NCBI GenBank assembly: GCA_963727505.1
Contig: CAVSGP010000004.1
Location: 672,001-736,000, forward strand
Length of the DNA: 64,000 bases
Reading direction: 5' to 3'
DNA from: an uncultured Trueperaceae bacterium
Lineage (GTDB): Bacteria > Deinococcota > Deinococci > Deinococcales > Trueperaceae
Both the position numbers and the translations under genes were made by a program. The number at the start of each line of letters is the position of its first letter. The first letter of the stretch is position 1. This document shows, in pieces, positions 1 through 64,000 of this stretch. A model generated the notes under the pieces. It made no database searches. It had not been told where the DNA came from and worked only from the letters and a program-made list of their open reading frames with translations.

Positions 1-244
1 CGACGGGCGCCAGGCGGTGTCCATGAGGGGTCACCCGGGCATGGCGGTGGGCGGCACCGGAGACGTACTGGCCGGACTGCTGGGCGCGCTGCTCACGAGC
101 GGCGACCCGTTCGAGCGGGCCTGCGTGGGGGTCTACATGCACGGGCGCGCAGGCGAACGGGCGGCGGTCGAGCGCGGCCTGGGGCTGGTGGCCAACGACG
201 TCGTGGAGGAGCTCACGAACGCCGCCAGCGAGCTGCTGTGCTAG
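1..244 (+). CDS. nnrD: NAD(P)H-hydrate dehydratase (carbohydrate kinase family), C-terminal part; 5' end outside window
   Basis: GHPGMAVGGTGDVLAG and VYMHGRAG motifs typical of NnrD/YjeF C-terminal domain. Confidence 0.85.
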   Translation, partial: DGRQAVSMRGHPGMAVGGTGDVLAGLLGALLTSGDPFERACVGVYMHGRAGERAAVERGLGLVANDVVEELTNAASELLC

Positions 245-254
245 ATTGCGGCCT

Positions 255-1151
255 ATGTTGCAGGTGCGCGTCCCCGCCACGAGTGCCAATCTCGGGCCCG
301 GGTTCGACGCGCTGGGGATCGCCCTCGATCTCGACCTGACCGTCCGCGCAGCTGAGAGCGATCGCGACCGTTTCACCTACCGCGGCGACGGTCACGTTCC
401 CGATTCCCCCCACAACCTCGTGCACCAGGGCTTCCGAGCGGCTTACCACGCGCTCGACCTTCAGCCTCCCCGGATGGCCTTCGACGCCGACAACCCGATC
501 CCGCTCGCGCGAGGATTGGGATCGTCGTCCGCCGCCCTGGTGGCGGGCGCCGCCCTGGCCGACGCCATGCTCGGAGAGCAGCTCGGGCGCGAGGCGGTCT
601 TCCGACTGGTGGCCCGTCTCGAGGGCCACCCCGACAACGTCGCTCCCGCCATCTTCGGAGGCTTCACGGTCTCCGCGGCCGACGAGGCCGGCGCCTTCCT
701 CAGCGCCAGCCTGCCGCTGCCGCCGAGCTGGCGACTGCTCTACGGCGTGCCGGACTTCGAGCTGCCCACGGCCAAGGCACGCGCGGTGTTGCCATCGAGC
801 TACGCCCGCTCCGATGCAGTGCGCACCTCGGGCCGGGCCGCGATGTGGGCGGTCGCGGTCGCGACCGACCGCCCCCAGCTCTTGCGTGTGGCATCGCTCG
901 ACGTGCTCCACGAACCCTACCGCTCCCCCCTGGTACCCGGCCTCGACGCCTGCCGGGCGGCCCTGCGCGCCGAGGGAGCCTTCGCCGCCTACCTCTCGGG
1001 CGCCGGCCCCACGCTCGGCGTGGTGGTCGACGAGCCCCGCGTCGAGGCGTGCCGCGCGCTGCTGGAGGACTTCGCCGGTGACGGCGGGAGGGTGCTCGAT
1101 CTGGGCGCCGGCCGGGGCTACGAGGTGGGAGCCGCACCCGAGCTGGAATAG
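255..1151 (+). CDS. thrB: Homoserine kinase
   Basis: VRVPATSANLGPGFD, PLARGLGSSSAA, EGHPDN and LSGAGPT GHMP motifs; ATG at 255 lies 7 nt after TAGATT. Confidence 0.95.
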   Translation: MLQVRVPATSANLGPGFDALGIALDLDLTVRAAESDRDRFTYRGDGHVPDSPHNLVHQGFRAAYHALDLQPPRMAFDADNPIPLARGLGSSSAALVAGAALADAMLGEQLGREAVFRLVARLEGHPDNVAPAIFGGFTVSAADEAGAFLSASLPLPPSWRLLYGVPDFELPTAKARAVLPSSYARSDAVRTSGRAAMWAVAVATDRPQLLRVASLDVLHEPYRSPLVPGLDACRAALRAEGAFAAYLSGAGPTLGVVVDEPRVEACRALLEDFAGDGGRVLDLGAGRGYEVGAAPELE

Positions 1152-1166
1152 CCCTGCAGGCCACGG

Positions 1167-2369
1167 CTACAGCCAGGCGCGAAGCACCTTGAACCCGGCA
1201 TCGACGCGCACCGTCTCGAAACCCTTCCAGGCGGAGAGCTCCCGCTCGTAGGGCAGCGCCTGGTTGGCAACGATCCACGCACTCCCGCCGCGCCGCAACC
1301 GGGCGCGCGCCGTATCCAGGAAGGCGCGCCCCAGCTCCAGGCGCACCTGCTTGCCGACGTGGAACGGCGGGTTCACGAGCAGCGCGTCGAAGCGCGCATC
1401 GGACGCCAGCGCAGCGTCCAGATCCGAGTGCAGCACCGTCGCCTCCGCCGGCAGGTTGCGCCGGGCACTCCGCACGGCGCTGAGGTCGTCGTCGAGGGCG
1501 GTCACCTGCGCGGCGCCGGCACGGAACGCGGCGTCGGCGAGGATGCCCGTGCCGCACCCCAGATCGGCGACAGCCGCCCCGCGGAGCGCCCCTCGGCCCT
1601 GCGCTTCGAGCGTCTCCAGCAGCACCGCCGTGCCCGGGTCGAGGGCGCGGGCGGAGTGCACGCCCGGAAGCGACCACCAGCCCCGGCCCAGCGCCTCGAA
1701 CCGGCGCCAGGGACCCGACGCTGCTGGGAGCGTCGTCGCGCCGCCCGGCTCCCCGGCGCCGGCCGGCGCCAGCCCCGTCGCGGCATCCGGTCCCCTCGCT
1801 CCCTCGAGGCGGACGACCCGCCAGCCCCGGCTCCGCCCCACCACGCTCACCTGGTCGAACCACGCCGCAGCGTCACGCTCGTAGCGCTTGGCTCCCTGAT
1901 CCTTGTGCATGGCCGCGTAGGCGACGCCGCCGGGCTCGAGCGCGCGGGCCGCGGCCGCCAGCTCGCAGCGCACGCGGTCGTTGCCGCGATCGGTGGGCGG
2001 CAGCAACAGCACGGACGGGTAGCGGGCGGGCTCCAGATCCCACGCCAGGCCGGCCGCAACCTCGACCCGCGCGTCGTCCCGGAAGCGCGCGGTCGCCGCG
2101 CGCAGGGCGGCGTAGGAAGGCTCGAGCACCACCACGCGCCGCGCGCCCGGCACCCCCAGGGCGCCCCCGCCGGCACTGCCGGTCGCATCCACCACCGTCC
2201 CGGCGAGCTCGGCGCCCGCGTCGGGCAGCGCGCCGAGCAGGGCATCGAGGAGCTCGACGAGACCGGGCGCGGGCCCCGGGAAGCCACGCACGCCGGCCGA
2301 GACGAGCAGCTGCCCGTGCCCGCCGACGACGACCGGCAGGCGATGATGGTGTGCCGCCACGACGCTCAC
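1167..2369 (-). CDS. Class I SAM-dependent methyltransferase (RsmC/MTS-like, duplicated domain)
   Basis: PGVHSARALDPGT, DLGCGTG and NPPFH motifs; GTG at 2369 lies 7 nt after TAGACT; the upstream part of the track ORF is a shadow of tsaD. Confidence 0.8.
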   Translation of the reverse strand: MSVVAAHHHRLPVVVGGHGQLLVSAGVRGFPGPAPGLVELLDALLGALPDAGAELAGTVVDATGSAGGGALGVPGARRVVVLEPSYAALRAATARFRDDARVEVAAGLAWDLEPARYPSVLLLPPTDRGNDRVRCELAAAARALEPGGVAYAAMHKDQGAKRYERDAAAWFDQVSVVGRSRGWRVVRLEGARGPDAATGLAPAGAGEPGGATTLPAASGPWRRFEALGRGWWSLPGVHSARALDPGTAVLLETLEAQGRGALRGAAVADLGCGTGILADAAFRAGAAQVTALDDDLSAVRSARRNLPAEATVLHSDLDAALASDARFDALLVNPPFHVGKQVRLELGRAFLDTARARLRRGGSAWIVANQALPYERELSAWKGFETVRVDAGFKVLRAWL

Positions 2370-2423
2370 GAGCCGCAGTCTACCCGCAGGGCGCTGGCGC
2401 GCCCTCGGTGGTAGCGTTGGAGC

Positions 2424-3437
2424 GTGCCGCTCGTGCTCGGGATCGATACCTCCTGCGATGACACCGGCGTCGGCCTGGTCGACGGCGGCCGCGTTCTGGC
2501 CAACGAGGTGGAGTCCCAGACTGCCCTCCACGCACGCTTCGGCGGCGTCGTGCCCGAGCAGGCCAGCCGAGAGCACCTCAGCGTCCTCGACGCGGTCGTG
2601 GAACGTGCGCTGGCGCGTGCGGGCGCCGGCCTCGCCGACCTCGACGCGGTGGCGGCCACCCGCGGGCCGGGCCTGGTCGGCGCCCTGCTGGTGGGCCTGG
2701 GATACGGCAAGGCGCTCGCCTGGGGCCTGGGCGTACCGTTCGTGCCGATCCACCACTTGGAGGGCCACATCGCCGCCGCGGTCGCGGGGTCGGGTCTGGC
2801 ACCCCCCTTCCTGTGCCTCATCGCCTCCGGAGGTCACACCGCGCTCTTCGCCGTACACGCCTGGAACGCCATCGAGCAGCTCGGACGGAGCCGCGACGAT
2901 GCCGCAGGGGAAGCGTTCGACAAGGTGGCACGGCTCCTCGGGCTCGGCTACCCCGGCGGACCGGCGCTGGCAGCCCTGGCGCAGCGCGGCGATGATCGGG
3001 CGGTGCCGCTGCCGCGCCCCATGCGCCACCAGCAGGGCTTCGACTTCAGCTTCAGCGGGCTCAAGACGGCGGTGGCGATCGCGCTCGAGCGCGAACCCGG
3101 GCTCGCGCCCGAGGACGTCGCCGCGAGCTTCGAGCGCACCGCCGTCGATGCCCTGGTCGCGGTCACGCTCCGGGCAGCGCAGCACACCGGACTGGAGAGG
3201 CTGGTCGTCGCGGGCGGCGTGGCCGCCAACGCGCGGCTGCGCGCGGCGATGGCGAGCGCCGGCCTGCGCGCCACCTTCCCCCCGCCGTCGCTGGCGACCG
3301 ACAACGGCGCCATGATCGCCCTCGCCGCGGAGCGCCGCCTCGCTGATGCCCGACAGCGCCAGGACGAGGCGCTCGGGGCCGACGCCGCGCCCTACCTGCC
3401 GCTTGCCGTCACCGGCGAGCCGAGCGCGTCGGCGTAG
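2424..3437 (+). CDS. tsaD: tRNA N6-adenosine threonylcarbamoyltransferase
   Basis: LGIDTSCDDT, GGVVPEQASREH, HHLEGH, SGGHT, GEAFDK and TDNGAMIA motifs. Confidence 0.97.
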   Translation: MPLVLGIDTSCDDTGVGLVDGGRVLANEVESQTALHARFGGVVPEQASREHLSVLDAVVERALARAGAGLADLDAVAATRGPGLVGALLVGLGYGKALAWGLGVPFVPIHHLEGHIAAAVAGSGLAPPFLCLIASGGHTALFAVHAWNAIEQLGRSRDDAAGEAFDKVARLLGLGYPGGPALAALAQRGDDRAVPLPRPMRHQQGFDFSFSGLKTAVAIALEREPGLAPEDVAASFERTAVDALVAVTLRAAQHTGLERLVVAGGVAANARLRAAMASAGLRATFPPPSLATDNGAMIALAAERRLADARQRQDEALGADAAPYLPLAVTGEPSASA

Positions 3438-4555
3438 GCCCGCGCCACCAGCGGCACCACCGAATCCTCCGAGAAGTCACGCAGCGCGCGTTGCCGCGCG
3501 GCCCTTGCGTAGCGGGCGTGGACGCCCTCGTCAGACAGCAACGCGACGGCGGCCCGAGCCATCCCCTCGATATCGCCGGGCTCCAACAGCCGCCCGCTCA
3601 CGCCGTCCTCCACCACTTCCGGCAGCCCGCCGATGCGGCTCGCCACCACCGGCACGCCACTCGCCATCGCCTCGAGAGCGGACAGACCGAACGACTCCTT
3701 GACGCTCGGCAGCAAGAACAGGTCGCTGACGGCGAGCACGTCCTCGATGCGCGGGAAGCTGCCAAGGAAGGAGACGCGTCCGGTCAGGCCGAGCTCGTCG
3801 GCGAGCGCCACGGCGGCGGGCCGGTCGGGACCGTCCCCCACCATCAGCAACCGCGCGCCGAGGCGCTCCGACACCCGCCCGAAGATACGGATGACGTCCT
3901 CCACCTTCTTCACGGCACGGAAGTTGGAGATGTGCACGAGCAGCTTCTCGTCGGGGTGCGCGAAGCGCTGGCGCGGATCGGGCCCGTCCGCCGGCGGCGC
4001 CGGCGCGGGGCGGAAGCGCTCGTGATCGACCGCGTTGGGGATCACGCGGATCGGAGCGCGCACCCCCATCTCGCGGTTGGTGTAATCGGCCAGGTAGCGG
4101 CTCACCGCGGTCACCACGTCGGAACGCTCGATGCTGTACTGGGTGGTGCGAAGGTAGGCCCGGTTGAGCCCCACCAGCGTCACGTCGGTGCCGTGCAAGG
4201 TGGTGACCACCACGGGCCGTCGGGCGGCATGCACCATGTCGCGCGCGAGCACGGCGGCCGTTGCGTGGGGGACGGCGTAGTGCGCGTGGATGACATCGAT
4301 GCCGACCTCCTCGATGACCTCGGCAAGCTTCGACGCCTCGGCCAGCGTCGTGAGCGGTGCGTCGAACAGCGGGTAGGTCATCGCCTCCACCTGGTGGAAG
4401 AAGACGTTGGGCAGCGAGGGTTCAGTGAGGCGGAACGGCACACGGTCGGCCACGAAATGCACCGCGTCGCCGGAGCGCGCGAAGCTGAGCCCCAGCTCGG
4501 TGGCGGCTACGCCGCTGCCGCCCGCCCCGCTGTGGAGCAACACGGCGATGTTCAC
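3392..4555 (-). CDS. bshA: N-acetyl-alpha-D-glucosaminyl L-malate synthase (bacillithiol biosynthesis, GT4)
   Basis: GGSGVAATELG, HAHYAVPHA, TTLHGTD, HISNFRAVK and ESFGLSALEAM motifs. Confidence 0.93.
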   Translation of the reverse strand: MNIAVLLHSGAGGSGVAATELGLSFARSGDAVHFVADRVPFRLTEPSLPNVFFHQVEAMTYPLFDAPLTTLAEASKLAEVIEEVGIDVIHAHYAVPHATAAVLARDMVHAARRPVVVTTLHGTDVTLVGLNRAYLRTTQYSIERSDVVTAVSRYLADYTNREMGVRAPIRVIPNAVDHERFRPAPAPPADGPDPRQRFAHPDEKLLVHISNFRAVKKVEDVIRIFGRVSERLGARLLMVGDGPDRPAAVALADELGLTGRVSFLGSFPRIEDVLAVSDLFLLPSVKESFGLSALEAMASGVPVVASRIGGLPEVVEDGVSGRLLEPGDIEGMARAAVALLSDEGVHARYARAARQRALRDFSEDSVVPLVARAYADALGSPVTASGR

Positions 4556-4599
4556 GTCGGGACCTCGTCGAGCGCCGGGCGATCGGAGATGTCGAGCAC
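4552..4599 (-). CDS. Putative leaderless micro-ORF MLDISDRPALDEVPT coupled to bshA
   Basis: TAGACT (4610-4605), 5 nt, GTG; its TGA overlaps the bshA GTG start (GTGA). Confidence 0.45.
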   Translation of the reverse strand: MLDISDRPALDEVPT

Positions 4600-4681
4600 G
4601 GTGCAGTCTATGGGGCGTGGCCGTCAGCCAGCCGTCTCCGAGGCTACCCGGTCCGCAGTCCGCACGCCGGCGGTCGGGGGA

Positions 4682-5242
4682 TCAGCCCACATTGCCCCAC
4701 AGGCCCGCCAGGTACATCTCCTGCGTGATCACGCCATGGACGGTCTCGCGCTCGCTGACCACGACCAGCTGTTCGTGTGCCAGCACCCTGCGTAGCTCGG
4801 TGACCGCCACGCCCGGAGGGACCTTGACGAGCTCCTCCCAGGAGGTGATGCTGTCGCGCCGCAGGCCCGTGACACCCACCGGGACGCCCCCTTGCTTGAC
4901 GATCACGACGCGGTTCTCGGCGAGAGTGTGGACGACTTCGCCGGCATCCACCTGTGGCACGCGCCCGGCCGCCCGACCGGCGGTCGGCGGAACCAGCAAA
5001 CCGAACGTCAGGAGCGTGGGGCTGGGAAGGTGCAGCGCCGAGCGCGCGTACACCAGCGCGCCGCTGTAGGCCACCACGAACGCCACGCCCTCCAGCAGGC
5101 CGGCGGGGTTGAAGCTGGTGAAGCCGAGACGGCCGGAACGCCCCAGGAGCAGGAACACCACGAACGAGATCAGCAGCGCGAAGCCGAACGAAGTCACCCC
5201 GCCCCAGAAGGCGGCGCTGCGCAGTTGACCCGGCCGCCTCAT
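4682..5242 (-). CDS. Membrane protein with degenerate C-terminal CBS-like pair
   Basis: Two hydrophobic N-terminal helices; VVKQGGVPVGV and VVSERETVHGVITQEM resemble CBS repeats. Confidence 0.55.
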   Translation of the reverse strand: MRRPGQLRSAAFWGGVTSFGFALLISFVVFLLLGRSGRLGFTSFNPAGLLEGVAFVVAYSGALVYARSALHLPSPTLLTFGLLVPPTAGRAAGRVPQVDAGEVVHTLAENRVVIVKQGGVPVGVTGLRRDSITSWEELVKVPPGVAVTELRRVLAHEQLVVVSERETVHGVITQEMYLAGLWGNVG

Positions 5243-5270
5243 GCGACCCTCCGGTGTCCGTGCGGAGCGC

Positions 5271-6056
5271 TCACGCGTTCGCTCCCGGGAGGCCAGGGCG
5301 GCGCTCGTCGAGAGCCCCCGGGAGATGTCCCGGACGGTCGACGTCGGCTGCCAGGGCGGCATCGTCGGTCACCAACGCGCGCGCATGGATGCCGGACATC
5401 CGTTCCAGGCGTCGCTCGAGCTGACCGATTCCCGCCGTACCCAGGAGGAGCGCCAGCAGCACGTCCACACCGAACAACCCTGCCAGTGCCAGCGGGTTCT
5501 TGCGGGCCCGGAAGGCGGCGTCGATCAGCGGCAGCAGCTTCGGCACGGCCGCAGGGGCGATCAACACGGCGTTCCCACCCGTCACCCGGCCCTCTCGAAG
5601 GCGGACGTAGGTACGTCGTTGGTGCGGGAACTGCGCGCTCGATGCTGCTTCGGTCACGGCCGGATAGACCAGGTCGGCGTCGGGCACAGCGTCGATGAAG
5701 GCGGCCAGGCCGTCCGAGGTCACCCAGGGGATGTCGGCGGTGAGCACCAGCAAGCGCGCCTCGGGCGCCTGCGCCAGCGCGGCCCCCACGCCGAGCGCAA
5801 GCGAGTCGACGAGGCGCCTCCCGGCGGGCACGGACACGTCGTAGAGGCCTCGCAGTCGGACGTTGACGGGACCGACGTACACGATGCGGCCCACCGGGGC
5901 GCAGCTGCGCAACGCCTCCAACACGTATGCGCCCATCGGCTTGCCGGCCAGCGGCACCAGCGCCTTGGCTTCGACGCCGGCGTCGGCCGCCATACGATCG
6001 CCGACCTCGCCGCCCGCCAGGACCACGGCAATGGTGGCTTCTCGGGACGCCCTCAT
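5271..6056 (-). CDS. MobA-like NTP transferase domain protein
   Basis: AVVLAGG...KALVPLAGKPM, LTADIP and ADVD motifs; ATG 6 nt after TACAAT. Confidence 0.8.
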   Translation of the reverse strand: MRASREATIAVVLAGGEVGDRMAADAGVEAKALVPLAGKPMGAYVLEALRSCAPVGRIVYVGPVNVRLRGLYDVSVPAGRRLVDSLALGVGAALAQAPEARLLVLTADIPWVTSDGLAAFIDAVPDADLVYPAVTEAASSAQFPHQRRTYVRLREGRVTGGNAVLIAPAAVPKLLPLIDAAFRARKNPLALAGLFGVDVLLALLLGTAGIGQLERRLERMSGIHARALVTDDAALAADVDRPGHLPGALDERRPGLPGANA

Positions 6057-6103
6057 GCATCGATTGTAGCGCGCGCCAGAGCGCGTTCGACGACCACGAA
6101 AGA

Positions 6104-6140
6104 TCGGCTGGGCGGGACCGGTCCGGTCCCGCCCAGCCGA
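6104..6140 (-). terminator. Perfect 18-bp inverted repeat, likely terminator of the PEGA gene
   Basis: TCGGCTGGGCGGGACCGG-T-CCGGTCCCGCCCAGCCGA, followed by TCTTT on the minus strand. Confidence 0.7.
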
Positions 6141-6186
6141 CGCGCGAAACGCGCAGGTGCTGCAAGGTCGTCGGCGGCCGCCCTGC

Positions 6187-7413
6187 TCAGAGGTGGGCCT
6201 GGCTGGCCGAGAGCCGCGCGGTCTCCCCGGCCTGGATGACGAAGCTGCTGACATAGGTCCGGAAACCGGGGGCCACGAGCGTGAGCTCGTGCTGTCCGGG
6301 ATCCAGGTCCGGCACCGAAAGCCGGCCGCTGCCGTTCGGGATCGTTCCGACCTGCCGCCCGTCGATGAACGCCGTCGCGCCGCCCACGTTGGCCTGGATG
6401 ATCAGCGTGCCGGAAGCGCGCTGCAGGCTCGTGGACACCTGCCGGTCTTCGCCGCTCGCCAGGTTGAAGCTGACGCTCGCGTCCTGATAGCCGGGCAGGC
6501 TGAAGCGCGCGGTGTGGTTGCCCGCGTCGACGTTCATGCGCCCGATGGGCGTGGAGCCGACGTGGTTGCCGTCGAGGTAGACGTTCGCCCCGCGCGGGTT
6601 GCTGTCGAACGATACCGACCCGATCCGGCGGATGGGCTGGAGCTGCGCCGTGACCGACTGCGTCTCGCCCGGGCGCAGATCGACGCGGGTCTGGAACGTC
6701 TCGTAACCGTCCTTGGTGACCTTCACGTCGTGCCGCCCGGGGTGGGTGCCGAAGTTCGTCGGTGTGGTCCCCACGTAGTCGCCGTCGACATAGACCTGCG
6801 CCTGCTGCGGGTTGGAGTCGATGCGCAGGTTTCCGAAAGCGGGCTGCTGAGGCCGGTCACCGACGTAGTACAGCACAGTACTGGTCACCCAGTCCTGCTG
6901 CGGGACCGGCTTGACGACGATGGCGAAGCCGTGGACGAAGCCGTCCTGGCCCCCACTGCCGCTAGCGAAGTTGTCGCCCGACTTGAACTGCACGATGTCA
7001 CGCGTATCGAGTTGCTGCTTGCTGGCCACCGCGATGACCTTCGACAGGCCACGTGGCGGCGCGATGCTGAAGGAGTAGCGCGCGTTCGCCGGCGGGAAGG
7101 TGCGGGTCTCCCCGGCGTTCAGGCGGTTGTTCTGCCCTTGCTGGTCGTAGCGGTTGGGCAGGATCTGGGTGATCTCGCCGTCGGGCTTGACGCTGAACAG
7201 GTAGACGTAGGCCGACTGGCTCACGCGCACCGAGATCTGGACGTTCTCGCCCAGCTGGTAGACGGGTTGCGAGCCCCCCTTGTCGAGGGTCACGTCGACG
7301 TTGAAGTTGGGAGCCGGGTTGGGGTTGACGACGATCGCCTCGGGGCTGATGACGATCTTCTGGGCAAAGGCCAGCGGGAGAGCTAGAGCGAGTAGGATCA
7401 GGATTTTCCTCAT
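6187..7413 (-). CDS. Secreted DUF4384 + PEGA-repeat envelope (S-layer-like) protein
   Basis: Signal peptide (AFA-Q); YQLGENVQISVRVSQSAYVYLF domain; repeated DSNPxxAxVYxDG...G.TP PEGA units; GGAGG RBS. Confidence 0.85.
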   Translation of the reverse strand: MRKILILLALALPLAFAQKIVISPEAIVVNPNPAPNFNVDVTLDKGGSQPVYQLGENVQISVRVSQSAYVYLFSVKPDGEITQILPNRYDQQGQNNRLNAGETRTFPPANARYSFSIAPPRGLSKVIAVASKQQLDTRDIVQFKSGDNFASGSGGQDGFVHGFAIVVKPVPQQDWVTSTVLYYVGDRPQQPAFGNLRIDSNPQQAQVYVDGDYVGTTPTNFGTHPGRHDVKVTKDGYETFQTRVDLRPGETQSVTAQLQPIRRIGSVSFDSNPRGANVYLDGNHVGSTPIGRMNVDAGNHTARFSLPGYQDASVSFNLASGEDRQVSTSLQRASGTLIIQANVGGATAFIDGRQVGTIPNGSGRLSVPDLDPGQHELTLVAPGFRTYVSSFVIQAGETARLSASQAHL

Positions 7414-7667
7414 GGCCGGCCTCCTTTCCTATTCCTGAGGCTAGCACGCACCCTCCGAAGCGCGTGATGATGGGCTTAAACCGCTCTTCATTGAGCCTTC
7501 TTCATGTACCATGGGCTCGATGCGCGCTGTGGCGTGCGGCACTGGGACGCGGTTCCTGTCGCTCCGGCGCCGGCGCGGGCGGCGACGTCGACGCGCCCCC
7601 GGCGGACCGCGGGGGTCTCCCTCTCACGGTTCTGGTCCCTGCGCTTCGCATACTCCAGGAGATGACC

Positions 7668-8378
7668 ATGCAACGACCCCTCCTCCGCCGCCTGGCACTC
7701 CTCGCCGCTCTGCTCATCGCGGCGACGGCGAGCGCCCAGCAGCCGGACGTATCCACCGTGCTCGACAACATCACGAACGCGGCGAACGCGATTCAGGACG
7801 CTACCTTCACCGTCACGGGCAAGCTGGTGGACTCCGACGGCACGGTGATCCCTCTCGATGTGGACATCCAGGCGATCCCCCCACAGCACCTGGCCAGCGC
7901 CTACATCAACCAGCCCGACGCCCTGGCCGACAACCAGATCGTCCTCGACGGCAACGTGGTCAAGAACTACACCTTCCTGACCAACCAGATCACGCTCTTC
8001 GACGCCAACGACCCCGATGCGCTGGGAGGCCTGTTGCCGGCGAGCCCGAACGGCCAGAGCGCCCCGCAGATCTCGTTCGACCTGGGCAAGATCTTCGCGG
8101 GCTACGACGCCAGCATCAAGAACGTGACGGCCGACGGCAGCACCAAGACCTACGTGCTCGACTTCGCCAACAAGGATCCCAAGGCGAGCATCCTCAACGT
8201 CGAGGCCACCGTGCCCTCCAGCGACTGGCTGCCCCGCCGGCTCGTCTTCCTCCAGAAGGGCGACCGGGTGGTCGCCGACCTCAACGTCGAGAACCTCAAG
8301 CTCGACCAGGGACTCGATCCGAAGAAGGTCGGCTACCTCCCGCAGGACGCCGAGGTCATCGACAACCGCAAGAATTGA
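7668..8378 (+). CDS. Outer-membrane lipoprotein carrier LolA-like protein
   Basis: Signal peptide; QPDALADNQIVLDG and C-terminal NLKLDQGLDPKKVGYLPQDAEVID fit the LolA fold. Confidence 0.7.
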   Translation: MQRPLLRRLALLAALLIAATASAQQPDVSTVLDNITNAANAIQDATFTVTGKLVDSDGTVIPLDVDIQAIPPQHLASAYINQPDALADNQIVLDGNVVKNYTFLTNQITLFDANDPDALGGLLPASPNGQSAPQISFDLGKIFAGYDASIKNVTADGSTKTYVLDFANKDPKASILNVEATVPSSDWLPRRLVFLQKGDRVVADLNVENLKLDQGLDPKKVGYLPQDAEVIDNRKN

Positions 8379-8386
8379 ATCCGCTC

Positions 8387-8418
8387 TACCCAGGCGCCGG
8401 AGGCCCGGCGCCTGGGTA
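8387..8418. terminator. Hairpin between convergent lolA-like and fumC genes
   Basis: TACCCAGGCGCCGG-AGGC-CCGGCGCCTGGGTA, 14-bp perfect stem. Confidence 0.65.
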
Positions 8419-8432
8419 AGGCGGCCGACGCC

Positions 8433-9827
8433 TCAGCCGGGCCGCTCCCCGACCATCCGTTCGGGCACGACCGCCTCGTCGAACTCCTCCTCGGTCAGGT
8501 ACCCGAGCCGCACCGCCGCCTGCTTCAGTGTCAGCCCGTCGGTGTGCGCCGTCTGCGCGATCTCGGCCGCCTTGTAGTAGCCGATCCTGGTGTTGAGCGC
8601 CGTCACCAGCATCAGGGAGTTGTCGAGGTGCTCTCGGATGCGCTCCCGGTTGGGAGTGATGCCGACCACGCAGTTGTCGGTGAACGAGGCGCTGGCGTCG
8701 CCTAGCAAACGCGCGCTCATCAGCAAGTTGTAGATCATCACCGGCTTGAACACGTTGAGCTGGAACTGGCCGTGGGTCCCGGCCACGCTCACGGCGGTGT
8801 CGTTGCCGATGACCTGCGCGCAGACCATGGTCATGGCTTCGGCCTGCGTGGGGTTCACCTTGCCCGGCATGATCGACGAGCCCGGCTCGTTGGCGGGCAG
8901 GCTGATCTCGCCGATGCCGCAACGCGGGCCCGACGCCAGAAGCCGCACGTTGTTGGCCACGGCCAGCAGGCTCACGGCCACCCGCTTGAGGGCCCCCGAC
9001 GCCTCCACGATGGCGTCGTGCGCGCTGAGGCTCTCGAACTTGTTCTCGGCGCTCACGAAGGGGTGGCCGGTCAGCTCGGCGATCACCTGCGCCACCCGCA
9101 CGGCGAACCCGGGAGGGGTGTTCAGGCCGGTGCCGACCGCCGTGCCGCCGAGGGCCAGCTCGCGAAGGTGCTCGAGACTGTTCTCGACGGTCTCGATGCC
9201 CTTCTTGACCTGCGCCGCGTAGCCGCTGAACTCCTGACCCAGCGTCAGCGGCGTCGCGTCCATCAGGTGGGTCCGCCCGATCTTGACGATGTCCATGAAC
9301 TCCCGCGCCTTGGCGTCCAGCGCCTGTTGGAGCCGGCGCAACTGCGGCAGGGTGTGCTCGACCAGCGCCACATAGGCCGCCACGTGCATGGCAGTCGGGA
9401 AGGTGTCGTTGGAGGACTGCGACTTGTTGACGTCGTCGTTCGGATGGATGGGGGTCTTGCTGCCCAGCTCGCCACCCAGCAAGCGGATCGCCCGGTTGGA
9501 GACCACCTCGTTGACGTTCATGTTCGACTGCGTGCCGGACCCGGTCTGCCAGACCACCAGCGGGAAGTGGTCGTCGAGCTCACCGGCCAGGATCTCGTCG
9601 CAGACGCGAGCGATGATGTCGGCCTTGTCCTGGGGGAAGTCGGTGAGCTCCGCGTTGGTGATCGCCGCCGCCTTCTTCAGCACCGCGAAAGCGGCGATGA
9701 CCTCGGAAGGCATGCGTTGCCCCCCGATCTTGAAGTTCTCCAGGGAGCGCTGCGTCTGCGCACCCCAGTAGCGGTCGGCGGCCACGCGGACCTCGCCCAG
9801 CGTGTCCTTCTCGATGCGGTACTCCAT
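8433..9827 (-). CDS. fumC: Class II fumarate hydratase
   Basis: [21 protein letters not shown] and [11 protein letters not shown] signature; GGAGG RBS. Confidence 0.97.
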
Positions 9828-9902
9828 GGTTCCTCCAAGGTGACGGCGCGGGCCGCCTGACGGGCCCATGCTAACGCCGGGCGCCTCCCAGCCGGGTCGG
9901 TG

Positions 9903-10877
9903 TCAGGGTCGCAGGGCGAAGCGCAGGGCATCGGCCAGCCCATCGCGCCAGTTCGTCCAGTTGTGCCCCGCGTGGCGCTCGACATAGGCGTGCTCGACCC
10001 CGTGCGCCTCCAGCGCCCGGGCGGCGCGCCGGTTCACATCGGTGAGCCACTCCAACGTTCCGCAGGCGGCGTACCAGCGCAGCTTGCCGGCCCCGCCTTC
10101 CTCGATCGTCCGCGCCACCCACGAGCGCTCGCTGCGGTAGAAGTCCCGGTCGTCGGGATGCCCGAGGAACGCGCCGGAGAACGTCACCACGCCGCTCACC
10201 AGGTCGGGACGCTCGAGAGCCAGCGTGGCGCTGAACAGGCCTCCGAGGCTGGCGCCCAGGGCCACCAGCTCCCCGGTGGAAGGGTACCGGCGCCTCAGCT
10301 CGCCGAGCAGCTCGCGCTCGACGAAGCTGCGGTAACCCGGATGGAAGGCGTACTCGCGTGAGCGCTCCACCGGTTCCACGAACGCGACGCGCGCGGGGCG
10401 CGCCTCACCGGCCGCCACCAGCGCGGCCAGGACGTCGGCCAGCCGCGCCAGCCGGTAGAAGGCCACCCCGTCCTGCACCAGCAGCCAGGGGAGCTCCGCC
10501 TCCTCGAAGCCGGCGGGGGTCGCGACGATCACGCGGCGCTGCTGGTGGAGCTCCGCGCTCGCCACGCGCAGCCGGTCCACCGCCGCCGGCTCGGGCGGCT
10601 CGGGCGGATCCGCCAGGGCGTCGGGGCGATAGGCCGGGCCGGTCAAGGCGCTGACCTCCCTGTACCAGGGATTCTCGGCGCGCCGTGGGTTCGCCGGATC
10701 GGCGCGCATCCTGCCTTCTGCGTCGAGGAAGGCGTACTCGAAGTAGACGTCGTCGGGCAGCTCGAAGGTGAGCGGCGAGGAGCGTTCCGGGTCGACCGGC
10801 TGCGGGGAGCGGCCCATGTCGGTGAGGTCGGAGGCGAAGCGCTTCGCCCACGGGGGAAGGTCGAGCGTGACCTGCAT
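9903..10877 (-). CDS. Putative esterase (Fes/enterochelin-esterase-like alpha/beta hydrolase)
   Basis: GASLGG nucleophile elbow; GHNWTNW; ATG 7 nt after TACACT. Confidence 0.8.
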   Translation of the reverse strand: MQVTLDLPPWAKRFASDLTDMGRSPQPVDPERSSPLTFELPDDVYFEYAFLDAEGRMRADPANPRRAENPWYREVSALTGPAYRPDALADPPEPPEPAAVDRLRVASAELHQQRRVIVATPAGFEEAELPWLLVQDGVAFYRLARLADVLAALVAAGEARPARVAFVEPVERSREYAFHPGYRSFVERELLGELRRRYPSTGELVALGASLGGLFSATLALERPDLVSGVVTFSGAFLGHPDDRDFYRSERSWVARTIEEGGAGKLRWYAACGTLEWLTDVNRRAARALEAHGVEHAYVERHAGHNWTNWRDGLADALRFALRP

Positions 10878-10965
10878 GGCGTCGAGTGTACCCGCGTCCC
10901 GAAGCCTCGCAGGACTTCCCGGCTGCGCCTTCGACGCCGAGCGGGGCCCTGGTAGACTCTCCGCC

Positions 10966-12135
10966 ATGGCCGCACACCCCTACGACACCCTCTCGCTGGA
11001 AACGCTCCGGCTACGTGCCAACGCCAAGTGGACACGCTTCGGGCCCGACGTCCTGCCACTGTGGGTAGCGGAGATGGACTTCCCCGTTGCCGACGCCGTC
11101 AGGGACGCGATTGCCGCGCAGGCCGTCGACAACCTCGGCTACGGTCTCGCGCATGGCCTGCCCGGCCTCGTCGAGGCGATGCAGGAACGCTTCGACCGTC
11201 GCTACGGCATGCGGCCGGACGCCGACGGCGTCCGGTTGCTCGGGAGCACCGTGCAGGGCCTCTACCTCGCCTCGCTGGCGTTCGCCGGGCCGGGCGACGA
11301 GGCGCTGCTGCTGACCCCGCTCTACCCTCCGTTCCGCGCCGCCCTGGAGAACACCGGCCGTGTCCCGGTGGACGTACCGATGATCGACGGGGCGGAGGGC
11401 TACGCCATCGATTTCGATGCCCTGGAGGCCGCCGTCACACCTGCCACGCGCTTGCTGATGCTGTGCAACCCGCACAACCCGGTTGGCCGCATGTTCCGGC
11501 TCGACGAGCTCGAGCGCCTCGCCGAGCTCGCCTTGAGGCACAACCTGTGGGTGATCTCCGACGAGCTGCACGCCGACCTCGCCTTCACAGGGACGCACCG
11601 TCCGATCGCGGGCCTCGGATCCGAGATCGCCCGGCGCACGCTCACGCTCTACGGCCCGACCAAGGCCTTCAACATCCCCGGGCTCAAGATCAGCTTCGCG
11701 TTCAGCGCCAACCCCGCCATGTTGGAGCGCATCGCCCACCACGCGCGCGGTGTGGCGCCGGGTCCCAACGTGCTGGGGCAGGCTGCCACCCTCGGGGCGT
11801 ACAACGGCGGGGACGCCTGGTTCGAGACCACCCTGGCGTACCTGCGGGCCAACCGCGATCACGTGGCCCGCCGCGTTGCCTCCGACCTCCCCGGTGTGCG
11901 CATGCACGCCCCGGAGGGCACCTACCTGGCGTGGCTCGACTTCAGGGCCACGGGCCTGGGCGACGATCCCGGGAGCGTACTGCGCGAGGAGGCTGGTGTC
12001 GGGCTCAATAGCGGGCATTCCTTCGGCAAGGGCGGCGAGGGCTTCGCACGCCTGAACTTCGCCACCAGCCGCGCCGTCGTCGACGAGGGGATGGATCGCA
12101 TCGCCGCGCGTCTCGCCTCCGGGGGCGCCGCCTGA
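10966..12135 (+). CDS. PatB/MalY family PLP-dependent C-S lyase
   Basis: LPLWVAEMDF, LCNPHNPVG, SDELHAD, PTKAFNIPG and EGTYLAWLD motifs. Confidence 0.9.
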   Translation: MAAHPYDTLSLETLRLRANAKWTRFGPDVLPLWVAEMDFPVADAVRDAIAAQAVDNLGYGLAHGLPGLVEAMQERFDRRYGMRPDADGVRLLGSTVQGLYLASLAFAGPGDEALLLTPLYPPFRAALENTGRVPVDVPMIDGAEGYAIDFDALEAAVTPATRLLMLCNPHNPVGRMFRLDELERLAELALRHNLWVISDELHADLAFTGTHRPIAGLGSEIARRTLTLYGPTKAFNIPGLKISFAFSANPAMLERIAHHARGVAPGPNVLGQAATLGAYNGGDAWFETTLAYLRANRDHVARRVASDLPGVRMHAPEGTYLAWLDFRATGLGDDPGSVLREEAGVGLNSGHSFGKGGEGFARLNFATSRAVVDEGMDRIAARLASGGAA

Positions 12136-12836
12136 ACCGCCCCGTACCGGGAGGGCCGCCACCACGCTTCTACCCTCCCGAGCTCGCGGACTGTCGCCTG
12201 TGCCCGCGCCTGGCCGCGTGGCGAGAGGAGGTCGGTCGCGTCAAGCGCCGCGCCTACGCCGACCGGACCTACTGGGCCAGGCCGGTGCCGGGCTTCGGCG
12301 ACCCCGATGCCTCCCTCCTGCTGCTGGGGCTGGCGCCGGGCGCTCACGGCTCGAACAGGACCGGGCGCATGTTCACCGGCGACGCCAGCGGCGCCTTCCT
12401 CTTCCCCGCACTGCACCGGGCTGGGCTCGCCTCGAGGCCCGACGGGAGCGAGGCCGATGACGGCATGACGCTGCGCGGGATGTGGATCACCGCCGCGCTG
12501 CGCTGCGTGCCGCCCGGCAACAAACCTCGCCGTGACGAGCTGGCAAACTGCCGTCCGTGGTTGCAGCACGACCTCGAGAGGCTGCCGCACCTTCGCGCGG
12601 TGGTGGCGCTGGGGCGGATCGCGCACGACAGCTACCTCGATCTGCTGCGTGCCGGGGGCGCCTCCATCGTCAAGGCGCACCACCCCTTCGCCCACGGCGC
12701 CGAGCACCACCTCGAGGGTGGGCTGCCGCTGCTGGACACCTATCACGTGAGCTTCCAGAACACCAACACCGGCCGGCTCACCCCCGCCATGTTCGACGCG
12801 GTGCTGGCGCGTGCCAAGGAGCTCGGCGGGTGGTGA
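12132..12836 (+). CDS. Uracil-DNA glycosylase, family 5 (UdgB-like, Fe-S); probable CTG start
   Basis: CRLCPRL, YWARPVPGFGD, GLAPGAHGSNRTGRMFTGD and YHVSFQNTNTG; the conserved N-terminus lies upstream of the first ATG/GTG/TTG. Confidence 0.85.
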   Translation: MNRPVPGGPPPRFYPPELADCRLCPRLAAWREEVGRVKRRAYADRTYWARPVPGFGDPDASLLLLGLAPGAHGSNRTGRMFTGDASGAFLFPALHRAGLASRPDGSEADDGMTLRGMWITAALRCVPPGNKPRRDELANCRPWLQHDLERLPHLRAVVALGRIAHDSYLDLLRAGGASIVKAHHPFAHGAEHHLEGGLPLLDTYHVSFQNTNTGRLTPAMFDAVLARAKELGGW

Positions 12837-12888
12837 GGGCGGTGGACGCAGCACGCTGCCCGTACGCCCTGCGCGATAGAGTCGCGCC

Positions 12889-14040
<1,152 letters not shown>

Positions 14041-14073
14041 GAGGGCTGCGTCCCGGGCCGGCCGCTCCGCGTC

Positions 14074-14940
14074 TCAGGCTCGCGTCTCGTCGCCGAGCGC
14101 GGCCAGGCGCTCGTTCAGCCAAGCCAGGAGGTCGCCCCGCACGGTGTCCCGATCGAGATCGTTGAAGAGTTCGTGGTACCCCCCAGGGTAGGACCGCAGC
14201 GTCACGTCCTCGGACCCGATCATCGACGCCAGCTCGCGGCTGGCCTCGGGATCGTTGAGGCCGTCAGCTGCGCCGTGCATGATCAGCGTGGGCACCTGCA
14301 GCGCGGGCGCGCGCTCCAGCAACGGCGGTCCGGAGCGGACGAGCTCGTGTCCGATACGGGCCTTGATCCAGCCGTTGTAGACCAGGGGGTCGTTTCGGTA
14401 CGCCTCCACCTCCGCGGGATCGCGCGAGAGCACGGCGGCATCGAGCCGCTGCACGGGGAGCTGCGGTGCCAGGCGCGCCAGGCCCGAGGCCAGCCCGGTC
14501 AGCCAGGCCGGCGGCGGCACGGTGGGTCGCACGAAGGGAGCGCTGAGGACCAGCAGGTTCACCCGGTCGGGGTGTTCCAGGGCGAACCGCAGCGCGATGG
14601 TGCCCCCCATGCTGTGCCCCAGCAGCAGCCGCGGAAGGTCGGGGCGCTCCGCCCGAACGCGCTCGCTCAGGCGCAGTACGTCCTCGATGTAGTCCGCGAA
14701 GATGCGCACGTCGGCGCGCCGACCCGGGCTGCGGCCGTGCCCACGCAGGTCGATGGCCCAGGGCTCGATGCCGGCCGAGACCAGGGTGCTCGCGAGCTCC
14801 TGGTAGCGACCGGTGTGCTCGGCGTACCCGTGCACCAGCAGGCAGGTGGCGCGGGGCGCCTGGACGGGCCAGCGGAAGAGCGCAAGCTCGAGGGCGTCGC
14901 GGGTACCGAGCGTGCCGGTCTCGGGGACCACCGGCCTCAC
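14074..14940 (-). CDS. Lysophospholipase/monoacylglycerol lipase-like alpha/beta hydrolase
   Basis: HGYAEHTGRY, DLRGHG, GHSMGG and YHELFN; GTGA overlap with purS. Confidence 0.88.
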   Translation of the reverse strand: MRPVVPETGTLGTRDALELALFRWPVQAPRATCLLVHGYAEHTGRYQELASTLVSAGIEPWAIDLRGHGRSPGRRADVRIFADYIEDVLRLSERVRAERPDLPRLLLGHSMGGTIALRFALEHPDRVNLLVLSAPFVRPTVPPPAWLTGLASGLARLAPQLPVQRLDAAVLSRDPAEVEAYRNDPLVYNGWIKARIGHELVRSGPPLLERAPALQVPTLIMHGAADGLNDPEASRELASMIGSEDVTLRSYPGGYHELFNDLDRDTVRGDLLAWLNERLAALGDETRA

Positions 14941-15190
14941 ACCTCCTCGAGCGTGACCTCGACGTCCTCCATCACGGGGTTGGACAGGACCTTCTCGGCG
15001 ATCTCACGGAGCTGCCGCTCCACCTCGGCGCGCTCGCCCTCGAGCACCAGTTCGATGCGCTTGCCGACGCGCACGCCCGAGACGTTCTCGTTGCCCAGGC
15101 GCCGCAGCGTCGCCTCCACCGCCCTGCCCTGGGGGTCGAGGATGGAGCGCTTGAGCAGCACGTCGACGATCGCACGGTAGGCGGGCACGC

Positions 15191-15194
<4 letters not shown>
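14937..15194 (-). CDS. purS: Phosphoribosylformylglycinamidine synthase subunit PurS
   Basis: [15 protein letters not shown] and LSNPVME; follows purC. Confidence 0.93.
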
Positions 15195-15949
<755 letters not shown>

Positions 15950-16021
15950 GCCCGGATGATAGCAGGTCGGCAGGGGCCGCCGAACGGGCTGCAGGCAGTC
16001 GCTCCGCGCCCCGAAGGGGCG

Positions 16022-17326
16022 CTACAGGCCGAAGCGCAGGTAGATGGCGTCGATGTGCCTCAGGTACCAGCCGGGATCGAAGGCCTCGTCGAGCTCGCCT
16101 GCGTCGAGGCGGTTGTCCGGATCGTCGGCGAGCAGCGACCGGAGGTGCGTGCCCTCGTCCCAGCTCCGCAGGCTGTTGCGCTGCACCACTTCGTAGGCGG
16201 CCTCGCGGCGCATCCCCTTGTCGATGAGCAGGTGGAGCACCCGTTGCGAGTACACCAGGCCGTGCAGCAGCTCCAGGTTGGCACCTAGGCGGTCCTCGTT
16301 GACCACGAGGTTGTGCAGCACGCCGGTGAGCCGGCGCACGGCGTAGCTGGCGAGCGTGGTGGAGTCGGGCAGGATGACGCGCTCGACGGCGCTGTGGCTG
16401 ATGTCGCGCTCGTGCCACAGCGCCACGTTCTCCAGCGCGGCCTGCAGGTTCGCGCGCAACAGGCGCGCCACCCCGGTGAGGTTCTCGCTGGCGATGGGGT
16501 TCTTCTTGTGCGGCATGCTCGAGCTGCCGGTCTGCCCCTTGCCGAAGCCCTCCTGGGCCTCGCGCACCTCGCTGCGCTGCAGATGCCGGATCTCCAGCGC
16601 GACGCGCTCCACGGTGGTGCCGAGGATGGCCAGCGCGCTCATCAGCTCGGCATGGCGGTCGCGGGCCACGGTCTGGTTGGTGACCGGATCGACGGCGAGC
16701 CCCAGCCGCTCGGCGACGCGCGCCTCGACCTCCGGGGGCACGTGGGCGTAGGTACCCACCGAGCCTGACAGCATGGCCACCGAGATGGTCTCGTGCGCCC
16801 GCCGCAGGCGCGCCTCGTCGCGCTGAAGCGCGGCCAGGAAGTTCAGGAACTTCAAGCCGAACGTCATGGGCTCGGCGTGGATGCCGTGCGTGCGTCCCAC
16901 GCTGGGGGTGTGCTTGTAGCGCACGGCCTTCTCGCGTAGCGCCTCGGACAGCGCCGACACGTCGGCCAGCACGATGTCCAGCGCCTCGCGCAACAACAGG
17001 TTCTGGGCCGTGTCGACCACGTCGGTGCTGGTGAGGCCCTGATGCAGGAACCGCGCTGGATCCCCCACGCGCTCGGCGACCGCGCGGGTGAACGCCACGA
17101 TGTCGTGTCGCGTGACCGCCTCGATCTCCTCGACCCGGTCGGCGAAGGCGTCATCGAGGGGGTGCTCGGCCAGGGCCCGGTCGATGGCCTGCGCGGTGCC
17201 GGCCGGCACCGCGCCCAGCGCCTCCCAGGCCTCGGTCGCCGCGAGCTCGACCTGCAGCCACGCTCGGTACCGGGCCGCGCCGCCCCACAGACGGCGCATC
17301 TCGGGCGTCGAGTAGCGATCGATCAT
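16022..17326 (-). CDS. purB: Adenylosuccinate lyase
   Basis: MIDRYS start, GRTHGIHAEP, GSSSMPHKKNP and WHERDISHS; ATG 7 nt after TAGCGT. Confidence 0.95.
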   Translation of the reverse strand: MIDRYSTPEMRRLWGGAARYRAWLQVELAATEAWEALGAVPAGTAQAIDRALAEHPLDDAFADRVEEIEAVTRHDIVAFTRAVAERVGDPARFLHQGLTSTDVVDTAQNLLLREALDIVLADVSALSEALREKAVRYKHTPSVGRTHGIHAEPMTFGLKFLNFLAALQRDEARLRRAHETISVAMLSGSVGTYAHVPPEVEARVAERLGLAVDPVTNQTVARDRHAELMSALAILGTTVERVALEIRHLQRSEVREAQEGFGKGQTGSSSMPHKKNPIASENLTGVARLLRANLQAALENVALWHERDISHSAVERVILPDSTTLASYAVRRLTGVLHNLVVNEDRLGANLELLHGLVYSQRVLHLLIDKGMRREAAYEVVQRNSLRSWDEGTHLRSLLADDPDNRLDAGELDEAFDPGWYLRHIDAIYLRFGL

Positions 17327-17389
17327 GATCCGAACGCTACCACGGCCCCGTGGCACACCCGGACCCCGCGCCGCCGGTATGCTTGGCCC

Positions 17390-17713
17390 ATGGATCGACG
17401 TCCCTGGGCCCTGGTCGCCGGCCTCGCCGTACTGGTGGTGGTGGCGCTGGCGATGAGCAATCCCGACAAGAAGGCGTTCGCCGCGGCGTATGCCGACCAG
17501 CTGAACAACCAGGTGGTCAGCGCCTCGGACCCCATCGGCAGGCTGCTCGGGGGCCTCACGCAGAACGCCATCGAGGCCGCGCTCGAGTCCCAGGCGCGCC
17601 GCAAGAACTACCTGGTCGCGAGCGTCTACACCGTGCCCATGGCGGGCCCTGACCTGCGCGTGCTCGGCATCCTGGGGCGCTTCGTCACCCTGCAGACGCC
17701 TTCTTCGAACTGA
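17390..17713 (+). CDS. Small membrane-anchored/secreted protein (DUF4359-like)
   Basis: Hydrophobic N-terminus, SNP motif, RKNYLVASVY...LGILGRF; ATG 6 nt after TATGCT. Confidence 0.65.
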   Translation: MDRRPWALVAGLAVLVVVALAMSNPDKKAFAAAYADQLNNQVVSASDPIGRLLGGLTQNAIEAALESQARRKNYLVASVYTVPMAGPDLRVLGILGRFVTLQTPSSN

Positions 17714-17950
17714 CGGCCCGAGCGCGGGCGCGGGCGCTCGGCGCGGCACGGCGACGCGGACGCCTGCCCAGACTCGGCAACGGAGCCTCGAATGCCGCGC
17801 TGGACGGCGCTCGAGCCCCCACGAGCGGTTTGCGCAGGGGGCGCGCCGGATGGTAGAGTCGTGCGTTGGCCCGATGCCGGTTGACGCCGCCCCTGAGCCG
17901 GTTTCTGGAGCGGTTCCTGGCGCACGGCCGCGTCCACGAGGAGGCAACCC

Positions 17951-20419
<2,469 letters not shown>

Positions 20420-20504
20420 GCGCACGGGGTCGCGTTGGCGCGTCCCTTCCCTGGTGTCCGGACGCTCGCAGGGGCACGGAACGCGCCAGGGCCGGCGCGA
20501 GGAC

Positions 20505-21455
20505 GTGAGCGAGGAACCGCTCGCTGCCACGAGGCCGGCCGTGCTGCTCGACTGCGATCCCGGGCATGACGACGCGCTGGCGATCCTGCTGGCGGGTGCC
20601 ACCACCGAGTTGGTCGGCGTGAGTGTGGTGAGCGGCAACGCGCCGCTCGACAAGACGCTCCGGAACGCGTTGGGGGTGGTGCAGCTCGCCGGGCTCGAGG
20701 TGCCGGTGCACGCCGGCGCGACGCGACCGCTGGTGGCCGAGCCCCGCCACGCCGCCTTCATCCACGGGGAGAGCGGTCTCGACGGCCCGGAGTTGCCTCC
20801 CCTGACGCGTCGGGCGGCGTCCGGCACGGCGGTACGTTTCCTGCTGGAGAGCGCCGAGGCGCGCGACGACCTGTGGCTGGTGGCCACCGGTCCCCTGACC
20901 AACGTGGCGCTCGCCCTGCGAGAGGAGCCCGGGCTGGCCCAACGGCTGCGGGGCATCAGCCTGATGGGCGGCAGCTACGGGCCCGGCAACGTCACTCCCA
21001 CCGCTGAGTTCAACATCGTGGCCGACCCCGAGGCCGCCGCCGTGGTCTTCACCTCGGGAGCGCGGGTGGTGATGGCGGGGCTCGACCTCACGCACCGCTT
21101 CCGCATGAACCCCTCCCGGGTGGAGGCCATGCGCACGCTCGGCAACCGCCCCGCCACGTTCGCCGCCGAGCTCCTGGAGGCCTACGGCGCCGCCTACGCC
21201 CGCAGCTTCGGGCCGGAGGTGGGCGTTCCCCTCCACGACCCGTGCGCGGTGCTGGCAGTAACGCATCGAGAGATGTTCGCATCCGAGGAGCGCCACGTCG
21301 AGGTCGAGCTGAGGGGGAACCTGACGCGCGGCATGACGGTCGTCGATCGGCGCGACGGCGGCCGCGGCGCGGCGCCCAACACCGAGGTGCTCACCGACCT
21401 CGACGACGAGCGCGCCTTCGAGGCGCTGCATGCCGCGCTCGCTAGCTACCCCTAG
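20505..21455 (+). CDS. Inosine/uridine-preferring nucleoside hydrolase
   Basis: DCDPGHDD, HGESGLDG, GNVTPTAEFN and LHDPCA. Confidence 0.92.
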   Translation: MSEEPLAATRPAVLLDCDPGHDDALAILLAGATTELVGVSVVSGNAPLDKTLRNALGVVQLAGLEVPVHAGATRPLVAEPRHAAFIHGESGLDGPELPPLTRRAASGTAVRFLLESAEARDDLWLVATGPLTNVALALREEPGLAQRLRGISLMGGSYGPGNVTPTAEFNIVADPEAAAVVFTSGARVVMAGLDLTHRFRMNPSRVEAMRTLGNRPATFAAELLEAYGAAYARSFGPEVGVPLHDPCAVLAVTHREMFASEERHVEVELRGNLTRGMTVVDRRDGGRGAAPNTEVLTDLDDERAFEALHAALASYP

Positions 21456-21512
21456 CGTGCACGGCGCGGCGCGCCTTGTGTAGAGTGACGGGAGAGGCCC
21501 GGTCGAGGACCC

Positions 21513-22193
21513 ATGATCCAGTTCCACCACGTCACCAAGACCTACCCACGGACGCACACCCATGCCCTCTGGGACGTGGATTTCCAGGTTCGCAAGGGGG
21601 AGTTCGCCTACATCACGGGGCACTCCGGCGCGGGGAAGTCGACGCTGCTGGCGCTGCTGCTCCGTCGCATCGCGCCCACCGAGGGGCACGTCTACGTCGA
21701 CGGTCAGGACGTCACGCGCCTGCGTGAGAGCCGTCTTCCCCACCTGCGCCGGAGCATTGGCATGGTCTTCCAGGACCACCGGCTGCTCGGACACCTGTCG
21801 GCCCTCGAGAACCTGGTGTTCGCGCTCCGCGCCACCGGCAACCGCGGCAACATGGAGCAGCGGGCCCTGCTGGTGCTACGGCAAGTCGGTCTGGCCCATA
21901 AGCGCAAGGCCTTCCCCATCGAGTTGAGCCTGGGCGAGCAGCAGCGCGTGGCCATCGCGCGGGCCATGGTGACGAGCCCGCCGTTGCTCCTGGCCGACGA
22001 GCCCACCGGCAATCTCGACCCCGACACCGCCATGGAGGTGCTCGAGCTCCTCAACGACGTCAACATCAAGGGCACCACCGTCATCGTGGCCACGCACTCG
22101 CGGGACCTGGTCGACCGCTTCAAGCGCCGCACGCTGGTGCTGCGCAACGGCGAGCTGGTGCGCGACGACGACCGCGGCGGCTACTCTCTCTGA
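21513..22193 (+). CDS. ftsE: Cell division ATP-binding protein FtsE
   Basis: [38 protein letters not shown] and [10 protein letters not shown]. Confidence 0.88.
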
Positions 22194-22220
22194 GGCCGCT
22201 CGCGCTGGTCCCGGGTCCGT

Positions 22221-22970
22221 TTACAAGGTGGTGACGGTGTAGTCGAGGCGTTCCTCGGAGAGGATCATCTCCAGGAACTGGAGCTGTCCGAGCGCGTCGA
22301 TCATGGCGAAGCCGCCGTCCTTGTCGATGTAGATGCCGTCCTTCATGACGGTGTGCCCGTACACGCCGAAGCGGTAGCCCGCCTGCTGCAGCAGCTCCGG
22401 CTTGTTGAACCACCAGGTCTTGGTGTCCGGGTCGTGATAGAAGAAGTCGTCGAAGACCTGCATGCCGGGGAGCGGCCCGGCATGCGCGAAGTGCACGCCG
22501 TAGAACACGCGCTCCCGCGCGAACGTCCGGAACCAGTCGGAGAGGTCGTCGGGAAGCTCGAGCCCTCCCCGTTCGGGATTGAACTCGTCGTGGCGCAACC
22601 CTCCGCGGGTGGTGAGCTCGTACTTGTGGTCGAGGGCCGCCTCGTCGTGGTTTCCCAGGATGATGGTGACGTTGCCCATCGCTTGATCCACGAAGCGCTT
22701 GAAGCGGTACAGCTCGCGAATCTGCGCCTTGGCAGCGCGCCGCAGGTGGTCCGGATCGCCGGGATCGTACGGCTCGGCGCCGACCGCATGGGCGTAGGCG
22801 CGCTCGTCCTTGTAGTGCACGAGGTCCCCTATGCACACCACCTGGTAGCGCCCCTCGATGACGGCCGGTGTGGGCTCGTAGGTCGGCGTGCAGGCGGCCG
22901 AGGCCTTGAGCACGCGCCACAGCTCCGGCCACTGGCCGTGCACGTCGCCCACGGCGATCGCCTTGATCAC
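22221..22970 (-). CDS. Calcineurin-like metallophosphoesterase
   Basis: GDVHG, IGDLVH, GNHD, HAG and GHT motifs. Confidence 0.88.
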   Translation of the reverse strand: MIKAIAVGDVHGQWPELWRVLKASAACTPTYEPTPAVIEGRYQVVCIGDLVHYKDERAYAHAVGAEPYDPGDPDHLRRAAKAQIRELYRFKRFVDQAMGNVTIILGNHDEAALDHKYELTTRGGLRHDEFNPERGGLELPDDLSDWFRTFARERVFYGVHFAHAGPLPGMQVFDDFFYHDPDTKTWWFNKPELLQQAGYRFGVYGHTVMKDGIYIDKDGGFAMIDALGQLQFLEMILSEERLDYTVTTL

Positions 22971-23833
22971 GAGGGCGCGCCCTTCTGCAGCAGCAGCGCT
23001 CGGAGCCTGCGGTACAGCTCGCGGGCCTCCTCGGCGGACCTACCGTAGCCTCCGTGCTCGACGACCAGGGCCGCGGCCTCGCGGCCGAGGCCTTCGGAGC
23101 GCAGGCGGTCGACCAGGCGCTCGATCGCCTGCTGGCCCTCGCTGCGGGCGGTCCCGGCACCAGCACCGGCGTCTGCCGCCGCGCCCTGGTCGGGCTCACG
23201 GTCGACATGCACGCCATCGACTGACGCGGCATCGAAGGACGCGGCATCGAAGGACGCACCTTCGAAGGATCCCTCCTCGCCGGCGTCGCCCGCTTCGCTC
23301 ACCGCCGTCGTCGCTGCGGAGGGAACGTCGTCCAGCATGGGAACGTCCCACACGCCAGCCGCCTCGGCGCCTGCATCGAGCGTCGCGTCGGGACCGACCG
23401 CAGGTTCGATCTCAGGTTCGATCGCGGACCCGGCCTCGGGCAGGAACACGGGCTCGCCGGCCTCGAGATCGAAGTCGACCCAGGCCGCGCGTGTGGTAGC
23501 CGGACGCAGCCCGCACAGGCCGGCCGCTCGTCCCAGCGCCCACGCACTCACCCGCTCCATGGCAAGCTCTCCAGCGAACGAGCGCGCCACGGCGCTCTTG
23601 TGCACGCCGAGCAGCGCCAGCTCGCACACCACCGCGTCCGGCCCGAGCGGGAGGAACCGTACGGACCAGCCATCGATACCGAGTACAGAATCCATACGCT
23701 CCACCACCGCCGCCTCGCTCACCACCGGCTCGAGGCGCGCCGTACTGCCCTCTCGATCGAGCTGGGCGACGCACCAATCGAGGGCGTGGGAGGGGAACGG
23801 TGCCGCGAGTCGAGCCCATTCGTCGCGCCGCAT
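22967..23833 (-). CDS. Rad52/Rad22-family (DdrA-like) ssDNA-annealing protein
   Basis: RLAAPFP...VVERMDSVLGIDGWS...VCELALLG N-terminal domain and DdrA-like C-terminus (LRSEGLG...GGYGRSAEEARELY); acidic linker. Confidence 0.7.
   Translation of the reverse strand: MRRDEWARLAAPFPSHALDWCVAQLDREGSTARLEPVVSEAAVVERMDSVLGIDGWSVRFLPLGPDAVVCELALLGVHKSAVARSFAGELAMERVSAWALGRAAGLCGLRPATTRAAWVDFDLEAGEPVFLPEAGSAIEPEIEPAVGPDATLDAGAEAAGVWDVPMLDDVPSAATTAVSEAGDAGEEGSFEGASFDAASFDAASVDGVHVDREPDQGAAADAGAGAGTARSEGQQAIERLVDRLRSEGLGREAAALVVEHGGYGRSAEEARELYRRLRALLLQKGAPS
23223..23267 (-). repeat. 15-bp coding tandem repeat (FEGAS/FDAAS units)
   Basis: GACGCGGCATCGAAG twice plus one variant. Confidence 0.7.
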
Positions 23834-23961
23834 CAGCGCAGTATACCAGCGCCATGGCCGCGCTCAGGATGAGGTTTTCCTCGTCCCGCAGGGCCCCGCT
23901 GCGCTCCGAACCCGTGCCGCCCACGTTCGCCGCCCGGTCGCACGTGCTGTAAGGTGGTGGC

Positions 23962-26715
23962 ATGCAGAAGCGCCTCTCTCGACGCGCATCCGACGTGCGG
24001 CCCCCCGTGCTCGCATCGGTGGGGGGACCCGCGAGTGGTCCGGCGGCAGCGCAGGTCGCGCCGACCCGGGTCACCTTCACCGAGGCCAACCCCCATCGCC
24101 GCACCGTAACCACCGCGGCCGCCGCGACCCCCCGGCTCGCCCTGGCACTCGGGGCCCTGCTTGCGCTGGCGGTCGCTCCCGCCTTCGCGCAAGGTTCGGG
24201 GGCCGCGGCCGCCCCGTTCCAGGGAAGCTTGATCCAGGGCACGCCTACACCGAACGCCCCCGGCCCGAGCACGCCCGCCCAGAACACCCCCACACAGAAC
24301 ACCCCACAGAACACCCCCACGGTCACGCTGAGCGGCAACGTGCTGCACTCCGGTGGGACCGTGACCCTGGACGGCAGCGGCCTCGAGGCCGACACCGCCT
24401 ACACGGTGACGGTGACCGCGCCCGACGGCTCCAGCGACCAGGCCACGGCGCGCTCGGACGGCTCGGGCACGCTGCACTTCGACCGGGTCCTGCAGAAGCC
24501 CGGGAGTTGGACGCTGCGGTTGAAAGGGCCGGGCATCGACGCCCCCCTGTCGGTCGAGGTGTCGCAGCAGCCCGACAGCGGATCGGGCTCCGGTACGCCG
24601 CCTGGGCCCGCTGTGCCCACACCGCAGGCGCCCACACCGCAGGCGCCCACACCGCAGGCGCCCACGCCCCAGACACCCACACCCGGTACGGGCGCCCTCG
24701 GCCTCGCCATCGAGCAGGGAACGCTGGTCGCCAGCCGCGGCGGCCAGGAGGTCTGGCATCTCGACTTCGCCGCCGACAGCGGTCGTACGGCGGGCGTGTT
24801 GCAGACGAACGGAAAGGTCTACCTCGGGCACGGCAACAGCGTGCTCGTGCTCGATCCCGCCAGCGGCCAGGTGCAACAGCGCTTCGCCGTCCCGGCGCAG
24901 GTCGCCTCCCTGAGCGCGACCGGCACAGGGGTCTCGGTGACGGTCACCTACCAGGCCGGCGCCCAGCAGGAGCTCGAGCTCGCGCCGGGCGGCGTGAGCG
25001 GAACCGTCCGCTTCGACTCCGACCCCGCCATGTTCGCGTGGCTTCACAACGAAGCGGTCGTCGCCGACCCTGCCGCACGCCTCGACCGGGACCCCACGAA
25101 CCCCTGGCTGTACGTGGAAGTGGCCCAGCAGGCGAGCGAAACGCAGGCCGCCACCGACTACCAGCGGGCCCTGGCGCACGCCACCACCTTCTACGAGCGG
25201 GCGCAGTTGGCGCGCGTGTTCTACCGTGCCGGCCAGGTCGATCTGGCGAAGCAGGCGATGGATGCGGCCCTGCGCGACTACGTCGATCGGGGTTACACCG
25301 CCGAGCTGCTGACCGATCCGCAGCTGCGCGACGCGTACGGCTTCGCGTTGCCCGAGCTCACCGGTGCCGTCGAGCGGGGCGACTTGCAGACCGCCTCGTT
25401 CTGGGCGCCGTGGGTCTACCGCCTGAGCACGCCGGCCGTGCCGGCGACTCAGGCTGCGCTCCTCGAGTACAGCCGCGCCCTCCGGGCCGATGGTCAACGC
25501 AGCGAGGCGTCCTTGTGGCGCGCACGCGCGCACGAGGGGAACGGCTTCCGCCTCGGGCGCGCCCTGCGCCGCGCAGCCCTCGACGTGGGACATGCGGGCT
25601 GGTACGGCGTGGCCGCGCTGCTCGTGGCGATGGTCTTCTTGCACTTCACTCTGATCGCCAAGTACTGGAAGCCCCAGAGCCTGGCGCTCAAGCAACGTAA
25701 GGAGGGCGGTCGCAGCGCCGGCCGGGTCCCACGACTGTTCGCCATCCGCTACTACAGCTTCACGGAGAAGCTGGTACTGGTGCTGATGTTCGCGGCCGTG
25801 CTGGCGCTGGCCAGCCTCGCCGGGTGGGCCAACCGCGGCGACCGCCTACCCGCGTCCTGGCGTACCGGCACGCTGGCCGGCGTTCCCGCGCGCGATGCCA
25901 TGGCGACCGACCTGCAATCGGGAACCGTAGCGGACTTCGTCCGCGGGTACGGCGCCCAGGTCGCCGGAGACCGCGGAGCGGCCGCCGATGCCTACCGCTC
26001 GGCAGGCGACTACGCCCCGGCACTGAACAACCTGGGTGCATTGCAGGGCAGCGATGCGCTCTACCAGCAGGCGCTGGACGTGGCCCGCGACCTTCCCGAG
26101 TCGCTCTACAACCTGGGCCGCGCCACCGATCCTTCGCACCTGCACGCCGCCTATGCCGCCGACGCGCCGCTGCTGGCCGTGCCCGGTGAAACGGTGCTGC
26201 GGTCGGCCGTCGCCGGCCGCTTCCAGGACGCGCTCGGCGCCGCTTTCACCAACCCCTGGGCGGAGCTGACGGGCTTCAACCCGCTGGCGGTCCCGCTGTG
26301 GCTGTGGGACGCGTTCGTGGTGTTGTTCCTCGCGTGGGCGGCCGTCACCGTGATCTACCTGCTGGTGCCGAGACCGCGGCTGGCGCGCAACGCACCGCGC
26401 ACCGGGATCTACCACCTGCTGGCTCTGCTCATCCCCGGGAGCGGCCTGAGCGATGAGCTATGGGGCGTGTTGCTGCTGGTCCCGTGGGCCATCTTCGGGA
26501 TCGACACGCTGCTCCACTACTTCGCGCTGGGCGCCCCTGCCGGCATCCCGCTCGCCACGGACTACACGGTGCTGGCCGTGCTCTACGCCCTCAACATCGC
26601 CTCCTTCGTGGTGGAGCTCACCTCCTACCGCCGCCGCATGGCGGCCTTGCGTCGGTCCCATCCGGAAACGGCCCGCGCTTACGGCATGCGCGTGCCCGAC
26701 TCGCCTTCGGAGTGA
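23962..26715 (+). CDS. Large multi-domain membrane protein (signal peptide, Ig-like beta domain, Pro/Thr linkers, propeller-like segment, TPR-like helices, several TM segments)
   Basis: APAFAQ cleavage site, NTPTQ/APTPQ repeats, ALNNLG/SLYNLG TPR-like motifs and hydrophobic helices; ATG 6 nt after TAAGGT. Confidence 0.75.
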   Translation: MQKRLSRRASDVRPPVLASVGGPASGPAAAQVAPTRVTFTEANPHRRTVTTAAAATPRLALALGALLALAVAPAFAQGSGAAAAPFQGSLIQGTPTPNAPGPSTPAQNTPTQNTPQNTPTVTLSGNVLHSGGTVTLDGSGLEADTAYTVTVTAPDGSSDQATARSDGSGTLHFDRVLQKPGSWTLRLKGPGIDAPLSVEVSQQPDSGSGSGTPPGPAVPTPQAPTPQAPTPQAPTPQTPTPGTGALGLAIEQGTLVASRGGQEVWHLDFAADSGRTAGVLQTNGKVYLGHGNSVLVLDPASGQVQQRFAVPAQVASLSATGTGVSVTVTYQAGAQQELELAPGGVSGTVRFDSDPAMFAWLHNEAVVADPAARLDRDPTNPWLYVEVAQQASETQAATDYQRALAHATTFYERAQLARVFYRAGQVDLAKQAMDAALRDYVDRGYTAELLTDPQLRDAYGFALPELTGAVERGDLQTASFWAPWVYRLSTPAVPATQAALLEYSRALRADGQRSEASLWRARAHEGNGFRLGRALRRAALDVGHAGWYGVAALLVAMVFLHFTLIAKYWKPQSLALKQRKEGGRSAGRVPRLFAIRYYSFTEKLVLVLMFAAVLALASLAGWANRGDRLPASWRTGTLAGVPARDAMATDLQSGTVADFVRGYGAQVAGDRGAAADAYRSAGDYAPALNNLGALQGSDALYQQALDVARDLPESLYNLGRATDPSHLHAAYAADAPLLAVPGETVLRSAVAGRFQDALGAAFTNPWAELTGFNPLAVPLWLWDAFVVLFLAWAAVTVIYLLVPRPRLARNAPRTGIYHLLALLIPGSGLSDELWGVLLLVPWAIFGIDTLLHYFALGAPAGIPLATDYTVLAVLYALNIASFVVELTSYRRRMAALRRSHPETARAYGMRVPDSPSE
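24283..24685 (+). repeat. Coding pentapeptide repeats NTP(A/T)Q and (A/T)PTPQ
   Basis: CAGAACACCCC units near 24283-24320; CCCACACCGCAGGCG units near 24613-24685. Confidence 0.75.
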
Positions 26716-26719
26716 GAGC

Positions 26720-27742
26720 CTGAGCGCCGACGGCCCTCAGCCGCCGTCCGACGACGCAGCGGGTGCCGCTACGGGCTACCTCCTGGTCCTCGTCGCGGCG
26801 GTGCTCTGGGGGTTGCTCGGGGTGTTCGCCAAGGGCATCCTCGCCGATGGTCTGGGTCCCCTGGAGATCTCGTTCTGGCGCGCCACGCTGGCGGGCGGAG
26901 CCTTCCTGATCCACGGTCTGGCGCGCGGTCGCGTGCGGCTTGCGCGGCGCGCCGACCTGCTGCCTTTCGTGGGCTTCGCGCTGGTGGGGGTGACGCTGTT
27001 CTACGCCTCGCTGAACCTCTCGATCGCGGCCGGCGGAGTGAGTCTGGCCGTCATCCTGATGTACAGCGCGCCCGCCTTCGTGGTGGTGCTCGCCGCGCTG
27101 CTGCTGAGTGAGCGCCTCTCGGCCACCAAGGCGACGCTGGTGGCGCTGGCCACGCTGGGCGTGGTGCTGGTCGCGCGCGGCGGTGGGGCGGGGATCGACG
27201 TCAACGCCCGCTCGGTCGGCTGGGGTCTGGCCGCGGGGCTCTCCTACGCCAGCTACTACATCTTCGGCAAGTGGGTGCTGCAACGCTACGCCCCGGTCAC
27301 CATCTACGCCCTGGTCCTCCCGCTCGGCGCGCTGGGGCTGCTGCCCCTGGTCCACTTCCACGCCAAGCGGCCGGAGACCTGGCTGCTCCTGCTGGCGCTC
27401 GCGCTGGTGAGCACCTATCTGGCCTACCTCGCCTACTACACCGGCTTGAAGCGGGTGGAAGCCTCGCGGGCGGTGTTGGTGGCGACGGTGGAGCCGGTCG
27501 TGGCGGCAACGCTGGCCGCGCTGCTGTTCGGCGAGCGCTTCGGCCCCTGGGGCTTGGTGGGTGCCGGTCTGATCCTGCTGTCGGCCCTGCTATCGGCGCT
27601 GCCCGCCCTGCGCCGCCGCCCGCTGGAGCGCCGCGCTCTGGCGACCCGCATGCGCGACCGGAGCCGGAACGCGACCGCCCGCGAGGACGAACCCCGCGGC
27701 GACGCCGACGCGCGCTCCTCTGACGGTACCGGTCCACCTTGA
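26720..27742 (+). CDS. EamA/DMT family transporter (start uncertain)
   Basis: GYLLVLVAAVLWG, ILMYSAP and VEPVVAATLAALLFGE; about 10 TM helices. Confidence 0.85.
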   Translation: MSADGPQPPSDDAAGAATGYLLVLVAAVLWGLLGVFAKGILADGLGPLEISFWRATLAGGAFLIHGLARGRVRLARRADLLPFVGFALVGVTLFYASLNLSIAAGGVSLAVILMYSAPAFVVVLAALLLSERLSATKATLVALATLGVVLVARGGGAGIDVNARSVGWGLAAGLSYASYYIFGKWVLQRYAPVTIYALVLPLGALGLLPLVHFHAKRPETWLLLLALALVSTYLAYLAYYTGLKRVEASRAVLVATVEPVVAATLAALLFGERFGPWGLVGAGLILLSALLSALPALRRRPLERRALATRMRDRSRNATAREDEPRGDADARSSDGTGPP

Positions 27743-27767
27743 CCGTCTCCGGGCGCGATGCTAGAGT
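27739..27767 (+). promoter_or_regulatory. Sigma70-type promoter of the arg operon
   Basis: TTGACC-17 bp-TAGAGT with extended -10 TG. Confidence 0.75.
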
Positions 27768-27803
27768 TGCATCGTTATCGGTGGCGCTGCATAATGCTGC
27801 GCT
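27766..27803 (+). promoter_or_regulatory. Tandem ArgR operator (ARG boxes)
   Basis: TTGCATCGTTATC and CTGCATAATGCT with TGCAT cores 20 bp apart, at the predicted transcription start upstream of argG. Confidence 0.6.
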
Positions 27804-27819
27804 CCCGCGACGGAACCCA

Positions 27820-27858
27820 ATGCGCACCGCCCCGACCCACCCCCGCGCCCGACGCTGA
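27820..27858 (+). CDS. Putative Arg-rich leader peptide [12 protein letters not shown]
   Basis: 12-codon ORF in the argG leader with 4 Arg codons, 3 in the last 4 positions, followed by alternative hairpins. Confidence 0.55.
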
Positions 27859-27934
27859 GCCGCTCCCCGGAGCGGACCCGACGCGTGGCGGCCCCTGGGG
27901 GTCGGGTCCGGGTCGTGTTTTGCAGGAGGCACGT

Positions 27935-29173
<1,239 letters not shown>

Positions 29174-29204
29174 TGCGGGTGACCGCCCAGCCGGCGGCGG
29201 GGTC

Positions 29205-29699
29205 ATGGTGAGCGCGGTGGCAACACTCCCCCTCGCCTCCGGCTCGGTGCCCGCCCCCGGCAAAGCGCGGCTACGCTGGGCGGGGCTGCGGGACCTGGAA
29301 GCGCTGTGTACGCTGTTCGGAGCCGCCCGGCCCGAGGAGGCGATCGACGAGACCGAGATGGCGGCGTGGCTCGAGCACGGCGGCGCGATCGTGCTGGAAG
29401 CGGAGGGACGGACGCTCGCGGCGCTGCGCTGGCGCGAGGAGGGTGCGGGCTGGCGCGTGGACCCGGTCGCCAGCCTCCCCGAGGAACGTGGCATGGGGTA
29501 CGGACGCTGGTTGATGACGAAGGTCGAAGCGTACGCCATCCGCTCCAACATCCCGACCCTCACGGTCGAGTTGCCCTCGAGCGAGGCGTTGCCGTACTAC
29601 CGCCGGATGGGCTACCGAAGGCCCGATCCGGAGGGCGAGCCCAGCACGCTGGTCAAGCGCGTCGGCGGGACCTGGCAGGTCCAGGAGGGCGAGCGTTGA
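29205..29699 (+). CDS. GNAT family N-acetyltransferase
   Basis: [13 protein letters not shown] (motif A) and [10 protein letters not shown]. Confidence 0.8.
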
Positions 29700-31132
29700 G
29701 CAAGAACGAGGACCAGTCCCGTCCCGACGCCGCGGCAGGCGGCGTCGGGCGCATGTGGGGCGGCCGCTTCCGCGAACCGACCGATGACCTCGTGCAACGG
29801 GTGAACGCTTCGGTCGGCGTCGACCGCGCCCTGGCGGAGGAGGACATCGCGGGCTCGCTCGCGCACGCCGCCATGCTGGCACAGCAGGGCATCCTGGACG
29901 CGGTCGACGCCGACGCCATCCGTGGGGGCCTCGAGGCCATCGCCGAAGAGATCCGCGCCGGCACCTTCGTCTGGCGCGAGGACCTCGAGGACGTCCACAT
30001 GAACGTCGAGCGCGCGCTGACCGAGCGCATCGGACCGGCCGGCGGACGCCTGCACACCGCGCGCAGCCGCAACGACCAGGTCGCCACCGACTTCCGGCTC
30101 TACCTGCGCCGCCGCCAACGGGCCCTGGAGGCGCTGCTCCACGCCCTGCGCGCCGCCCTGGCGGACCTGGCCGAGCGCCACATCGACGTGATCATGCCCG
30201 GCTACACCCATCTGCAGGTGGCGCAGCCGGTCCGGCTGGCGCATCACCTGCTGGCCTACGCCGAGATGTTCGGCCGCGACCAGGGCCGCCTGCACGACGC
30301 CCGCGAGCGCATGAACGAGAGTCCGCTGGGTGCCGGTGCGCTGGCCGGCACCGGCTTCCCCATCGACCGCGAGCGCACGGCACGCGAGCTGGGCTTCGCC
30401 GCGCCCAGTCCGAACTCGCTCGACGCCGTCTCCGACCGCGACTTCGCGCTGGAGACGCTCTCGGCGCTGGCCGTCCTGATGATGCATCTGTCGCGCCTGA
30501 GCGAGGAGCTGATCCTGTGGTCGAGCCACGAGTTCGGCTTCGTGACGCTCCCGGACAGCCACACCACCGGCAGCTCGATCATGCCGCAGAAGAAGAATCC
30601 GGACGTCTGCGAGCTGGTGCGCGGCAAGACCGGGCGGGTCTACGGCGCGCTGATGGGACTGCTCACGGTGATGAAGGGGCTGCCGCTGGCCTACAACAAG
30701 GACATGCAAGAGGACAAGGAGGGCGTGATCGACGCCGCCGACACAGCCGAGGACGCGCTACGCCTATACCTCGACATGCTCCCGCGCGTCACGTTCCACG
30801 CCGAGCGCATGCGTGCCGCCGCGGCTCAGGCCTTCAGCAACGCCACCGATCTCGCGGACTACCTGGTGCGCAAGGGTCTTCCCTTCCGGGAAGCACACCA
30901 CGTGGTCGGTGAGCTGGTCCGCCAGGCGCTGGACGCCGGCGTCACGCTCGAGGCCTTGCCGCTCGAGACGCTGCAGGCTGCGAGCGCTCGCATCACTCCG
31001 GACGTGTACCCCGCCCTGGCGCTCGAGAACGTCGTGGACGCACGCCGGAGCTATGGAGGGACGGCGCGCACGGAAGTCGAACGTCAGATCGCGCGCCTGC
31101 GCCAGGCGCTGGGCGAGGAGCAGGGAGCGTGA
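29696..31132 (+). CDS. argH: Argininosuccinate lyase
   Basis: [24 protein letters not shown] and [15 protein letters not shown] overlaps the upstream stop. Confidence 0.96.
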
Positions 31133-31704
31133 GCGTGAAGCCACACGCCGACCAGGTGGAGCCCACCGCCCTGACGGTACGCCACGCCACCTCCGAGGAC
31201 GTGCCGCTCATCTTCGAGAACATCCGCCACTGGGCGGGCGAGGGCCGCATGCTGGTTCGCCCCATGCAGAACATCTTCGAGAACCTGCGCGACTTCTTCG
31301 TGGCCGAGATCGACGAGGGCGATGGGCCGACGTTCGCCGGCAACGGGGCCATCCACATCCTGTGGGGCGACATCGCGGAGGTCCGTGGCCTCGCCGTGGC
31401 GCCCGGAGTGCGCTCACGCGGCGTCGGTCGGCGCCTGGTCGAGGCGTGCGAGGCGGAGGCCCGGCGTGTGGGCATCCCGGTGCTGTTCGCCTGGACCTAC
31501 GAGGTGCGCTTCTTCGAGCGCTGCGGTTTCGACCTCATCGACAAGAGTCGCGACCTGCACCCCCGGGTCTGGTCGGAGTGCCTGCGCTGTCCGCTCTTCG
31601 AGGGATGCGACGAGAACGGTGTGCTCAAGCGGCTCGACGGCGTGCCGATGCCGCGCAATCTGCCCGAGCCGCCGCCGGCGAACGTGCCCCCCGGCATTCG
31701 CTGA
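31129..31704 (+). CDS. Short GNAT amino-acid N-acetyltransferase (ArgA-like)
   Basis: [18 protein letters not shown]...RGVGRRLV and [16 protein letters not shown]; coupled to argH. Confidence 0.8.
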
Positions 31705-31782
31705 CGCCGCCGGCGCAGCCCAACGCCAAACGGGCACACGCCAACGGCGCGCCCGGACCGCTGCAGACCGTACAATCCCGAC

Positions 31783-32799
31783 GTGAGACGTGAACGGCAC
31801 GTGGCCCTCATCCACACCGGCGGGACGCTCGGCATGCGTCGGGGCCCGCGCGGCTTCGAGCCCGCGCCGGGTCACCTCGCAGCGCTGCTGGCGCGCATGC
31901 CGGAGTTGGACGACCCCGGACTCCCGAGCTTCGAGCTCGTCGAGTTCGAGCCGCTCCTCGATTCCGCCGATATGGAGCCGAAGGACTGGGAGCGCATCGC
32001 GCGCGCCGTGCACGAGCGCTACGCGGCGTTCGACGGGTTCGTGGTGCTGCACGGAACCGACACCATGGCCTACACGGCCTCGGCGCTCTCGTTCCTGCTC
32101 GACGGCCTGGCCAGACCGGTGGTCCTCACCGGCGCCCAGATCCCGCTCGCCGAGGCGCGCAGCGACGCCCGGGAGAACCTCGTCACCTCGCTTCTGCTGG
32201 CGGCCCGCGACGATCTGGCCGAGGTCTGCCTCTACCTGAACGGCGTCATCCTTCGCGGCAACCGCAGCACCAAGGTCTCCGCCAGCGGCTTCGACGCCTT
32301 CACGTCCCCCAACGAACCTCCCCTCGGGACCGCCGGCGTGACGCTGGAGCTCCGGCGCGAGGGCCTGCGGCCTCCCCAGGCCGGGCCACTCACGGTGACT
32401 CGCCTCGGAGAGGTGCCGGTCGCCGCGTTGCGCCTGTTCCCAGGGATGCGGTCCGACCTGCTGCGCACGCTGCTGGCGGCCCCCGTGGCGGGACTGGTGC
32501 TCGAGACCTACGGCTCGGGGAACGCGCCGCAACGCGACGAGGCGTTGTTCGAGGTGCTCGGCAACGCCACCGCGCAGGGAACCGTCATCGTCAACTGCAC
32601 CCAGTGCCTGCGCGGGCGCGTCGACATGGGCGGTTACGTGGGCGGCGACCGCCTGCGCGAGGCAGGGGTCATCAGCGGCTTCGACATGACCGCCGAGGCC
32701 GCCCTGACCAAGCTCATCTGGCTGCTCAGCCTCGGGCTCGACGGGACCGAGGTGAAGCGTCGCATGCAATCGGACCTCCGCGGGGAGCTCACGGTCTGA
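31783..32799 (+). CDS. ansA: Type I L-asparaginase
   Basis: TGGTLGM, HGTDTMAYTAS, RGNRSTK and DMTAEAALTKL. Confidence 0.93.
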   Translation: MRRERHVALIHTGGTLGMRRGPRGFEPAPGHLAALLARMPELDDPGLPSFELVEFEPLLDSADMEPKDWERIARAVHERYAAFDGFVVLHGTDTMAYTASALSFLLDGLARPVVLTGAQIPLAEARSDARENLVTSLLLAARDDLAEVCLYLNGVILRGNRSTKVSASGFDAFTSPNEPPLGTAGVTLELRREGLRPPQAGPLTVTRLGEVPVAALRLFPGMRSDLLRTLLAAPVAGLVLETYGSGNAPQRDEALFEVLGNATAQGTVIVNCTQCLRGRVDMGGYVGGDRLREAGVISGFDMTAEAALTKLIWLLSLGLDGTEVKRRMQSDLRGELTV

Positions 32800-32837
32800 G
32801 CTGCGCGACCGCCCGCGACCGGCTGTATGCTTGCGCC

Positions 32838-33155
32838 ATGGAAACCGTCACGCTCGCCCGGAAACGCGCCTTCGGCGACGCCATGAAGAAGGTGCCGCTG
32901 TTCGACAGCGAGCGCCTGCTGTTCGACCTGTACTGCCTGCAACCCGGGCAGAGCCAGAGGGTCCACAGCCACCAGGACGCCGACAAGGTGTACGTGGTGC
33001 TGGAGGGCGAAGCGCTCTTCGAGCTGGACGACGAGCAGGAGTTGCTCCCCGAGGGTACCGCCGTCATCGCCCGCGCAGGCGCGGCGCACGGGGTGCGCAA
33101 CGATTCCACCAGTAGCGTCGTGCTTCTGGTGGCGATGGCCCCTCGGCCGGCATGA
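32838..33155 (+). CDS. Cupin domain protein
   Basis: PGQSQRVHSH...YVVLEG...HGVRN; ATG 6 nt after TATGCT. Confidence 0.85.
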   Translation: METVTLARKRAFGDAMKKVPLFDSERLLFDLYCLQPGQSQRVHSHQDADKVYVVLEGEALFELDDEQELLPEGTAVIARAGAAHGVRNDSTSSVVLLVAMAPRPA

Positions 33156-33583
33156 ACGCCACAACCCGACTGCCCGAGCCGCTCGGCGACCTCGCGCTCG
33201 ACCACGTGGCGATCGCGGTCGAAGCGCTGGACGAGGCGACCGACGCCTACCTCGCCCTCGGCATGGACCCGGCGGGCGACGACGAGACGATCGCCGAGCA
33301 GGGCGTGCGCGTGCGACCCCTGAAGCTGGGCGACACCCTGGTGGAGCTGATGGAGCCGATCGCCCCCGACGGCCCGGTGGGCCGCTTCCTGGCCAAGCGG
33401 GGCCCGGGGTTGCACCACATCGCGCTCCGGGTGCCGGCGCTCGAGCCGCTCCTGGCACGCCTCCGCAGCCTCGACGCCCCCCTCCTCGACGATCGTCCCC
33501 GCGAGGGCCGCGCGGGGACGCGCATCGCCTTCGTGCACCCACGCTTCACCCACGGCGTGTTGATCGAGCTGGTCGAGGCGTGA
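33152..33583 (+). CDS. mce: Methylmalonyl-CoA epimerase (VOC family)
   Basis: DHVAIAV, EQGV, FLAKRGPGLHHIA and FVHP...GVLIEL. Confidence 0.88.
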   Translation: MNATTRLPEPLGDLALDHVAIAVEALDEATDAYLALGMDPAGDDETIAEQGVRVRPLKLGDTLVELMEPIAPDGPVGRFLAKRGPGLHHIALRVPALEPLLARLRSLDAPLLDDRPREGRAGTRIAFVHPRFTHGVLIELVEA

Positions 33584-33660
33584 AGGCGGGCCGTGCCCGC
33601 ACGCCCGCCCTGTGGCGTATCCCCGACGGCGCGCCCGACACCGACGGATAGAATGGCGCC

Positions 33661-33717
33661 GTGACGCAAGCGACCTGCCCCAACGCGAACCCGGTCGAGG
33701 CGGCGTCGGCACCGTGA
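33661..33717 (+). CDS. Putative leaderless micro-ORF MTQATCPNANPVEAASAP coupled to proC
   Basis: TAGAAT, 6 nt, GTG at 33661; its TGA overlaps the proC GTG (GTGA 33714-33717). Confidence 0.45.
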   Translation: MTQATCPNANPVEAASAP

Positions 33718-34508
33718 GCGCCATCCGACTCGCCATCGTGGGTGCCGGCAAGATGGGTGGCGCCGTGCTGCAGGGAGCCCTGCGGGCGGAAGTGCTGTCC
33801 GCCGACGAGATCGGCATCTACCACCCCAACCCGCGACGTCTGGCCGAACTGTCCGAGCGCCACGGTGTGGCCGCGCTGGACGACGACGCTCTGCACCACG
33901 CCGAGCGCGTGCTGCTCTCGGTGAAGCCGCAGTCGTTCGACAGCGTGGCGCCGCTGGTCGCCCAGCGCAACGCCTCCTTCCTGTCGATCATGGCGGGCGT
34001 CACCGCCCGCACCATCGCCCGGCGCGTGGGCTCGCAGCGCGTCATCCGCGCGATGCCCAATCTGGGAGCCAGCCTCGGCGTGAGCGCCACGGCGCTGGCG
34101 CCCCTGCCCGAGGCCAGCGCCGAGGACCTGGCGATGGCGCGCACCCTGTTCGGAGCGGTCGGCCGCGTGTACGACGTCCGCGAGGAGCTCTTCGACGCGT
34201 TCACCGGCCTCGCCGGCTCGGGTCCGGCGTTCGTGGCCGTGGTCGCCGAAGCGCTCGCCGACGGTGGGGTGCGCTCCGGCCTCGACCGCGACACCTCGCG
34301 AGACCTGGCGCGGCAGGTGCTGCTGGCGGCGGCCCGCCTGCTGGAGACCAAGCGCCCCAGCGAGCTCAAGGACGAAGTGGCCAGCGCTGGCGGCACCGCC
34401 ATCGCAGGCGTGCGGGCGCTCGAGCGCCACCGGCTGCGCTTCGCCCTCATCGACGCCGTCGAACAGGCCGCGGAGCGCGCCTCGGCCCTGAGCCGCGAGG
34501 ACGGCTGA
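33714..34508 (+). CDS. proC: Pyrroline-5-carboxylate reductase
   Basis: IVGAGKMG, VKPQ, RAMPN, GLAGSGPAF and VASAGGT. Confidence 0.93.
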   Translation: MSAIRLAIVGAGKMGGAVLQGALRAEVLSADEIGIYHPNPRRLAELSERHGVAALDDDALHHAERVLLSVKPQSFDSVAPLVAQRNASFLSIMAGVTARTIARRVGSQRVIRAMPNLGASLGVSATALAPLPEASAEDLAMARTLFGAVGRVYDVREELFDAFTGLAGSGPAFVAVVAEALADGGVRSGLDRDTSRDLARQVLLAAARLLETKRPSELKDEVASAGGTAIAGVRALERHRLRFALIDAVEQAAERASALSREDG

Positions 34509-35146
34509 TGGCGGGGATGCTCGGGCGCGTCCGCCACGGGCGCACCGCCCGCGGCCATGACGACGCCCGCCGTCGCTCCACGGCCGTCCGGGCCCTGGCG
34601 GTCGCCTGGCTGGCACTGCTCACCGCCGGTCTCGCGGCCGCGCCACCGGACTACTACCCGGCCCGTGCCGGCCTGAGCTGGACCTATTCCAGCGGCGAGA
34701 CGCAGCAGCTCGCCGGGCCGCGGCAGGTCGACGGCCACCAGGTGATGGTCCTGACGCACTACTTCAACGGCGTGCCGGTCTCCGAGGACTACATGCAGTT
34801 CGGACCGGACGGCGTCCACACGCTCGGCACGGCAGCCGGCGGCAAGGTGACGATCTACCCCACTCCTTTGACGGTCTACCCCGCCGGTCCTCTGCAACCG
34901 GGCATGCAATGGCAGAGCACCACCAAGCTGCCCGCGTTCGACATCACCCTTTCGTCCGAGGTCATCGGCGTGCGGGGCGTGAAGACGCAGGCCGGGCGCT
35001 TCAACGCCCTGCAGATCCGACAGCGCACCCTCACCAGCAACGGCGCCAAGACGATCATGGACCTGTTCTTCGTGCCCAGCGTTGGCATCGTCCGCTTCGT
35101 GACGCAGGACGGCACGACCATCGATCTGATCGACAAGAACTTCTGA
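34508..35146 (+). CDS. Secreted beta-rich hypothetical protein
   Basis: Signal-like hydrophobic segment; YYP...WTY, VKTQAGRFNAL and FFVPSVGIVR pattern. Confidence 0.7.
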   Translation: MAGMLGRVRHGRTARGHDDARRRSTAVRALAVAWLALLTAGLAAAPPDYYPARAGLSWTYSSGETQQLAGPRQVDGHQVMVLTHYFNGVPVSEDYMQFGPDGVHTLGTAAGGKVTIYPTPLTVYPAGPLQPGMQWQSTTKLPAFDITLSSEVIGVRGVKTQAGRFNALQIRQRTLTSNGAKTIMDLFFVPSVGIVRFVTQDGTTIDLIDKNF

Positions 35147-35153
35147 CGACGGT

Positions 35154-36380
35154 TCAGTCTTCCCCGAGCAGCGCCGCCTTGAACGCCGCGAAGCGATCCT
35201 CGGCCAGACTGTCGCGGATGTCCTCCATGAGGCGCGCCATGAAGCGCAGATTGTGCACGGTCACGAGCTGCTGCGCGAGCCGCTCGTTGGCCTTGAACAG
35301 GTGACGCACGTAGCTGCGGCTGTAGCTCCGGCAGGCCGCACAGTCGCATCCTTCCTCTAGCGGCCGCAGATCCTCGGCGAATCGCGCGTTGCGCAGGTTG
35401 AGACGGAAGGTGGCGAGGCGCTCGCCGTCGTCGCCCCGACGTACGAAGGCCGCGCCGTTGCGGGCGTTGCGGGTCGGCGCCACGCAGTCGAAGGTGTCCA
35501 CACCGCGCTCGACGGCCTCGAGGATGCTGGGCACGTCCCCGATGCCGAGCAGATGCCGCGGCTTCGCTTCCGGCAGCTCGGGAACCGTCCAGTCGAGCAC
35601 CGCGTACATGTCCTGCAGCGTGCTGCCGAGGTTCCCGCCGATGGCCATGCCATCGAACGGCATGGCCCCGATGGTGGCAGCACTCTCCTGGCGCAGGTCG
35701 CGGAACGCGCCCCCCTGCACCACTCCGAACAGCGCCTGCGGGTAGCCGTGCCTCGGCGTGGAGCGCTCGAAGGCGCGCAGGCTGCGCTCGGCCCAGCGGT
35801 GCGTGCGCTCCATCGAACGGCGGGTGTACTCCTCATCGTGCAACGGGCTGGTGCACTCGTCGAAGGCGAGCACCATGTCGGCGCCGAGGGCGCGCTGCAC
35901 CTCGATGGACACCTCGGGCGAGAAGTCATGGAGGCTGCCGTCGATGTGGCTCTTGAAGCGCACCCCCTCCTCGCGGATGCGCACCATCGAGCTGCCCCGT
36001 GGCAGGCGTGGCGGCGCCTCGCCGGGGAAGATCGAGGCCACCTTGCCGACCCCGTGCTCGATGGAGGCACCCAGGGAGAACACCTGGAAGCCGCCCGAGT
36101 CCGTCAGGATCGGGCCGTGCCAGTTCATGAAGCGGTGGAGGCCGCCGTGCCGCTCGACGATCTCCGCGCCCGGGCGCAGGTAGAGGTGGTAGGTGTTGGC
36201 GAACAGGAGCTGGGTCCCGGCCGCGGCTACCGCGTCCGGCGCCACGCCCTTGACCGCCGCCTGCGTTCCCACCACGACGAACGCCGGTGTGCGTACCGCG
36301 CCGTGCGCCGTCTCCAGGGTCCCGAGCCGCGCCGCGCCGCGGCGCTCGTGCAGGGTGAAGGTGGGGGCATTCGGGTCCAT
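35154..36380 (-). CDS. tgt: tRNA-guanine transglycosylase
   Basis: NTYHL, TDSGGFQVFSL, FDECT, VVQGG, RHLLGIG, DTFDCVAPTR and CDCAAC...H zinc site. Confidence 0.95.
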   Translation of the reverse strand: MDPNAPTFTLHERRGAARLGTLETAHGAVRTPAFVVVGTQAAVKGVAPDAVAAAGTQLLFANTYHLYLRPGAEIVERHGGLHRFMNWHGPILTDSGGFQVFSLGASIEHGVGKVASIFPGEAPPRLPRGSSMVRIREEGVRFKSHIDGSLHDFSPEVSIEVQRALGADMVLAFDECTSPLHDEEYTRRSMERTHRWAERSLRAFERSTPRHGYPQALFGVVQGGAFRDLRQESAATIGAMPFDGMAIGGNLGSTLQDMYAVLDWTVPELPEAKPRHLLGIGDVPSILEAVERGVDTFDCVAPTRNARNGAAFVRRGDDGERLATFRLNLRNARFAEDLRPLEEGCDCAACRSYSRSYVRHLFKANERLAQQLVTVHNLRFMARLMEDIRDSLAEDRFAAFKAALLGED

Positions 36381-36552
36381 GGTGGCGGCCCGCCATTGTA
36401 CCCGCCGGCCGTTGGCGGCGCCGTCCTGTAGCGCGACCCTTGGTGTCCACGCACGGCTCGGCTCACAGCGCGACAACGGAGGGCCCACTTTGCCCGATTT
36501 CACGTCTGCTTAGCACGGCACGCCCTATGATGCACGCATCGGGCATTGCCCG

Positions 36553-36630
36553 ATCTTGGAACGCGATGAAACCCGTCTCCTAACGTGGGCGCTTGAGACG
36601 GGTGGAGCGAGTAGCGCAACCGGCCAAGGT
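36553..36630 (+). ncRNA. c-di-GMP-II riboswitch aptamer, copy 1
   Basis: GGAACGCGATGAA-stem(CCCGTCTC/GAGACGGG)-TGGGCGCTT loop-TGGAGCGAGTAGCGCAACCGGCC; GCGCT/AGCGC pseudoknot; P1 ATCTTGG/CCAAGGT; TATGAT at 36526. Confidence 0.85.
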
Positions 36631-36737
36631 GAGTCAATCCTCATCCTCAGCCGAACACGCGTCCACAACGGCTCCGCAAGGGGTCGTCGAGGGAGTATCC
36701 GGTCGTGCCACGAGTTCATGCTCGCGCACGCAAGCCG

Positions 36738-36822
36738 GGACCCCCCGGAAGCGATGAAGCCTGTCCTGCACTTGGGCGCTTGGGACAGGTGGAGCCAGTA
36801 GCGCAACCGGCCAGGCGGGTCC
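36738..36822 (+). ncRNA. c-di-GMP-II riboswitch aptamer, copy 2 (tandem with copy 1)
   Basis: GGAAGCGATGAAG-CCTGTCC/GGACAGG stem-TGGGCGCTT-TGGAGCCAGTAGCGCAACCGGCC; stem covaries relative to copies 1 and 3. Confidence 0.85.
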
Positions 36823-36891
36823 TTTGTGGTCCAACGCAGCACCGTCGGTCAGGCGCCCCGAATCGTTCGAGAGGCTTCGAGGCGAGGACCG

Positions 36892-37908
36892 ATGGTGGCC
36901 GACAGCGCGTCAGGCAAGAGCACCGCAGTCCTGCACAGGGTTCGCCGCAGGCGGATCGCCGGCTGGCTTCGCATCGTCTACCTGGCCCTGGCGGCGGCCG
37001 TCGTCCTGTCGGAAGCGGGCTGTTCGTCCGTTGGGACGGAGGTCCCGGCGAGCCTCACGAGCGCATCTGACGTTCCGCAGCCGATGTTCGGGGCCTACAC
37101 GGACGGCGGCGTCTGGCAGGGCATGGAGCCTGTCCGGCAACTCGAAACGTTGCTCGGACGCAAGCTCGATATCGTGCACTGGTTCATGAGTTGGGACACG
37201 CCCTACGACATCGCCCTCGTCGAAGCGGCCAGCGCCGACGGCCGACGTCCTCTCATCACCTGGGAGCCGAACCACCAGGCGGTCCAGGCCATCGCCGCGG
37301 GCACGTACGACGGGCTCATCCGAGATTTCGCAGACGGCGTGCGTGCCACGCCCGGGATCGTGTACGTTCGTCCGTTCCCCGAGATGAATGGGGATTGGGT
37401 GCCTTGGAACGGAGACCCCGCCGCCCTGGTGGCGGCCTGGCGCCACATGGTGACCGTGTTCCGGGCCGAGGGAGCGGACAACGTGCGGTGGGTCTGGAGC
37501 CCCAACGTGACGGACCAGCCCAACACACCTGCCAACGCCATGGAGCGCTACTACCCTGGCAGCTCTTACGTCGATGTGTTGGCACTGGACGGTTACAACT
37601 GGGGTACGACAACGAGCTGGAGCACGTGGCAGAGCTATACAGAGATCTTCGCGCAACCGTACGCGCGCATCACCGCACTGGGGCCGCAACCGGTGTGGAT
37701 CACGGAGATCGCCTCCGCCAGCCAGGGCGGAGACAAGGCCGCGTGGGTCGCGAACATGCTCAATACGTCGGCCTTCCCCCGCATTCAGGCCCTGGTCTGG
37801 TTCAACCAGAACAAGGAAGCGGATTGGCGGATCGACAACTCGGCCAACGTCATCCAGGCGGCTCGCGTCAATCTTGGCCCCGGAACCGCCACCCTTGCGA
37901 GCCGATGA
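36892..37908 (+). CDS. Glycoside hydrolase family 26 lipoprotein, paralog 1
   Basis: LITWEP, RPFPEMNGDW (acid/base Glu), YYPG..YVDVLALDGYNWG and WITE (nucleophile Glu); lipobox-like EAGC. Confidence 0.88.
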   Translation: MVADSASGKSTAVLHRVRRRRIAGWLRIVYLALAAAVVLSEAGCSSVGTEVPASLTSASDVPQPMFGAYTDGGVWQGMEPVRQLETLLGRKLDIVHWFMSWDTPYDIALVEAASADGRRPLITWEPNHQAVQAIAAGTYDGLIRDFADGVRATPGIVYVRPFPEMNGDWVPWNGDPAALVAAWRHMVTVFRAEGADNVRWVWSPNVTDQPNTPANAMERYYPGSSYVDVLALDGYNWGTTTSWSTWQSYTEIFAQPYARITALGPQPVWITEIASASQGGDKAAWVANMLNTSAFPRIQALVWFNQNKEADWRIDNSANVIQAARVNLGPGTATLASR

Positions 37909-38077
37909 GCCACGAGGCATGCTGACGTCGTCGAGCCAGGGCATCCTGTCAGAGAAGGTACCGGCTCCGCCCTTCCCCCGGGGACGCTGGATGAAGTCCG
38001 GATGAACCTCGCCGTTGGGAGATCTGTCACAATCTCACCGGGCACCGTCGTAGGATTCATGAGTCGGGCAAGGCCCG

Positions 38078-38155
38078 ACCTTGGAAGCGATGAAGCCCGT
38101 TTCCCAACGTGGGCGCTCGAGACGGGCGGAGCGAGCAGCGCAACCGTCCAGGCAG
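38078..38155 (+). ncRNA. c-di-GMP-II riboswitch aptamer, copy 3
   Basis: GGAAGCGATGAAG-CCCGTTTC/GAGACGGG-TGGGCGCTC-CGGAGCGAGCAGCGCAACCGTCC upstream of the second GH26 gene; TAGGAT at 38051. Confidence 0.83.
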
Positions 38156-38208
38156 ATTCGTAGCTGCCCATCGTCGGTCAGGCGCACCTAGTTCTTCGCG
38201 AGGCGACG

Positions 38209-39207
38209 ATGGCGATGGTGTCTCAGTCGAACGAGAGTGGTGAACGGCGTAGCCGCGCGAGCGGCCGGCGCTTCACGACGGCGATCGCGATCACGATCGC
38301 CGTGCTCGTGCTGGCAACCGGGTGTTCGAGCGTGGCCAGCCGACCGCCCCGAACCGTCGCCCGCCCATCGGATGTCCGGCCGATGTTCGGCGCCTTCACC
38401 TACGGTGGCGTGTGGCAGGGGATGGAGCCCGTTCGCCAGCTCGAAGATCTGCTCGGACGCAAGCTCGACGTGGTCCACTGGTACATGAGCTGGGACACGC
38501 CCTACGACGTCGCTCTCGTGAAGGCGGCCATCGCCGGCGGGCGCCTGCCCATGATCACCTGGCAACCCCACCACCAGACCGTCTCCGACATCGCTTCCGG
38601 AACCTACGACGGCACCCTCCGCAGTTTCGCCGACGGCGTGCGGGCCACGCCCGGCCTCGTCTACGTGCGCCCCTTCCCCGAGATGAACGGTGACTGGGAA
38701 CCCTGGAACGGACAGCCGGCTACCTTCGTGAGGGCGTGGCGCCACATGGTCGACGTCTTCCGAGCCGAAGGCGCCGACAACGTGCGGTGGGTCTGGTCGC
38801 CCAACGACACCGACCAGCCAAGTACCCCTGCCAACGCCATGGAGCGGTACTACCCCGGTAACGCCTACGTCGACATCCTTGCTCTGGACGGCTACAACTG
38901 GGGAACGAGCCGGAGCTGGAGCACATGGCGCAGCTTCAGCGACATCTTCGCCCAGCCCTACGCCCGCATCACCGCCCTCGGACCTCAGCCCGTGTGGATC
39001 GCCGAGGTCGCCTCGACCAGCAAGGGTGGCGACAAGGCCGCCTGGGTCGCCGGCATGCTCGACACCAAGCAGTTCCCCCGTATCCGAGCGCTGATCTGGT
39101 TCAACCACAACAACGACATGGACTGGCGCCTGGACAATTCGCTCGCCGTGGTCCAGTCCGCACGGGCGAACCTTGCGCCCAACCTCGACGCGGCCGCCAG
39201 CCGCTAA
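38209..39207 (+). CDS. Glycoside hydrolase family 26 lipoprotein, paralog 2
   Basis: Same GH26 motifs (RPFPEMNGDW, DGYNWG, WIAE); lipobox LATGC; closely similar to paralog 1. Confidence 0.88.
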   Translation: MAMVSQSNESGERRSRASGRRFTTAIAITIAVLVLATGCSSVASRPPRTVARPSDVRPMFGAFTYGGVWQGMEPVRQLEDLLGRKLDVVHWYMSWDTPYDVALVKAAIAGGRLPMITWQPHHQTVSDIASGTYDGTLRSFADGVRATPGLVYVRPFPEMNGDWEPWNGQPATFVRAWRHMVDVFRAEGADNVRWVWSPNDTDQPSTPANAMERYYPGNAYVDILALDGYNWGTSRSWSTWRSFSDIFAQPYARITALGPQPVWIAEVASTSKGGDKAAWVAGMLDTKQFPRIRALIWFNHNNDMDWRLDNSLAVVQSARANLAPNLDAAASR

Positions 39208-39249
39208 GCGTTCGCGCGCCCATCGAAGTCCATCGCGACTCGTCCACCG

Positions 39250-39385
39250 GACAGCTCGATCTCGACGCGGTGCTGACGGTCCTGAACCTACACCTCTCCC
39301 TCACCACCGACGTCAGCCCCGACGGCCGGCTCTACCTCACGACGCTCTACCTCACGACGGTGAATGGCACACTGGTTCGCCTCAG
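39250..39385 (+). pseudogene. Possible remnant of a beta-propeller (PQQ sugar dehydrogenase-like) C-terminus with an internal 15-bp duplication
   Basis: Reads ...TTDVSPDGRLYLTT(LYLTT)VNGTLVRL; no credible start. Confidence 0.35.
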
Positions 39386-42144
39386 CGCGCGCTGGCGCGC
39401 GCGCTCGACGCCACGGAGGCGCGCGAGCCCGAGAAGAGCCGTTGCAGCACCGCGCTGTACATCCCTGCGTCCTCGATCCCGTAGGAGGCCACGATCGCCT
39501 GGCTCCGCTGGTAGGCGGTGGCCAGGCCGAGCTTCCCGGCGGCGACGTCCGCGCTCTCCGCCACGAGCTGTCGTTCGGGTGCCGCCAGTGACGTCGGATC
39601 TACCCGATAGGCAGCGTACGCGCTGCCCAGGGCGTCGACGAGCGGCCCGAGGCGCAGCATGGCCTCGACCGGTCCCTGCAGGTTCCCCACGATCTGGTCC
39701 TTCCGGGTTACGCCGTGCACCGGGTTGATGTACAGGGCGTAGGCGAAGGCGTCGTCCTTGGCGGCCGGCTGCGCCAGCGCCCACGCCAGCTTCGCCGCAC
39801 CGGCGCAGACCGAGAAGTCGGGATCGAAGACGTTGAACGACCCGCTCAGGAGGTGCGGGTTGTACAGAGGCTTGTTCACGTCCTCGGAGACTGCACGCAG
39901 CAGCGTCAGCGCATCGGACGTCATCTGCGAGAGCCCCTTGTCGCCGGTCTGGCCGACGGCAAGCGGATTGAGATAGGACTCGTTGATGAGCACTTGAAGC
40001 AGAAGCCGCGCTGGCACCCCGTAAGCGGTGGACGCCTCTTCGATGTAGGGTTCGATCGGAGCCAGCCGACCCAGCATGAGCAGCTCGAAGTGGTTCAGGG
40101 GCCGGTAACCCTCGGCCGACCCGGGCAGGGTCTGCGGGGCCTCGCTGGGCTGTCGCAGATAGGCGGGCCGGCAGTAGTCCGAGAGTGCTGGCCGAGGTTC
40201 GTAAGACGGGGTAGCGGCGGCCGCCCCGTCGGCTCCCCCGCCGCCACCGCCGGCGGCGATCCGGGCGAAGGCCGCGGGCGCGGCCAGGGCGACCGCTCCC
40301 GTCACGGTAGCGTGAGCACGTGGAGCCTCCAGCCGGCGCGCGGAGCGCGACACGGGATCGAGCGGTAGCGCGATGGAAGCCTGGAACACGGGGATCGTCG
40401 CGCTCCCGGCCGGTTCCAGCAACAGCGCAGGGGCGACCTGCGCCGCATGCAAGGGCAACCACTCGTGCTGTGCCATGTCGAGGCGCGGCGTGTGCTCCAG
40501 CAGTCGCTGGGTGGCAAGCGGATCCGCTCCCGAGGCCGGCGCCAGCGCCAGGATGGCCACGAACACCGCCGTCAGGGACGTCAGCATGGTGGCGGCCGTA
40601 CCCAGCGTTCGTTTGTCGACGCCGCGCGCGGTGGGCCGCTCCCAGGCCACACCCTGGGTCCCCTTGACCGCCCTGCGGCTCGCTGCGCGACGCTCCCGGA
40701 AGAACGCGGGGACCACGCTGGAGGCCGCGGCGACGAAGCTGACGGGATTCGCCACCTTCAGAAGCATGTAGGGCAACCAGGTCTGGAGCGTCCTCCGGCC
40801 CGCGAACCGCAGGGCCGGAGCTCGCGCCCGGCGACCGTCGCGCGCCTGAGCGTAGAAGCCGGCGAAGGTCATGAGTCCCGTCGCGGCCAGGTCGATTCCG
40901 ACCCACAGAGCCAGGTTCCGCGCCAACGCGCTCGACCCCATCGCCCCCAACACGCCCAGCGCCAGCATCACCGGCACCAGAAGCAACAGCAGCAGCCCGA
41001 GAAGGTTCTCGAGCTGCGCCCCGAAGAGCGTGAAGCGCACGTTGGGAGTCATGGCGCGGTCGCCGGCCTCGCCCAGGACCCGCTTCAACGCGTTCTGGAT
41101 ACCGCCGCCGTGCCAGCGCTCGATCTGCCGCAGGTAGCCGCCGGCGTGGGCGGGATCCTCCGTGTACATCTGCGCGTCCCCCACGAAACGTGCGTTCCCT
41201 CCGCGACGGAGCTCGATCACGTCCTCGCGGTCGAAGGCCTGGTCGAAGGGGACCTCCTCCCCCTCCACGACGATCCTGAAGCCGCGCGCAGCGAGCGCGG
41301 CCGGCGACCAGCGCTCGACGGTGCGGGGCAACGCCTGCACGGCGAGGGTCAGGTCGTGATCCTCGGTGAGTGTGTCGGGCGACATCGGCAGCACGTCCCG
41401 GCGCACCGTGAAGCCGCACCCGACCACCGTGAACAGGCGGCTGGCCCCCCACAGGTCGCCGTCGCCCGGCGTGCGGACCTGCCCCCGCCGCAGCACCGAA
41501 GCGAAGGCGTACTCGGCCGAGCGGCCGGCCGCGATGAAGCGCTGCGCCCGCTGAGCCCCGGCGGGCACGAAGGACGTCACCGAACCGGACTGGAGGGCAT
41601 AGTCCTCCAGCACCGGCCTGCCGCTGTGCCAACGCAGCCGGTAGAAGTTCCGCCGCAGCGCGGCGATGAAGCCGCGGTCGAACACGGTGTCGCCGTCCAC
41701 CAGGAGCACGCGCTCGGCGGTCAACAGCGAGCTCGTCACCAGGTTGTTGACGGCCTCGGACTTGGCCGTGCGCTGCCGATAATCCAGCACCACCACGGCC
41801 ATCGCTTTCCCGGGATGGCGCCAGCGCTCGACGGTGGCAAGCAGCTGCGGCGCTGGTGCCCTGGCCAGACGCTCGAAGCCGAACTCCTCCAGGGTCGCCG
41901 TCACCACCGCGTGGGTACCGTCGCTCGAGCCGTTGACGCTGACCGCCAGCTCGTCCGGGAGGGAACTCTGCGTCAACAATGAGGCCAGCGCCCGTCGCGC
42001 TCCGGCCTCCTCGTTGTACATGGGTGAGACGACGGCCAGCCTGTCGGGCCCGCAGACGGGCAGACTGCGATCAGGGACCGTGCTGAGCGCCGCGTTGAGA
42101 AGGGTTGTGGGCATGGCGGACAGGCCGAAGAAGTTGGGCATCAC
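39382..42144 (-). CDS. Processive GT2 glycosyltransferase fused via TM helices to a C-terminal lytic transglycosylase (SLT/GH23-like) domain
   Basis: PMYNEE, KSEAVN, VDGDT, TED and QIERW (QxxRW), then TM helices, then IEEASTAYGVP..LL.VLINES..NPLAV..TGDKGLSQM. Confidence 0.85.
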   Translation of the reverse strand: MMPNFFGLSAMPTTLLNAALSTVPDRSLPVCGPDRLAVVSPMYNEEAGARRALASLLTQSSLPDELAVSVNGSSDGTHAVVTATLEEFGFERLARAPAPQLLATVERWRHPGKAMAVVVLDYRQRTAKSEAVNNLVTSSLLTAERVLLVDGDTVFDRGFIAALRRNFYRLRWHSGRPVLEDYALQSGSVTSFVPAGAQRAQRFIAAGRSAEYAFASVLRRGQVRTPGDGDLWGASRLFTVVGCGFTVRRDVLPMSPDTLTEDHDLTLAVQALPRTVERWSPAALAARGFRIVVEGEEVPFDQAFDREDVIELRRGGNARFVGDAQMYTEDPAHAGGYLRQIERWHGGGIQNALKRVLGEAGDRAMTPNVRFTLFGAQLENLLGLLLLLLVPVMLALGVLGAMGSSALARNLALWVGIDLAATGLMTFAGFYAQARDGRRARAPALRFAGRRTLQTWLPYMLLKVANPVSFVAAASSVVPAFFRERRAASRRAVKGTQGVAWERPTARGVDKRTLGTAATMLTSLTAVFVAILALAPASGADPLATQRLLEHTPRLDMAQHEWLPLHAAQVAPALLLEPAGSATIPVFQASIALPLDPVSRSARRLEAPRAHATVTGAVALAAPAAFARIAAGGGGGGADGAAAATPSYEPRPALSDYCRPAYLRQPSEAPQTLPGSAEGYRPLNHFELLMLGRLAPIEPYIEEASTAYGVPARLLLQVLINESYLNPLAVGQTGDKGLSQMTSDALTLLRAVSEDVNKPLYNPHLLSGSFNVFDPDFSVCAGAAKLAWALAQPAAKDDAFAYALYINPVHGVTRKDQIVGNLQGPVEAMLRLGPLVDALGSAYAAYRVDPTSLAAPERQLVAESADVAAGKLGLATAYQRSQAIVASYGIEDAGMYSAVLQRLFSGSRASVASSARASAR

Positions 42145-42349
42145 GAAGTCCTATCCGTCTTAGGGCTCTCGGTCGACAGCGGCGGGCGCTGCAAGCGGAC
42201 GAACGCGCGTTTCGCGCGCCCATCGAGCCGCAGCGGCCCAATCCGAATCATCTGGCTTCCTGTGTATCATCGCGTTCCCTGCCCTGTCGCCCAGCCGTCA
42301 CAGCCCTGTGGCCTGGGTGGTTTACGATCGTATGATTTGGGAGGTGCGG

Positions 42350-42973
42350 ATGGCACTTCATATCAGCGGTAAGCTCGTGGCCGTAGGCCTCGTCCTGGCC
42401 GCCCTGATCACCGCATTCAGCGCCCCCCGCAGCGTGCAGGACCCGGGCGTCGCCCTGGCCATCACCCCCACCGCTACCGTCCGCTCCACGCCGGCCTCGC
42501 CGGATGCCGCCCGGACCAGCTCGGTGGGACCCGTGGCCAACCCCGTGTTCACGCTGCGGGCCACAGGCTACAACTCGATGGTCGATCAGACCGACGCCAC
42601 ACCGTTCATCACCTCGACGGGACAGCGTACCCGTTTCGGGATCATCGCGGTGAGCCCCGACCTGTTGGGTCATGATCTGCCGTATGGCAGCCTGGTGCGG
42701 ATCCGCGACCTCGGGAACTACTACACCGGGCGCGGATACGGCAGCTACCAGAGCCTGCTCGACAGCCAGGGACTGTTCATCGTCGAGGACACCATGCACT
42801 ATCAGAAGCGCGACCAGATCGACATCTGGTTCAGCGACTACGCCAGCGCGGTGAACTGGGGCATGCGCAAGGTGCGCGTCGAGGTCATCCGTTACGGGCG
42901 CAACGGGCCCAAGCTCGAGCCCTCCCGCGCCAGCGACTTCAGCGGCACGCCCCGCCTGACGGCCTCCCGCTGA
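42350..42973 (+). CDS. 3D domain (MltA-like) cell-wall protein
   Basis: RATGYNS...QTD.TPFITSTG, IIAVSPD, LPYGSLV, VEDT and IDIWF..A..WG; signal peptide; GGAGG RBS. Confidence 0.88.
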   Translation: MALHISGKLVAVGLVLAALITAFSAPRSVQDPGVALAITPTATVRSTPASPDAARTSSVGPVANPVFTLRATGYNSMVDQTDATPFITSTGQRTRFGIIAVSPDLLGHDLPYGSLVRIRDLGNYYTGRGYGSYQSLLDSQGLFIVEDTMHYQKRDQIDIWFSDYASAVNWGMRKVRVEVIRYGRNGPKLEPSRASDFSGTPRLTASR

Positions 42974-43106
42974 CCCCTTCGGCCGGCCGCCCGCACGGCC
43001 GCCGGCCCCTCCCCCCTTCCCGACGTTCAAGGCCGAGCCTCGCGGGGGCTCCCGGCCCCGGCCCAGGGCGGCTCGGGAGGCTCTCGACCGCACGGTAGAC
43101 TGGCCC

Positions 43107-44288
43107 GTGCGCAGCCTCGTACCGTACCTGGCCTGGCGGCACGTTCGCCGGCGCGGGCTGCAGTCGGGCCTCACCGTGCTCGGCGTGGCGGTCGGCGTGA
43201 TGGTCCTGATCGTGGCGCTGTCGCTGACCAACGGCTTCGTAGACGAGCTGATCCGCAGCACGCTCAAGGCCACCCCGATGCTCACGCTCGAGAGCTACGT
43301 CTCCGGGCAGACCCTTGCGAACGACCCGAAGGTCGGGCGCGCGCTGGCGGAGCGCACCTCGGTCACCGCCGTCGCCCCCTTCCTCAGCACGCAAGCGCTC
43401 ATCGCCCGGCGTGCCAGTGCCAGCCTCGGCATCACCGCCCGCCAGGGCTACACCCAGATCGTCGGCATCGACCCCTCCCTGGAGACGAAGGTCCTGGACC
43501 TCCCGATCCTGAAGAAGCAGGCGACCGCCCTCGCGCAGAAGGACGGCATCGTGCTCGGCGCCTCCCTGGCGCAGCAACTCGGCGTGCTCACCGGCGACAA
43601 GGTCGTGCTACGCGACATCACGGGGCACACCGCCGAACTCACCGTGGCGGGCACCTTCCGGGTCGGTAACGAGCTCATCGACGGCGTCGCCTCCTACATG
43701 TCGCTGGCGAACCTCCAGCAGTACATGCACGTGGGCGACCAGATCAGCGGGTACCACCTGCGCCTGGCCGATCCCCAGGGCGCTGCCGGCGTCGGCGTGA
43801 CGCTCGGGGACGCCTTCGGACTGCGCCCGGTGTCGTGGGACAGCCTGTTCGCCAACCTCATCAGCCAGCTCCGGCTGCAGAAGGCGGTCATCGCGGTGGT
43901 GGTGTTCCTGATCGTGCTGGTCGCCGCCATGGGGATCGCCAACATCCTGGTGCTGACGGTCTCGGAGAAGACCGAAGAGATCGCCATCCTGCGCGCGCTG
44001 GGCGCGACCCGGCGCCAGATCCTGGCCGTCTTCACCGTCGAGGGTCTGCTGCTCGGAGCCACCGGCACCCTGCTCGGCGCCCTGCTGGGGCTGGGCGTGA
44101 GCGCCTACTTCCGCCTGCAGCCCTACCCCCTGCCCGGCAACCTCTACTTCATCACCCAGCTCCCCGTGCGCCTGCAGGCCACCGACGTGCTGTGGGTCTG
44201 CGGTCTTGCCATCGGAACCAGCGTCCTGGCGGGGCTCTTCCCGGCGAGGCGGGCAGCCGACCTCGACCCCGTCGACGTGCTCCGTTGA
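43107..44288 (+). CDS. LolC/E-type (FtsX/MacB family) ABC permease
   Basis: LGVAVGVMVLIVALSLTNGF, EKTEEIAILRALGA, YFITQLP and FPARRAADLDPVDVLR. Confidence 0.88.
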   Translation: MRSLVPYLAWRHVRRRGLQSGLTVLGVAVGVMVLIVALSLTNGFVDELIRSTLKATPMLTLESYVSGQTLANDPKVGRALAERTSVTAVAPFLSTQALIARRASASLGITARQGYTQIVGIDPSLETKVLDLPILKKQATALAQKDGIVLGASLAQQLGVLTGDKVVLRDITGHTAELTVAGTFRVGNELIDGVASYMSLANLQQYMHVGDQISGYHLRLADPQGAAGVGVTLGDAFGLRPVSWDSLFANLISQLRLQKAVIAVVVFLIVLVAAMGIANILVLTVSEKTEEIAILRALGATRRQILAVFTVEGLLLGATGTLLGALLGLGVSAYFRLQPYPLPGNLYFITQLPVRLQATDVLWVCGLAIGTSVLAGLFPARRAADLDPVDVLR

Positions 44289-44890
44289 TGGCGCGGCGCG
44301 CTCCGCTCGACCGGGAACGGGCCTGGACCTACCTCCTCGACCTGCTCACCCGTCGCGACTACACCGAAGCCGAGCTGCGCACCAAACTGAGGCGCCGGCA
44401 GGTCGAGGACGGCGACGTGGACGCCCTGCTCGACCGCCTGCGCGAGCTCGGCCTGGCCAACGACGAGCGCTTCGCCGAGCACTACGTCGCGTCGCGTCGC
44501 CGCGCCCGCGGCCGCCTGGCGCTCCGGACCGAGCTGCGCCGCAAGGGGGTCGACCCGGCGCTCGTCGAGCGCGAGCTCGAGCCGCTCACCGAAGCGCAAC
44601 AGGTGAAGGCCGCGGCCGCCCTCCTCCGGCGCTTCGCGTGGCGTTACCAGCCCGGCAGCGGCCGTCCCGGGTCCGGCGCGCGCTCCGGCACCGCGCCGGA
44701 CCCGGGCGGGGACGGGGGGACGGGCGCGGATCCCGCAGTGGAGGCCGCAGCGGAGGCCGCAGCGGAGGCCCGGCGCGCCGCCCTCAAGGAGCGCGCGCGG
44801 GCCTTCGCCTTCCTGGCGCGGCGCGGCTTCACCGCCGGCGTCGCCGGCGACGCCATCCGCGCCCTCGGATGGTGGGAGGACGACGGCTGA
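44288..44890 (+). CDS. recX: Regulatory protein RecX
   Basis: LLTRRDYTEAELRTKL, LANDERFA, ELRRKGV and FLARRGF. Confidence 0.88.
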   Translation: MARRAPLDRERAWTYLLDLLTRRDYTEAELRTKLRRRQVEDGDVDALLDRLRELGLANDERFAEHYVASRRRARGRLALRTELRRKGVDPALVERELEPLTEAQQVKAAAALLRRFAWRYQPGSGRPGSGARSGTAPDPGGDGGTGADPAVEAAAEAAAEARRAALKERARAFAFLARRGFTAGVAGDAIRALGWWEDDG

Positions 44891-44932
44891 ACGGGCCACG
44901 GCGCCCCGGCCGGAGACCGGCTACGCGTCGCC

Positions 44933-44961
44933 TTGACCCCCCGGCCCGGGGCTAGTAGAGT
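44933..44961 (+). promoter_or_regulatory. Sigma70 promoter of tRNA-Pro
   Basis: TTGACC-17 bp-TAGAGT. Confidence 0.75.
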
Positions 44962-44973
44962 TATGAGTTGCGT

Positions 44974-45051
<78 letters not shown>

Positions 45052-45054
45052 ACG

Positions 45055-45089
45055 GCGGGACCTCTGCAGGGCGGGAGGTCCCGCGTTCT
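45055..45089 (+). terminator. Hairpin after tRNA-Pro
   Basis: GCGGGACCTC...GAGGTCCCGC followed by GTTCT. Confidence 0.55.
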
Positions 45090-45520
45090 CATGTCGAGGG
45101 TGCGTCCGGCGCGTCGATCAGCGCCAGCGTGCAACGCGACACGCACACCAGCCGTCCCCCTTCATCGCGGATCTCGACGCTCCACAGCTGGGTGCTGCGC
45201 CCCTGGTGGAGCGGCGTTCCCACCGCCGTGAGGGTCCCCTCGCGCACCGACCGCACGTGGTTGGCGTTGATCTCCAGGCCCACGGCGCGCCGGCGCGCGG
45301 TGTCGATGCTGACCGTGGAGCCGTAGCTGGCGACCGTCTCCGCCAGCGCCACCGACGCCCCGCCGTGCAGGATGCCGAAGGGCTGGTGGTGCGCCGGCGT
45401 CACGGGCATGGTGGCGACCACCCGCTCCGGCGTCGCCTCCGTGACGACGATCCCCAGCGTCTCCATCAGGGTGTCGGGCTGGGTTCCGAGGATCTGGATG
45501 GGGCGCGCGTGCTCGGCCAT
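45089..45520 (-). CDS. PaaI/hotdog-fold thioesterase (MenI/YdiI-like)
   Basis: [25 protein letters not shown] and HQGRSTQLW. Confidence 0.9.
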
Positions 45521-45609
45521 GGCGTCAGGCTACACCTTGCTATACTGGCCGGCGTTGACCCGGGCGGGAGGTGACATACCGCCCCGGGCGCTCTCTCGAG
45601 GAGGCCCCC

Positions 45610-46527
45610 GTGTCCCGCGCCAACGGCTCCCCCAACATGAGCACGAACGCCAGGACGGTGCTCGCCGCCGCAGCCATCGGTCTGGCCGCCGCGCTGGGCA
45701 ACGGCCTGCTGTGGCGGCTGTCGCAGTTCGGGCAGCACCCCTACCCGGTGCTCCCCTTCGCGCTGATCACTCTGTTCGGCCTGCTGTTCACCGGCCTGCT
45801 GGCCGACCTGACGGCGGGGCAGGGCACGCGGCAAGCCGCGCGCGTGCTGTCGGCAGCGCTGGTAGCGGGCGCGCCGGCCGCGCTCACGCTCCCCTTCGCC
45901 GAGCCGCGCTACGCCCTCGCACCGGTCGCCGCCGTCGCCGCGGCCGCGCTGCTGCGCTTCACGGTGCCGCGGCGCGCCATCATGCTCGGCGCCATGGCCG
46001 TGTACGTGAGCTGCACCCTGTTGGCGAACTACACCTTCGACAGCTTCCTGCCCGTAGGCGGCTTCTTCCTGCTCAACGTCGGCACGCTGTTCTTCGGCGT
46101 CACCTTCACACAACGCGACCGCGTGCACGGCTTCGGGCGCCGGGCCGTCTACGCCATGATCCTCGCGGCCGCCGTCGCCAACGTGGCGCTGTCGTCGCAA
46201 CTTGGAACCCCGCTGCGCTACGTGGCCGTCAGCTTCCTGTCGATCGTGCTGTCCGAGACGGCCGACACCGAGATCTACCAGCGCCTCATCCACCGTCGTT
46301 GGATCACCCGGGTCGCGTCCTCCAACGCCGTCAGCGCCCCCATGGACACCCTCATCTTCACCTTCCTGGCCTTCCTGGGGCAGGACTTCGCCACGCCCCG
46401 CTGGTTCGTGCAGGTGATCGCCACGGACATCGTGGTGAAGTACGCGAGCAGCATGATCGCCGCCACCCGCATGCTCGACCTGCCCAAGGTCCTGGCCCGC
46501 CGAACGGCATCGATCGACGCCCCCTGA
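45610..46527 (+). CDS. VUT/YhhQ-family (queuosine precursor) transporter with an extra N-terminal TM region
   Basis: LLANY...GTLFFGVTFTQRD, SETADTEIY and RVASSNAVSAPMDTLIFTFLAF; GAGGAGG RBS before GTG 45610. Confidence 0.8.
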   Translation: MSRANGSPNMSTNARTVLAAAAIGLAAALGNGLLWRLSQFGQHPYPVLPFALITLFGLLFTGLLADLTAGQGTRQAARVLSAALVAGAPAALTLPFAEPRYALAPVAAVAAAALLRFTVPRRAIMLGAMAVYVSCTLLANYTFDSFLPVGGFFLLNVGTLFFGVTFTQRDRVHGFGRRAVYAMILAAAVANVALSSQLGTPLRYVAVSFLSIVLSETADTEIYQRLIHRRWITRVASSNAVSAPMDTLIFTFLAFLGQDFATPRWFVQVIATDIVVKYASSMIAATRMLDLPKVLARRTASIDAP

Positions 46528-46620
46528 GGGGACCGAGCGCCCTGGAAGGCGCCCCTGGTAGGCTGACAGGGAAGGGCCCACGACGCCACTCGCTCGGCGC
46601 GCGGGCCCGGGAGGAGTTCC

Positions 46621-47082
46621 ATGGCCGCCATGACCTTCGCCGACTACCGGGACGCCGCCGGGCGCGACCTCGGCGTCTCACCATGGGTTCGGATCGACCA
46701 GCCCCGCATCGACGCCTTCGCCGACTGCACCGACGACCACCAGTGGATCCATGTCGAGCCCGAGCGCGCGGCCGCCGGCCCGTTCGGCACCACCATCGCG
46801 CACGGTTACCTGACGATGTCGCTCCTCGTGCCGATGCTCGAGGGCGTGGGCGCCTTCCCCGAGGACGGCACCACCATCGTCAACTACGGCATCGACCGCC
46901 TGCGCTTCCTCGCGCCGGTACCGTCGGGCTCGAGGGTGCGCCTCCACGCACGCGTCGCCGACGTGCGCCCCAAGGGCGACGAGCGCCTGCTGGTGAGCTT
47001 CGACTGCAACGTCGAGATCGAAGGCCAGGAGAGCCCCGCGCTCATCGCGCAGGTGCTGCACCTGCTGGTCGCCGCCGCCTGA
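46621..47082 (+). CDS. MaoC-like dehydratase
   Basis: FADCTDDHQWIH, TIAHGYLT and NYGIDRLRF. Confidence 0.9.
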   Translation: MAAMTFADYRDAAGRDLGVSPWVRIDQPRIDAFADCTDDHQWIHVEPERAAAGPFGTTIAHGYLTMSLLVPMLEGVGAFPEDGTTIVNYGIDRLRFLAPVPSGSRVRLHARVADVRPKGDERLLVSFDCNVEIEGQESPALIAQVLHLLVAAA

Positions 47083-47141
47083 CCGCGAGCACCTGAAACC
47101 GAGCACCTGGAACTGGAACCGAGCGATCGCCTTCGGAGCGC

Positions 47142-48524
47142 TCAGCGCCCGTCCACACTCGCCTGCGCCCCCCGCCCGGCGACGGCCCGGGCGAGGCGGC
47201 GACCGATCCCCAGCGCGAGCGCTTCCTCCCCCGGTCGGGTCGCCACCATCAGGCCGACCGACAGCCCGTCGGGGGTGTCGCCCGCCGGCACGCTCACCGC
47301 CGGCGAGGCCAGCACGTTGAACACGGTGGTGTTGCGCAGCATCAGGGCGTTGGCGGTGACGTACGCGGCGTCGTCCCCCAGCGCATCGATGCGCGGCGGC
47401 AGGATCGCCAGGGACGGCGCGATCACCGCGTCCACACCGGCCAACTCGGGCCAGAAGCGGCGGCGCAGGGCGGCGCGCGCGTAGCCCAGCCGGATGTAGT
47501 CCGCAGACGGCCGGCCCCCGACCTTCAGGATCCGCGCCACCACCCGCGGGTCCATGGCGTCACCCTGCTCTCTCAGGATGTCCTCGTAGAGGGCGAACGC
47601 CTCGTGGCTGGCGAAGCTGCCGAAGCGCCGGTAGAGCTCCGGGACCTCCGCCAGCAGCGGCAGCTCCCCCCGGCGCACTTCCATGCCCAGCGCCGCTAGC
47701 CGCTCCAGGGCAGCGTCGAAGACCCGCTCGACGGCCGGATCGAGCTCGGCCTGCAACACCGTGGTCGGCGCCAGCAACACCAACCTCTCGGGGGGCTCGG
47801 GCAGATCGCGGTAGGGCTCGGCCGCCATCGCCTGGAACAGCGCCCAGGCATCGTCGGCATCGCGCGCCAGCGGGCCGAGGGTATCGAGCGTCGTGGAGAG
47901 CGGCACCGCACCCTCGGTCGGGATCCGACCGTCGGTCGTCTTCAGGCCCACGATGCCGTTCACGGCAGCCGGGATGCGCACCGACCCGCCGGTGTCCGAA
48001 CCCAGCGCCGCGGCGGCCAGGCCCGAGGCCACCGCCACCCCGGAGCCCGACGAGGAGCCGCCGGGAACGCGCGTCGCGTCGCGAACACAGGGGGGCGTTC
48101 CGAAATGGGGGTTGATGCCGATGCCGGAGAATGCCAGCTCCGTCATCGTGGTCCGACCCAGGAACACCGCTCCGGCGGCGTCGAGGCGGGCCACGACCGG
48201 CGCGTCGTCCTCCGCCGGCGCCCGCTCGAGCAGCACCCTGGAGCCCGCGGCGCTGACTTCGCCCTCCATGTCCAGCAGGTCCTTCACCGCGATCGGGACG
48301 CCCTGCAGCGGTCCGGTGTCGACGCCGGCGCGCAGCAGCCGGCTGGCCTCGTGCGCCTGGCGCCGCGCGCGCTCGGCAGTGACCCGCCGGTAGACGAGCT
48401 CTCCGGCGGGGTGGGCGTCGATCGCGGACAGGTAGGCTTCGGTGACGTCGACGGGGTCGAGCTCACCCGCGCGGTAGGCTCGAGCCAGAGAGAGGACGGT
48501 CAGGGACGTCAGTTCGGCGGCCAT
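47142..48524 (-). CDS. Amidase-signature family protein
   Basis: GVPIAVKD, PGGSSSGS, GSDTGGSVRIPA; ATG 5 nt after TATGCT. Confidence 0.92.
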   Translation of the reverse strand: MAAELTSLTVLSLARAYRAGELDPVDVTEAYLSAIDAHPAGELVYRRVTAERARRQAHEASRLLRAGVDTGPLQGVPIAVKDLLDMEGEVSAAGSRVLLERAPAEDDAPVVARLDAAGAVFLGRTTMTELAFSGIGINPHFGTPPCVRDATRVPGGSSSGSGVAVASGLAAAALGSDTGGSVRIPAAVNGIVGLKTTDGRIPTEGAVPLSTTLDTLGPLARDADDAWALFQAMAAEPYRDLPEPPERLVLLAPTTVLQAELDPAVERVFDAALERLAALGMEVRRGELPLLAEVPELYRRFGSFASHEAFALYEDILREQGDAMDPRVVARILKVGGRPSADYIRLGYARAALRRRFWPELAGVDAVIAPSLAILPPRIDALGDDAAYVTANALMLRNTTVFNVLASPAVSVPAGDTPDGLSVGLMVATRPGEEALALGIGRRLARAVAGRGAQASVDGR

Positions 48525-48621
48525 GGGCCAGCATACCGCGCCGTTCGGCGACGCCGGAGGGGGCTGTAGAACCTTGCGGGGCTGCCGTGTCCCGAGACTC
48601 CGACAGGCTAGAGTAGAGAGC

Positions 48622-48891
48622 ATGCAGCGGACGCGCGCCGAACTCGAGGCCATGAGCCACGACGATCTCGTCAATCGCGTGCTGGAGTTCCAGGACATGC
48701 TGCGCGAGGGCCTGGCCGTGCGGGAATCGCTCCACTCGGTTCTGAACAGGATCCTCAACGCCAAGGAGGACGAGGTAGCGCGCTACGCCGACCTGCCTGC
48801 CTCCGAGCTCGCCAACGATCAGCTCGAGCTGAAACGCGCCTGGGAGGCGGCACGCCACGTCGTGTCGAACCCGCTGGGCCTGACGCGGTAA
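48622..48891 (+). CDS. Small helical hypothetical protein
   Basis: Coding-like composition; ATG 7 nt after TAGAGT. Confidence 0.6.
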   Translation: MQRTRAELEAMSHDDLVNRVLEFQDMLREGLAVRESLHSVLNRILNAKEDEVARYADLPASELANDQLELKRAWEAARHVVSNPLGLTR

Positions 48892-48908
48892 GCGCTAGGG
48901 GGACCAGC

Positions 48909-49949
48909 ATGAAGGCCGTCGTCACGGCGCGGCACGGCGGCACCGAGGTCCTGCACTACCGTGACGTCCCCGTCCCGCAGCTCGGGCCGGGCGATGCGCT
49001 GGTGGAAGTGCGGGCCGCCGGCGTGAACAACACCGATATCAACCTGCGGCTCGGCTGGTACGCGTCGTCGGTGACGGGTCCCACCGAGGCCGCGAACGGC
49101 GAGGGCGGATGGAACCGTCCGCCGCCGTTCCCGCTGATCCAGGGCGCGGACGCCTGCGGCCGGGTCGTGGAGGTCGCCGCCGATGTCGACAACGAACTCG
49201 TGGGCCGCCGCGTGCTGGTGCGACCCTGTGTCCGGGAGCACGGGTTCGATTCCCCGGATACGCTGTGGATGGGCTCGGACTTCGACGGTGCCTTCGCGCA
49301 GTACGTGCGGGTCCGGGCCAGCGAGGTGTTCCCCGTCACGTGCGACTGGAGCGACACCGAGCTCGGAAGCGTCCCCTGCGCCTTCGGGACGGCCGAGGCC
49401 ATGCTGCACAGGGCGGGGGTGACGACCGGAGAGGTGGTGCTCGTCACGGGCGCGTCCGGGGGCGTGGGCTCGGCCACCGTCCAGCTGGCCCGGCGCCGCG
49501 GCGCCGAGGTGATCGCCGTGACCAGCGCCCGCAAGCGCTCGCGCGTGGAGCGGCTCGGCGCCGCCAGGGTGCTCGAGCGCTCGGCCGACCTGCCGGCGAC
49601 GCTGGGGGAGCGCTCGGTCGACGTGGTGGTGGACAACGTCGCGGGCGAGGGGTTCCCGTCCATGCTGAAGTTGCTGCGGCCCGGCGGCCGGCTGGTCAGC
49701 TCGGGCGCGATCGCCGGGCCGCGAGTGGAGTTCGACATGCGCGACCTCTACCTGAAGGACCTGAGCTTGCTCGGGAGCACCGCCTGGGACGAGGCCGTCT
49801 TCCCCGATCTGATCGGCGTCATCGAACGCGGCGAGATCCGACCGGTCCTCGAGCGGACCTACCCGCTGGCGTCGATCGTGGAGGCGCAAGAGGCGTTTCT
49901 GAGCAAGCGGCACGTCGGCAAGCTGGTATTGCTGCCCTGGGAGGACTGA
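48909..49949 (+). CDS. MDR-family alcohol dehydrogenase/quinone oxidoreductase
   Basis: AAGVNNTD, FPLIQGADACG, VLVTGASGGVG and HVGKLVL. Confidence 0.9.
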   Translation: MKAVVTARHGGTEVLHYRDVPVPQLGPGDALVEVRAAGVNNTDINLRLGWYASSVTGPTEAANGEGGWNRPPPFPLIQGADACGRVVEVAADVDNELVGRRVLVRPCVREHGFDSPDTLWMGSDFDGAFAQYVRVRASEVFPVTCDWSDTELGSVPCAFGTAEAMLHRAGVTTGEVVLVTGASGGVGSATVQLARRRGAEVIAVTSARKRSRVERLGAARVLERSADLPATLGERSVDVVVDNVAGEGFPSMLKLLRPGGRLVSSGAIAGPRVEFDMRDLYLKDLSLLGSTAWDEAVFPDLIGVIERGEIRPVLERTYPLASIVEAQEAFLSKRHVGKLVLLPWED

Positions 49950-50068
49950 CGGCGCGTCGGGGTGGGAACGGCGCTCGGCGCCGCGGGCGAGCCGCGCAGC
50001 GCTGTACGCGCAACGGTGGTGCGGGGCGTGCGCCCGCACTCGAGCGCCGCGCTCGGTCGTCCAAGAAG

Positions 50069-50094
50069 AAGGCCCCGTCGTCGACGGGGCCCTT
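50069..50094 (-). terminator. Terminator downstream of tRNA-Asn
   Basis: GGCCCCGTCG/CGACGGGGCC inverted repeat followed by TTCTTCTT on the minus strand. Confidence 0.7.
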
Positions 50095-50097
50095 CGT

Positions 50098-50172
50098 TGG
50101 CTCGGCGGGTAGGATTCGAACCTACGACCAATCGGTTAACAGCCGACCGCTCTACCACTGAGCTACCGCCGA
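50098..50172 (-). tRNA. tRNA-Asn(GTT)
   Basis: Reverse complement TCGGCGGTAGCTCAGTGGTAGAGC...CTGTTAA...GGTTCGAATCC...GCCA. Confidence 0.97.
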
Positions 50173-50328
50173 CCGCGCGCCCGGGGGCACGGAGCCCCGC
50201 CGAAAGCGAAGCGTAGTCTACCAGAGGCCGCAGGCCGGTGCAAGGCGCTTGCGTCGTGCCCGGGGCCGTTTCGGGGCGGGTCCGGGGCGCGCCGAACCGC
50301 CCCCGGAATCAGCCGGTAGGATGACGCC

Positions 50329-50667
50329 ATGACCCTCGACGAGTACCAGGCCCAGGCCCGCAGCACCGCCATCTATCCGGAGGAAGCGCGCGTGCTCTAC
50401 CCCACCCTCAAGCTGGCCGGCGAGGCGGGCGAGGTCGCCGAGAAGCTGGGCAAGCTGATGCGCGACGAAGGGCTGCTGCCAGGCGGCGAGCTCGACGACG
50501 GCCAGCGCGACGCGCTGGCCAAAGAGATCGGCGACGTGCTGTGGTACGTGGCGAACCTCGCCGCCGACCTGGGCCTGTCGCTGGAGGCGATCGGCCGCAC
50601 CAACCTCGACAAGCTCGCCAGCCGCCGCGACCGCGGCGTGCTGGGCGGTTCGGGCGACGAGCGCTGA
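50329..50667 (+). CDS. MazG-like nucleoside triphosphate pyrophosphohydrolase
   Basis: EYQ..A..TA.YP, LAGEAGEVAEK, KEIGDVLWY and KLASRRDRGVLGGSGD. Confidence 0.9.
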   Translation: MTLDEYQAQARSTAIYPEEARVLYPTLKLAGEAGEVAEKLGKLMRDEGLLPGGELDDGQRDALAKEIGDVLWYVANLAADLGLSLEAIGRTNLDKLASRRDRGVLGGSGDER

Positions 50668-50668
50668 G

Positions 50669-51007
50669 CTAACCGTCCAGCATCTGCGCGAGCACCCGGG
50701 CGTTGTTGTGGCGCTCGTCCCTGGCGGCGTAGACCAGCGTCACCGTGCCCTGACCGGCCAGCCGACGGAGCTCCGCCAGCGCCTCGGAGCCCCGGAGCTC
50801 GTCGCGGTAGCGCTCCGCGAAGGACTCGAAACGCGCCGGATCGTGGCCGAACCAGCGCCGCAGCTCGCTGGAAGGCGCCAGCTCGCGCGCCCACCACACC
50901 ACGGCGGCCGCCTCCTTCGACACGCCCCGCGGCCACATCCGGTCGACCAGCACGCGTTCGCCATCGCCCTCCTCGGGCGCCTCGTAGACCCGCTTCACCC
51001 GAACCAT
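50669..51007 (-). CDS. DUF488/YeaO family protein
   Basis: VKRVYE...DGERVLVDRMWPRG, LAPSSELRRWFGH and HNNARVL. Confidence 0.9.
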   Translation of the reverse strand: MVRVKRVYEAPEEGDGERVLVDRMWPRGVSKEAAAVVWWARELAPSSELRRWFGHDPARFESFAERYRDELRGSEALAELRRLAGQGTVTLVYAARDERHNNARVLAQMLDG

Positions 51008-51043
51008 GCCCCACGCTACCCGAGGCTCCGGTAGGCTCGGGTC

Positions 51044-52156
51044 ATGCGCATCGCTCCCTTCCGCATCGAGCAGTACTACGCCAGGTTCGAGTTCAGCGCA
51101 GGCTTCATGCTGTCGAACTCCGACGCCGAGAGCCGCAGCGTCGGCGAGTTGCTGGCCCTCGAGGAGGGCGCCCTGGAGCGCTTCTCCGAGCAGCGCCTGG
51201 GCTACACCGAGGCGCCCGGCTCGCCCGCTCTGCGCCACCAGGTCGCCCGCGTCTACGACACCCTCGAGCCCGAGGACGCGCTGGTGTGCTCGAGCGCGGA
51301 GGAAGGGATCTTCCTGCTCTACCACGCCCTGCTCGGGCCGGGCGACCACGCCGTGGTGGAGACGCCCTGCTACGAGTCCGCCCTGCAGCTCGCGCGCAGT
51401 ACCGGTGCCGAGGTGAGCGTGTGGCAGCGCTACGCCGAGGACGACTGGGAGCACGACCTCGACCGGCTCGAGGGGCTGCTGCGGCCGAACACCCGGGTCG
51501 TGTACATCAACACCCCGCACAACCCCACCGGCCTGCTCATGCCGCGCCCGGTCTACGAGCGCGTCCTGGCCCTGGGCCGTGAGCGCGGAATCACGGTCTT
51601 CTGCGACGAGGTCTACCGCGAGCTCGAGCACGACCCCGCCGATCGCCTCCCGGCCGCCTGCGATCTCAGCGACAGCGCGGTGTCGCTCGGCTCGGTGTCG
51701 AAGACCTACGGCCTTCCCGGGTTGCGCCTCGGCTGGCTCGCCAGCAAGGACCGGGACCTGCTCCAGCGCGTGCTGGAGCTGAAGTACTACACCACCATCT
51801 GCAGCCCCGCTCCGAGCGAGTTCCTCACCGAGCTGGCGCTACGGCACCGGGAGGCGTTGGCGGACCGCAACCTGACCATCGTGAAGCGCAATCTGCCGCT
51901 GCTGGAGGCCTTCCTGGCCCGGCACGCCGACCTCTTCGCCTGGGTGCATCCGAACGCCAGCCCCATCGGCTTCCTGCGGTACCTGGGGCCCGACGACGTG
52001 CAGACCTTCTGCGAGCGGGTGGTCCGGGACGCGGACGTGCTGCTGCTGCCGGGCACGGTCTACGACGAGCCGGGCCACCTCCGCGTGGGCTACGGTCGGG
52101 CCAACATGCCCGAGGCGCTGGAGCGCTTGGAGACGTTCCTGACGGGCCCTACCTGA
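51044..52156 (+). CDS. Class I/II PLP-dependent aminotransferase
   Basis: NTPHNPTG, FCDEVYR and SVSKTYGLPGLRLGW. Confidence 0.9.
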   Translation: MRIAPFRIEQYYARFEFSAGFMLSNSDAESRSVGELLALEEGALERFSEQRLGYTEAPGSPALRHQVARVYDTLEPEDALVCSSAEEGIFLLYHALLGPGDHAVVETPCYESALQLARSTGAEVSVWQRYAEDDWEHDLDRLEGLLRPNTRVVYINTPHNPTGLLMPRPVYERVLALGRERGITVFCDEVYRELEHDPADRLPAACDLSDSAVSLGSVSKTYGLPGLRLGWLASKDRDLLQRVLELKYYTTICSPAPSEFLTELALRHREALADRNLTIVKRNLPLLEAFLARHADLFAWVHPNASPIGFLRYLGPDDVQTFCERVVRDADVLLLPGTVYDEPGHLRVGYGRANMPEALERLETFLTGPT

Positions 52157-52301
52157 CCGGCCGTTCCTGCCGAACCGTGCCCGATGAGCCGTGCCTGCAG
52201 GACCGGCCTGAGCGAGACGCGGCCTGAGCGAGACGCGGCCGCCCGCAGCCGATGAGGCAGCGCCCACAGGGCGCAACGCGCGCGCCGAGTAGCATCGCAG
52301 C

Positions 52302-54404
52302 ATGGGACACCGTGTCTGCAGGGGAATTCGGAACGTGTTGCTGGCGGCGGCCTGGATCGCCGCCATGTCACCAGGAGCGTTCGCGCAGGACGCCGCCGCA
52401 CAGCCCGACGCGGCTCCGCCGGCGCATCTTCCGGTGACGAGAGTGGTGCTGTTCACCACCGGGGTCGGCTACTTCGAGCACAGCGGCACCGTTACCGGAA
52501 CGCAACAGCTCGACCTGCCGGTGGCGGCGGATCAGATGGACGATCTGCTGCAGAGCCTGGTGGTGCAGGACCTGGACGGCGGAACGGTACGTCCTGTGCG
52601 CTACGCGTCGCAGGACCCGCTCGGCCGCGTGCTCGCCGGCTACGCACTCGACCTGTCGAACGACCCCACGCTGGCGCAGCTCCTGGCGCAGGCGCGCGGG
52701 GAGACCGTTCACCTGGAAGCGGGCCAACCGCTGGACGGCACCATCGTCAACGTCGAGCGCGTGCCGGCGCAGGACGGGCCGCCCACCACCTTCCTCACCA
52801 TTCTGAGCGCGAGCGGGCTGCAGCGCGTCGGCCTCGACGAGGTGCGCAGCGTGCGCTTCGCCAGCGCCTCGCTGCAGGCCGATCTGGAGGCGGCCCTCGG
52901 GACCATCGCCCGCTACCGCGGGCACGCCGCGGGCAGCGTGCGGATCCTGTTCTCCGGCGACGGCACGCGCCGCGTGCGCGTAGGCTACGTGCGCGAGATG
53001 CCGGTCTGGAAGACGAGCTACCGCCTGGTGCTCGGTGCCGACGGCACCGCCGACCTCCAGGGCTGGGCCATCGTCGACAACCCCACTGACGTCGATCTCA
53101 CCGGCGTCCGGATGGCGTTCGTAGCCGGAAGGCCGATCTCCTTCGTGACCAACCTCTACGATCCGATCTACCTGCAGCGCCCGCACGTGTCGCTCGACCT
53201 CGCACAGAACCTCGTCCCGCAGGCCTACGCCGGCGACAGCGCGCCTGCGGCCAAGAGCGCGGATCGCGCCATGACACAGAGCGCCGCGCCCGGGATGGCC
53301 GAGAGCGCGGTGGGCGGGCTGGCCCCGGCGCCGTCGGCACCGCGGCTCAGCGGCGCCGGGGTGGCCGCCATGGCCCAGGGCACGGCCTCCGGCGCGACCT
53401 TCACGTACGAAGTGCGCCAGCCGGTGACGGTGGCCCGACACGAGTCCGCCATGATCCCCATCGTGCTGAAGTCGGTGCCGGCGCGGCGCCTGTCGGTGTT
53501 CGACCCGTCGGTGCTGGCCTCGCACCCGCTGCGCGGCGTACGGCTCACCAACGATACCGGCCTCCACCTGGCCGCGGGACCGGTGACGGTGTTCGACAGC
53601 GCCGGCTTCACCGGCGACACCCGGTTCACCGACATCGTGCCGGGCGACGATCGGTTGCTGACCTACGCCGTCGACCTGGGCGTGGACGTGACCACCGAGG
53701 GATCGAGCGAACCGGAGCGCGTCACCGCGGTCGCGCTGGTCGATGGCGCCGTCGCGACGACCACCAAGCAGCGCGTTCGCACCACCTACACCCTCAGCGC
53801 TCGCGACGGCGAGGCGCGCTTCGTGGTGATCGCCCATCCCAAGCGCCCGGGCTACGATCTCGTCGCGCCGGCCTCGGCGGCCGAGACCCCGGCGAGCTAC
53901 CGCCTCGGCGTGGCCCTCGCCGCCGCCGACGGCACGACGCCGGAAGGCGACACCACCGTCCCCACCTCGGCACGTTGCGATGCGAAGGGACCGTGCTCCC
54001 TCGAGGTGGTCCTGGAGCGCACCGTGCATCGCTCGGTGGCCGTCTCCAACGTGTCGAGCGGCGACATCGCGTACTACCTGAGCAACGTCGATCTCAGCAG
54101 CCAGGACCGCGCCACCTTGCGCCAGGTGCTCGACCTCAAGCGCCAGATCGCGGCCCTCGACAGCAACCTCGCCGAGCGCCGTTCGCACATCGACGCCATC
54201 TTCCAGGACCAGAGCCGCATCCGCCAGAACATGGCTGCCCTCGACCGGAACAGCTCCCTGTACAAGCGCTACGCATCGGACCTCGAGCAGCAGGAGAACC
54301 AGCTCCAGACGCTCCGCAGCGAACTGGACGACCTGCAGGCGCAGCGGAGCACCCGGCAGGGCCAGCTCGACGCCCTGTTGCGCTCGCTGGGAGGGGGCTC
54401 CTGA
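52302..54404 (+). CDS. Secreted DUF4139-type protein with C-terminal coiled coil
   Basis: Signal peptide; LPVTRVVLFTTGVGYFE, YVREMPVWKTSYRL, QGWAIVDN and DQSRIRQNM. Confidence 0.78.
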   Translation: MGHRVCRGIRNVLLAAAWIAAMSPGAFAQDAAAQPDAAPPAHLPVTRVVLFTTGVGYFEHSGTVTGTQQLDLPVAADQMDDLLQSLVVQDLDGGTVRPVRYASQDPLGRVLAGYALDLSNDPTLAQLLAQARGETVHLEAGQPLDGTIVNVERVPAQDGPPTTFLTILSASGLQRVGLDEVRSVRFASASLQADLEAALGTIARYRGHAAGSVRILFSGDGTRRVRVGYVREMPVWKTSYRLVLGADGTADLQGWAIVDNPTDVDLTGVRMAFVAGRPISFVTNLYDPIYLQRPHVSLDLAQNLVPQAYAGDSAPAAKSADRAMTQSAAPGMAESAVGGLAPAPSAPRLSGAGVAAMAQGTASGATFTYEVRQPVTVARHESAMIPIVLKSVPARRLSVFDPSVLASHPLRGVRLTNDTGLHLAAGPVTVFDSAGFTGDTRFTDIVPGDDRLLTYAVDLGVDVTTEGSSEPERVTAVALVDGAVATTTKQRVRTTYTLSARDGEARFVVIAHPKRPGYDLVAPASAAETPASYRLGVALAAADGTTPEGDTTVPTSARCDAKGPCSLEVVLERTVHRSVAVSNVSSGDIAYYLSNVDLSSQDRATLRQVLDLKRQIAALDSNLAERRSHIDAIFQDQSRIRQNMAALDRNSSLYKRYASDLEQQENQLQTLRSELDDLQAQRSTRQGQLDALLRSLGGGS

Positions 54405-54490
54405 CGGTCCCCGGCGTCCTACCTTGACGCAGGTCCGCCCACGGCAGTCGCCGTGGGCGGACCCCCTTGTGGAGGGGCGCTAGTGGGGCA

Positions 54491-57400
54491 TCACCCGCAC
54501 TTGGAGTAGCCGCAACTCTCGCACTTCTGGCAGCCCTCCTCGAAGCGCAGCGGGGCGCCGCAGTCGGGGCAGGCCTTGCCGCGATTGAGGACGTTCTCGG
54601 CACCCGCCGTCTCCAGCGCGACGGCCAGCAGGTCGGCCTTCGACGCCACGAGGCGACCATGGTAGCTGCCGTACATGCCGCCGTTGATGCCGCGCAGCGT
54701 CTTGATGAGGGCCTCGGCGGGCACGCCGTATTGCAGTGCGATCGACACCACCCGTCCCAGCGCCTCGCTGTCCGCGTTGGCTTCGTCCCCGGCCTTGCCC
54801 GAGACGATGAAGACCTCGGTGGCGAGCCCGTCCTGCTTGTTGACGGTCACGAAGAACCCCCGCTTCTCGCCGTTGGGGAGCATCAGCTTCACGGCATCGG
54901 TGAAACCGGGGAGTCGCAGCGGTCGCTCGAACAGCGGTTCGCTCGGTAGCCGGTCGACGCGCGGGTCGGCCGACGCGCTCGCGCCGTGCGCGACGCCGGC
55001 CGTGCCGGGAACGGTCGAGGCGACCGTCGCTGCGGACAGCGTGCCGCCCGTCGCGGACCCGTCGTCTTCCTTCTTGACGGCCTGGGTGGAGAGCACCTGG
55101 AACTCGCGCGAGCCGTCCCGATAGACGGTGATGCCCTTGCAGCCGGTCTCGAAGGCCAGCCCGTAGGCGTCGAAGACGTCCTGCGCGGACGCGTGCTTGG
55201 GCAGGTTGATGGTCTTGCTGATGGAGTTGGCGACCTGCTTGCCACCGTCGAACGCCTGCTGTACGACCCCCTGCATCCGCACGTGATCGGCCGGCGCGAT
55301 GTCGTGCGCACACATCAGGACGGTCTTGACGGCATCGGGGACGAAGTCGAGCCCCTGCACGCTGCCGTGGTTGGCCTGCACGGCCTCGACCACCTTGTCC
55401 CAGTCCCAGCCGCCTTCGCCGGCGTAGTCGGGGTGCGCGGCGTGCTCCTCCATCAACTCCCGGAACAGCGGATGGACCAGCGCGGCGTAGTCGCTTCCGA
55501 TCTTGCGATAGATGAACGGCGCGAACACCGGCTCCACGCCCGAGGACACCCCCATCAACATGCTGGTGGTCCCGGTGGGTGCGACGGTCAGCACGGCGAT
55601 GTTGCGGCGGGGTGTGTCCAGCCCGCTCTCGGGGAACAGCGGGAAGGGAGCGCGCTCCTCGGCCAGACCTTCACTGGCCTCGGTGGCCGCCTCACGCAAC
55701 TCGGTGATCATGGCGTGCACGGCGTCGCGCCCCTCGTCCGTGTTGTAGGCGTAGCCCATGCGGATGAGCGCGTCGGCCAGCCCCATCACGCCGAGTCCCA
55801 GGCGGCGCAGCTTCATGCTCATGGCGCGGTTGTCCTCGAGGGCGAAGCGGTTCACCTCGAGAACGTTGTCCAGGAAGCGCACGCAGGTGCCCACGTCCGC
55901 GCGGAAAGCTCGGCGGTCGAAGCCGTCCATCCCGCGTCCGGACTCGCGCACGTAGGCGGCGAGGTTCATCGCGCCCAGGTCGCAGGGCTCGCCGGGGTAC
56001 AGCGGGATCTCCCCGCAGTTGTGCGCCCGAAGCCCGTTGGCATCGAACTCGTGGACGTGCTCGACGATCACGTCGTACACCTGCTCCTCGCCGTCAGCCT
56101 CGATCGCGACGACCTCGTCGACGAAGCGTTCGCGGTTGAGGCGCCGCCGGTAGCCGGCGAGCAGGCTGTCGAGCCGCTCCTGCTTGGCGCCATCCGAGAA
56201 GCCCGCCCGGCTCGCGAAGACCTCGAGGTTGCTGCCGCTCACGACGAGCTCGTGCTGGGCCGTGGTGCGGTAGGCGCGCCGGCCGCCGCGACCGTCGGGC
56301 AGCACGCTCGTGCCCTCCGGACGGCGTTCCGTGTAGATGGTCGACACTACGCCCAGCCGGGCCAGCATGCGCTGCACACGCCGGAGCGTATCGAGGTTCG
56401 ATTGCGCCAGACGCACGCTCACCCCTTTGCGCTGGCTGCCCTGCACCGACCCATCGGCGTCGAACAGGCCCCGAAGAACGCCGATCGTGAAGGCGCTGCT
56501 CGCGCCCTCCACGGCGTCCGTGATGCCCTTGGCCCCACGGGCCAGCCCGAAGCGCCGAGCGAGCTGCCCCAGCGTCCGGGAGGCGACGCGGGCCCGGCCC
56601 TCCCCGGTCGTGACCCAGACCTTGGCGAGCGGATGGCCGATGCCGCGGAGCAGGCCGGCGGCTGCCTCCGCGCGCTCGCCGGCGTCCTCGCCCCAGAAGT
56701 CGAGCGCCGCCATGCCCTCCTTGTCGGTCAGGAAGGTACCGTCCCCCACGAGCATGCCCAGTGCCCACCCCTCGGCTTCAGTGCCGGGGCCGGACCACGG
56801 CGCTGCCGAACGCTGGTCGGCGAGAGCGATGCGGTCCCCCACCGCCAGCGATCCGGCCTCCTCCCACGTGCTCTCCAACGCATAACGCGTGAGCCGCGTG
56901 ATCTTGCGCAGGGGATGGTCGGCGGTGAGCCGCAGCTGGAAGCCTCTGCGGGTGCGCACCCGCAGGATTGGCTTGACCCCCGTCGGGAAGAAGCCGCTGG
57001 ACTCCAGGCCGTAGCGCTCGCCATCGACGACAGCACAGAAGTCGCGCCCCACTAGATCGCCCACGCGGCGCGCGCCCATGTGCGTGGTCACCCAGGTGTC
57101 GGCCGTGACGCAGGGGTTGGTGGCCTTGATGTCACCCATCGCCTCGCGCATCGGATTGAACTCGTTGATGCGGTCCACGTAGATCAGCCCGGGCTCACCG
57201 GTCTGCCAGGCGTGCCGCGCGATGTCCTCGAGGACGTCGCCGCCCTCGCGCGCGATGCTCTGCCGCATGAAGGCGTCACTCACGAGCACCGAAATGTTGA
57301 AGGTGCTGATATCCCCCTCGGCCTGCTCGCGCTCCAGGTCCTTGGCGGTGATGAAGTCGCGCACGTCGGGGTGCGTGATGGAGATGGTGGCCATGCCGGC

Positions 57401-58279
57401 ACCGCGGCGCGTGCCGCCCTGCCGGATCACGCGCAGCGTGGGCGCGAAGACGTAGCGCAGGGTCGCCACCGGCCCCGCGAAGTCGGCGCCGCCGAGACCC
57501 GCCCAGATGGCGAAGTTGTCGAACACCTCGACCGCGAAGCTGGAGGGGCCGCTGGAGCTTCCGCCCGAGCCCTGCACCGGCGTGCCCTCGGGACGCAACG
57601 CACTCAGGTCGAGCACGACGTCGTCGCCGCGAAGCAACGCGGCGATCATGGCGGTGCCTCCCTGCCAGATGCTCTCCACCGAGTCGCCGACGGTCTCGAG
57701 CTGGCCGCCCGAGGGGGCGTCCTGGCGCTCCACGAAGGTGGCGGCCCGGTACCCGCGCGTGACGTACTCGCCGCGCACCAGATCGAAGAAGGTGCCGCTA
57801 CGGACCTTCTCGTAGTCGTCGTGCGCAGGATCGATGGTGAGGAAGAGCCGCCCGCAGCGACCCGTGAAGGCACGCTTGGGCCGGATCGGGTCGAGGTTCA
57901 GGCCGTTGCCGCCGCCCACCTTGGTGACCAGCGCGAGCTTGGTCGCGAGCCGCATGACCCAGGGGGTGGTCGCAGGGCGCTCGGGGCTGCCGTCCTGCAC
58001 GAAGCAGTTCAGAACGTTGCCGTGACCGGTGGCAGCGCCGGCGAGCACGCGCCCGCCCGGACAGAAGCGCTTGCTCGCCATCAGGTCGTAGAAGCGCTCG
58101 GACATGTCCGCCCGCACGTTCTCGCCCTCGGGGCTGGCCACCCAGCTCGCGACGCGCGCGAACATGTCCTCCAGCGTCCCGTCGCCCGGCTGGAAGTACT
58201 GCCGCTTGGCGATCGCCCGCGCATGATCGTCGAAGCCCGCGAGGGTGCCTGCTTCGTGGGGCGTACGTGCTCTGGCCAC
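54491..58279 (-). CDS. nrdJ: Class II (adenosylcobalamin-dependent) ribonucleotide reductase containing an intein; C-terminal TSCPD and zinc ribbon
   Basis: PGGRVL, NCFV, QGGTRRGA, TNP|CGE, RRLGLGVMG, APTGTTS, ISKTIN, KGITVYRDGSR and CPDC...CESCGYSKC. Confidence 0.92.
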   Translation of the reverse strand: MARARTPHEAGTLAGFDDHARAIAKRQYFQPGDGTLEDMFARVASWVASPEGENVRADMSERFYDLMASKRFCPGGRVLAGAATGHGNVLNCFVQDGSPERPATTPWVMRLATKLALVTKVGGGNGLNLDPIRPKRAFTGRCGRLFLTIDPAHDDYEKVRSGTFFDLVRGEYVTRGYRAATFVERQDAPSGGQLETVGDSVESIWQGGTAMIAALLRGDDVVLDLSALRPEGTPVQGSGGSSSGPSSFAVEVFDNFAIWAGLGGADFAGPVATLRYVFAPTLRVIRQGGTRRGAGMATISITHPDVRDFITAKDLEREQAEGDISTFNISVLVSDAFMRQSIAREGGDVLEDIARHAWQTGEPGLIYVDRINEFNPMREAMGDIKATNPCVTADTWVTTHMGARRVGDLVGRDFCAVVDGERYGLESSGFFPTGVKPILRVRTRRGFQLRLTADHPLRKITRLTRYALESTWEEAGSLAVGDRIALADQRSAAPWSGPGTEAEGWALGMLVGDGTFLTDKEGMAALDFWGEDAGERAEAAAGLLRGIGHPLAKVWVTTGEGRARVASRTLGQLARRFGLARGAKGITDAVEGASSAFTIGVLRGLFDADGSVQGSQRKGVSVRLAQSNLDTLRRVQRMLARLGVVSTIYTERRPEGTSVLPDGRGGRRAYRTTAQHELVVSGSNLEVFASRAGFSDGAKQERLDSLLAGYRRRLNRERFVDEVVAIEADGEEQVYDVIVEHVHEFDANGLRAHNCGEIPLYPGEPCDLGAMNLAAYVRESGRGMDGFDRRAFRADVGTCVRFLDNVLEVNRFALEDNRAMSMKLRRLGLGVMGLADALIRMGYAYNTDEGRDAVHAMITELREAATEASEGLAEERAPFPLFPESGLDTPRRNIAVLTVAPTGTTSMLMGVSSGVEPVFAPFIYRKIGSDYAALVHPLFRELMEEHAAHPDYAGEGGWDWDKVVEAVQANHGSVQGLDFVPDAVKTVLMCAHDIAPADHVRMQGVVQQAFDGGKQVANSISKTINLPKHASAQDVFDAYGLAFETGCKGITVYRDGSREFQVLSTQAVKKEDDGSATGGTLSAATVASTVPGTAGVAHGASASADPRVDRLPSEPLFERPLRLPGFTDAVKLMLPNGEKRGFFVTVNKQDGLATEVFIVSGKAGDEANADSEALGRVVSIALQYGVPAEALIKTLRGINGGMYGSYHGRLVASKADLLAVALETAGAENVLNRGKACPDCGAPLRFEEGCQKCESCGYSKCG
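56018..57112 (-). mobile_element. Intein with LAGLIDADG homing endonuclease (365 aa) at the RNR catalytic NP|CGE site
   Basis: Starts CVTADTWV; block B LTADHP; LGMLVGDG and LRGLFDADG; ends VYDV...HN followed by +1 Cys. Confidence 0.95.
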
Positions 58280-58370
58280 AATCGTCCTCCCTGTCCCGAG
58301 AGCGTCCGATGACGCTCGAGAAGGCTGTCTCCCCTGTTTGGCGGCGCCCCGAGCGCCGCACCCTATCGAT

Positions 58371-58417
58371 CAGCTAGATATTGTCTATTGACGCTAGCAA
58401 GATACAACATGTTGTCA
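58371..58417. promoter_or_regulatory. Tandem NrdR boxes upstream of nrdJ
   Basis: CAGCTAGATATTGTCT (58371) and ATACAACATGTTGTCA (58402), 31 bp apart. Confidence 0.8.
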
Positions 58418-58536
58418 TGGTAAGCGGTTTCACACCGCTCGGACGCTGCGCCGGCCGACCTGCGCCGACCCCCCGCTCACGCCCCTTCTCCCGAACCCCA
58501 ACCTATCACCGCGAGCGGGGCGCTTCAAGGGTTCAC

Positions 58537-58691
58537 ACCCATCATGTGGGGATGTGAACGCCCGTGCATACCACATCTTGTATGCACGGGCGTTGCGGCC
58601 CCGAGGGTTGGCGGCCAGGAGCACCGCCCAGGCGGGAACTCGTCGGTCCGGTCCGTTCGAGCGGTCGCCATGGGGCTACCACATGTGGTAC
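58537..58691. promoter_or_regulatory. Additional NrdR-like boxes
   Basis: ACCCATCATGTGGGGA (58537), ATACCACATCTTGTAT (58568, again 31 bp apart) and CTACCACATGTGGTAC (58676). Confidence 0.55.
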
Positions 58692-58703
58692 CCGCGACCG
58701 TCG

Positions 58704-60221
58704 TCAGTGCCGGAAGTGCCGTTCCCCCGTGAGCACCATCGCCAGACCGCGCTCGTTGGCGGCCTCGATCACCTGCTCGTCGCGGATCGAACCTCCCGGC
58801 TGGACCACGACCGCCACCCCCGCATCGGCCGCGGCATCCACCCCGTCACGGAACGGGAAGAACGCGTCGCTCGCGCAGGCGCCGCCGCGCGCCCGGCCCG
58901 CCGCCTTCTTCGCAGCGATCTCGACGGCATCGACGCGGCTCTGTTGGCCCGCCCCCACCGCCACCGCGCTGCCTCCGGCCACGAAGACGATGGCGTTCGA
59001 GGACGTGAAGGCGCACACCCGGTATGCCAACTCCAGGTCGCGCCACTGCTCCTCGGTGGGCTGCGCCTCGGTCACGACCTTCCACGCGCTGCGCTCGATA
59101 CGCACCGGATCGGGCTGCTGCACCAGGAAGCCGCCGTCGATGCGGCGCAGCTCCAGCCCTCGCTGGCCCGGCGGCTGCGCCTCCAGCACCCGCATGTTCT
59201 TGCGCTTGCGGGCGAACAGCTCGAGCGCCTCGGGAGCGTAGCCGCGGGCGATGAGCACGTCGGCCTTGGGATTGGCGACGATGGCCCGGGCGAGCCCTTC
59301 GTCCACTGTGCCTGGCAGCGCCACGACCCCTCCGAAAGCGGACTTCGGATCCGCCTCGAACGCCGCCGCGTAGGCCGCGCTCAGGTCGGCGGCCACCGCC
59401 GCGCCGCAGGGATTGGCGTGCTTGGCGATCACGGCCGCGCGCCCGTCGCCGAGCTCGAAGGCAAGCCGCCAGGCGGCGTCGGCATCGAAGAGGTTGAGGT
59501 AGGACAGCGCCATGCCCGAGTGCTGTACCACCGAGTCCCACCATCCCCGCTGGCCGACCTCGCGATAGCGAGCGCCGTTCTGGTGCGGGTTCTCGCCGTA
59601 GCGCAGGACCTCGGCCCGTTCCAACGCCAGGTTGAGGTGCTCCGGTAACGCCTCGTCGCGCTCCATCCACGCCACGATGGCGGCGTCGTACGCCGCGCTG
59701 TGCGCGAAGGCCTTCCGGGCCAGGGAACGCCGCAGGGCCTGGTCGGGGCCGGCGCGGATCGCGTCGAGCACGGCCTCGTAGTCGTCGGGATCGACCACCA
59801 CCAGTACGGAGGGGTGGTTCTTGGCCGCAGCGCGCAACATGCTGGGACCTCCGATGTCGATGGTCTCCAGCGCCTCCGGCCAGTCGACGCCGGGCCGCGC
59901 AACGGTCTCCCGGAAGGGGTAGAGGTTGACGGCCACGAGGTCGATCGGGGCGATGTCATGCTCGCGCAGCTCGGCCAGGTGCGCCTCGTCGCGCCTCGCA
60001 AGCAACCCGCCGTGGATGCGTGGATGCAGCGTCTTGACGCGGCCGTCGAGGATCTCGGGGAAGCCCGTGACGTCGGCCACGGCAACGGCGGGCACGTCCG
60101 CTTCCCGCAGCGCCTTCAACGTACCTCCGGTCGACACGATGTCGTAACCGAGGTCGTGCAGGCCGCGCGCGAAGCCTGCCAGCCCGCGCTTGTCCGAAAC
60201 GCTCAGGAGAGCTCGGGGCAT
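58704..60221 (-). CDS. purH: Bifunctional AICAR transformylase/IMP cyclohydrolase
   Basis: RALLSVSDK, GRVKTLHP, IDIGGP, LRYGENPHQ, SDAFFPF and TGERHFRH. Confidence 0.96.
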   Translation of the reverse strand: MPRALLSVSDKRGLAGFARGLHDLGYDIVSTGGTLKALREADVPAVAVADVTGFPEILDGRVKTLHPRIHGGLLARRDEAHLAELREHDIAPIDLVAVNLYPFRETVARPGVDWPEALETIDIGGPSMLRAAAKNHPSVLVVVDPDDYEAVLDAIRAGPDQALRRSLARKAFAHSAAYDAAIVAWMERDEALPEHLNLALERAEVLRYGENPHQNGARYREVGQRGWWDSVVQHSGMALSYLNLFDADAAWRLAFELGDGRAAVIAKHANPCGAAVAADLSAAYAAAFEADPKSAFGGVVALPGTVDEGLARAIVANPKADVLIARGYAPEALELFARKRKNMRVLEAQPPGQRGLELRRIDGGFLVQQPDPVRIERSAWKVVTEAQPTEEQWRDLELAYRVCAFTSSNAIVFVAGGSAVAVGAGQQSRVDAVEIAAKKAAGRARGGACASDAFFPFRDGVDAAADAGVAVVVQPGGSIRDEQVIEAANERGLAMVLTGERHFRH

Positions 60222-60248
60222 GACGGAACCACCTCCAGATGTACGGTC

Positions 60249-60274
60249 GGCGGGCGCTCCGAAGAGCGCCCGCC
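60249..60274 (-). terminator. C(UUCG)G tetraloop hairpin between the surA-like gene and purH
   Basis: GGCGGGCGCTC-TTCG-GAGCGCCCGCC on the minus strand; no U-tract. Confidence 0.5.
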
Positions 60275-60282
60275 GTAAGGAA

Positions 60283-62424
60283 CTAGTTGCTGCCGCCGGC
60301 CTGGCCGGAACCGGAGCTCGACGAGCCGTTGGCCGGGCTGCCGCCGTTGGCCGGCGCACTCGAGGACCCGGAGGAGCTGCTGCCCGACGAGGTCCCGTTG
60401 CCGGAGGAACCCGTACCGGAGGAACCCGTGCCCGAGGAACCAGTGCCGGGCGTGCCACCGCTCGAAGACCCCGCCCCCGTGCTCGGCGCACCGCCGTTGG
60501 AGCCGGACGACTGTTGCTGCTGCTGTTGCTGCTGTTGTTGCTGGATCTGCGCCAGGTTGTTCTCGACCTTGATCTGTTTCTTCATCTTGTCGAGCCAGTC
60601 GGTGCGCAATTGTTGCTGCTGGTTCGACAGCACGGCCGCCTGGACCTGATCCTTGACCTCGCTGAAGCTGCGGGTGCGCTGGGGCGTGCGGACGGCCAGC
60701 AACACCACGTAGGTGTCCTTCGTCTTGGGCTGCGACGCGCTGCTGCTCCCCGTCTCGCCACCGGTATTGCCCGATGCGGTGCTCGAGCCGCTCGACGACG
60801 AGCCGTTGGCGCTACCGCTCGAGCTGTTGTTGTTCACCGGCTGCGACAGCACCAGCACGTCCGTGATGCCCTGTTTGCTGTTCGGCACGGAGGTGAAGGC
60901 GTCGGTCTTGAACAGCGCGGTGTCGAGCTCGGTCACAAGGTCGCCCGGCTTCACCGTGCCGAGATCCTTGACGGTGCCGTTGTCGGACTTGGCGGTGGCG
61001 TCGAGCGCCTTGCCCTGCAGAACGGCATTACGGAAGGACTCGGCATCCGCCTTGGTCGTGAAGTCCACGCGCGTCGCCTCGGCCTCCGCCGAGATGGTGA
61101 AGTTCGAGGTGTTGCTGTCGTAGTACTTCTTCATGGCGTCCTGCGTGGCGTTGGCGTCGCGGGACACGTAGTTGAGCGCCGCCTGCGCCACCATCTGACG
61201 GGTGCCGACCAGGTCGAGTTTCAGGGTCTGCGCACCCTGGTACGCCACGTAGGTGTCGACGAGCTGGCCGAGCACCGCCGGCTTGAAGAACTGGGTGACC
61301 AGGCTGGCGCTCTGCGGCGACAGAGCCTGCTGGATCTGCGGGTTGGTGTAAGTGGCACGGTCGAGATCCGCGGCGCTGATGGAGGCGTCACCGACCTTGG
61401 CCACCGTGGGGTTGTCGTAGCTGAGCGAACTCCCCGAGGGGACGCTGACCTTGGCGTCGGCCTTGAGCTGCTCGATCTTCTGCTGCACCACGCCCGTCTG
61501 CTTGGCCTTGACCGCGTCGGCCTTGACCTGGTCCTGGACCTTGTCGAACGCCTTCAGCTCGGCCGGCAGGTACGCCTCGACCTTGACGACGTAGTAGCGA
61601 CCCGCGGCGTTGACGACGTCGGTGATGCCAGGACCCTGCAGCCCGAAGGCCGCGTTGGCTACCGCGGTGGGCAGTGCCGGCTTGCCGACCGGTTGCGGCG
61701 TGCTCTCGCCCTTGGCCGCACCGAGCGCGCCACCGCGGTCGGCCAGCTCTTTGCTGTTGGCCTTGGCGAGCGCGGCGAAGTCGGCGCCGCCGACCGCCTG
61801 CTTCTGGAGCTCGACCGCGAGGGCGGGATCGTCGACCACGATCTCACGCGCCTTGATCTGGGGATCGGTCTGGTAACTGCTGTGGTGGGTGTCGTACCAG
61901 GCCTTCACCTCGGCGTCGGTGACCTTGACGTCCTTGGTGAGCGTGGTCTCCCACTTCTGCTGCCGCAGCGACTCACGCACGTAGTCGCGGAAGGTGGCAT
62001 CGGTGAAGCCGGCGTTGCCGAGGAGGTTGAGGTAGGCCTGATCGTTACCGCGGCCGGCCACCCCACGCGACTTCCGGAAGTCGTCGACCGACTTGTTGAC
62101 CTCGCGGCCGGAGACGTGCTCCTTGGCCGAAGCCTGCGTCAGGACGGCGTTCTGGATCAGGTTGTCGACGAGCAGGAGCTGCAGGTCGTTGGCGACCTCG
62201 CCCTGCGACACGGCGTTGTACAGCGGATTCTGGCGCGCGCGGGCGACCGCGTCCTGGTAGATGGGTTGCCCGTTGACCTGCAGCTCGACCGCGCCGTGGC
62301 TGGCGCCGCCGCCACCGCCGCCGAGGCGACCCAGCGTCGGCGTGAAGGTGATGATCATGCCGAAAAGCAATCCGATGGAGATGATCCACAGGATGATCGT
62401 GTTGGTGCGACGGTTGAACTTCAT
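60283..62424 (-). CDS. SurA/PpiD-like peptidyl-prolyl isomerase chaperone
   Basis: N-terminal TM, VNGQPI SurA-N domain, parvulin motif FAALAKANS...GGALG and a second degenerate repeat; poly-Q and Ser/Gly tail. Confidence 0.85.
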   Translation of the reverse strand: MKFNRRTNTIILWIISIGLLFGMIITFTPTLGRLGGGGGGASHGAVELQVNGQPIYQDAVARARQNPLYNAVSQGEVANDLQLLLVDNLIQNAVLTQASAKEHVSGREVNKSVDDFRKSRGVAGRGNDQAYLNLLGNAGFTDATFRDYVRESLRQQKWETTLTKDVKVTDAEVKAWYDTHHSSYQTDPQIKAREIVVDDPALAVELQKQAVGGADFAALAKANSKELADRGGALGAAKGESTPQPVGKPALPTAVANAAFGLQGPGITDVVNAAGRYYVVKVEAYLPAELKAFDKVQDQVKADAVKAKQTGVVQQKIEQLKADAKVSVPSGSSLSYDNPTVAKVGDASISAADLDRATYTNPQIQQALSPQSASLVTQFFKPAVLGQLVDTYVAYQGAQTLKLDLVGTRQMVAQAALNYVSRDANATQDAMKKYYDSNTSNFTISAEAEATRVDFTTKADAESFRNAVLQGKALDATAKSDNGTVKDLGTVKPGDLVTELDTALFKTDAFTSVPNSKQGITDVLVLSQPVNNNSSSGSANGSSSSGSSTASGNTGGETGSSSASQPKTKDTYVVLLAVRTPQRTRSFSEVKDQVQAAVLSNQQQQLRTDWLDKMKKQIKVENNLAQIQQQQQQQQQQQSSGSNGGAPSTGAGSSSGGTPGTGSSGTGSSGTGSSGNGTSSGSSSSGSSSAPANGGSPANGSSSSGSGQAGGSN

Positions 62425-62476
62425 TCCCTTGACTTCCTCCCAGAGCCTCTGATAGCTTTCTTAGTTGACTTCGCGC

Positions 62477-62553
62477 GCGCCCGTAGCTCAGCCGGATAGA
62501 GCGTTCGCCTCCGGAGCGAAAGGTCACAGGTTCGAATCCTGTCGGGCGCACCA
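62477..62553 (+). tRNA. tRNA-Arg(CCG)
   Basis: GCGCCCG acceptor stem, anticodon arm TTCGC-CTCCGGA-GCGAA, GGTTCGAATCC, CCA. Confidence 0.97.
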
Positions 62554-62765
62554 CACGTTCTTCCTCGTGCACAGCAAAATGTCGGCCTTGTGATGCGTTC
62601 GGGGCTCAAAGCAGAGGAAGTGTACCACGGGCTTTCCATGAGAGTTTCTAGTCGGGACACCGCCCGGGAAGCGGCCGCGCCGCCGTCCAGGAGCGGGGCG
62701 CAGCCCTGTCCATCCGCCCGCGTGGCCCGCACGTCGCGACCCATGCGATGGCGCTGCCAGGCGCC

Positions 62766-64000
62766 TCAGAAGAGGCGGCCGGGGTCGAACGGCAGTCCGT
62801 GCAGCAGCGCCTGCGCGGCCGCCACCGGCGCGTCGTAACCGCGCGCCAGCTGCGTCAGGCTGGAACTGGCGGCGACCGTTGGGATGACGCCTCCGTCGAA
62901 CGCGCGCCCGTCGATGCCCTCCATGTTCGCGACCGCCACCATCACCACGCTGCCGTCGGGCAGGGTGAAGCCCTGCACCGCCTCGACGTTGCCGCGGGTG
63001 CGCTCACCCACCACCCGCGCACGACCCAGGTCCTGCAACACCAACGGCCCCACCTCGCCGGCCGAGCTGTTCTCCCGATCGACCAGCACGATCAGCGGAC
63101 CGTCGAAGCGCACCGGCCGCGCCAGCCGGTCCTCCTCCACCACGGTCCCGTCGTCCGCCACCAGGGTCGACACGCCCTCGCCGTCGACGACGGCGTAGCG
63201 CCCCTGCCACACCACGCCGCCGCGGCTCACGGCCAGCGCCCAGGCACCCTCCGTGAAGGCGCCCAGCACCAGGCCGAGCTGACCCAGGCGACCGCCATAG
63301 TTGCCGCGCATGTCCAGGATCAGGGAGCCCGCACCCTGCCGCTCGAGCTCCCCCAGAAGCTGGTGGAAACGCGTGCCGGTGGTCTGCAGGTTGAGGCTGG
63401 GGAGATAGATGTAGCCGGTGGTGGCGTCCAGCATCCGACCTGTCGGCTGCTCGGACAGCGTGCGGCGGGCCAGCAGTGCCGGGTGCAGGATGCGATCGAA
63501 CACCTGGCGGCCGCGCCGCGTGCCGATCGACACGTCGCCCGCCTGCACCGCGCGGCGCAGCACCGCCCCTGCGTCCCAGCGGGCAGTGCCGTCCAGCGTC
63601 TCGCTACCCACCCGCGTGATGACGTCCCCGCGCAGCACGCCGGCGCCGGCCGCCGGCGACCCGGGCAGCACCCGGGTGACGACCAGGCCCACGCCCTGCA
63701 GGTAGGCAGTCTCGACACCGATGGTGGGGGTCTCCTGCGGCGCGGTCGCGCCGCCTCCGTACGAGGCCAGCCCCAGCCAGCTCGAATGGTCGTCGTGCAC
63801 GGCATCGACCATCTGCCGCATGACGCTGTCGAAGGTGGCGCGCGAGCCGGCGTCGACCACCTCCGAGCGATAGCGCGCGGCCCACGCCTGCCAGTCCATC
63901 CAGCCGGGATCCCAGTAGCGGTCCCGGAAGACATCGACCAGGGCCTGGAACACCCGGTCCCGCCCCTGGCTCGACGCCCACAGCGGACCGGACGCAAACG
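62766..64000 (-). CDS. S41-family peptidase with PDZ domain; 5' end outside window
   Basis: DDHS, GSPAAGAGVLRGD (PDZ), LILDMRGNYGG and NSSAGE; frame open to the window edge. Confidence 0.85.
   Translation of the reverse strand, partial: FASGPLWASSQGRDRVFQALVDVFRDRYWDPGWMDWQAWAARYRSEVVDAGSRATFDSVMRQMVDAVHDDHSSWLGLASYGGGATAPQETPTIGVETAYLQGVGLVVTRVLPGSPAAGAGVLRGDVITRVGSETLDGTARWDAGAVLRRAVQAGDVSIGTRRGRQVFDRILHPALLARRTLSEQPTGRMLDATTGYIYLPSLNLQTTGTRFHQLLGELERQGAGSLILDMRGNYGGRLGQLGLVLGAFTEGAWALAVSRGGVVWQGRYAVVDGEGVSTLVADDGTVVEEDRLARPVRFDGPLIVLVDRENSSAGEVGPLVLQDLGRARVVGERTRGNVEAVQGFTLPDGSVVMVAVANMEGIDGRAFDGGVIPTVAASSSLTQLARGYDAPVAAAQALLHGLPFDPGRLF

Follow-up and report, generated by a model that had tools for sequence, protein, structure and literature searches.

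A family 2 glycosyltransferase fused to a lytic transglycosylase domain in Trueperaceae, a candidate core of an envelope-glycan module

Introduction

The CslA-GlxA-CslZ-LpmP system of Streptomyces, as described in PMC9040799 and PMC11022532, joins a GT2 synthase to three other enzymes, of which one is a glucanase, one is oxidising, and one acts on peptidoglycan, and the proposal in PMC9040799 is that the wall is remodelled locally to let the glycan through. Rhizobial BgsA is described in PMC5567048 as part of a c-di-GMP-controlled GT2 system that forms a beta-1,3/1,4 glucan.

Here we analyze a gene from an uncultured Trueperaceae bacterium (assembly GCA_963727505.1, contig CAVSGP010000004.1) whose product joins a GT2 synthase to an SLT-type lytic transglycosylase (LT) domain. 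By "the window," we mean the whole stretch of 64,000 nucleotides that was analyzed. A GT2 synthase with a glycan-cleaving domain is also found in tunicates, where cellulose synthase is fused to a GH6-like domain. Our literature searches found no description of a GT2-SLT fusion in print. We give about even chances to the reading that this is a bifunctional inner-membrane protein at the centre of an accessory envelope-glycan module linked to c-di-GMP, and that its tethered LT makes openings in the peptidoglycan for the nascent polymer. The fusion may thus show how such polymers pass a thick cell wall.

Results

Table 1. Features of the fusion gene and its neighbourhood (positions in the window)
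Feature	Coordinates	Strand	Basis or remark
c-di-GMP-II aptamer 1 of a tandem pair, 5' of GH26a	36550..36633	plus	Rfam RF01786, 64.1 bits vs. a gathering score of 53.5
c-di-GMP-II aptamer 2 of the tandem pair, 5' of GH26a	36738..36821	plus	Rfam RF01786, 71.4 bits vs. 53.5
GH26a, paralogue of GH26b (68% identical)	36826..37908	plus	likely ATG start at 36892
c-di-GMP-II-GAG variant aptamer, 5' of GH26b	38074..38157	plus	Rfam RF03169, 44.7 bits vs. 40
GH26b, Lic26A-type GH26 lipoprotein gene	38209..39207	plus	Pfam GH26; convergent with the fusion gene
GT2-SLT fusion gene	39382..42144	minus	920 codons plus stop; Pfam GT2 and SLT matches; 100% identical database copy
LT (SLT/GH23) domain, residues 650-905	39430..40197	minus	Pfam SLT, profile, fold matches
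Ala/Gly/Pro/Ser-rich disordered tether, residues 568-649	40198..40443	minus	pLDDT below 50
Membrane region, residues 367-534	40543..41046	minus	hydropathy, AF2 helices, loop charges, unfused kin
Cytoplasmic GT-A (GT2) catalytic domain, about residues 28-360	41065..42063	minus	invariant columns, fold matches
Divergent neighbour, membrane-anchored protein	42308..42973	plus	likely ATG start at 42350; no Pfam match

The gene and its conservation

A sequence-only reading of this DNA had proposed one open reading frame with a GT2 half and an SLT half. Both the frame and its length were borne out (Table 1); the reading had mentioned neither the strand, which is minus, nor the neighbouring genes. The first codon is GTG, and the second is ATG (42139-42141). 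Because the database copy of the protein, which is 100% identical, has 919 amino acids, the ATG at 42141 is the likely translation start. The GC3 of the gene (0.88) is typical for real genes within the window.

In Pfam, the fusion protein matches PF00535 (Glycos_transf_2; 27.4 bits vs. a cut-off of 23.3) and PF13641 (28.0 vs. 27), while PF13632 falls below its cut-off (21.1 vs. 27). The SLT family PF01464 matches residues 700-795 at 32.9 bits (cut-off 21.3; profile positions 2-85 of 117). When its own genome was scanned, the fusion protein had an SLT score of 37 bits. The genome also has a second, canonical SLT gene (a 701-aa frame), so the LT of the fusion is probably specialised rather than housekeeping.

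All 120 of the homologues listed are 806-1265 aa long, and 106 of them have a precomputed SLT match. Relatives of the fusion were found in 76 of 127 other Trueperaceae genomes. Across the other families of the phylum, the counts were 0/125, 0/19, 1/23, 1/68, and 0/1, both matches being trivial and partial, so that no full-length match was found in the rest of the phylum. Orthologues are fused and not split: the halves lie in different frames in only 2 of the 77 matching family genomes (G245 and G291). As judged by these sequences, the fusion architecture is conserved across one family, the Trueperaceae.

We aligned 54 full-length homologues that are 40-88% identical. The D, DxD, (T)ED, and QxxRW set of processive GT2 synthases is present as D75, D150-G-D152, T260-E-D262, and Q340/R343/W344, and all of these residues, as well as H263, are invariant. 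Three of these motifs had been read from the sequence as VDGD (residues 149-152), TED (260-262), and QIERW (340-344). In the LT half, E722-S723, G737/Q740, and A801-Y-A803/I806-N-P808 are invariant, and they fall in or next to the motifs that had been read as ES (722-723), GLSQM (737-741), and ALYINP (803-808). The LT catalytic residues are likewise invariant in a set of 48 C-terminal domains, and C658 and C780 are invariant in both sets.

The GT2 half and the membrane region

The full-length AF2 model of the fusion protein has a pLDDT of 85.8, with values above 90 in the GT2 catalytic domain. As modelled, the N-terminal half has the fold of BcsA, hyaluronan synthases (HAS), and chitin synthases, with a GT-A domain, interface helices, and transmembrane (TM) helices; in the model, this is a minimal cellulose-synthase-like fold. 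VIA matches cover model residues 5 to about 540 and include Chlorella virus HAS (8snc; Z 22.4, 400 residues aligned) and E. coli BcsA (9fnn; Z 22.1, 364 aligned, model residues 7-538 against BcsA 243-659). In Foldseek, hyaluronan and chitin synthases lead the list (E 7e-10 to 1e-8). The best single fold match, which runs against our preferred reading, is the small archaeal enzyme PcManGT (VIA Z 25.3, rmsd 3.5, 325 of 346 residues aligned). PcManGT serves in N-glycan synthesis and is described as having a "minimal cellulose-synthase-like fold."

Hydropathy and the AF2 model predict TM helices at 367-398 and 404-436, amphipathic interface helices at 441-489, a W501-E-R503-P loop, and then a third TM helix (511-534) that leads the chain outward. 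A channel of the BcsA or HAS type is built from six or more helices of one subunit, and with three predicted membrane-spanning helices besides the amphipathic ones, a monomer would not have enough. We also found nine unfused kin (476-517 aa; 25-30% identity to the GT2 half), which keep the processive GT2 motifs, have two TM helices, and end just past W-x-R-P. Since they stop after the cytoplasmic W-E-R-P loop, the fusion seems to have added one TM helix, a variable tether, and the LT, and one extra TM helix after the end of a cytoplasmic loop would put the LT in the periplasm. In 54 sequences, the median net charge was +4 and +7 for the cytoplasmic loops and 0 and -1 for the loops predicted to be outside. 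The alignment of BcsA with the fusion model ends at chain residue 544, which is presumably the end of TM7. From the unfused kin, the charge pattern, and the BcsA alignment, we infer that the W-E-R-P loop is cytoplasmic and the LT domain is periplasmic; an extracytoplasmic SLT domain is what the sequence-only reading had implied.

The Ala/Gly/Pro-rich linker of that reading comes out as disordered in the model. From the conserved P564 to C658, the tether region spans 10-445 aa in the 54 homologues (median 54), and in some homologues, with a tether of only 10-40 aa, the LT would be kept close to the membrane.

The lytic transglycosylase domain

Modelled alone, the LT domain has a pLDDT of 93. 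Its ten best Foldseek matches are all LTs, and a wide VIA search found MltF (Z 12.6, rmsd 2.5, 141 aligned), Slt (12.2), MltC (11.8), MltE (11.4), and Slt70 (10.8), which agrees with the lysozyme-like fold that had been expected. In the profile, E722-S723 aligns with the catalytic Glu of MltC, where the MltC variant chain 4cfo has Q; the codon for E722 is at 39979-39981. Motifs I (Glu-Ser) and II (G-L-x-Q) of family-1 LTs are both present, at E722, S723, G737, and Q740. By its modelled fold and these two motifs, the LT half is a family-1 lytic transglycosylase. Motif III is altered, as had been noticed: the canonical pattern is A-Y-N-x-G, but the family has an invariant A801-Y-A803...I806-N-P808...G811, or AYA(L/R)YINPxxG, and the Pfam match ends before this region. 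Beyond the core, the domain gains a segment with a conserved Cys at its N-terminus and a conserved helical extension (residues 845-905) at its C-terminus. Overall, the architecture that had been read from the sequence holds up, from the motif set of a processive-type GT2 and the membrane helices through the low-complexity linker to an SLT domain that has the lysozyme fold and keeps its catalytic Glu.

Neighbouring genes

Two neighbouring genes match Pfam GH26 (43.1 and 38.4 bits vs. 20.2), and the GH26b translation has the lipobox LATGC. The GH26 family profile matches the GH26 domain of C. thermocellum Endoglucanase H (CtLic26A, 2bv9) with E 7e-70 over 258 positions, and the next best family has E 2.5e-12; on this profile evidence, the GH26 genes belong to a CtLic26A-like subgroup. 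E158 and E266, which by membership in clan GH-A are presumably the catalytic acid/base and nucleophile positions, are invariant in 38 sequences. Predicted c-di-GMP-II aptamers lie directly upstream of GH26 in all 11 of the GH26-bearing loci examined. In our locus, the GH26b aptamer scores 51.2 bits with RF01786, which is below the cut-off, and was recognised by the variant family instead (Table 1).

In 55 of 69 loci, the fusion gene has GH26 genes beside it, even where all other synteny is gone. Among 128 family genomes, 74 have both the fusion and GH26, 3 have the fusion only, 1 has GH26 only, and 50 have neither; these counts overstate the link, because a missing contig removes adjacent genes jointly and because relatedness makes the genomes non-independent. 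Two observations count against our preferred reading. First, the GH26 genes and the fusion gene converge, which rules out co-transcription with the synthase. Second, five loci with room downstream lack GH26 and have a PMP-repeat beta-helix gene in its place.

A PQQ sugar dehydrogenase (GSDH) gene is in the cluster in 43 of 79 loci. No outer-membrane export component was identified near the fusion gene. The divergent neighbour on the other side probably encodes, judging from its sequence profile, a 3D-domain (MltA/YuiC-like) protein: the family profile had just three PDB matches, all to YuiC (E 0.065-0.076), and the product has an Atlas cluster score of 0.94, with PF06725 in 21% of the cluster members. 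It has a homologue in 41 loci and is absent from loci with broken general synteny; its tie to the glycan module is weaker.

Discussion

Proposed function

In our preferred reading, the GT2 part would use a nucleotide sugar to build a beta-linked glycan at the inner membrane face and would pass it outward. Judging from the neighbouring enzymes, this may be a glucan with beta-1,3/1,4 linkages. The tethered LT would nick peptidoglycan strands just above its own synthase, so that the nascent chain could cross the wall or be laid into it. Lic26A-type GH26 lipoproteins under riboswitch control may trim or release the polymer, and in most relatives, the PQQ sugar dehydrogenase may take part too. The sequence-only reading had offered three functions for the LT: cutting peptidoglycan to let the polymer out, transferring the glycan onto the wall, and processing a GlcNAc-containing product. 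The genomic context, made up of riboswitch-linked Lic26A-type glucanases and a CE4-like deacetylase gene beside the unfused kin, leans toward the first and keeps the third alive.

Alternative readings

If the product contains GlcNAc, the LT could act on the product itself. In this main alternative, which we consider somewhat unlikely, the synthase would make a beta-glycan with GlcNAc (similar to chitin, PNAG, or hyaluronan, or possibly a heteropolymer with Glc), and its GH23 domain would cleave this product at the channel exit by the 2-acetamido-dependent lytic mechanism, so that chain length is set and 1,6-anhydro ends are left. In all 3 loci of the unfused kin, the next gene downstream encodes a secreted DUF2334/Polysacc_deac_1 (CE4-like) protein, an arrangement also known from PgaC-PgaB and IcaA-IcaB, but the Trueperaceae cluster contains no CE4 deacetylase gene, and at just 25-30% identity, the unfused kin may differ in sugar specificity. 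Similarly, hyaluronan and chitin synthases top the Foldseek list, and the invariant W501-x-R503 loop may resemble their W-containing gating-loop motif, but the tightly co-occurring glycanases are of the Lic26A type, and we know of no GH26 that acts on GlcNAc polymers. As for the LT domain, the altered motif III and the shortest tethers fit this reading, and no stand-alone SLT relatives of the domain were found outside the fusion family. The fold also accepts non-peptidoglycan chains: it is shared with the GH23 chitinase 3w6b (Z 9.0) and with a GH124 cellulase (Z 8.7), and one of the matches is MltE with chitopentaose bound. On the other hand, the domain strictly retains both motif I and motif II of LTs that act on peptidoglycan. 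As hints of GlcNAc in the product, the CE4-like gene, the Foldseek ranking, motif III, and the fold shared with the chitinase and the cellulase also count against our preferred reading. A stricter version, in which the tethered GH23 is not a wall enzyme but the chain-terminating scissors of its own synthase and cleaves a GlcNAc-containing beta-glycan lytically, strikes us as unlikely. If it were true, the secreted matrix polymer would have 1,6-anhydro ends and a chain length that follows from tether geometry; this would be the first LT with a non-peptidoglycan physiological substrate and a new kind of polysaccharide length control.

It is more doubtful still that the GT2 half is a minimal, PcManGT-like glycosyltransferase rather than a self-exporting polymerase, extending an acceptor on a lipid or on the wall by one sugar or a few while the LT couples envelope glycosylation to peptidoglycan remodelling. 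PcManGT is the best VIA match; N-terminal TM helices are missing, and the unfused kin have just two TM helices and the fusion three; and the GT2 half is very isolated in sequence, with 77 matches at E <= 1e-3 among 1.84 billion representatives. However, none of the 54 homologues departs from TED or QxxRW, HAS and BcsA can be aligned over about 400 residues that take in the membrane part (Z 22), and the co-occurring, dedicated endo-glycanase operon argues for a polymer.

Very unlikely, in our view, is that the LT, rather than making a 1,6-anhydro end, grafts the nascent glycan onto a cleaved muramyl end as a transglycosylase or merely binds the wall and so positions the synthase. The tethered geometry would unite the nascent chain with a wall-active site, and there could be room for a second glycan on the conserved helices that follow the LT core. 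But we know of no LT that performs intermolecular transfer in vivo, and a domain that only binds would hardly keep its catalytic Glu invariant.

Finally, an assembly or gene-calling artefact, a chimera, or a decaying pseudogene can be dismissed for practical purposes: although the halves are in different frames in a few relatives (G245, G291, and L013) and the public contigs aligned to this stretch are short pieces, none of which spans the gene, those contigs come from 4 runs and show no joints or indels, the fused single frame recurs across dozens of species with 38-88% identity, in assemblies made independently, and the catalytic residues of both halves are invariant.

Comparison with known systems

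As in BcsA/BcsZ, we see a GT-A fold with interface and TM helices, the D, DxD, TED, and QxxRW motifs, a periplasmic endoglucanase as an accessory, and a connection with c-di-GMP. Unlike BcsA, the fusion protein lacks N-terminal TM helices and TM8, and no PilZ family is among its Pfam matches at E <= 1; its C-terminus is the SLT domain. The sequence relation is very remote, as the full-length family profile matches no BcsA chain at E <= 1. BcsB and BcsC were not seen near the fusion gene, and c-di-GMP would be sensed by the predicted riboswitches on the glycanase genes.

HAS (Chlorella virus, Xenopus) and chitin synthases resemble the GT2 half over about 400 residues (VIA Z 20-22) and have a Trp-containing cytoplasmic loop after the interface helices, but they are just 11-16% identical, have more TM helices, and lack a periplasmic or extracellular enzyme domain. 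PcManGT (Pyrobaculum calidifontis, PDB 6yv7) has a comparably small membrane part, but it is an archaeal mannosyltransferase with 19% identity and no LT domain. The unfused kin with their CE4/DUF2334 gene (3 of 3 loci) share the gene logic of PgaC-PgaB and IcaA-IcaB; however, the fusion protein scores 13.9 bits with TIGR03937 (PgaC_IcaA), against a cut-off of 422.3, and its cluster has no deacetylase.

The LT domain shares its fold (Z 10.8-12.6), the catalytic Glu-Ser, and G-L-x-Q with MltC, MltE, MltF, and Slt70. In contrast to these family-1 LTs, it is anchored by fusion to a synthase and not by a lipobox or signal peptide, and it has the AYA(L/R)YINP motif III, the extra N-terminal segment, and the C-terminal helical extension. 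EtgA (VIA Z 7.4 and 5.4) is similar in concept, as an LT that is dedicated to a single apparatus and makes way for it through the peptidoglycan.

In the tunicate cellulose synthase, which is eukaryotic, the fused cellulase-family domain would act on the product and not on the wall. BgsA, which we liken to this system by its description, makes a product in the substrate class of Lic26A-type enzymes, but it binds c-di-GMP itself, resembles cellulose synthases, and has no LT domain.

The parallel with the Streptomyces system is one of function: the roles of CslA, CslZ, GlxA, and LpmP map to the GT2 half, GH26, GSDH (in most relatives), and the SLT half, with GH26 in place of GH6, a PQQ dehydrogenase in place of a copper radical oxidase, and an LT in place of an LPMO. 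The hosts here are Deinococcota, and the glycanases are behind predicted c-di-GMP riboswitches. The proposed wall-opening activity, which in Streptomyces belongs to a separate enzyme, is here covalently fused to the synthase.

Architecture and conservation of the fusion

The fusion of a family 2 glycosyltransferase (GT2) synthase to an SLT/GH23 lytic transglycosylase (LT) is real and conserved. The first codon of the open reading frame is GTG and the second (42139-42141) is ATG; because an identical database protein (100% identity) has 919 amino acids, the ATG is the likely start. The window has a G+C content of about 71%, and the GC3 of the gene (0.88) is on par with that of the window's other credible genes. 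We recovered every motif named in the sequence-only reading: VDGD (residues 149-152), TED (260-262), and QIERW (340-344) in the GT2 half, and ES (722-723), GLSQM (737-741), and ALYINP (803-808) in the SLT half. Pfam places GT2 models at the N terminus and SLT (PF01464) at 700-795, with curated cut-offs exceeded, and no NCBIfam model came near its cut-off on this protein (PgaC_IcaA scored 13.9 bits versus 422.3).

Features of the cluster (window positions)
Feature	Position	Strand	Remarks
Tandem c-di-GMP-II aptamers	36550-36633, 36738-36821	+	Rfam; just upstream of GH26a
GH26a	36826-37908	+	Pfam GH26 and lipobox; paralog of GH26b; convergent with fusion gene
c-di-GMP-II-GAG variant aptamer	38074-38157	+	Rfam; upstream of GH26b
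GH26b	38209-39207	+	Pfam GH26 and lipobox; paralog of GH26a; convergent with fusion gene
GT2-SLT fusion ORF	42144 down to 39382	-	920 codons
Divergent upstream gene	42308-42973	+	No Pfam match
MacB-type permease gene	43107-44288	+	MacB_PCD and FtsX; two genes upstream; syntenic in 39 loci

A word-indexed search of 5.8 billion proteins, with 8000 candidates scored, gave 149 matches at E ≤ 1e-3. Among the 120 homologs listed, which range from 806 to 1265 amino acids and from 38 to 100% identity, 106 have a precomputed SLT match, and for several of the 14 others the alignment still spans 98-99% of the query. Across 54 aligned full-length homologs, neither half shows any variation in its catalytic signatures. 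Scanning one genome per species for the pattern yielded 79 loci: L002-L070 are full or contig-truncated copies of the fusion, L071 is a short fragment, and in L072-L080 the match is limited to a nucleotide-binding stretch of 50-80 residues. Where the taxon is named, it is mostly Trueperaceae, Truepera, Deinococcales, or Deinococcota. Two loci are labelled otherwise, L020 as Gemmatimonas sp. and L054 as Hyphomicrobiales; L054 is a 4-kb contig, and in L020 the fusion gene sits in full Trueperaceae-type synteny. Both are probably mis-binned contigs rather than cases of gene transfer.

When 364 genomes from the phylum were scanned, the fusion gene turned up in 76 of the 127 other genomes of its own family and in 0/125, 0/19, 1/23, 1/68, and 0/1 genomes of the remaining families; the two matches outside the family are partial only (50 and 107 residues, E of about 1e-6). 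The sequence-only reading would have given up the fusion if its orthologs were split into two genes: the halves lie in different frames in just two genomes (G245 and G291), and elsewhere there is one open frame or the gene is cut by contig ends. The window's genome has a single copy. Contigs from four public DNA runs, which are short and perhaps not independent, cover the stretch with no joints or indels. In runs X1 and X2, these Logan contigs cover 30 of 30 bins, but none of them crosses the whole gene. Since the runs may include the source sample, this coverage adds little.

Topology

We built an AlphaFold2 model from the 54-row alignment (mean pLDDT of 85.8). It has a GT-A domain and long helices at 334-357, 367-398, 404-436, 441-463, 465-489, and 511-534; residues 568-649 come out as disordered, and the C-terminal domain is helical and confidently modelled. 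By hydropathy, 372-399 and 513-537 are strongly hydrophobic, and 408-430 and 456-480 are weaker. Just three membrane-spanning helices are predicted, and this predicted number is the weakest point of any model in which the protein translocates its own product.

Three lines of evidence bear on the location of the LT domain. First, when 1.84 billion representatives were searched with HMMER, a small number of distant GT2 relatives without an SLT domain emerged outside the fusion family (476-517 amino acids, 25-30% identity). Names are available for only two of their clusters, one of which is labelled Paceibacterota/Patescibacteria. In the alignment, these unfused kin retain D-x-D, T-E/D-D, and Q-x-x-R-W, and they terminate a few residues past an invariant W-x-R(-P), so the fusion corresponds to a whole such protein extended by one further hydrophobic helix, the tether, and the SLT domain. 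Second, the loop charges of 54 sequences obey the positive-inside rule: loops 437-464 and 482-512 have median net charges of +4 and +7, as against 0 and -1 for 399-403 and 535-566. Third, model residues 6-537 align structurally with chain residues 110-544 of Rhodobacter sphaeroides BcsA, and we take residue 544 to be the end of TM7, which presumably runs from the cytoplasm to the periplasm. These lines agree, and we infer that the C-terminal LT domain lies outside the cytoplasm, not inside it, as a refutation of the sequence-only reading would have required. The periplasmic part contains two invariant cysteines, C658 and C780, which would fit a disulfide. The tether (P564-C658) has a median length of 54 residues, varies from 10 to 445, and is enriched in Ala, Pro, Gly, and Ser.

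Relatives of the two halves

The SLT half folded confidently on its own (pLDDT of 93), and its best structural matches in both Foldseek and VIA are all lytic transglycosylases, which settles the earlier concern that it might lack a lysozyme fold. The Z scores are 12.6 for MltF, 12.2 for Slt, 11.8 for MltC, 11.4 for MltE, and 10.8 for Slt70, with a GH23 chitinase (9.0) and a GH124 cellulase (8.7) ranked lower. In the family profile, NES...GLSQ aligns to the catalytic stretch of MltC, whose variant chain has Q at that Glu. Motif III is non-canonical, and the Pfam alignment ends before it. A search among shorter proteins for stand-alone relatives of the SLT half found none: all 24 of its matches look like fragments or split copies from the fusion family. 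The genome has a second SLT gene, which is canonical and lies in a 701-aa frame; the fused domain is therefore an extra, dedicated one.

The GT2 half is very isolated in sequence, with 77 matches at E ≤ 1e-3 among 1.84 billion representatives. When the full-length profile was compared to the PDB by sequence, the matches were short and weak (the best had E = 3.7e-4, in the nucleotide-binding stretch, and MltC had 0.004). With the whole protein as query, the Protein Atlas had no cluster with the fusion, and generic GT2 clusters scored 0.83-0.84, below the useful range. The GT2 half is a member of a very small, uncharacterized, and very divergent clade. Its minimal membrane part raises the question of how few helices are enough for glycan translocation.

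Glycanases and other neighbors

For the two GH26 lipoproteins, a profile built from 38 family members matched the whole GH26 domain of Clostridium thermocellum Endoglucanase H at E = 7e-70, and the next GH26 structure at 2.5e-12. We take this domain to be CtLic26A, a beta-1,3-1,4-glucanase. A GH26 gene lies beside the fusion gene in 55 of 69 loci, including loci where the remaining synteny is gone. Nine of the 14 loci without GH26 end about 700 bases or less from the fusion gene, and five have a gene for a PMP-repeat beta-helix protein downstream instead. Across the 128 genomes of the family, 74 have both genes, three have only the fusion (G254, G273, and G343), one has only GH26 (G260), and 50 have neither, a co-occurrence that is inflated by kinship and adjacency.

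The PMP-repeat gene is found directly downstream of the fusion gene, and co-directional with it, in seven loci from a lower-GC subclade (L010, L011, L013, L014, L021, L022, and L062, five of them without GH26). It encodes 505-550 amino acids with Chlamydia-PMP-type repeats and a parallel beta-helix, and its product may be a substitute partner in glycan processing.

In 43 of the 79 retrieved loci, a gene for a PQQ glucose/sorbosone dehydrogenase (GSDH) separates the fusion gene from GH26. The GSDH gene is missing from the window's cluster, where only 174 bases separate the convergent genes (39207-39382), and is truncated in a relative with 88% identity (L002:11108-11974). The genome has one GSDH gene elsewhere, on the same contig and about 110 kb away (C4:599638-600621).

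On the other side, the product of the divergent upstream gene is probably a membrane-anchored, MltA/YuiC-like 3D-domain wall enzyme that Pfam misses, judging from remote similarities: its family profile had three matches in the PDB, all to YuiC (E = 0.065-0.076), and 21% of the members of its Atlas neighbor cluster have a 3D domain. The Atlas clusters closest to it come from Deinococcota and Minisyncoccota. This gene tracks the general synteny and parts from the fusion gene where synteny breaks. Beyond it lies the MacB-type permease gene; a rhizobial mixed-linkage glucan system is reported to require TolC (PMC13438883).

c-di-GMP riboswitches

Through the GH26 genes, the fusion gene is linked to riboswitch-controlled Lic26A-type glycanases. 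The arrangement of aptamer and GH26 was present in 8 of 8 GH26-bearing loci and then in 3 of 3 more (11/11), whereas none of 5 loci lacking GH26 has it. Upstream of the synthase (42050-42450), Rfam at a permissive threshold found no riboswitch and a single chance-level match, and a promoter and terminator scan of 36400-43200 returned 0 sites of either kind.

Genome-wide, there are 10 matches to the c-di-GMP-II aptamer, 8 above the gathering score and 2 below. The other loci are L136 (contig C15), L137/L142 (C9), L140/L143 (C2), L141 (C4), and L145 (C5), and among the products of the genes downstream, one is right-handed beta-helix/Pel9A-like and has an Ig domain, another is GH99-like and has a PKD domain, and a third is weakly Ig-like. 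Going by these domains, the genes downstream of aptamers seem together to form a c-di-GMP regulon of secreted carbohydrate-active proteins, the glycanases included. Such membership points to matrix biology rather than nutrition. Our search of the literature on c-di-GMP-II riboswitches in Deinococcus returned only general papers.

Proposed role and alternatives

In the reading we prefer, which we judge about evenly balanced between right and wrong, the GT2 half would polymerize a beta-linked glycan, the tethered LT would cut the peptidoglycan overlying the synthase to let the chain through or allow it to be embedded, and the GH26 lipoproteins, along with GSDH where present, would process the polymer.

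The main alternative is that the LT acts on a GlcNAc-containing product of the synthase. The neighborhoods of the unfused kin favor it. A metagenome scan with a 4-sequence alignment found full-length unfused kin in just 3 loci, whose contigs are short; in 49 others the match was confined to part of the N-terminal GT2 domain. In all three full-length loci (L084, L085, and L086), the gene directly after that for the kin (488-498 amino acids) encodes a signal-anchored protein. In L085, where alone of the three the ORF was long enough to be tested, this protein has a DUF2334/polysaccharide-deacetylase (CE4-like) domain. (In L084, a sigma-54 response regulator is encoded upstream as well.) The hyaluronan and chitin synthase folds matched by the GT2 half also favor the alternative: in Foldseek, the Chlorella virus hyaluronan synthase and yeast Chs1 share the top ranks with BcsA (E = 7e-10 to 3e-8). 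So do the altered motif III of the LT and the short tethers of some homologs. However, the Lic26A-type partners count against a GlcNAc-containing product, and we consider this alternative rather unlikely.

Second, the GT2 half might be a minimal, non-exporting transferase like PcManGT, as the few predicted spanning helices would suggest. In VIA, PcManGT has a Z score of 25.3 over 325 of 346 residues, and hyaluronan synthase and Escherichia coli BcsA have 22.4 and 22.1. We think this improbable. It is more doubtful still that the enzyme grafts its glycan onto the wall, and that the fusion is an artefact is scarcely conceivable.

Relationship to known systems

We found no description of a GT2-SLT fusion in the full-text literature, and database labels are generic ("cellulose synthase/PNAG synthase-like glycosyltransferase" or "transglycosylase SLT domain-containing protein"). 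Each component is of a known kind, and the idea that the wall is opened for glycan export has been published once before. What is new is that the two parts are covalently fused, that the GT2 clade is minimal and very divergent, that the setting is Deinococcota, and that the glycanase partners are riboswitch-controlled. To our knowledge, how synthase-made polysaccharides pass through the peptidoglycan layer has been largely unaddressed. A covalent fusion of a wall-cutting domain to a synthase across a family provides evidence from genetics that, in the thick-walled, diderm Deinococcota, such polymers meet a real barrier in the wall, and it offers a compact, single-polypeptide system for testing this idea. 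In a phylum whose biofilm biology has been little studied, the module also ties matrix glycanases to c-di-GMP-II riboswitches.

The clearest published case that we found is in Streptomyces, where the LPMO LpmP acts with the glucanase CslZ, and local remodelling of the wall is proposed to let the glycan pass (PMC9040799). The module we propose mirrors the CslA/GlxA/CslZ/LpmP system role for role.
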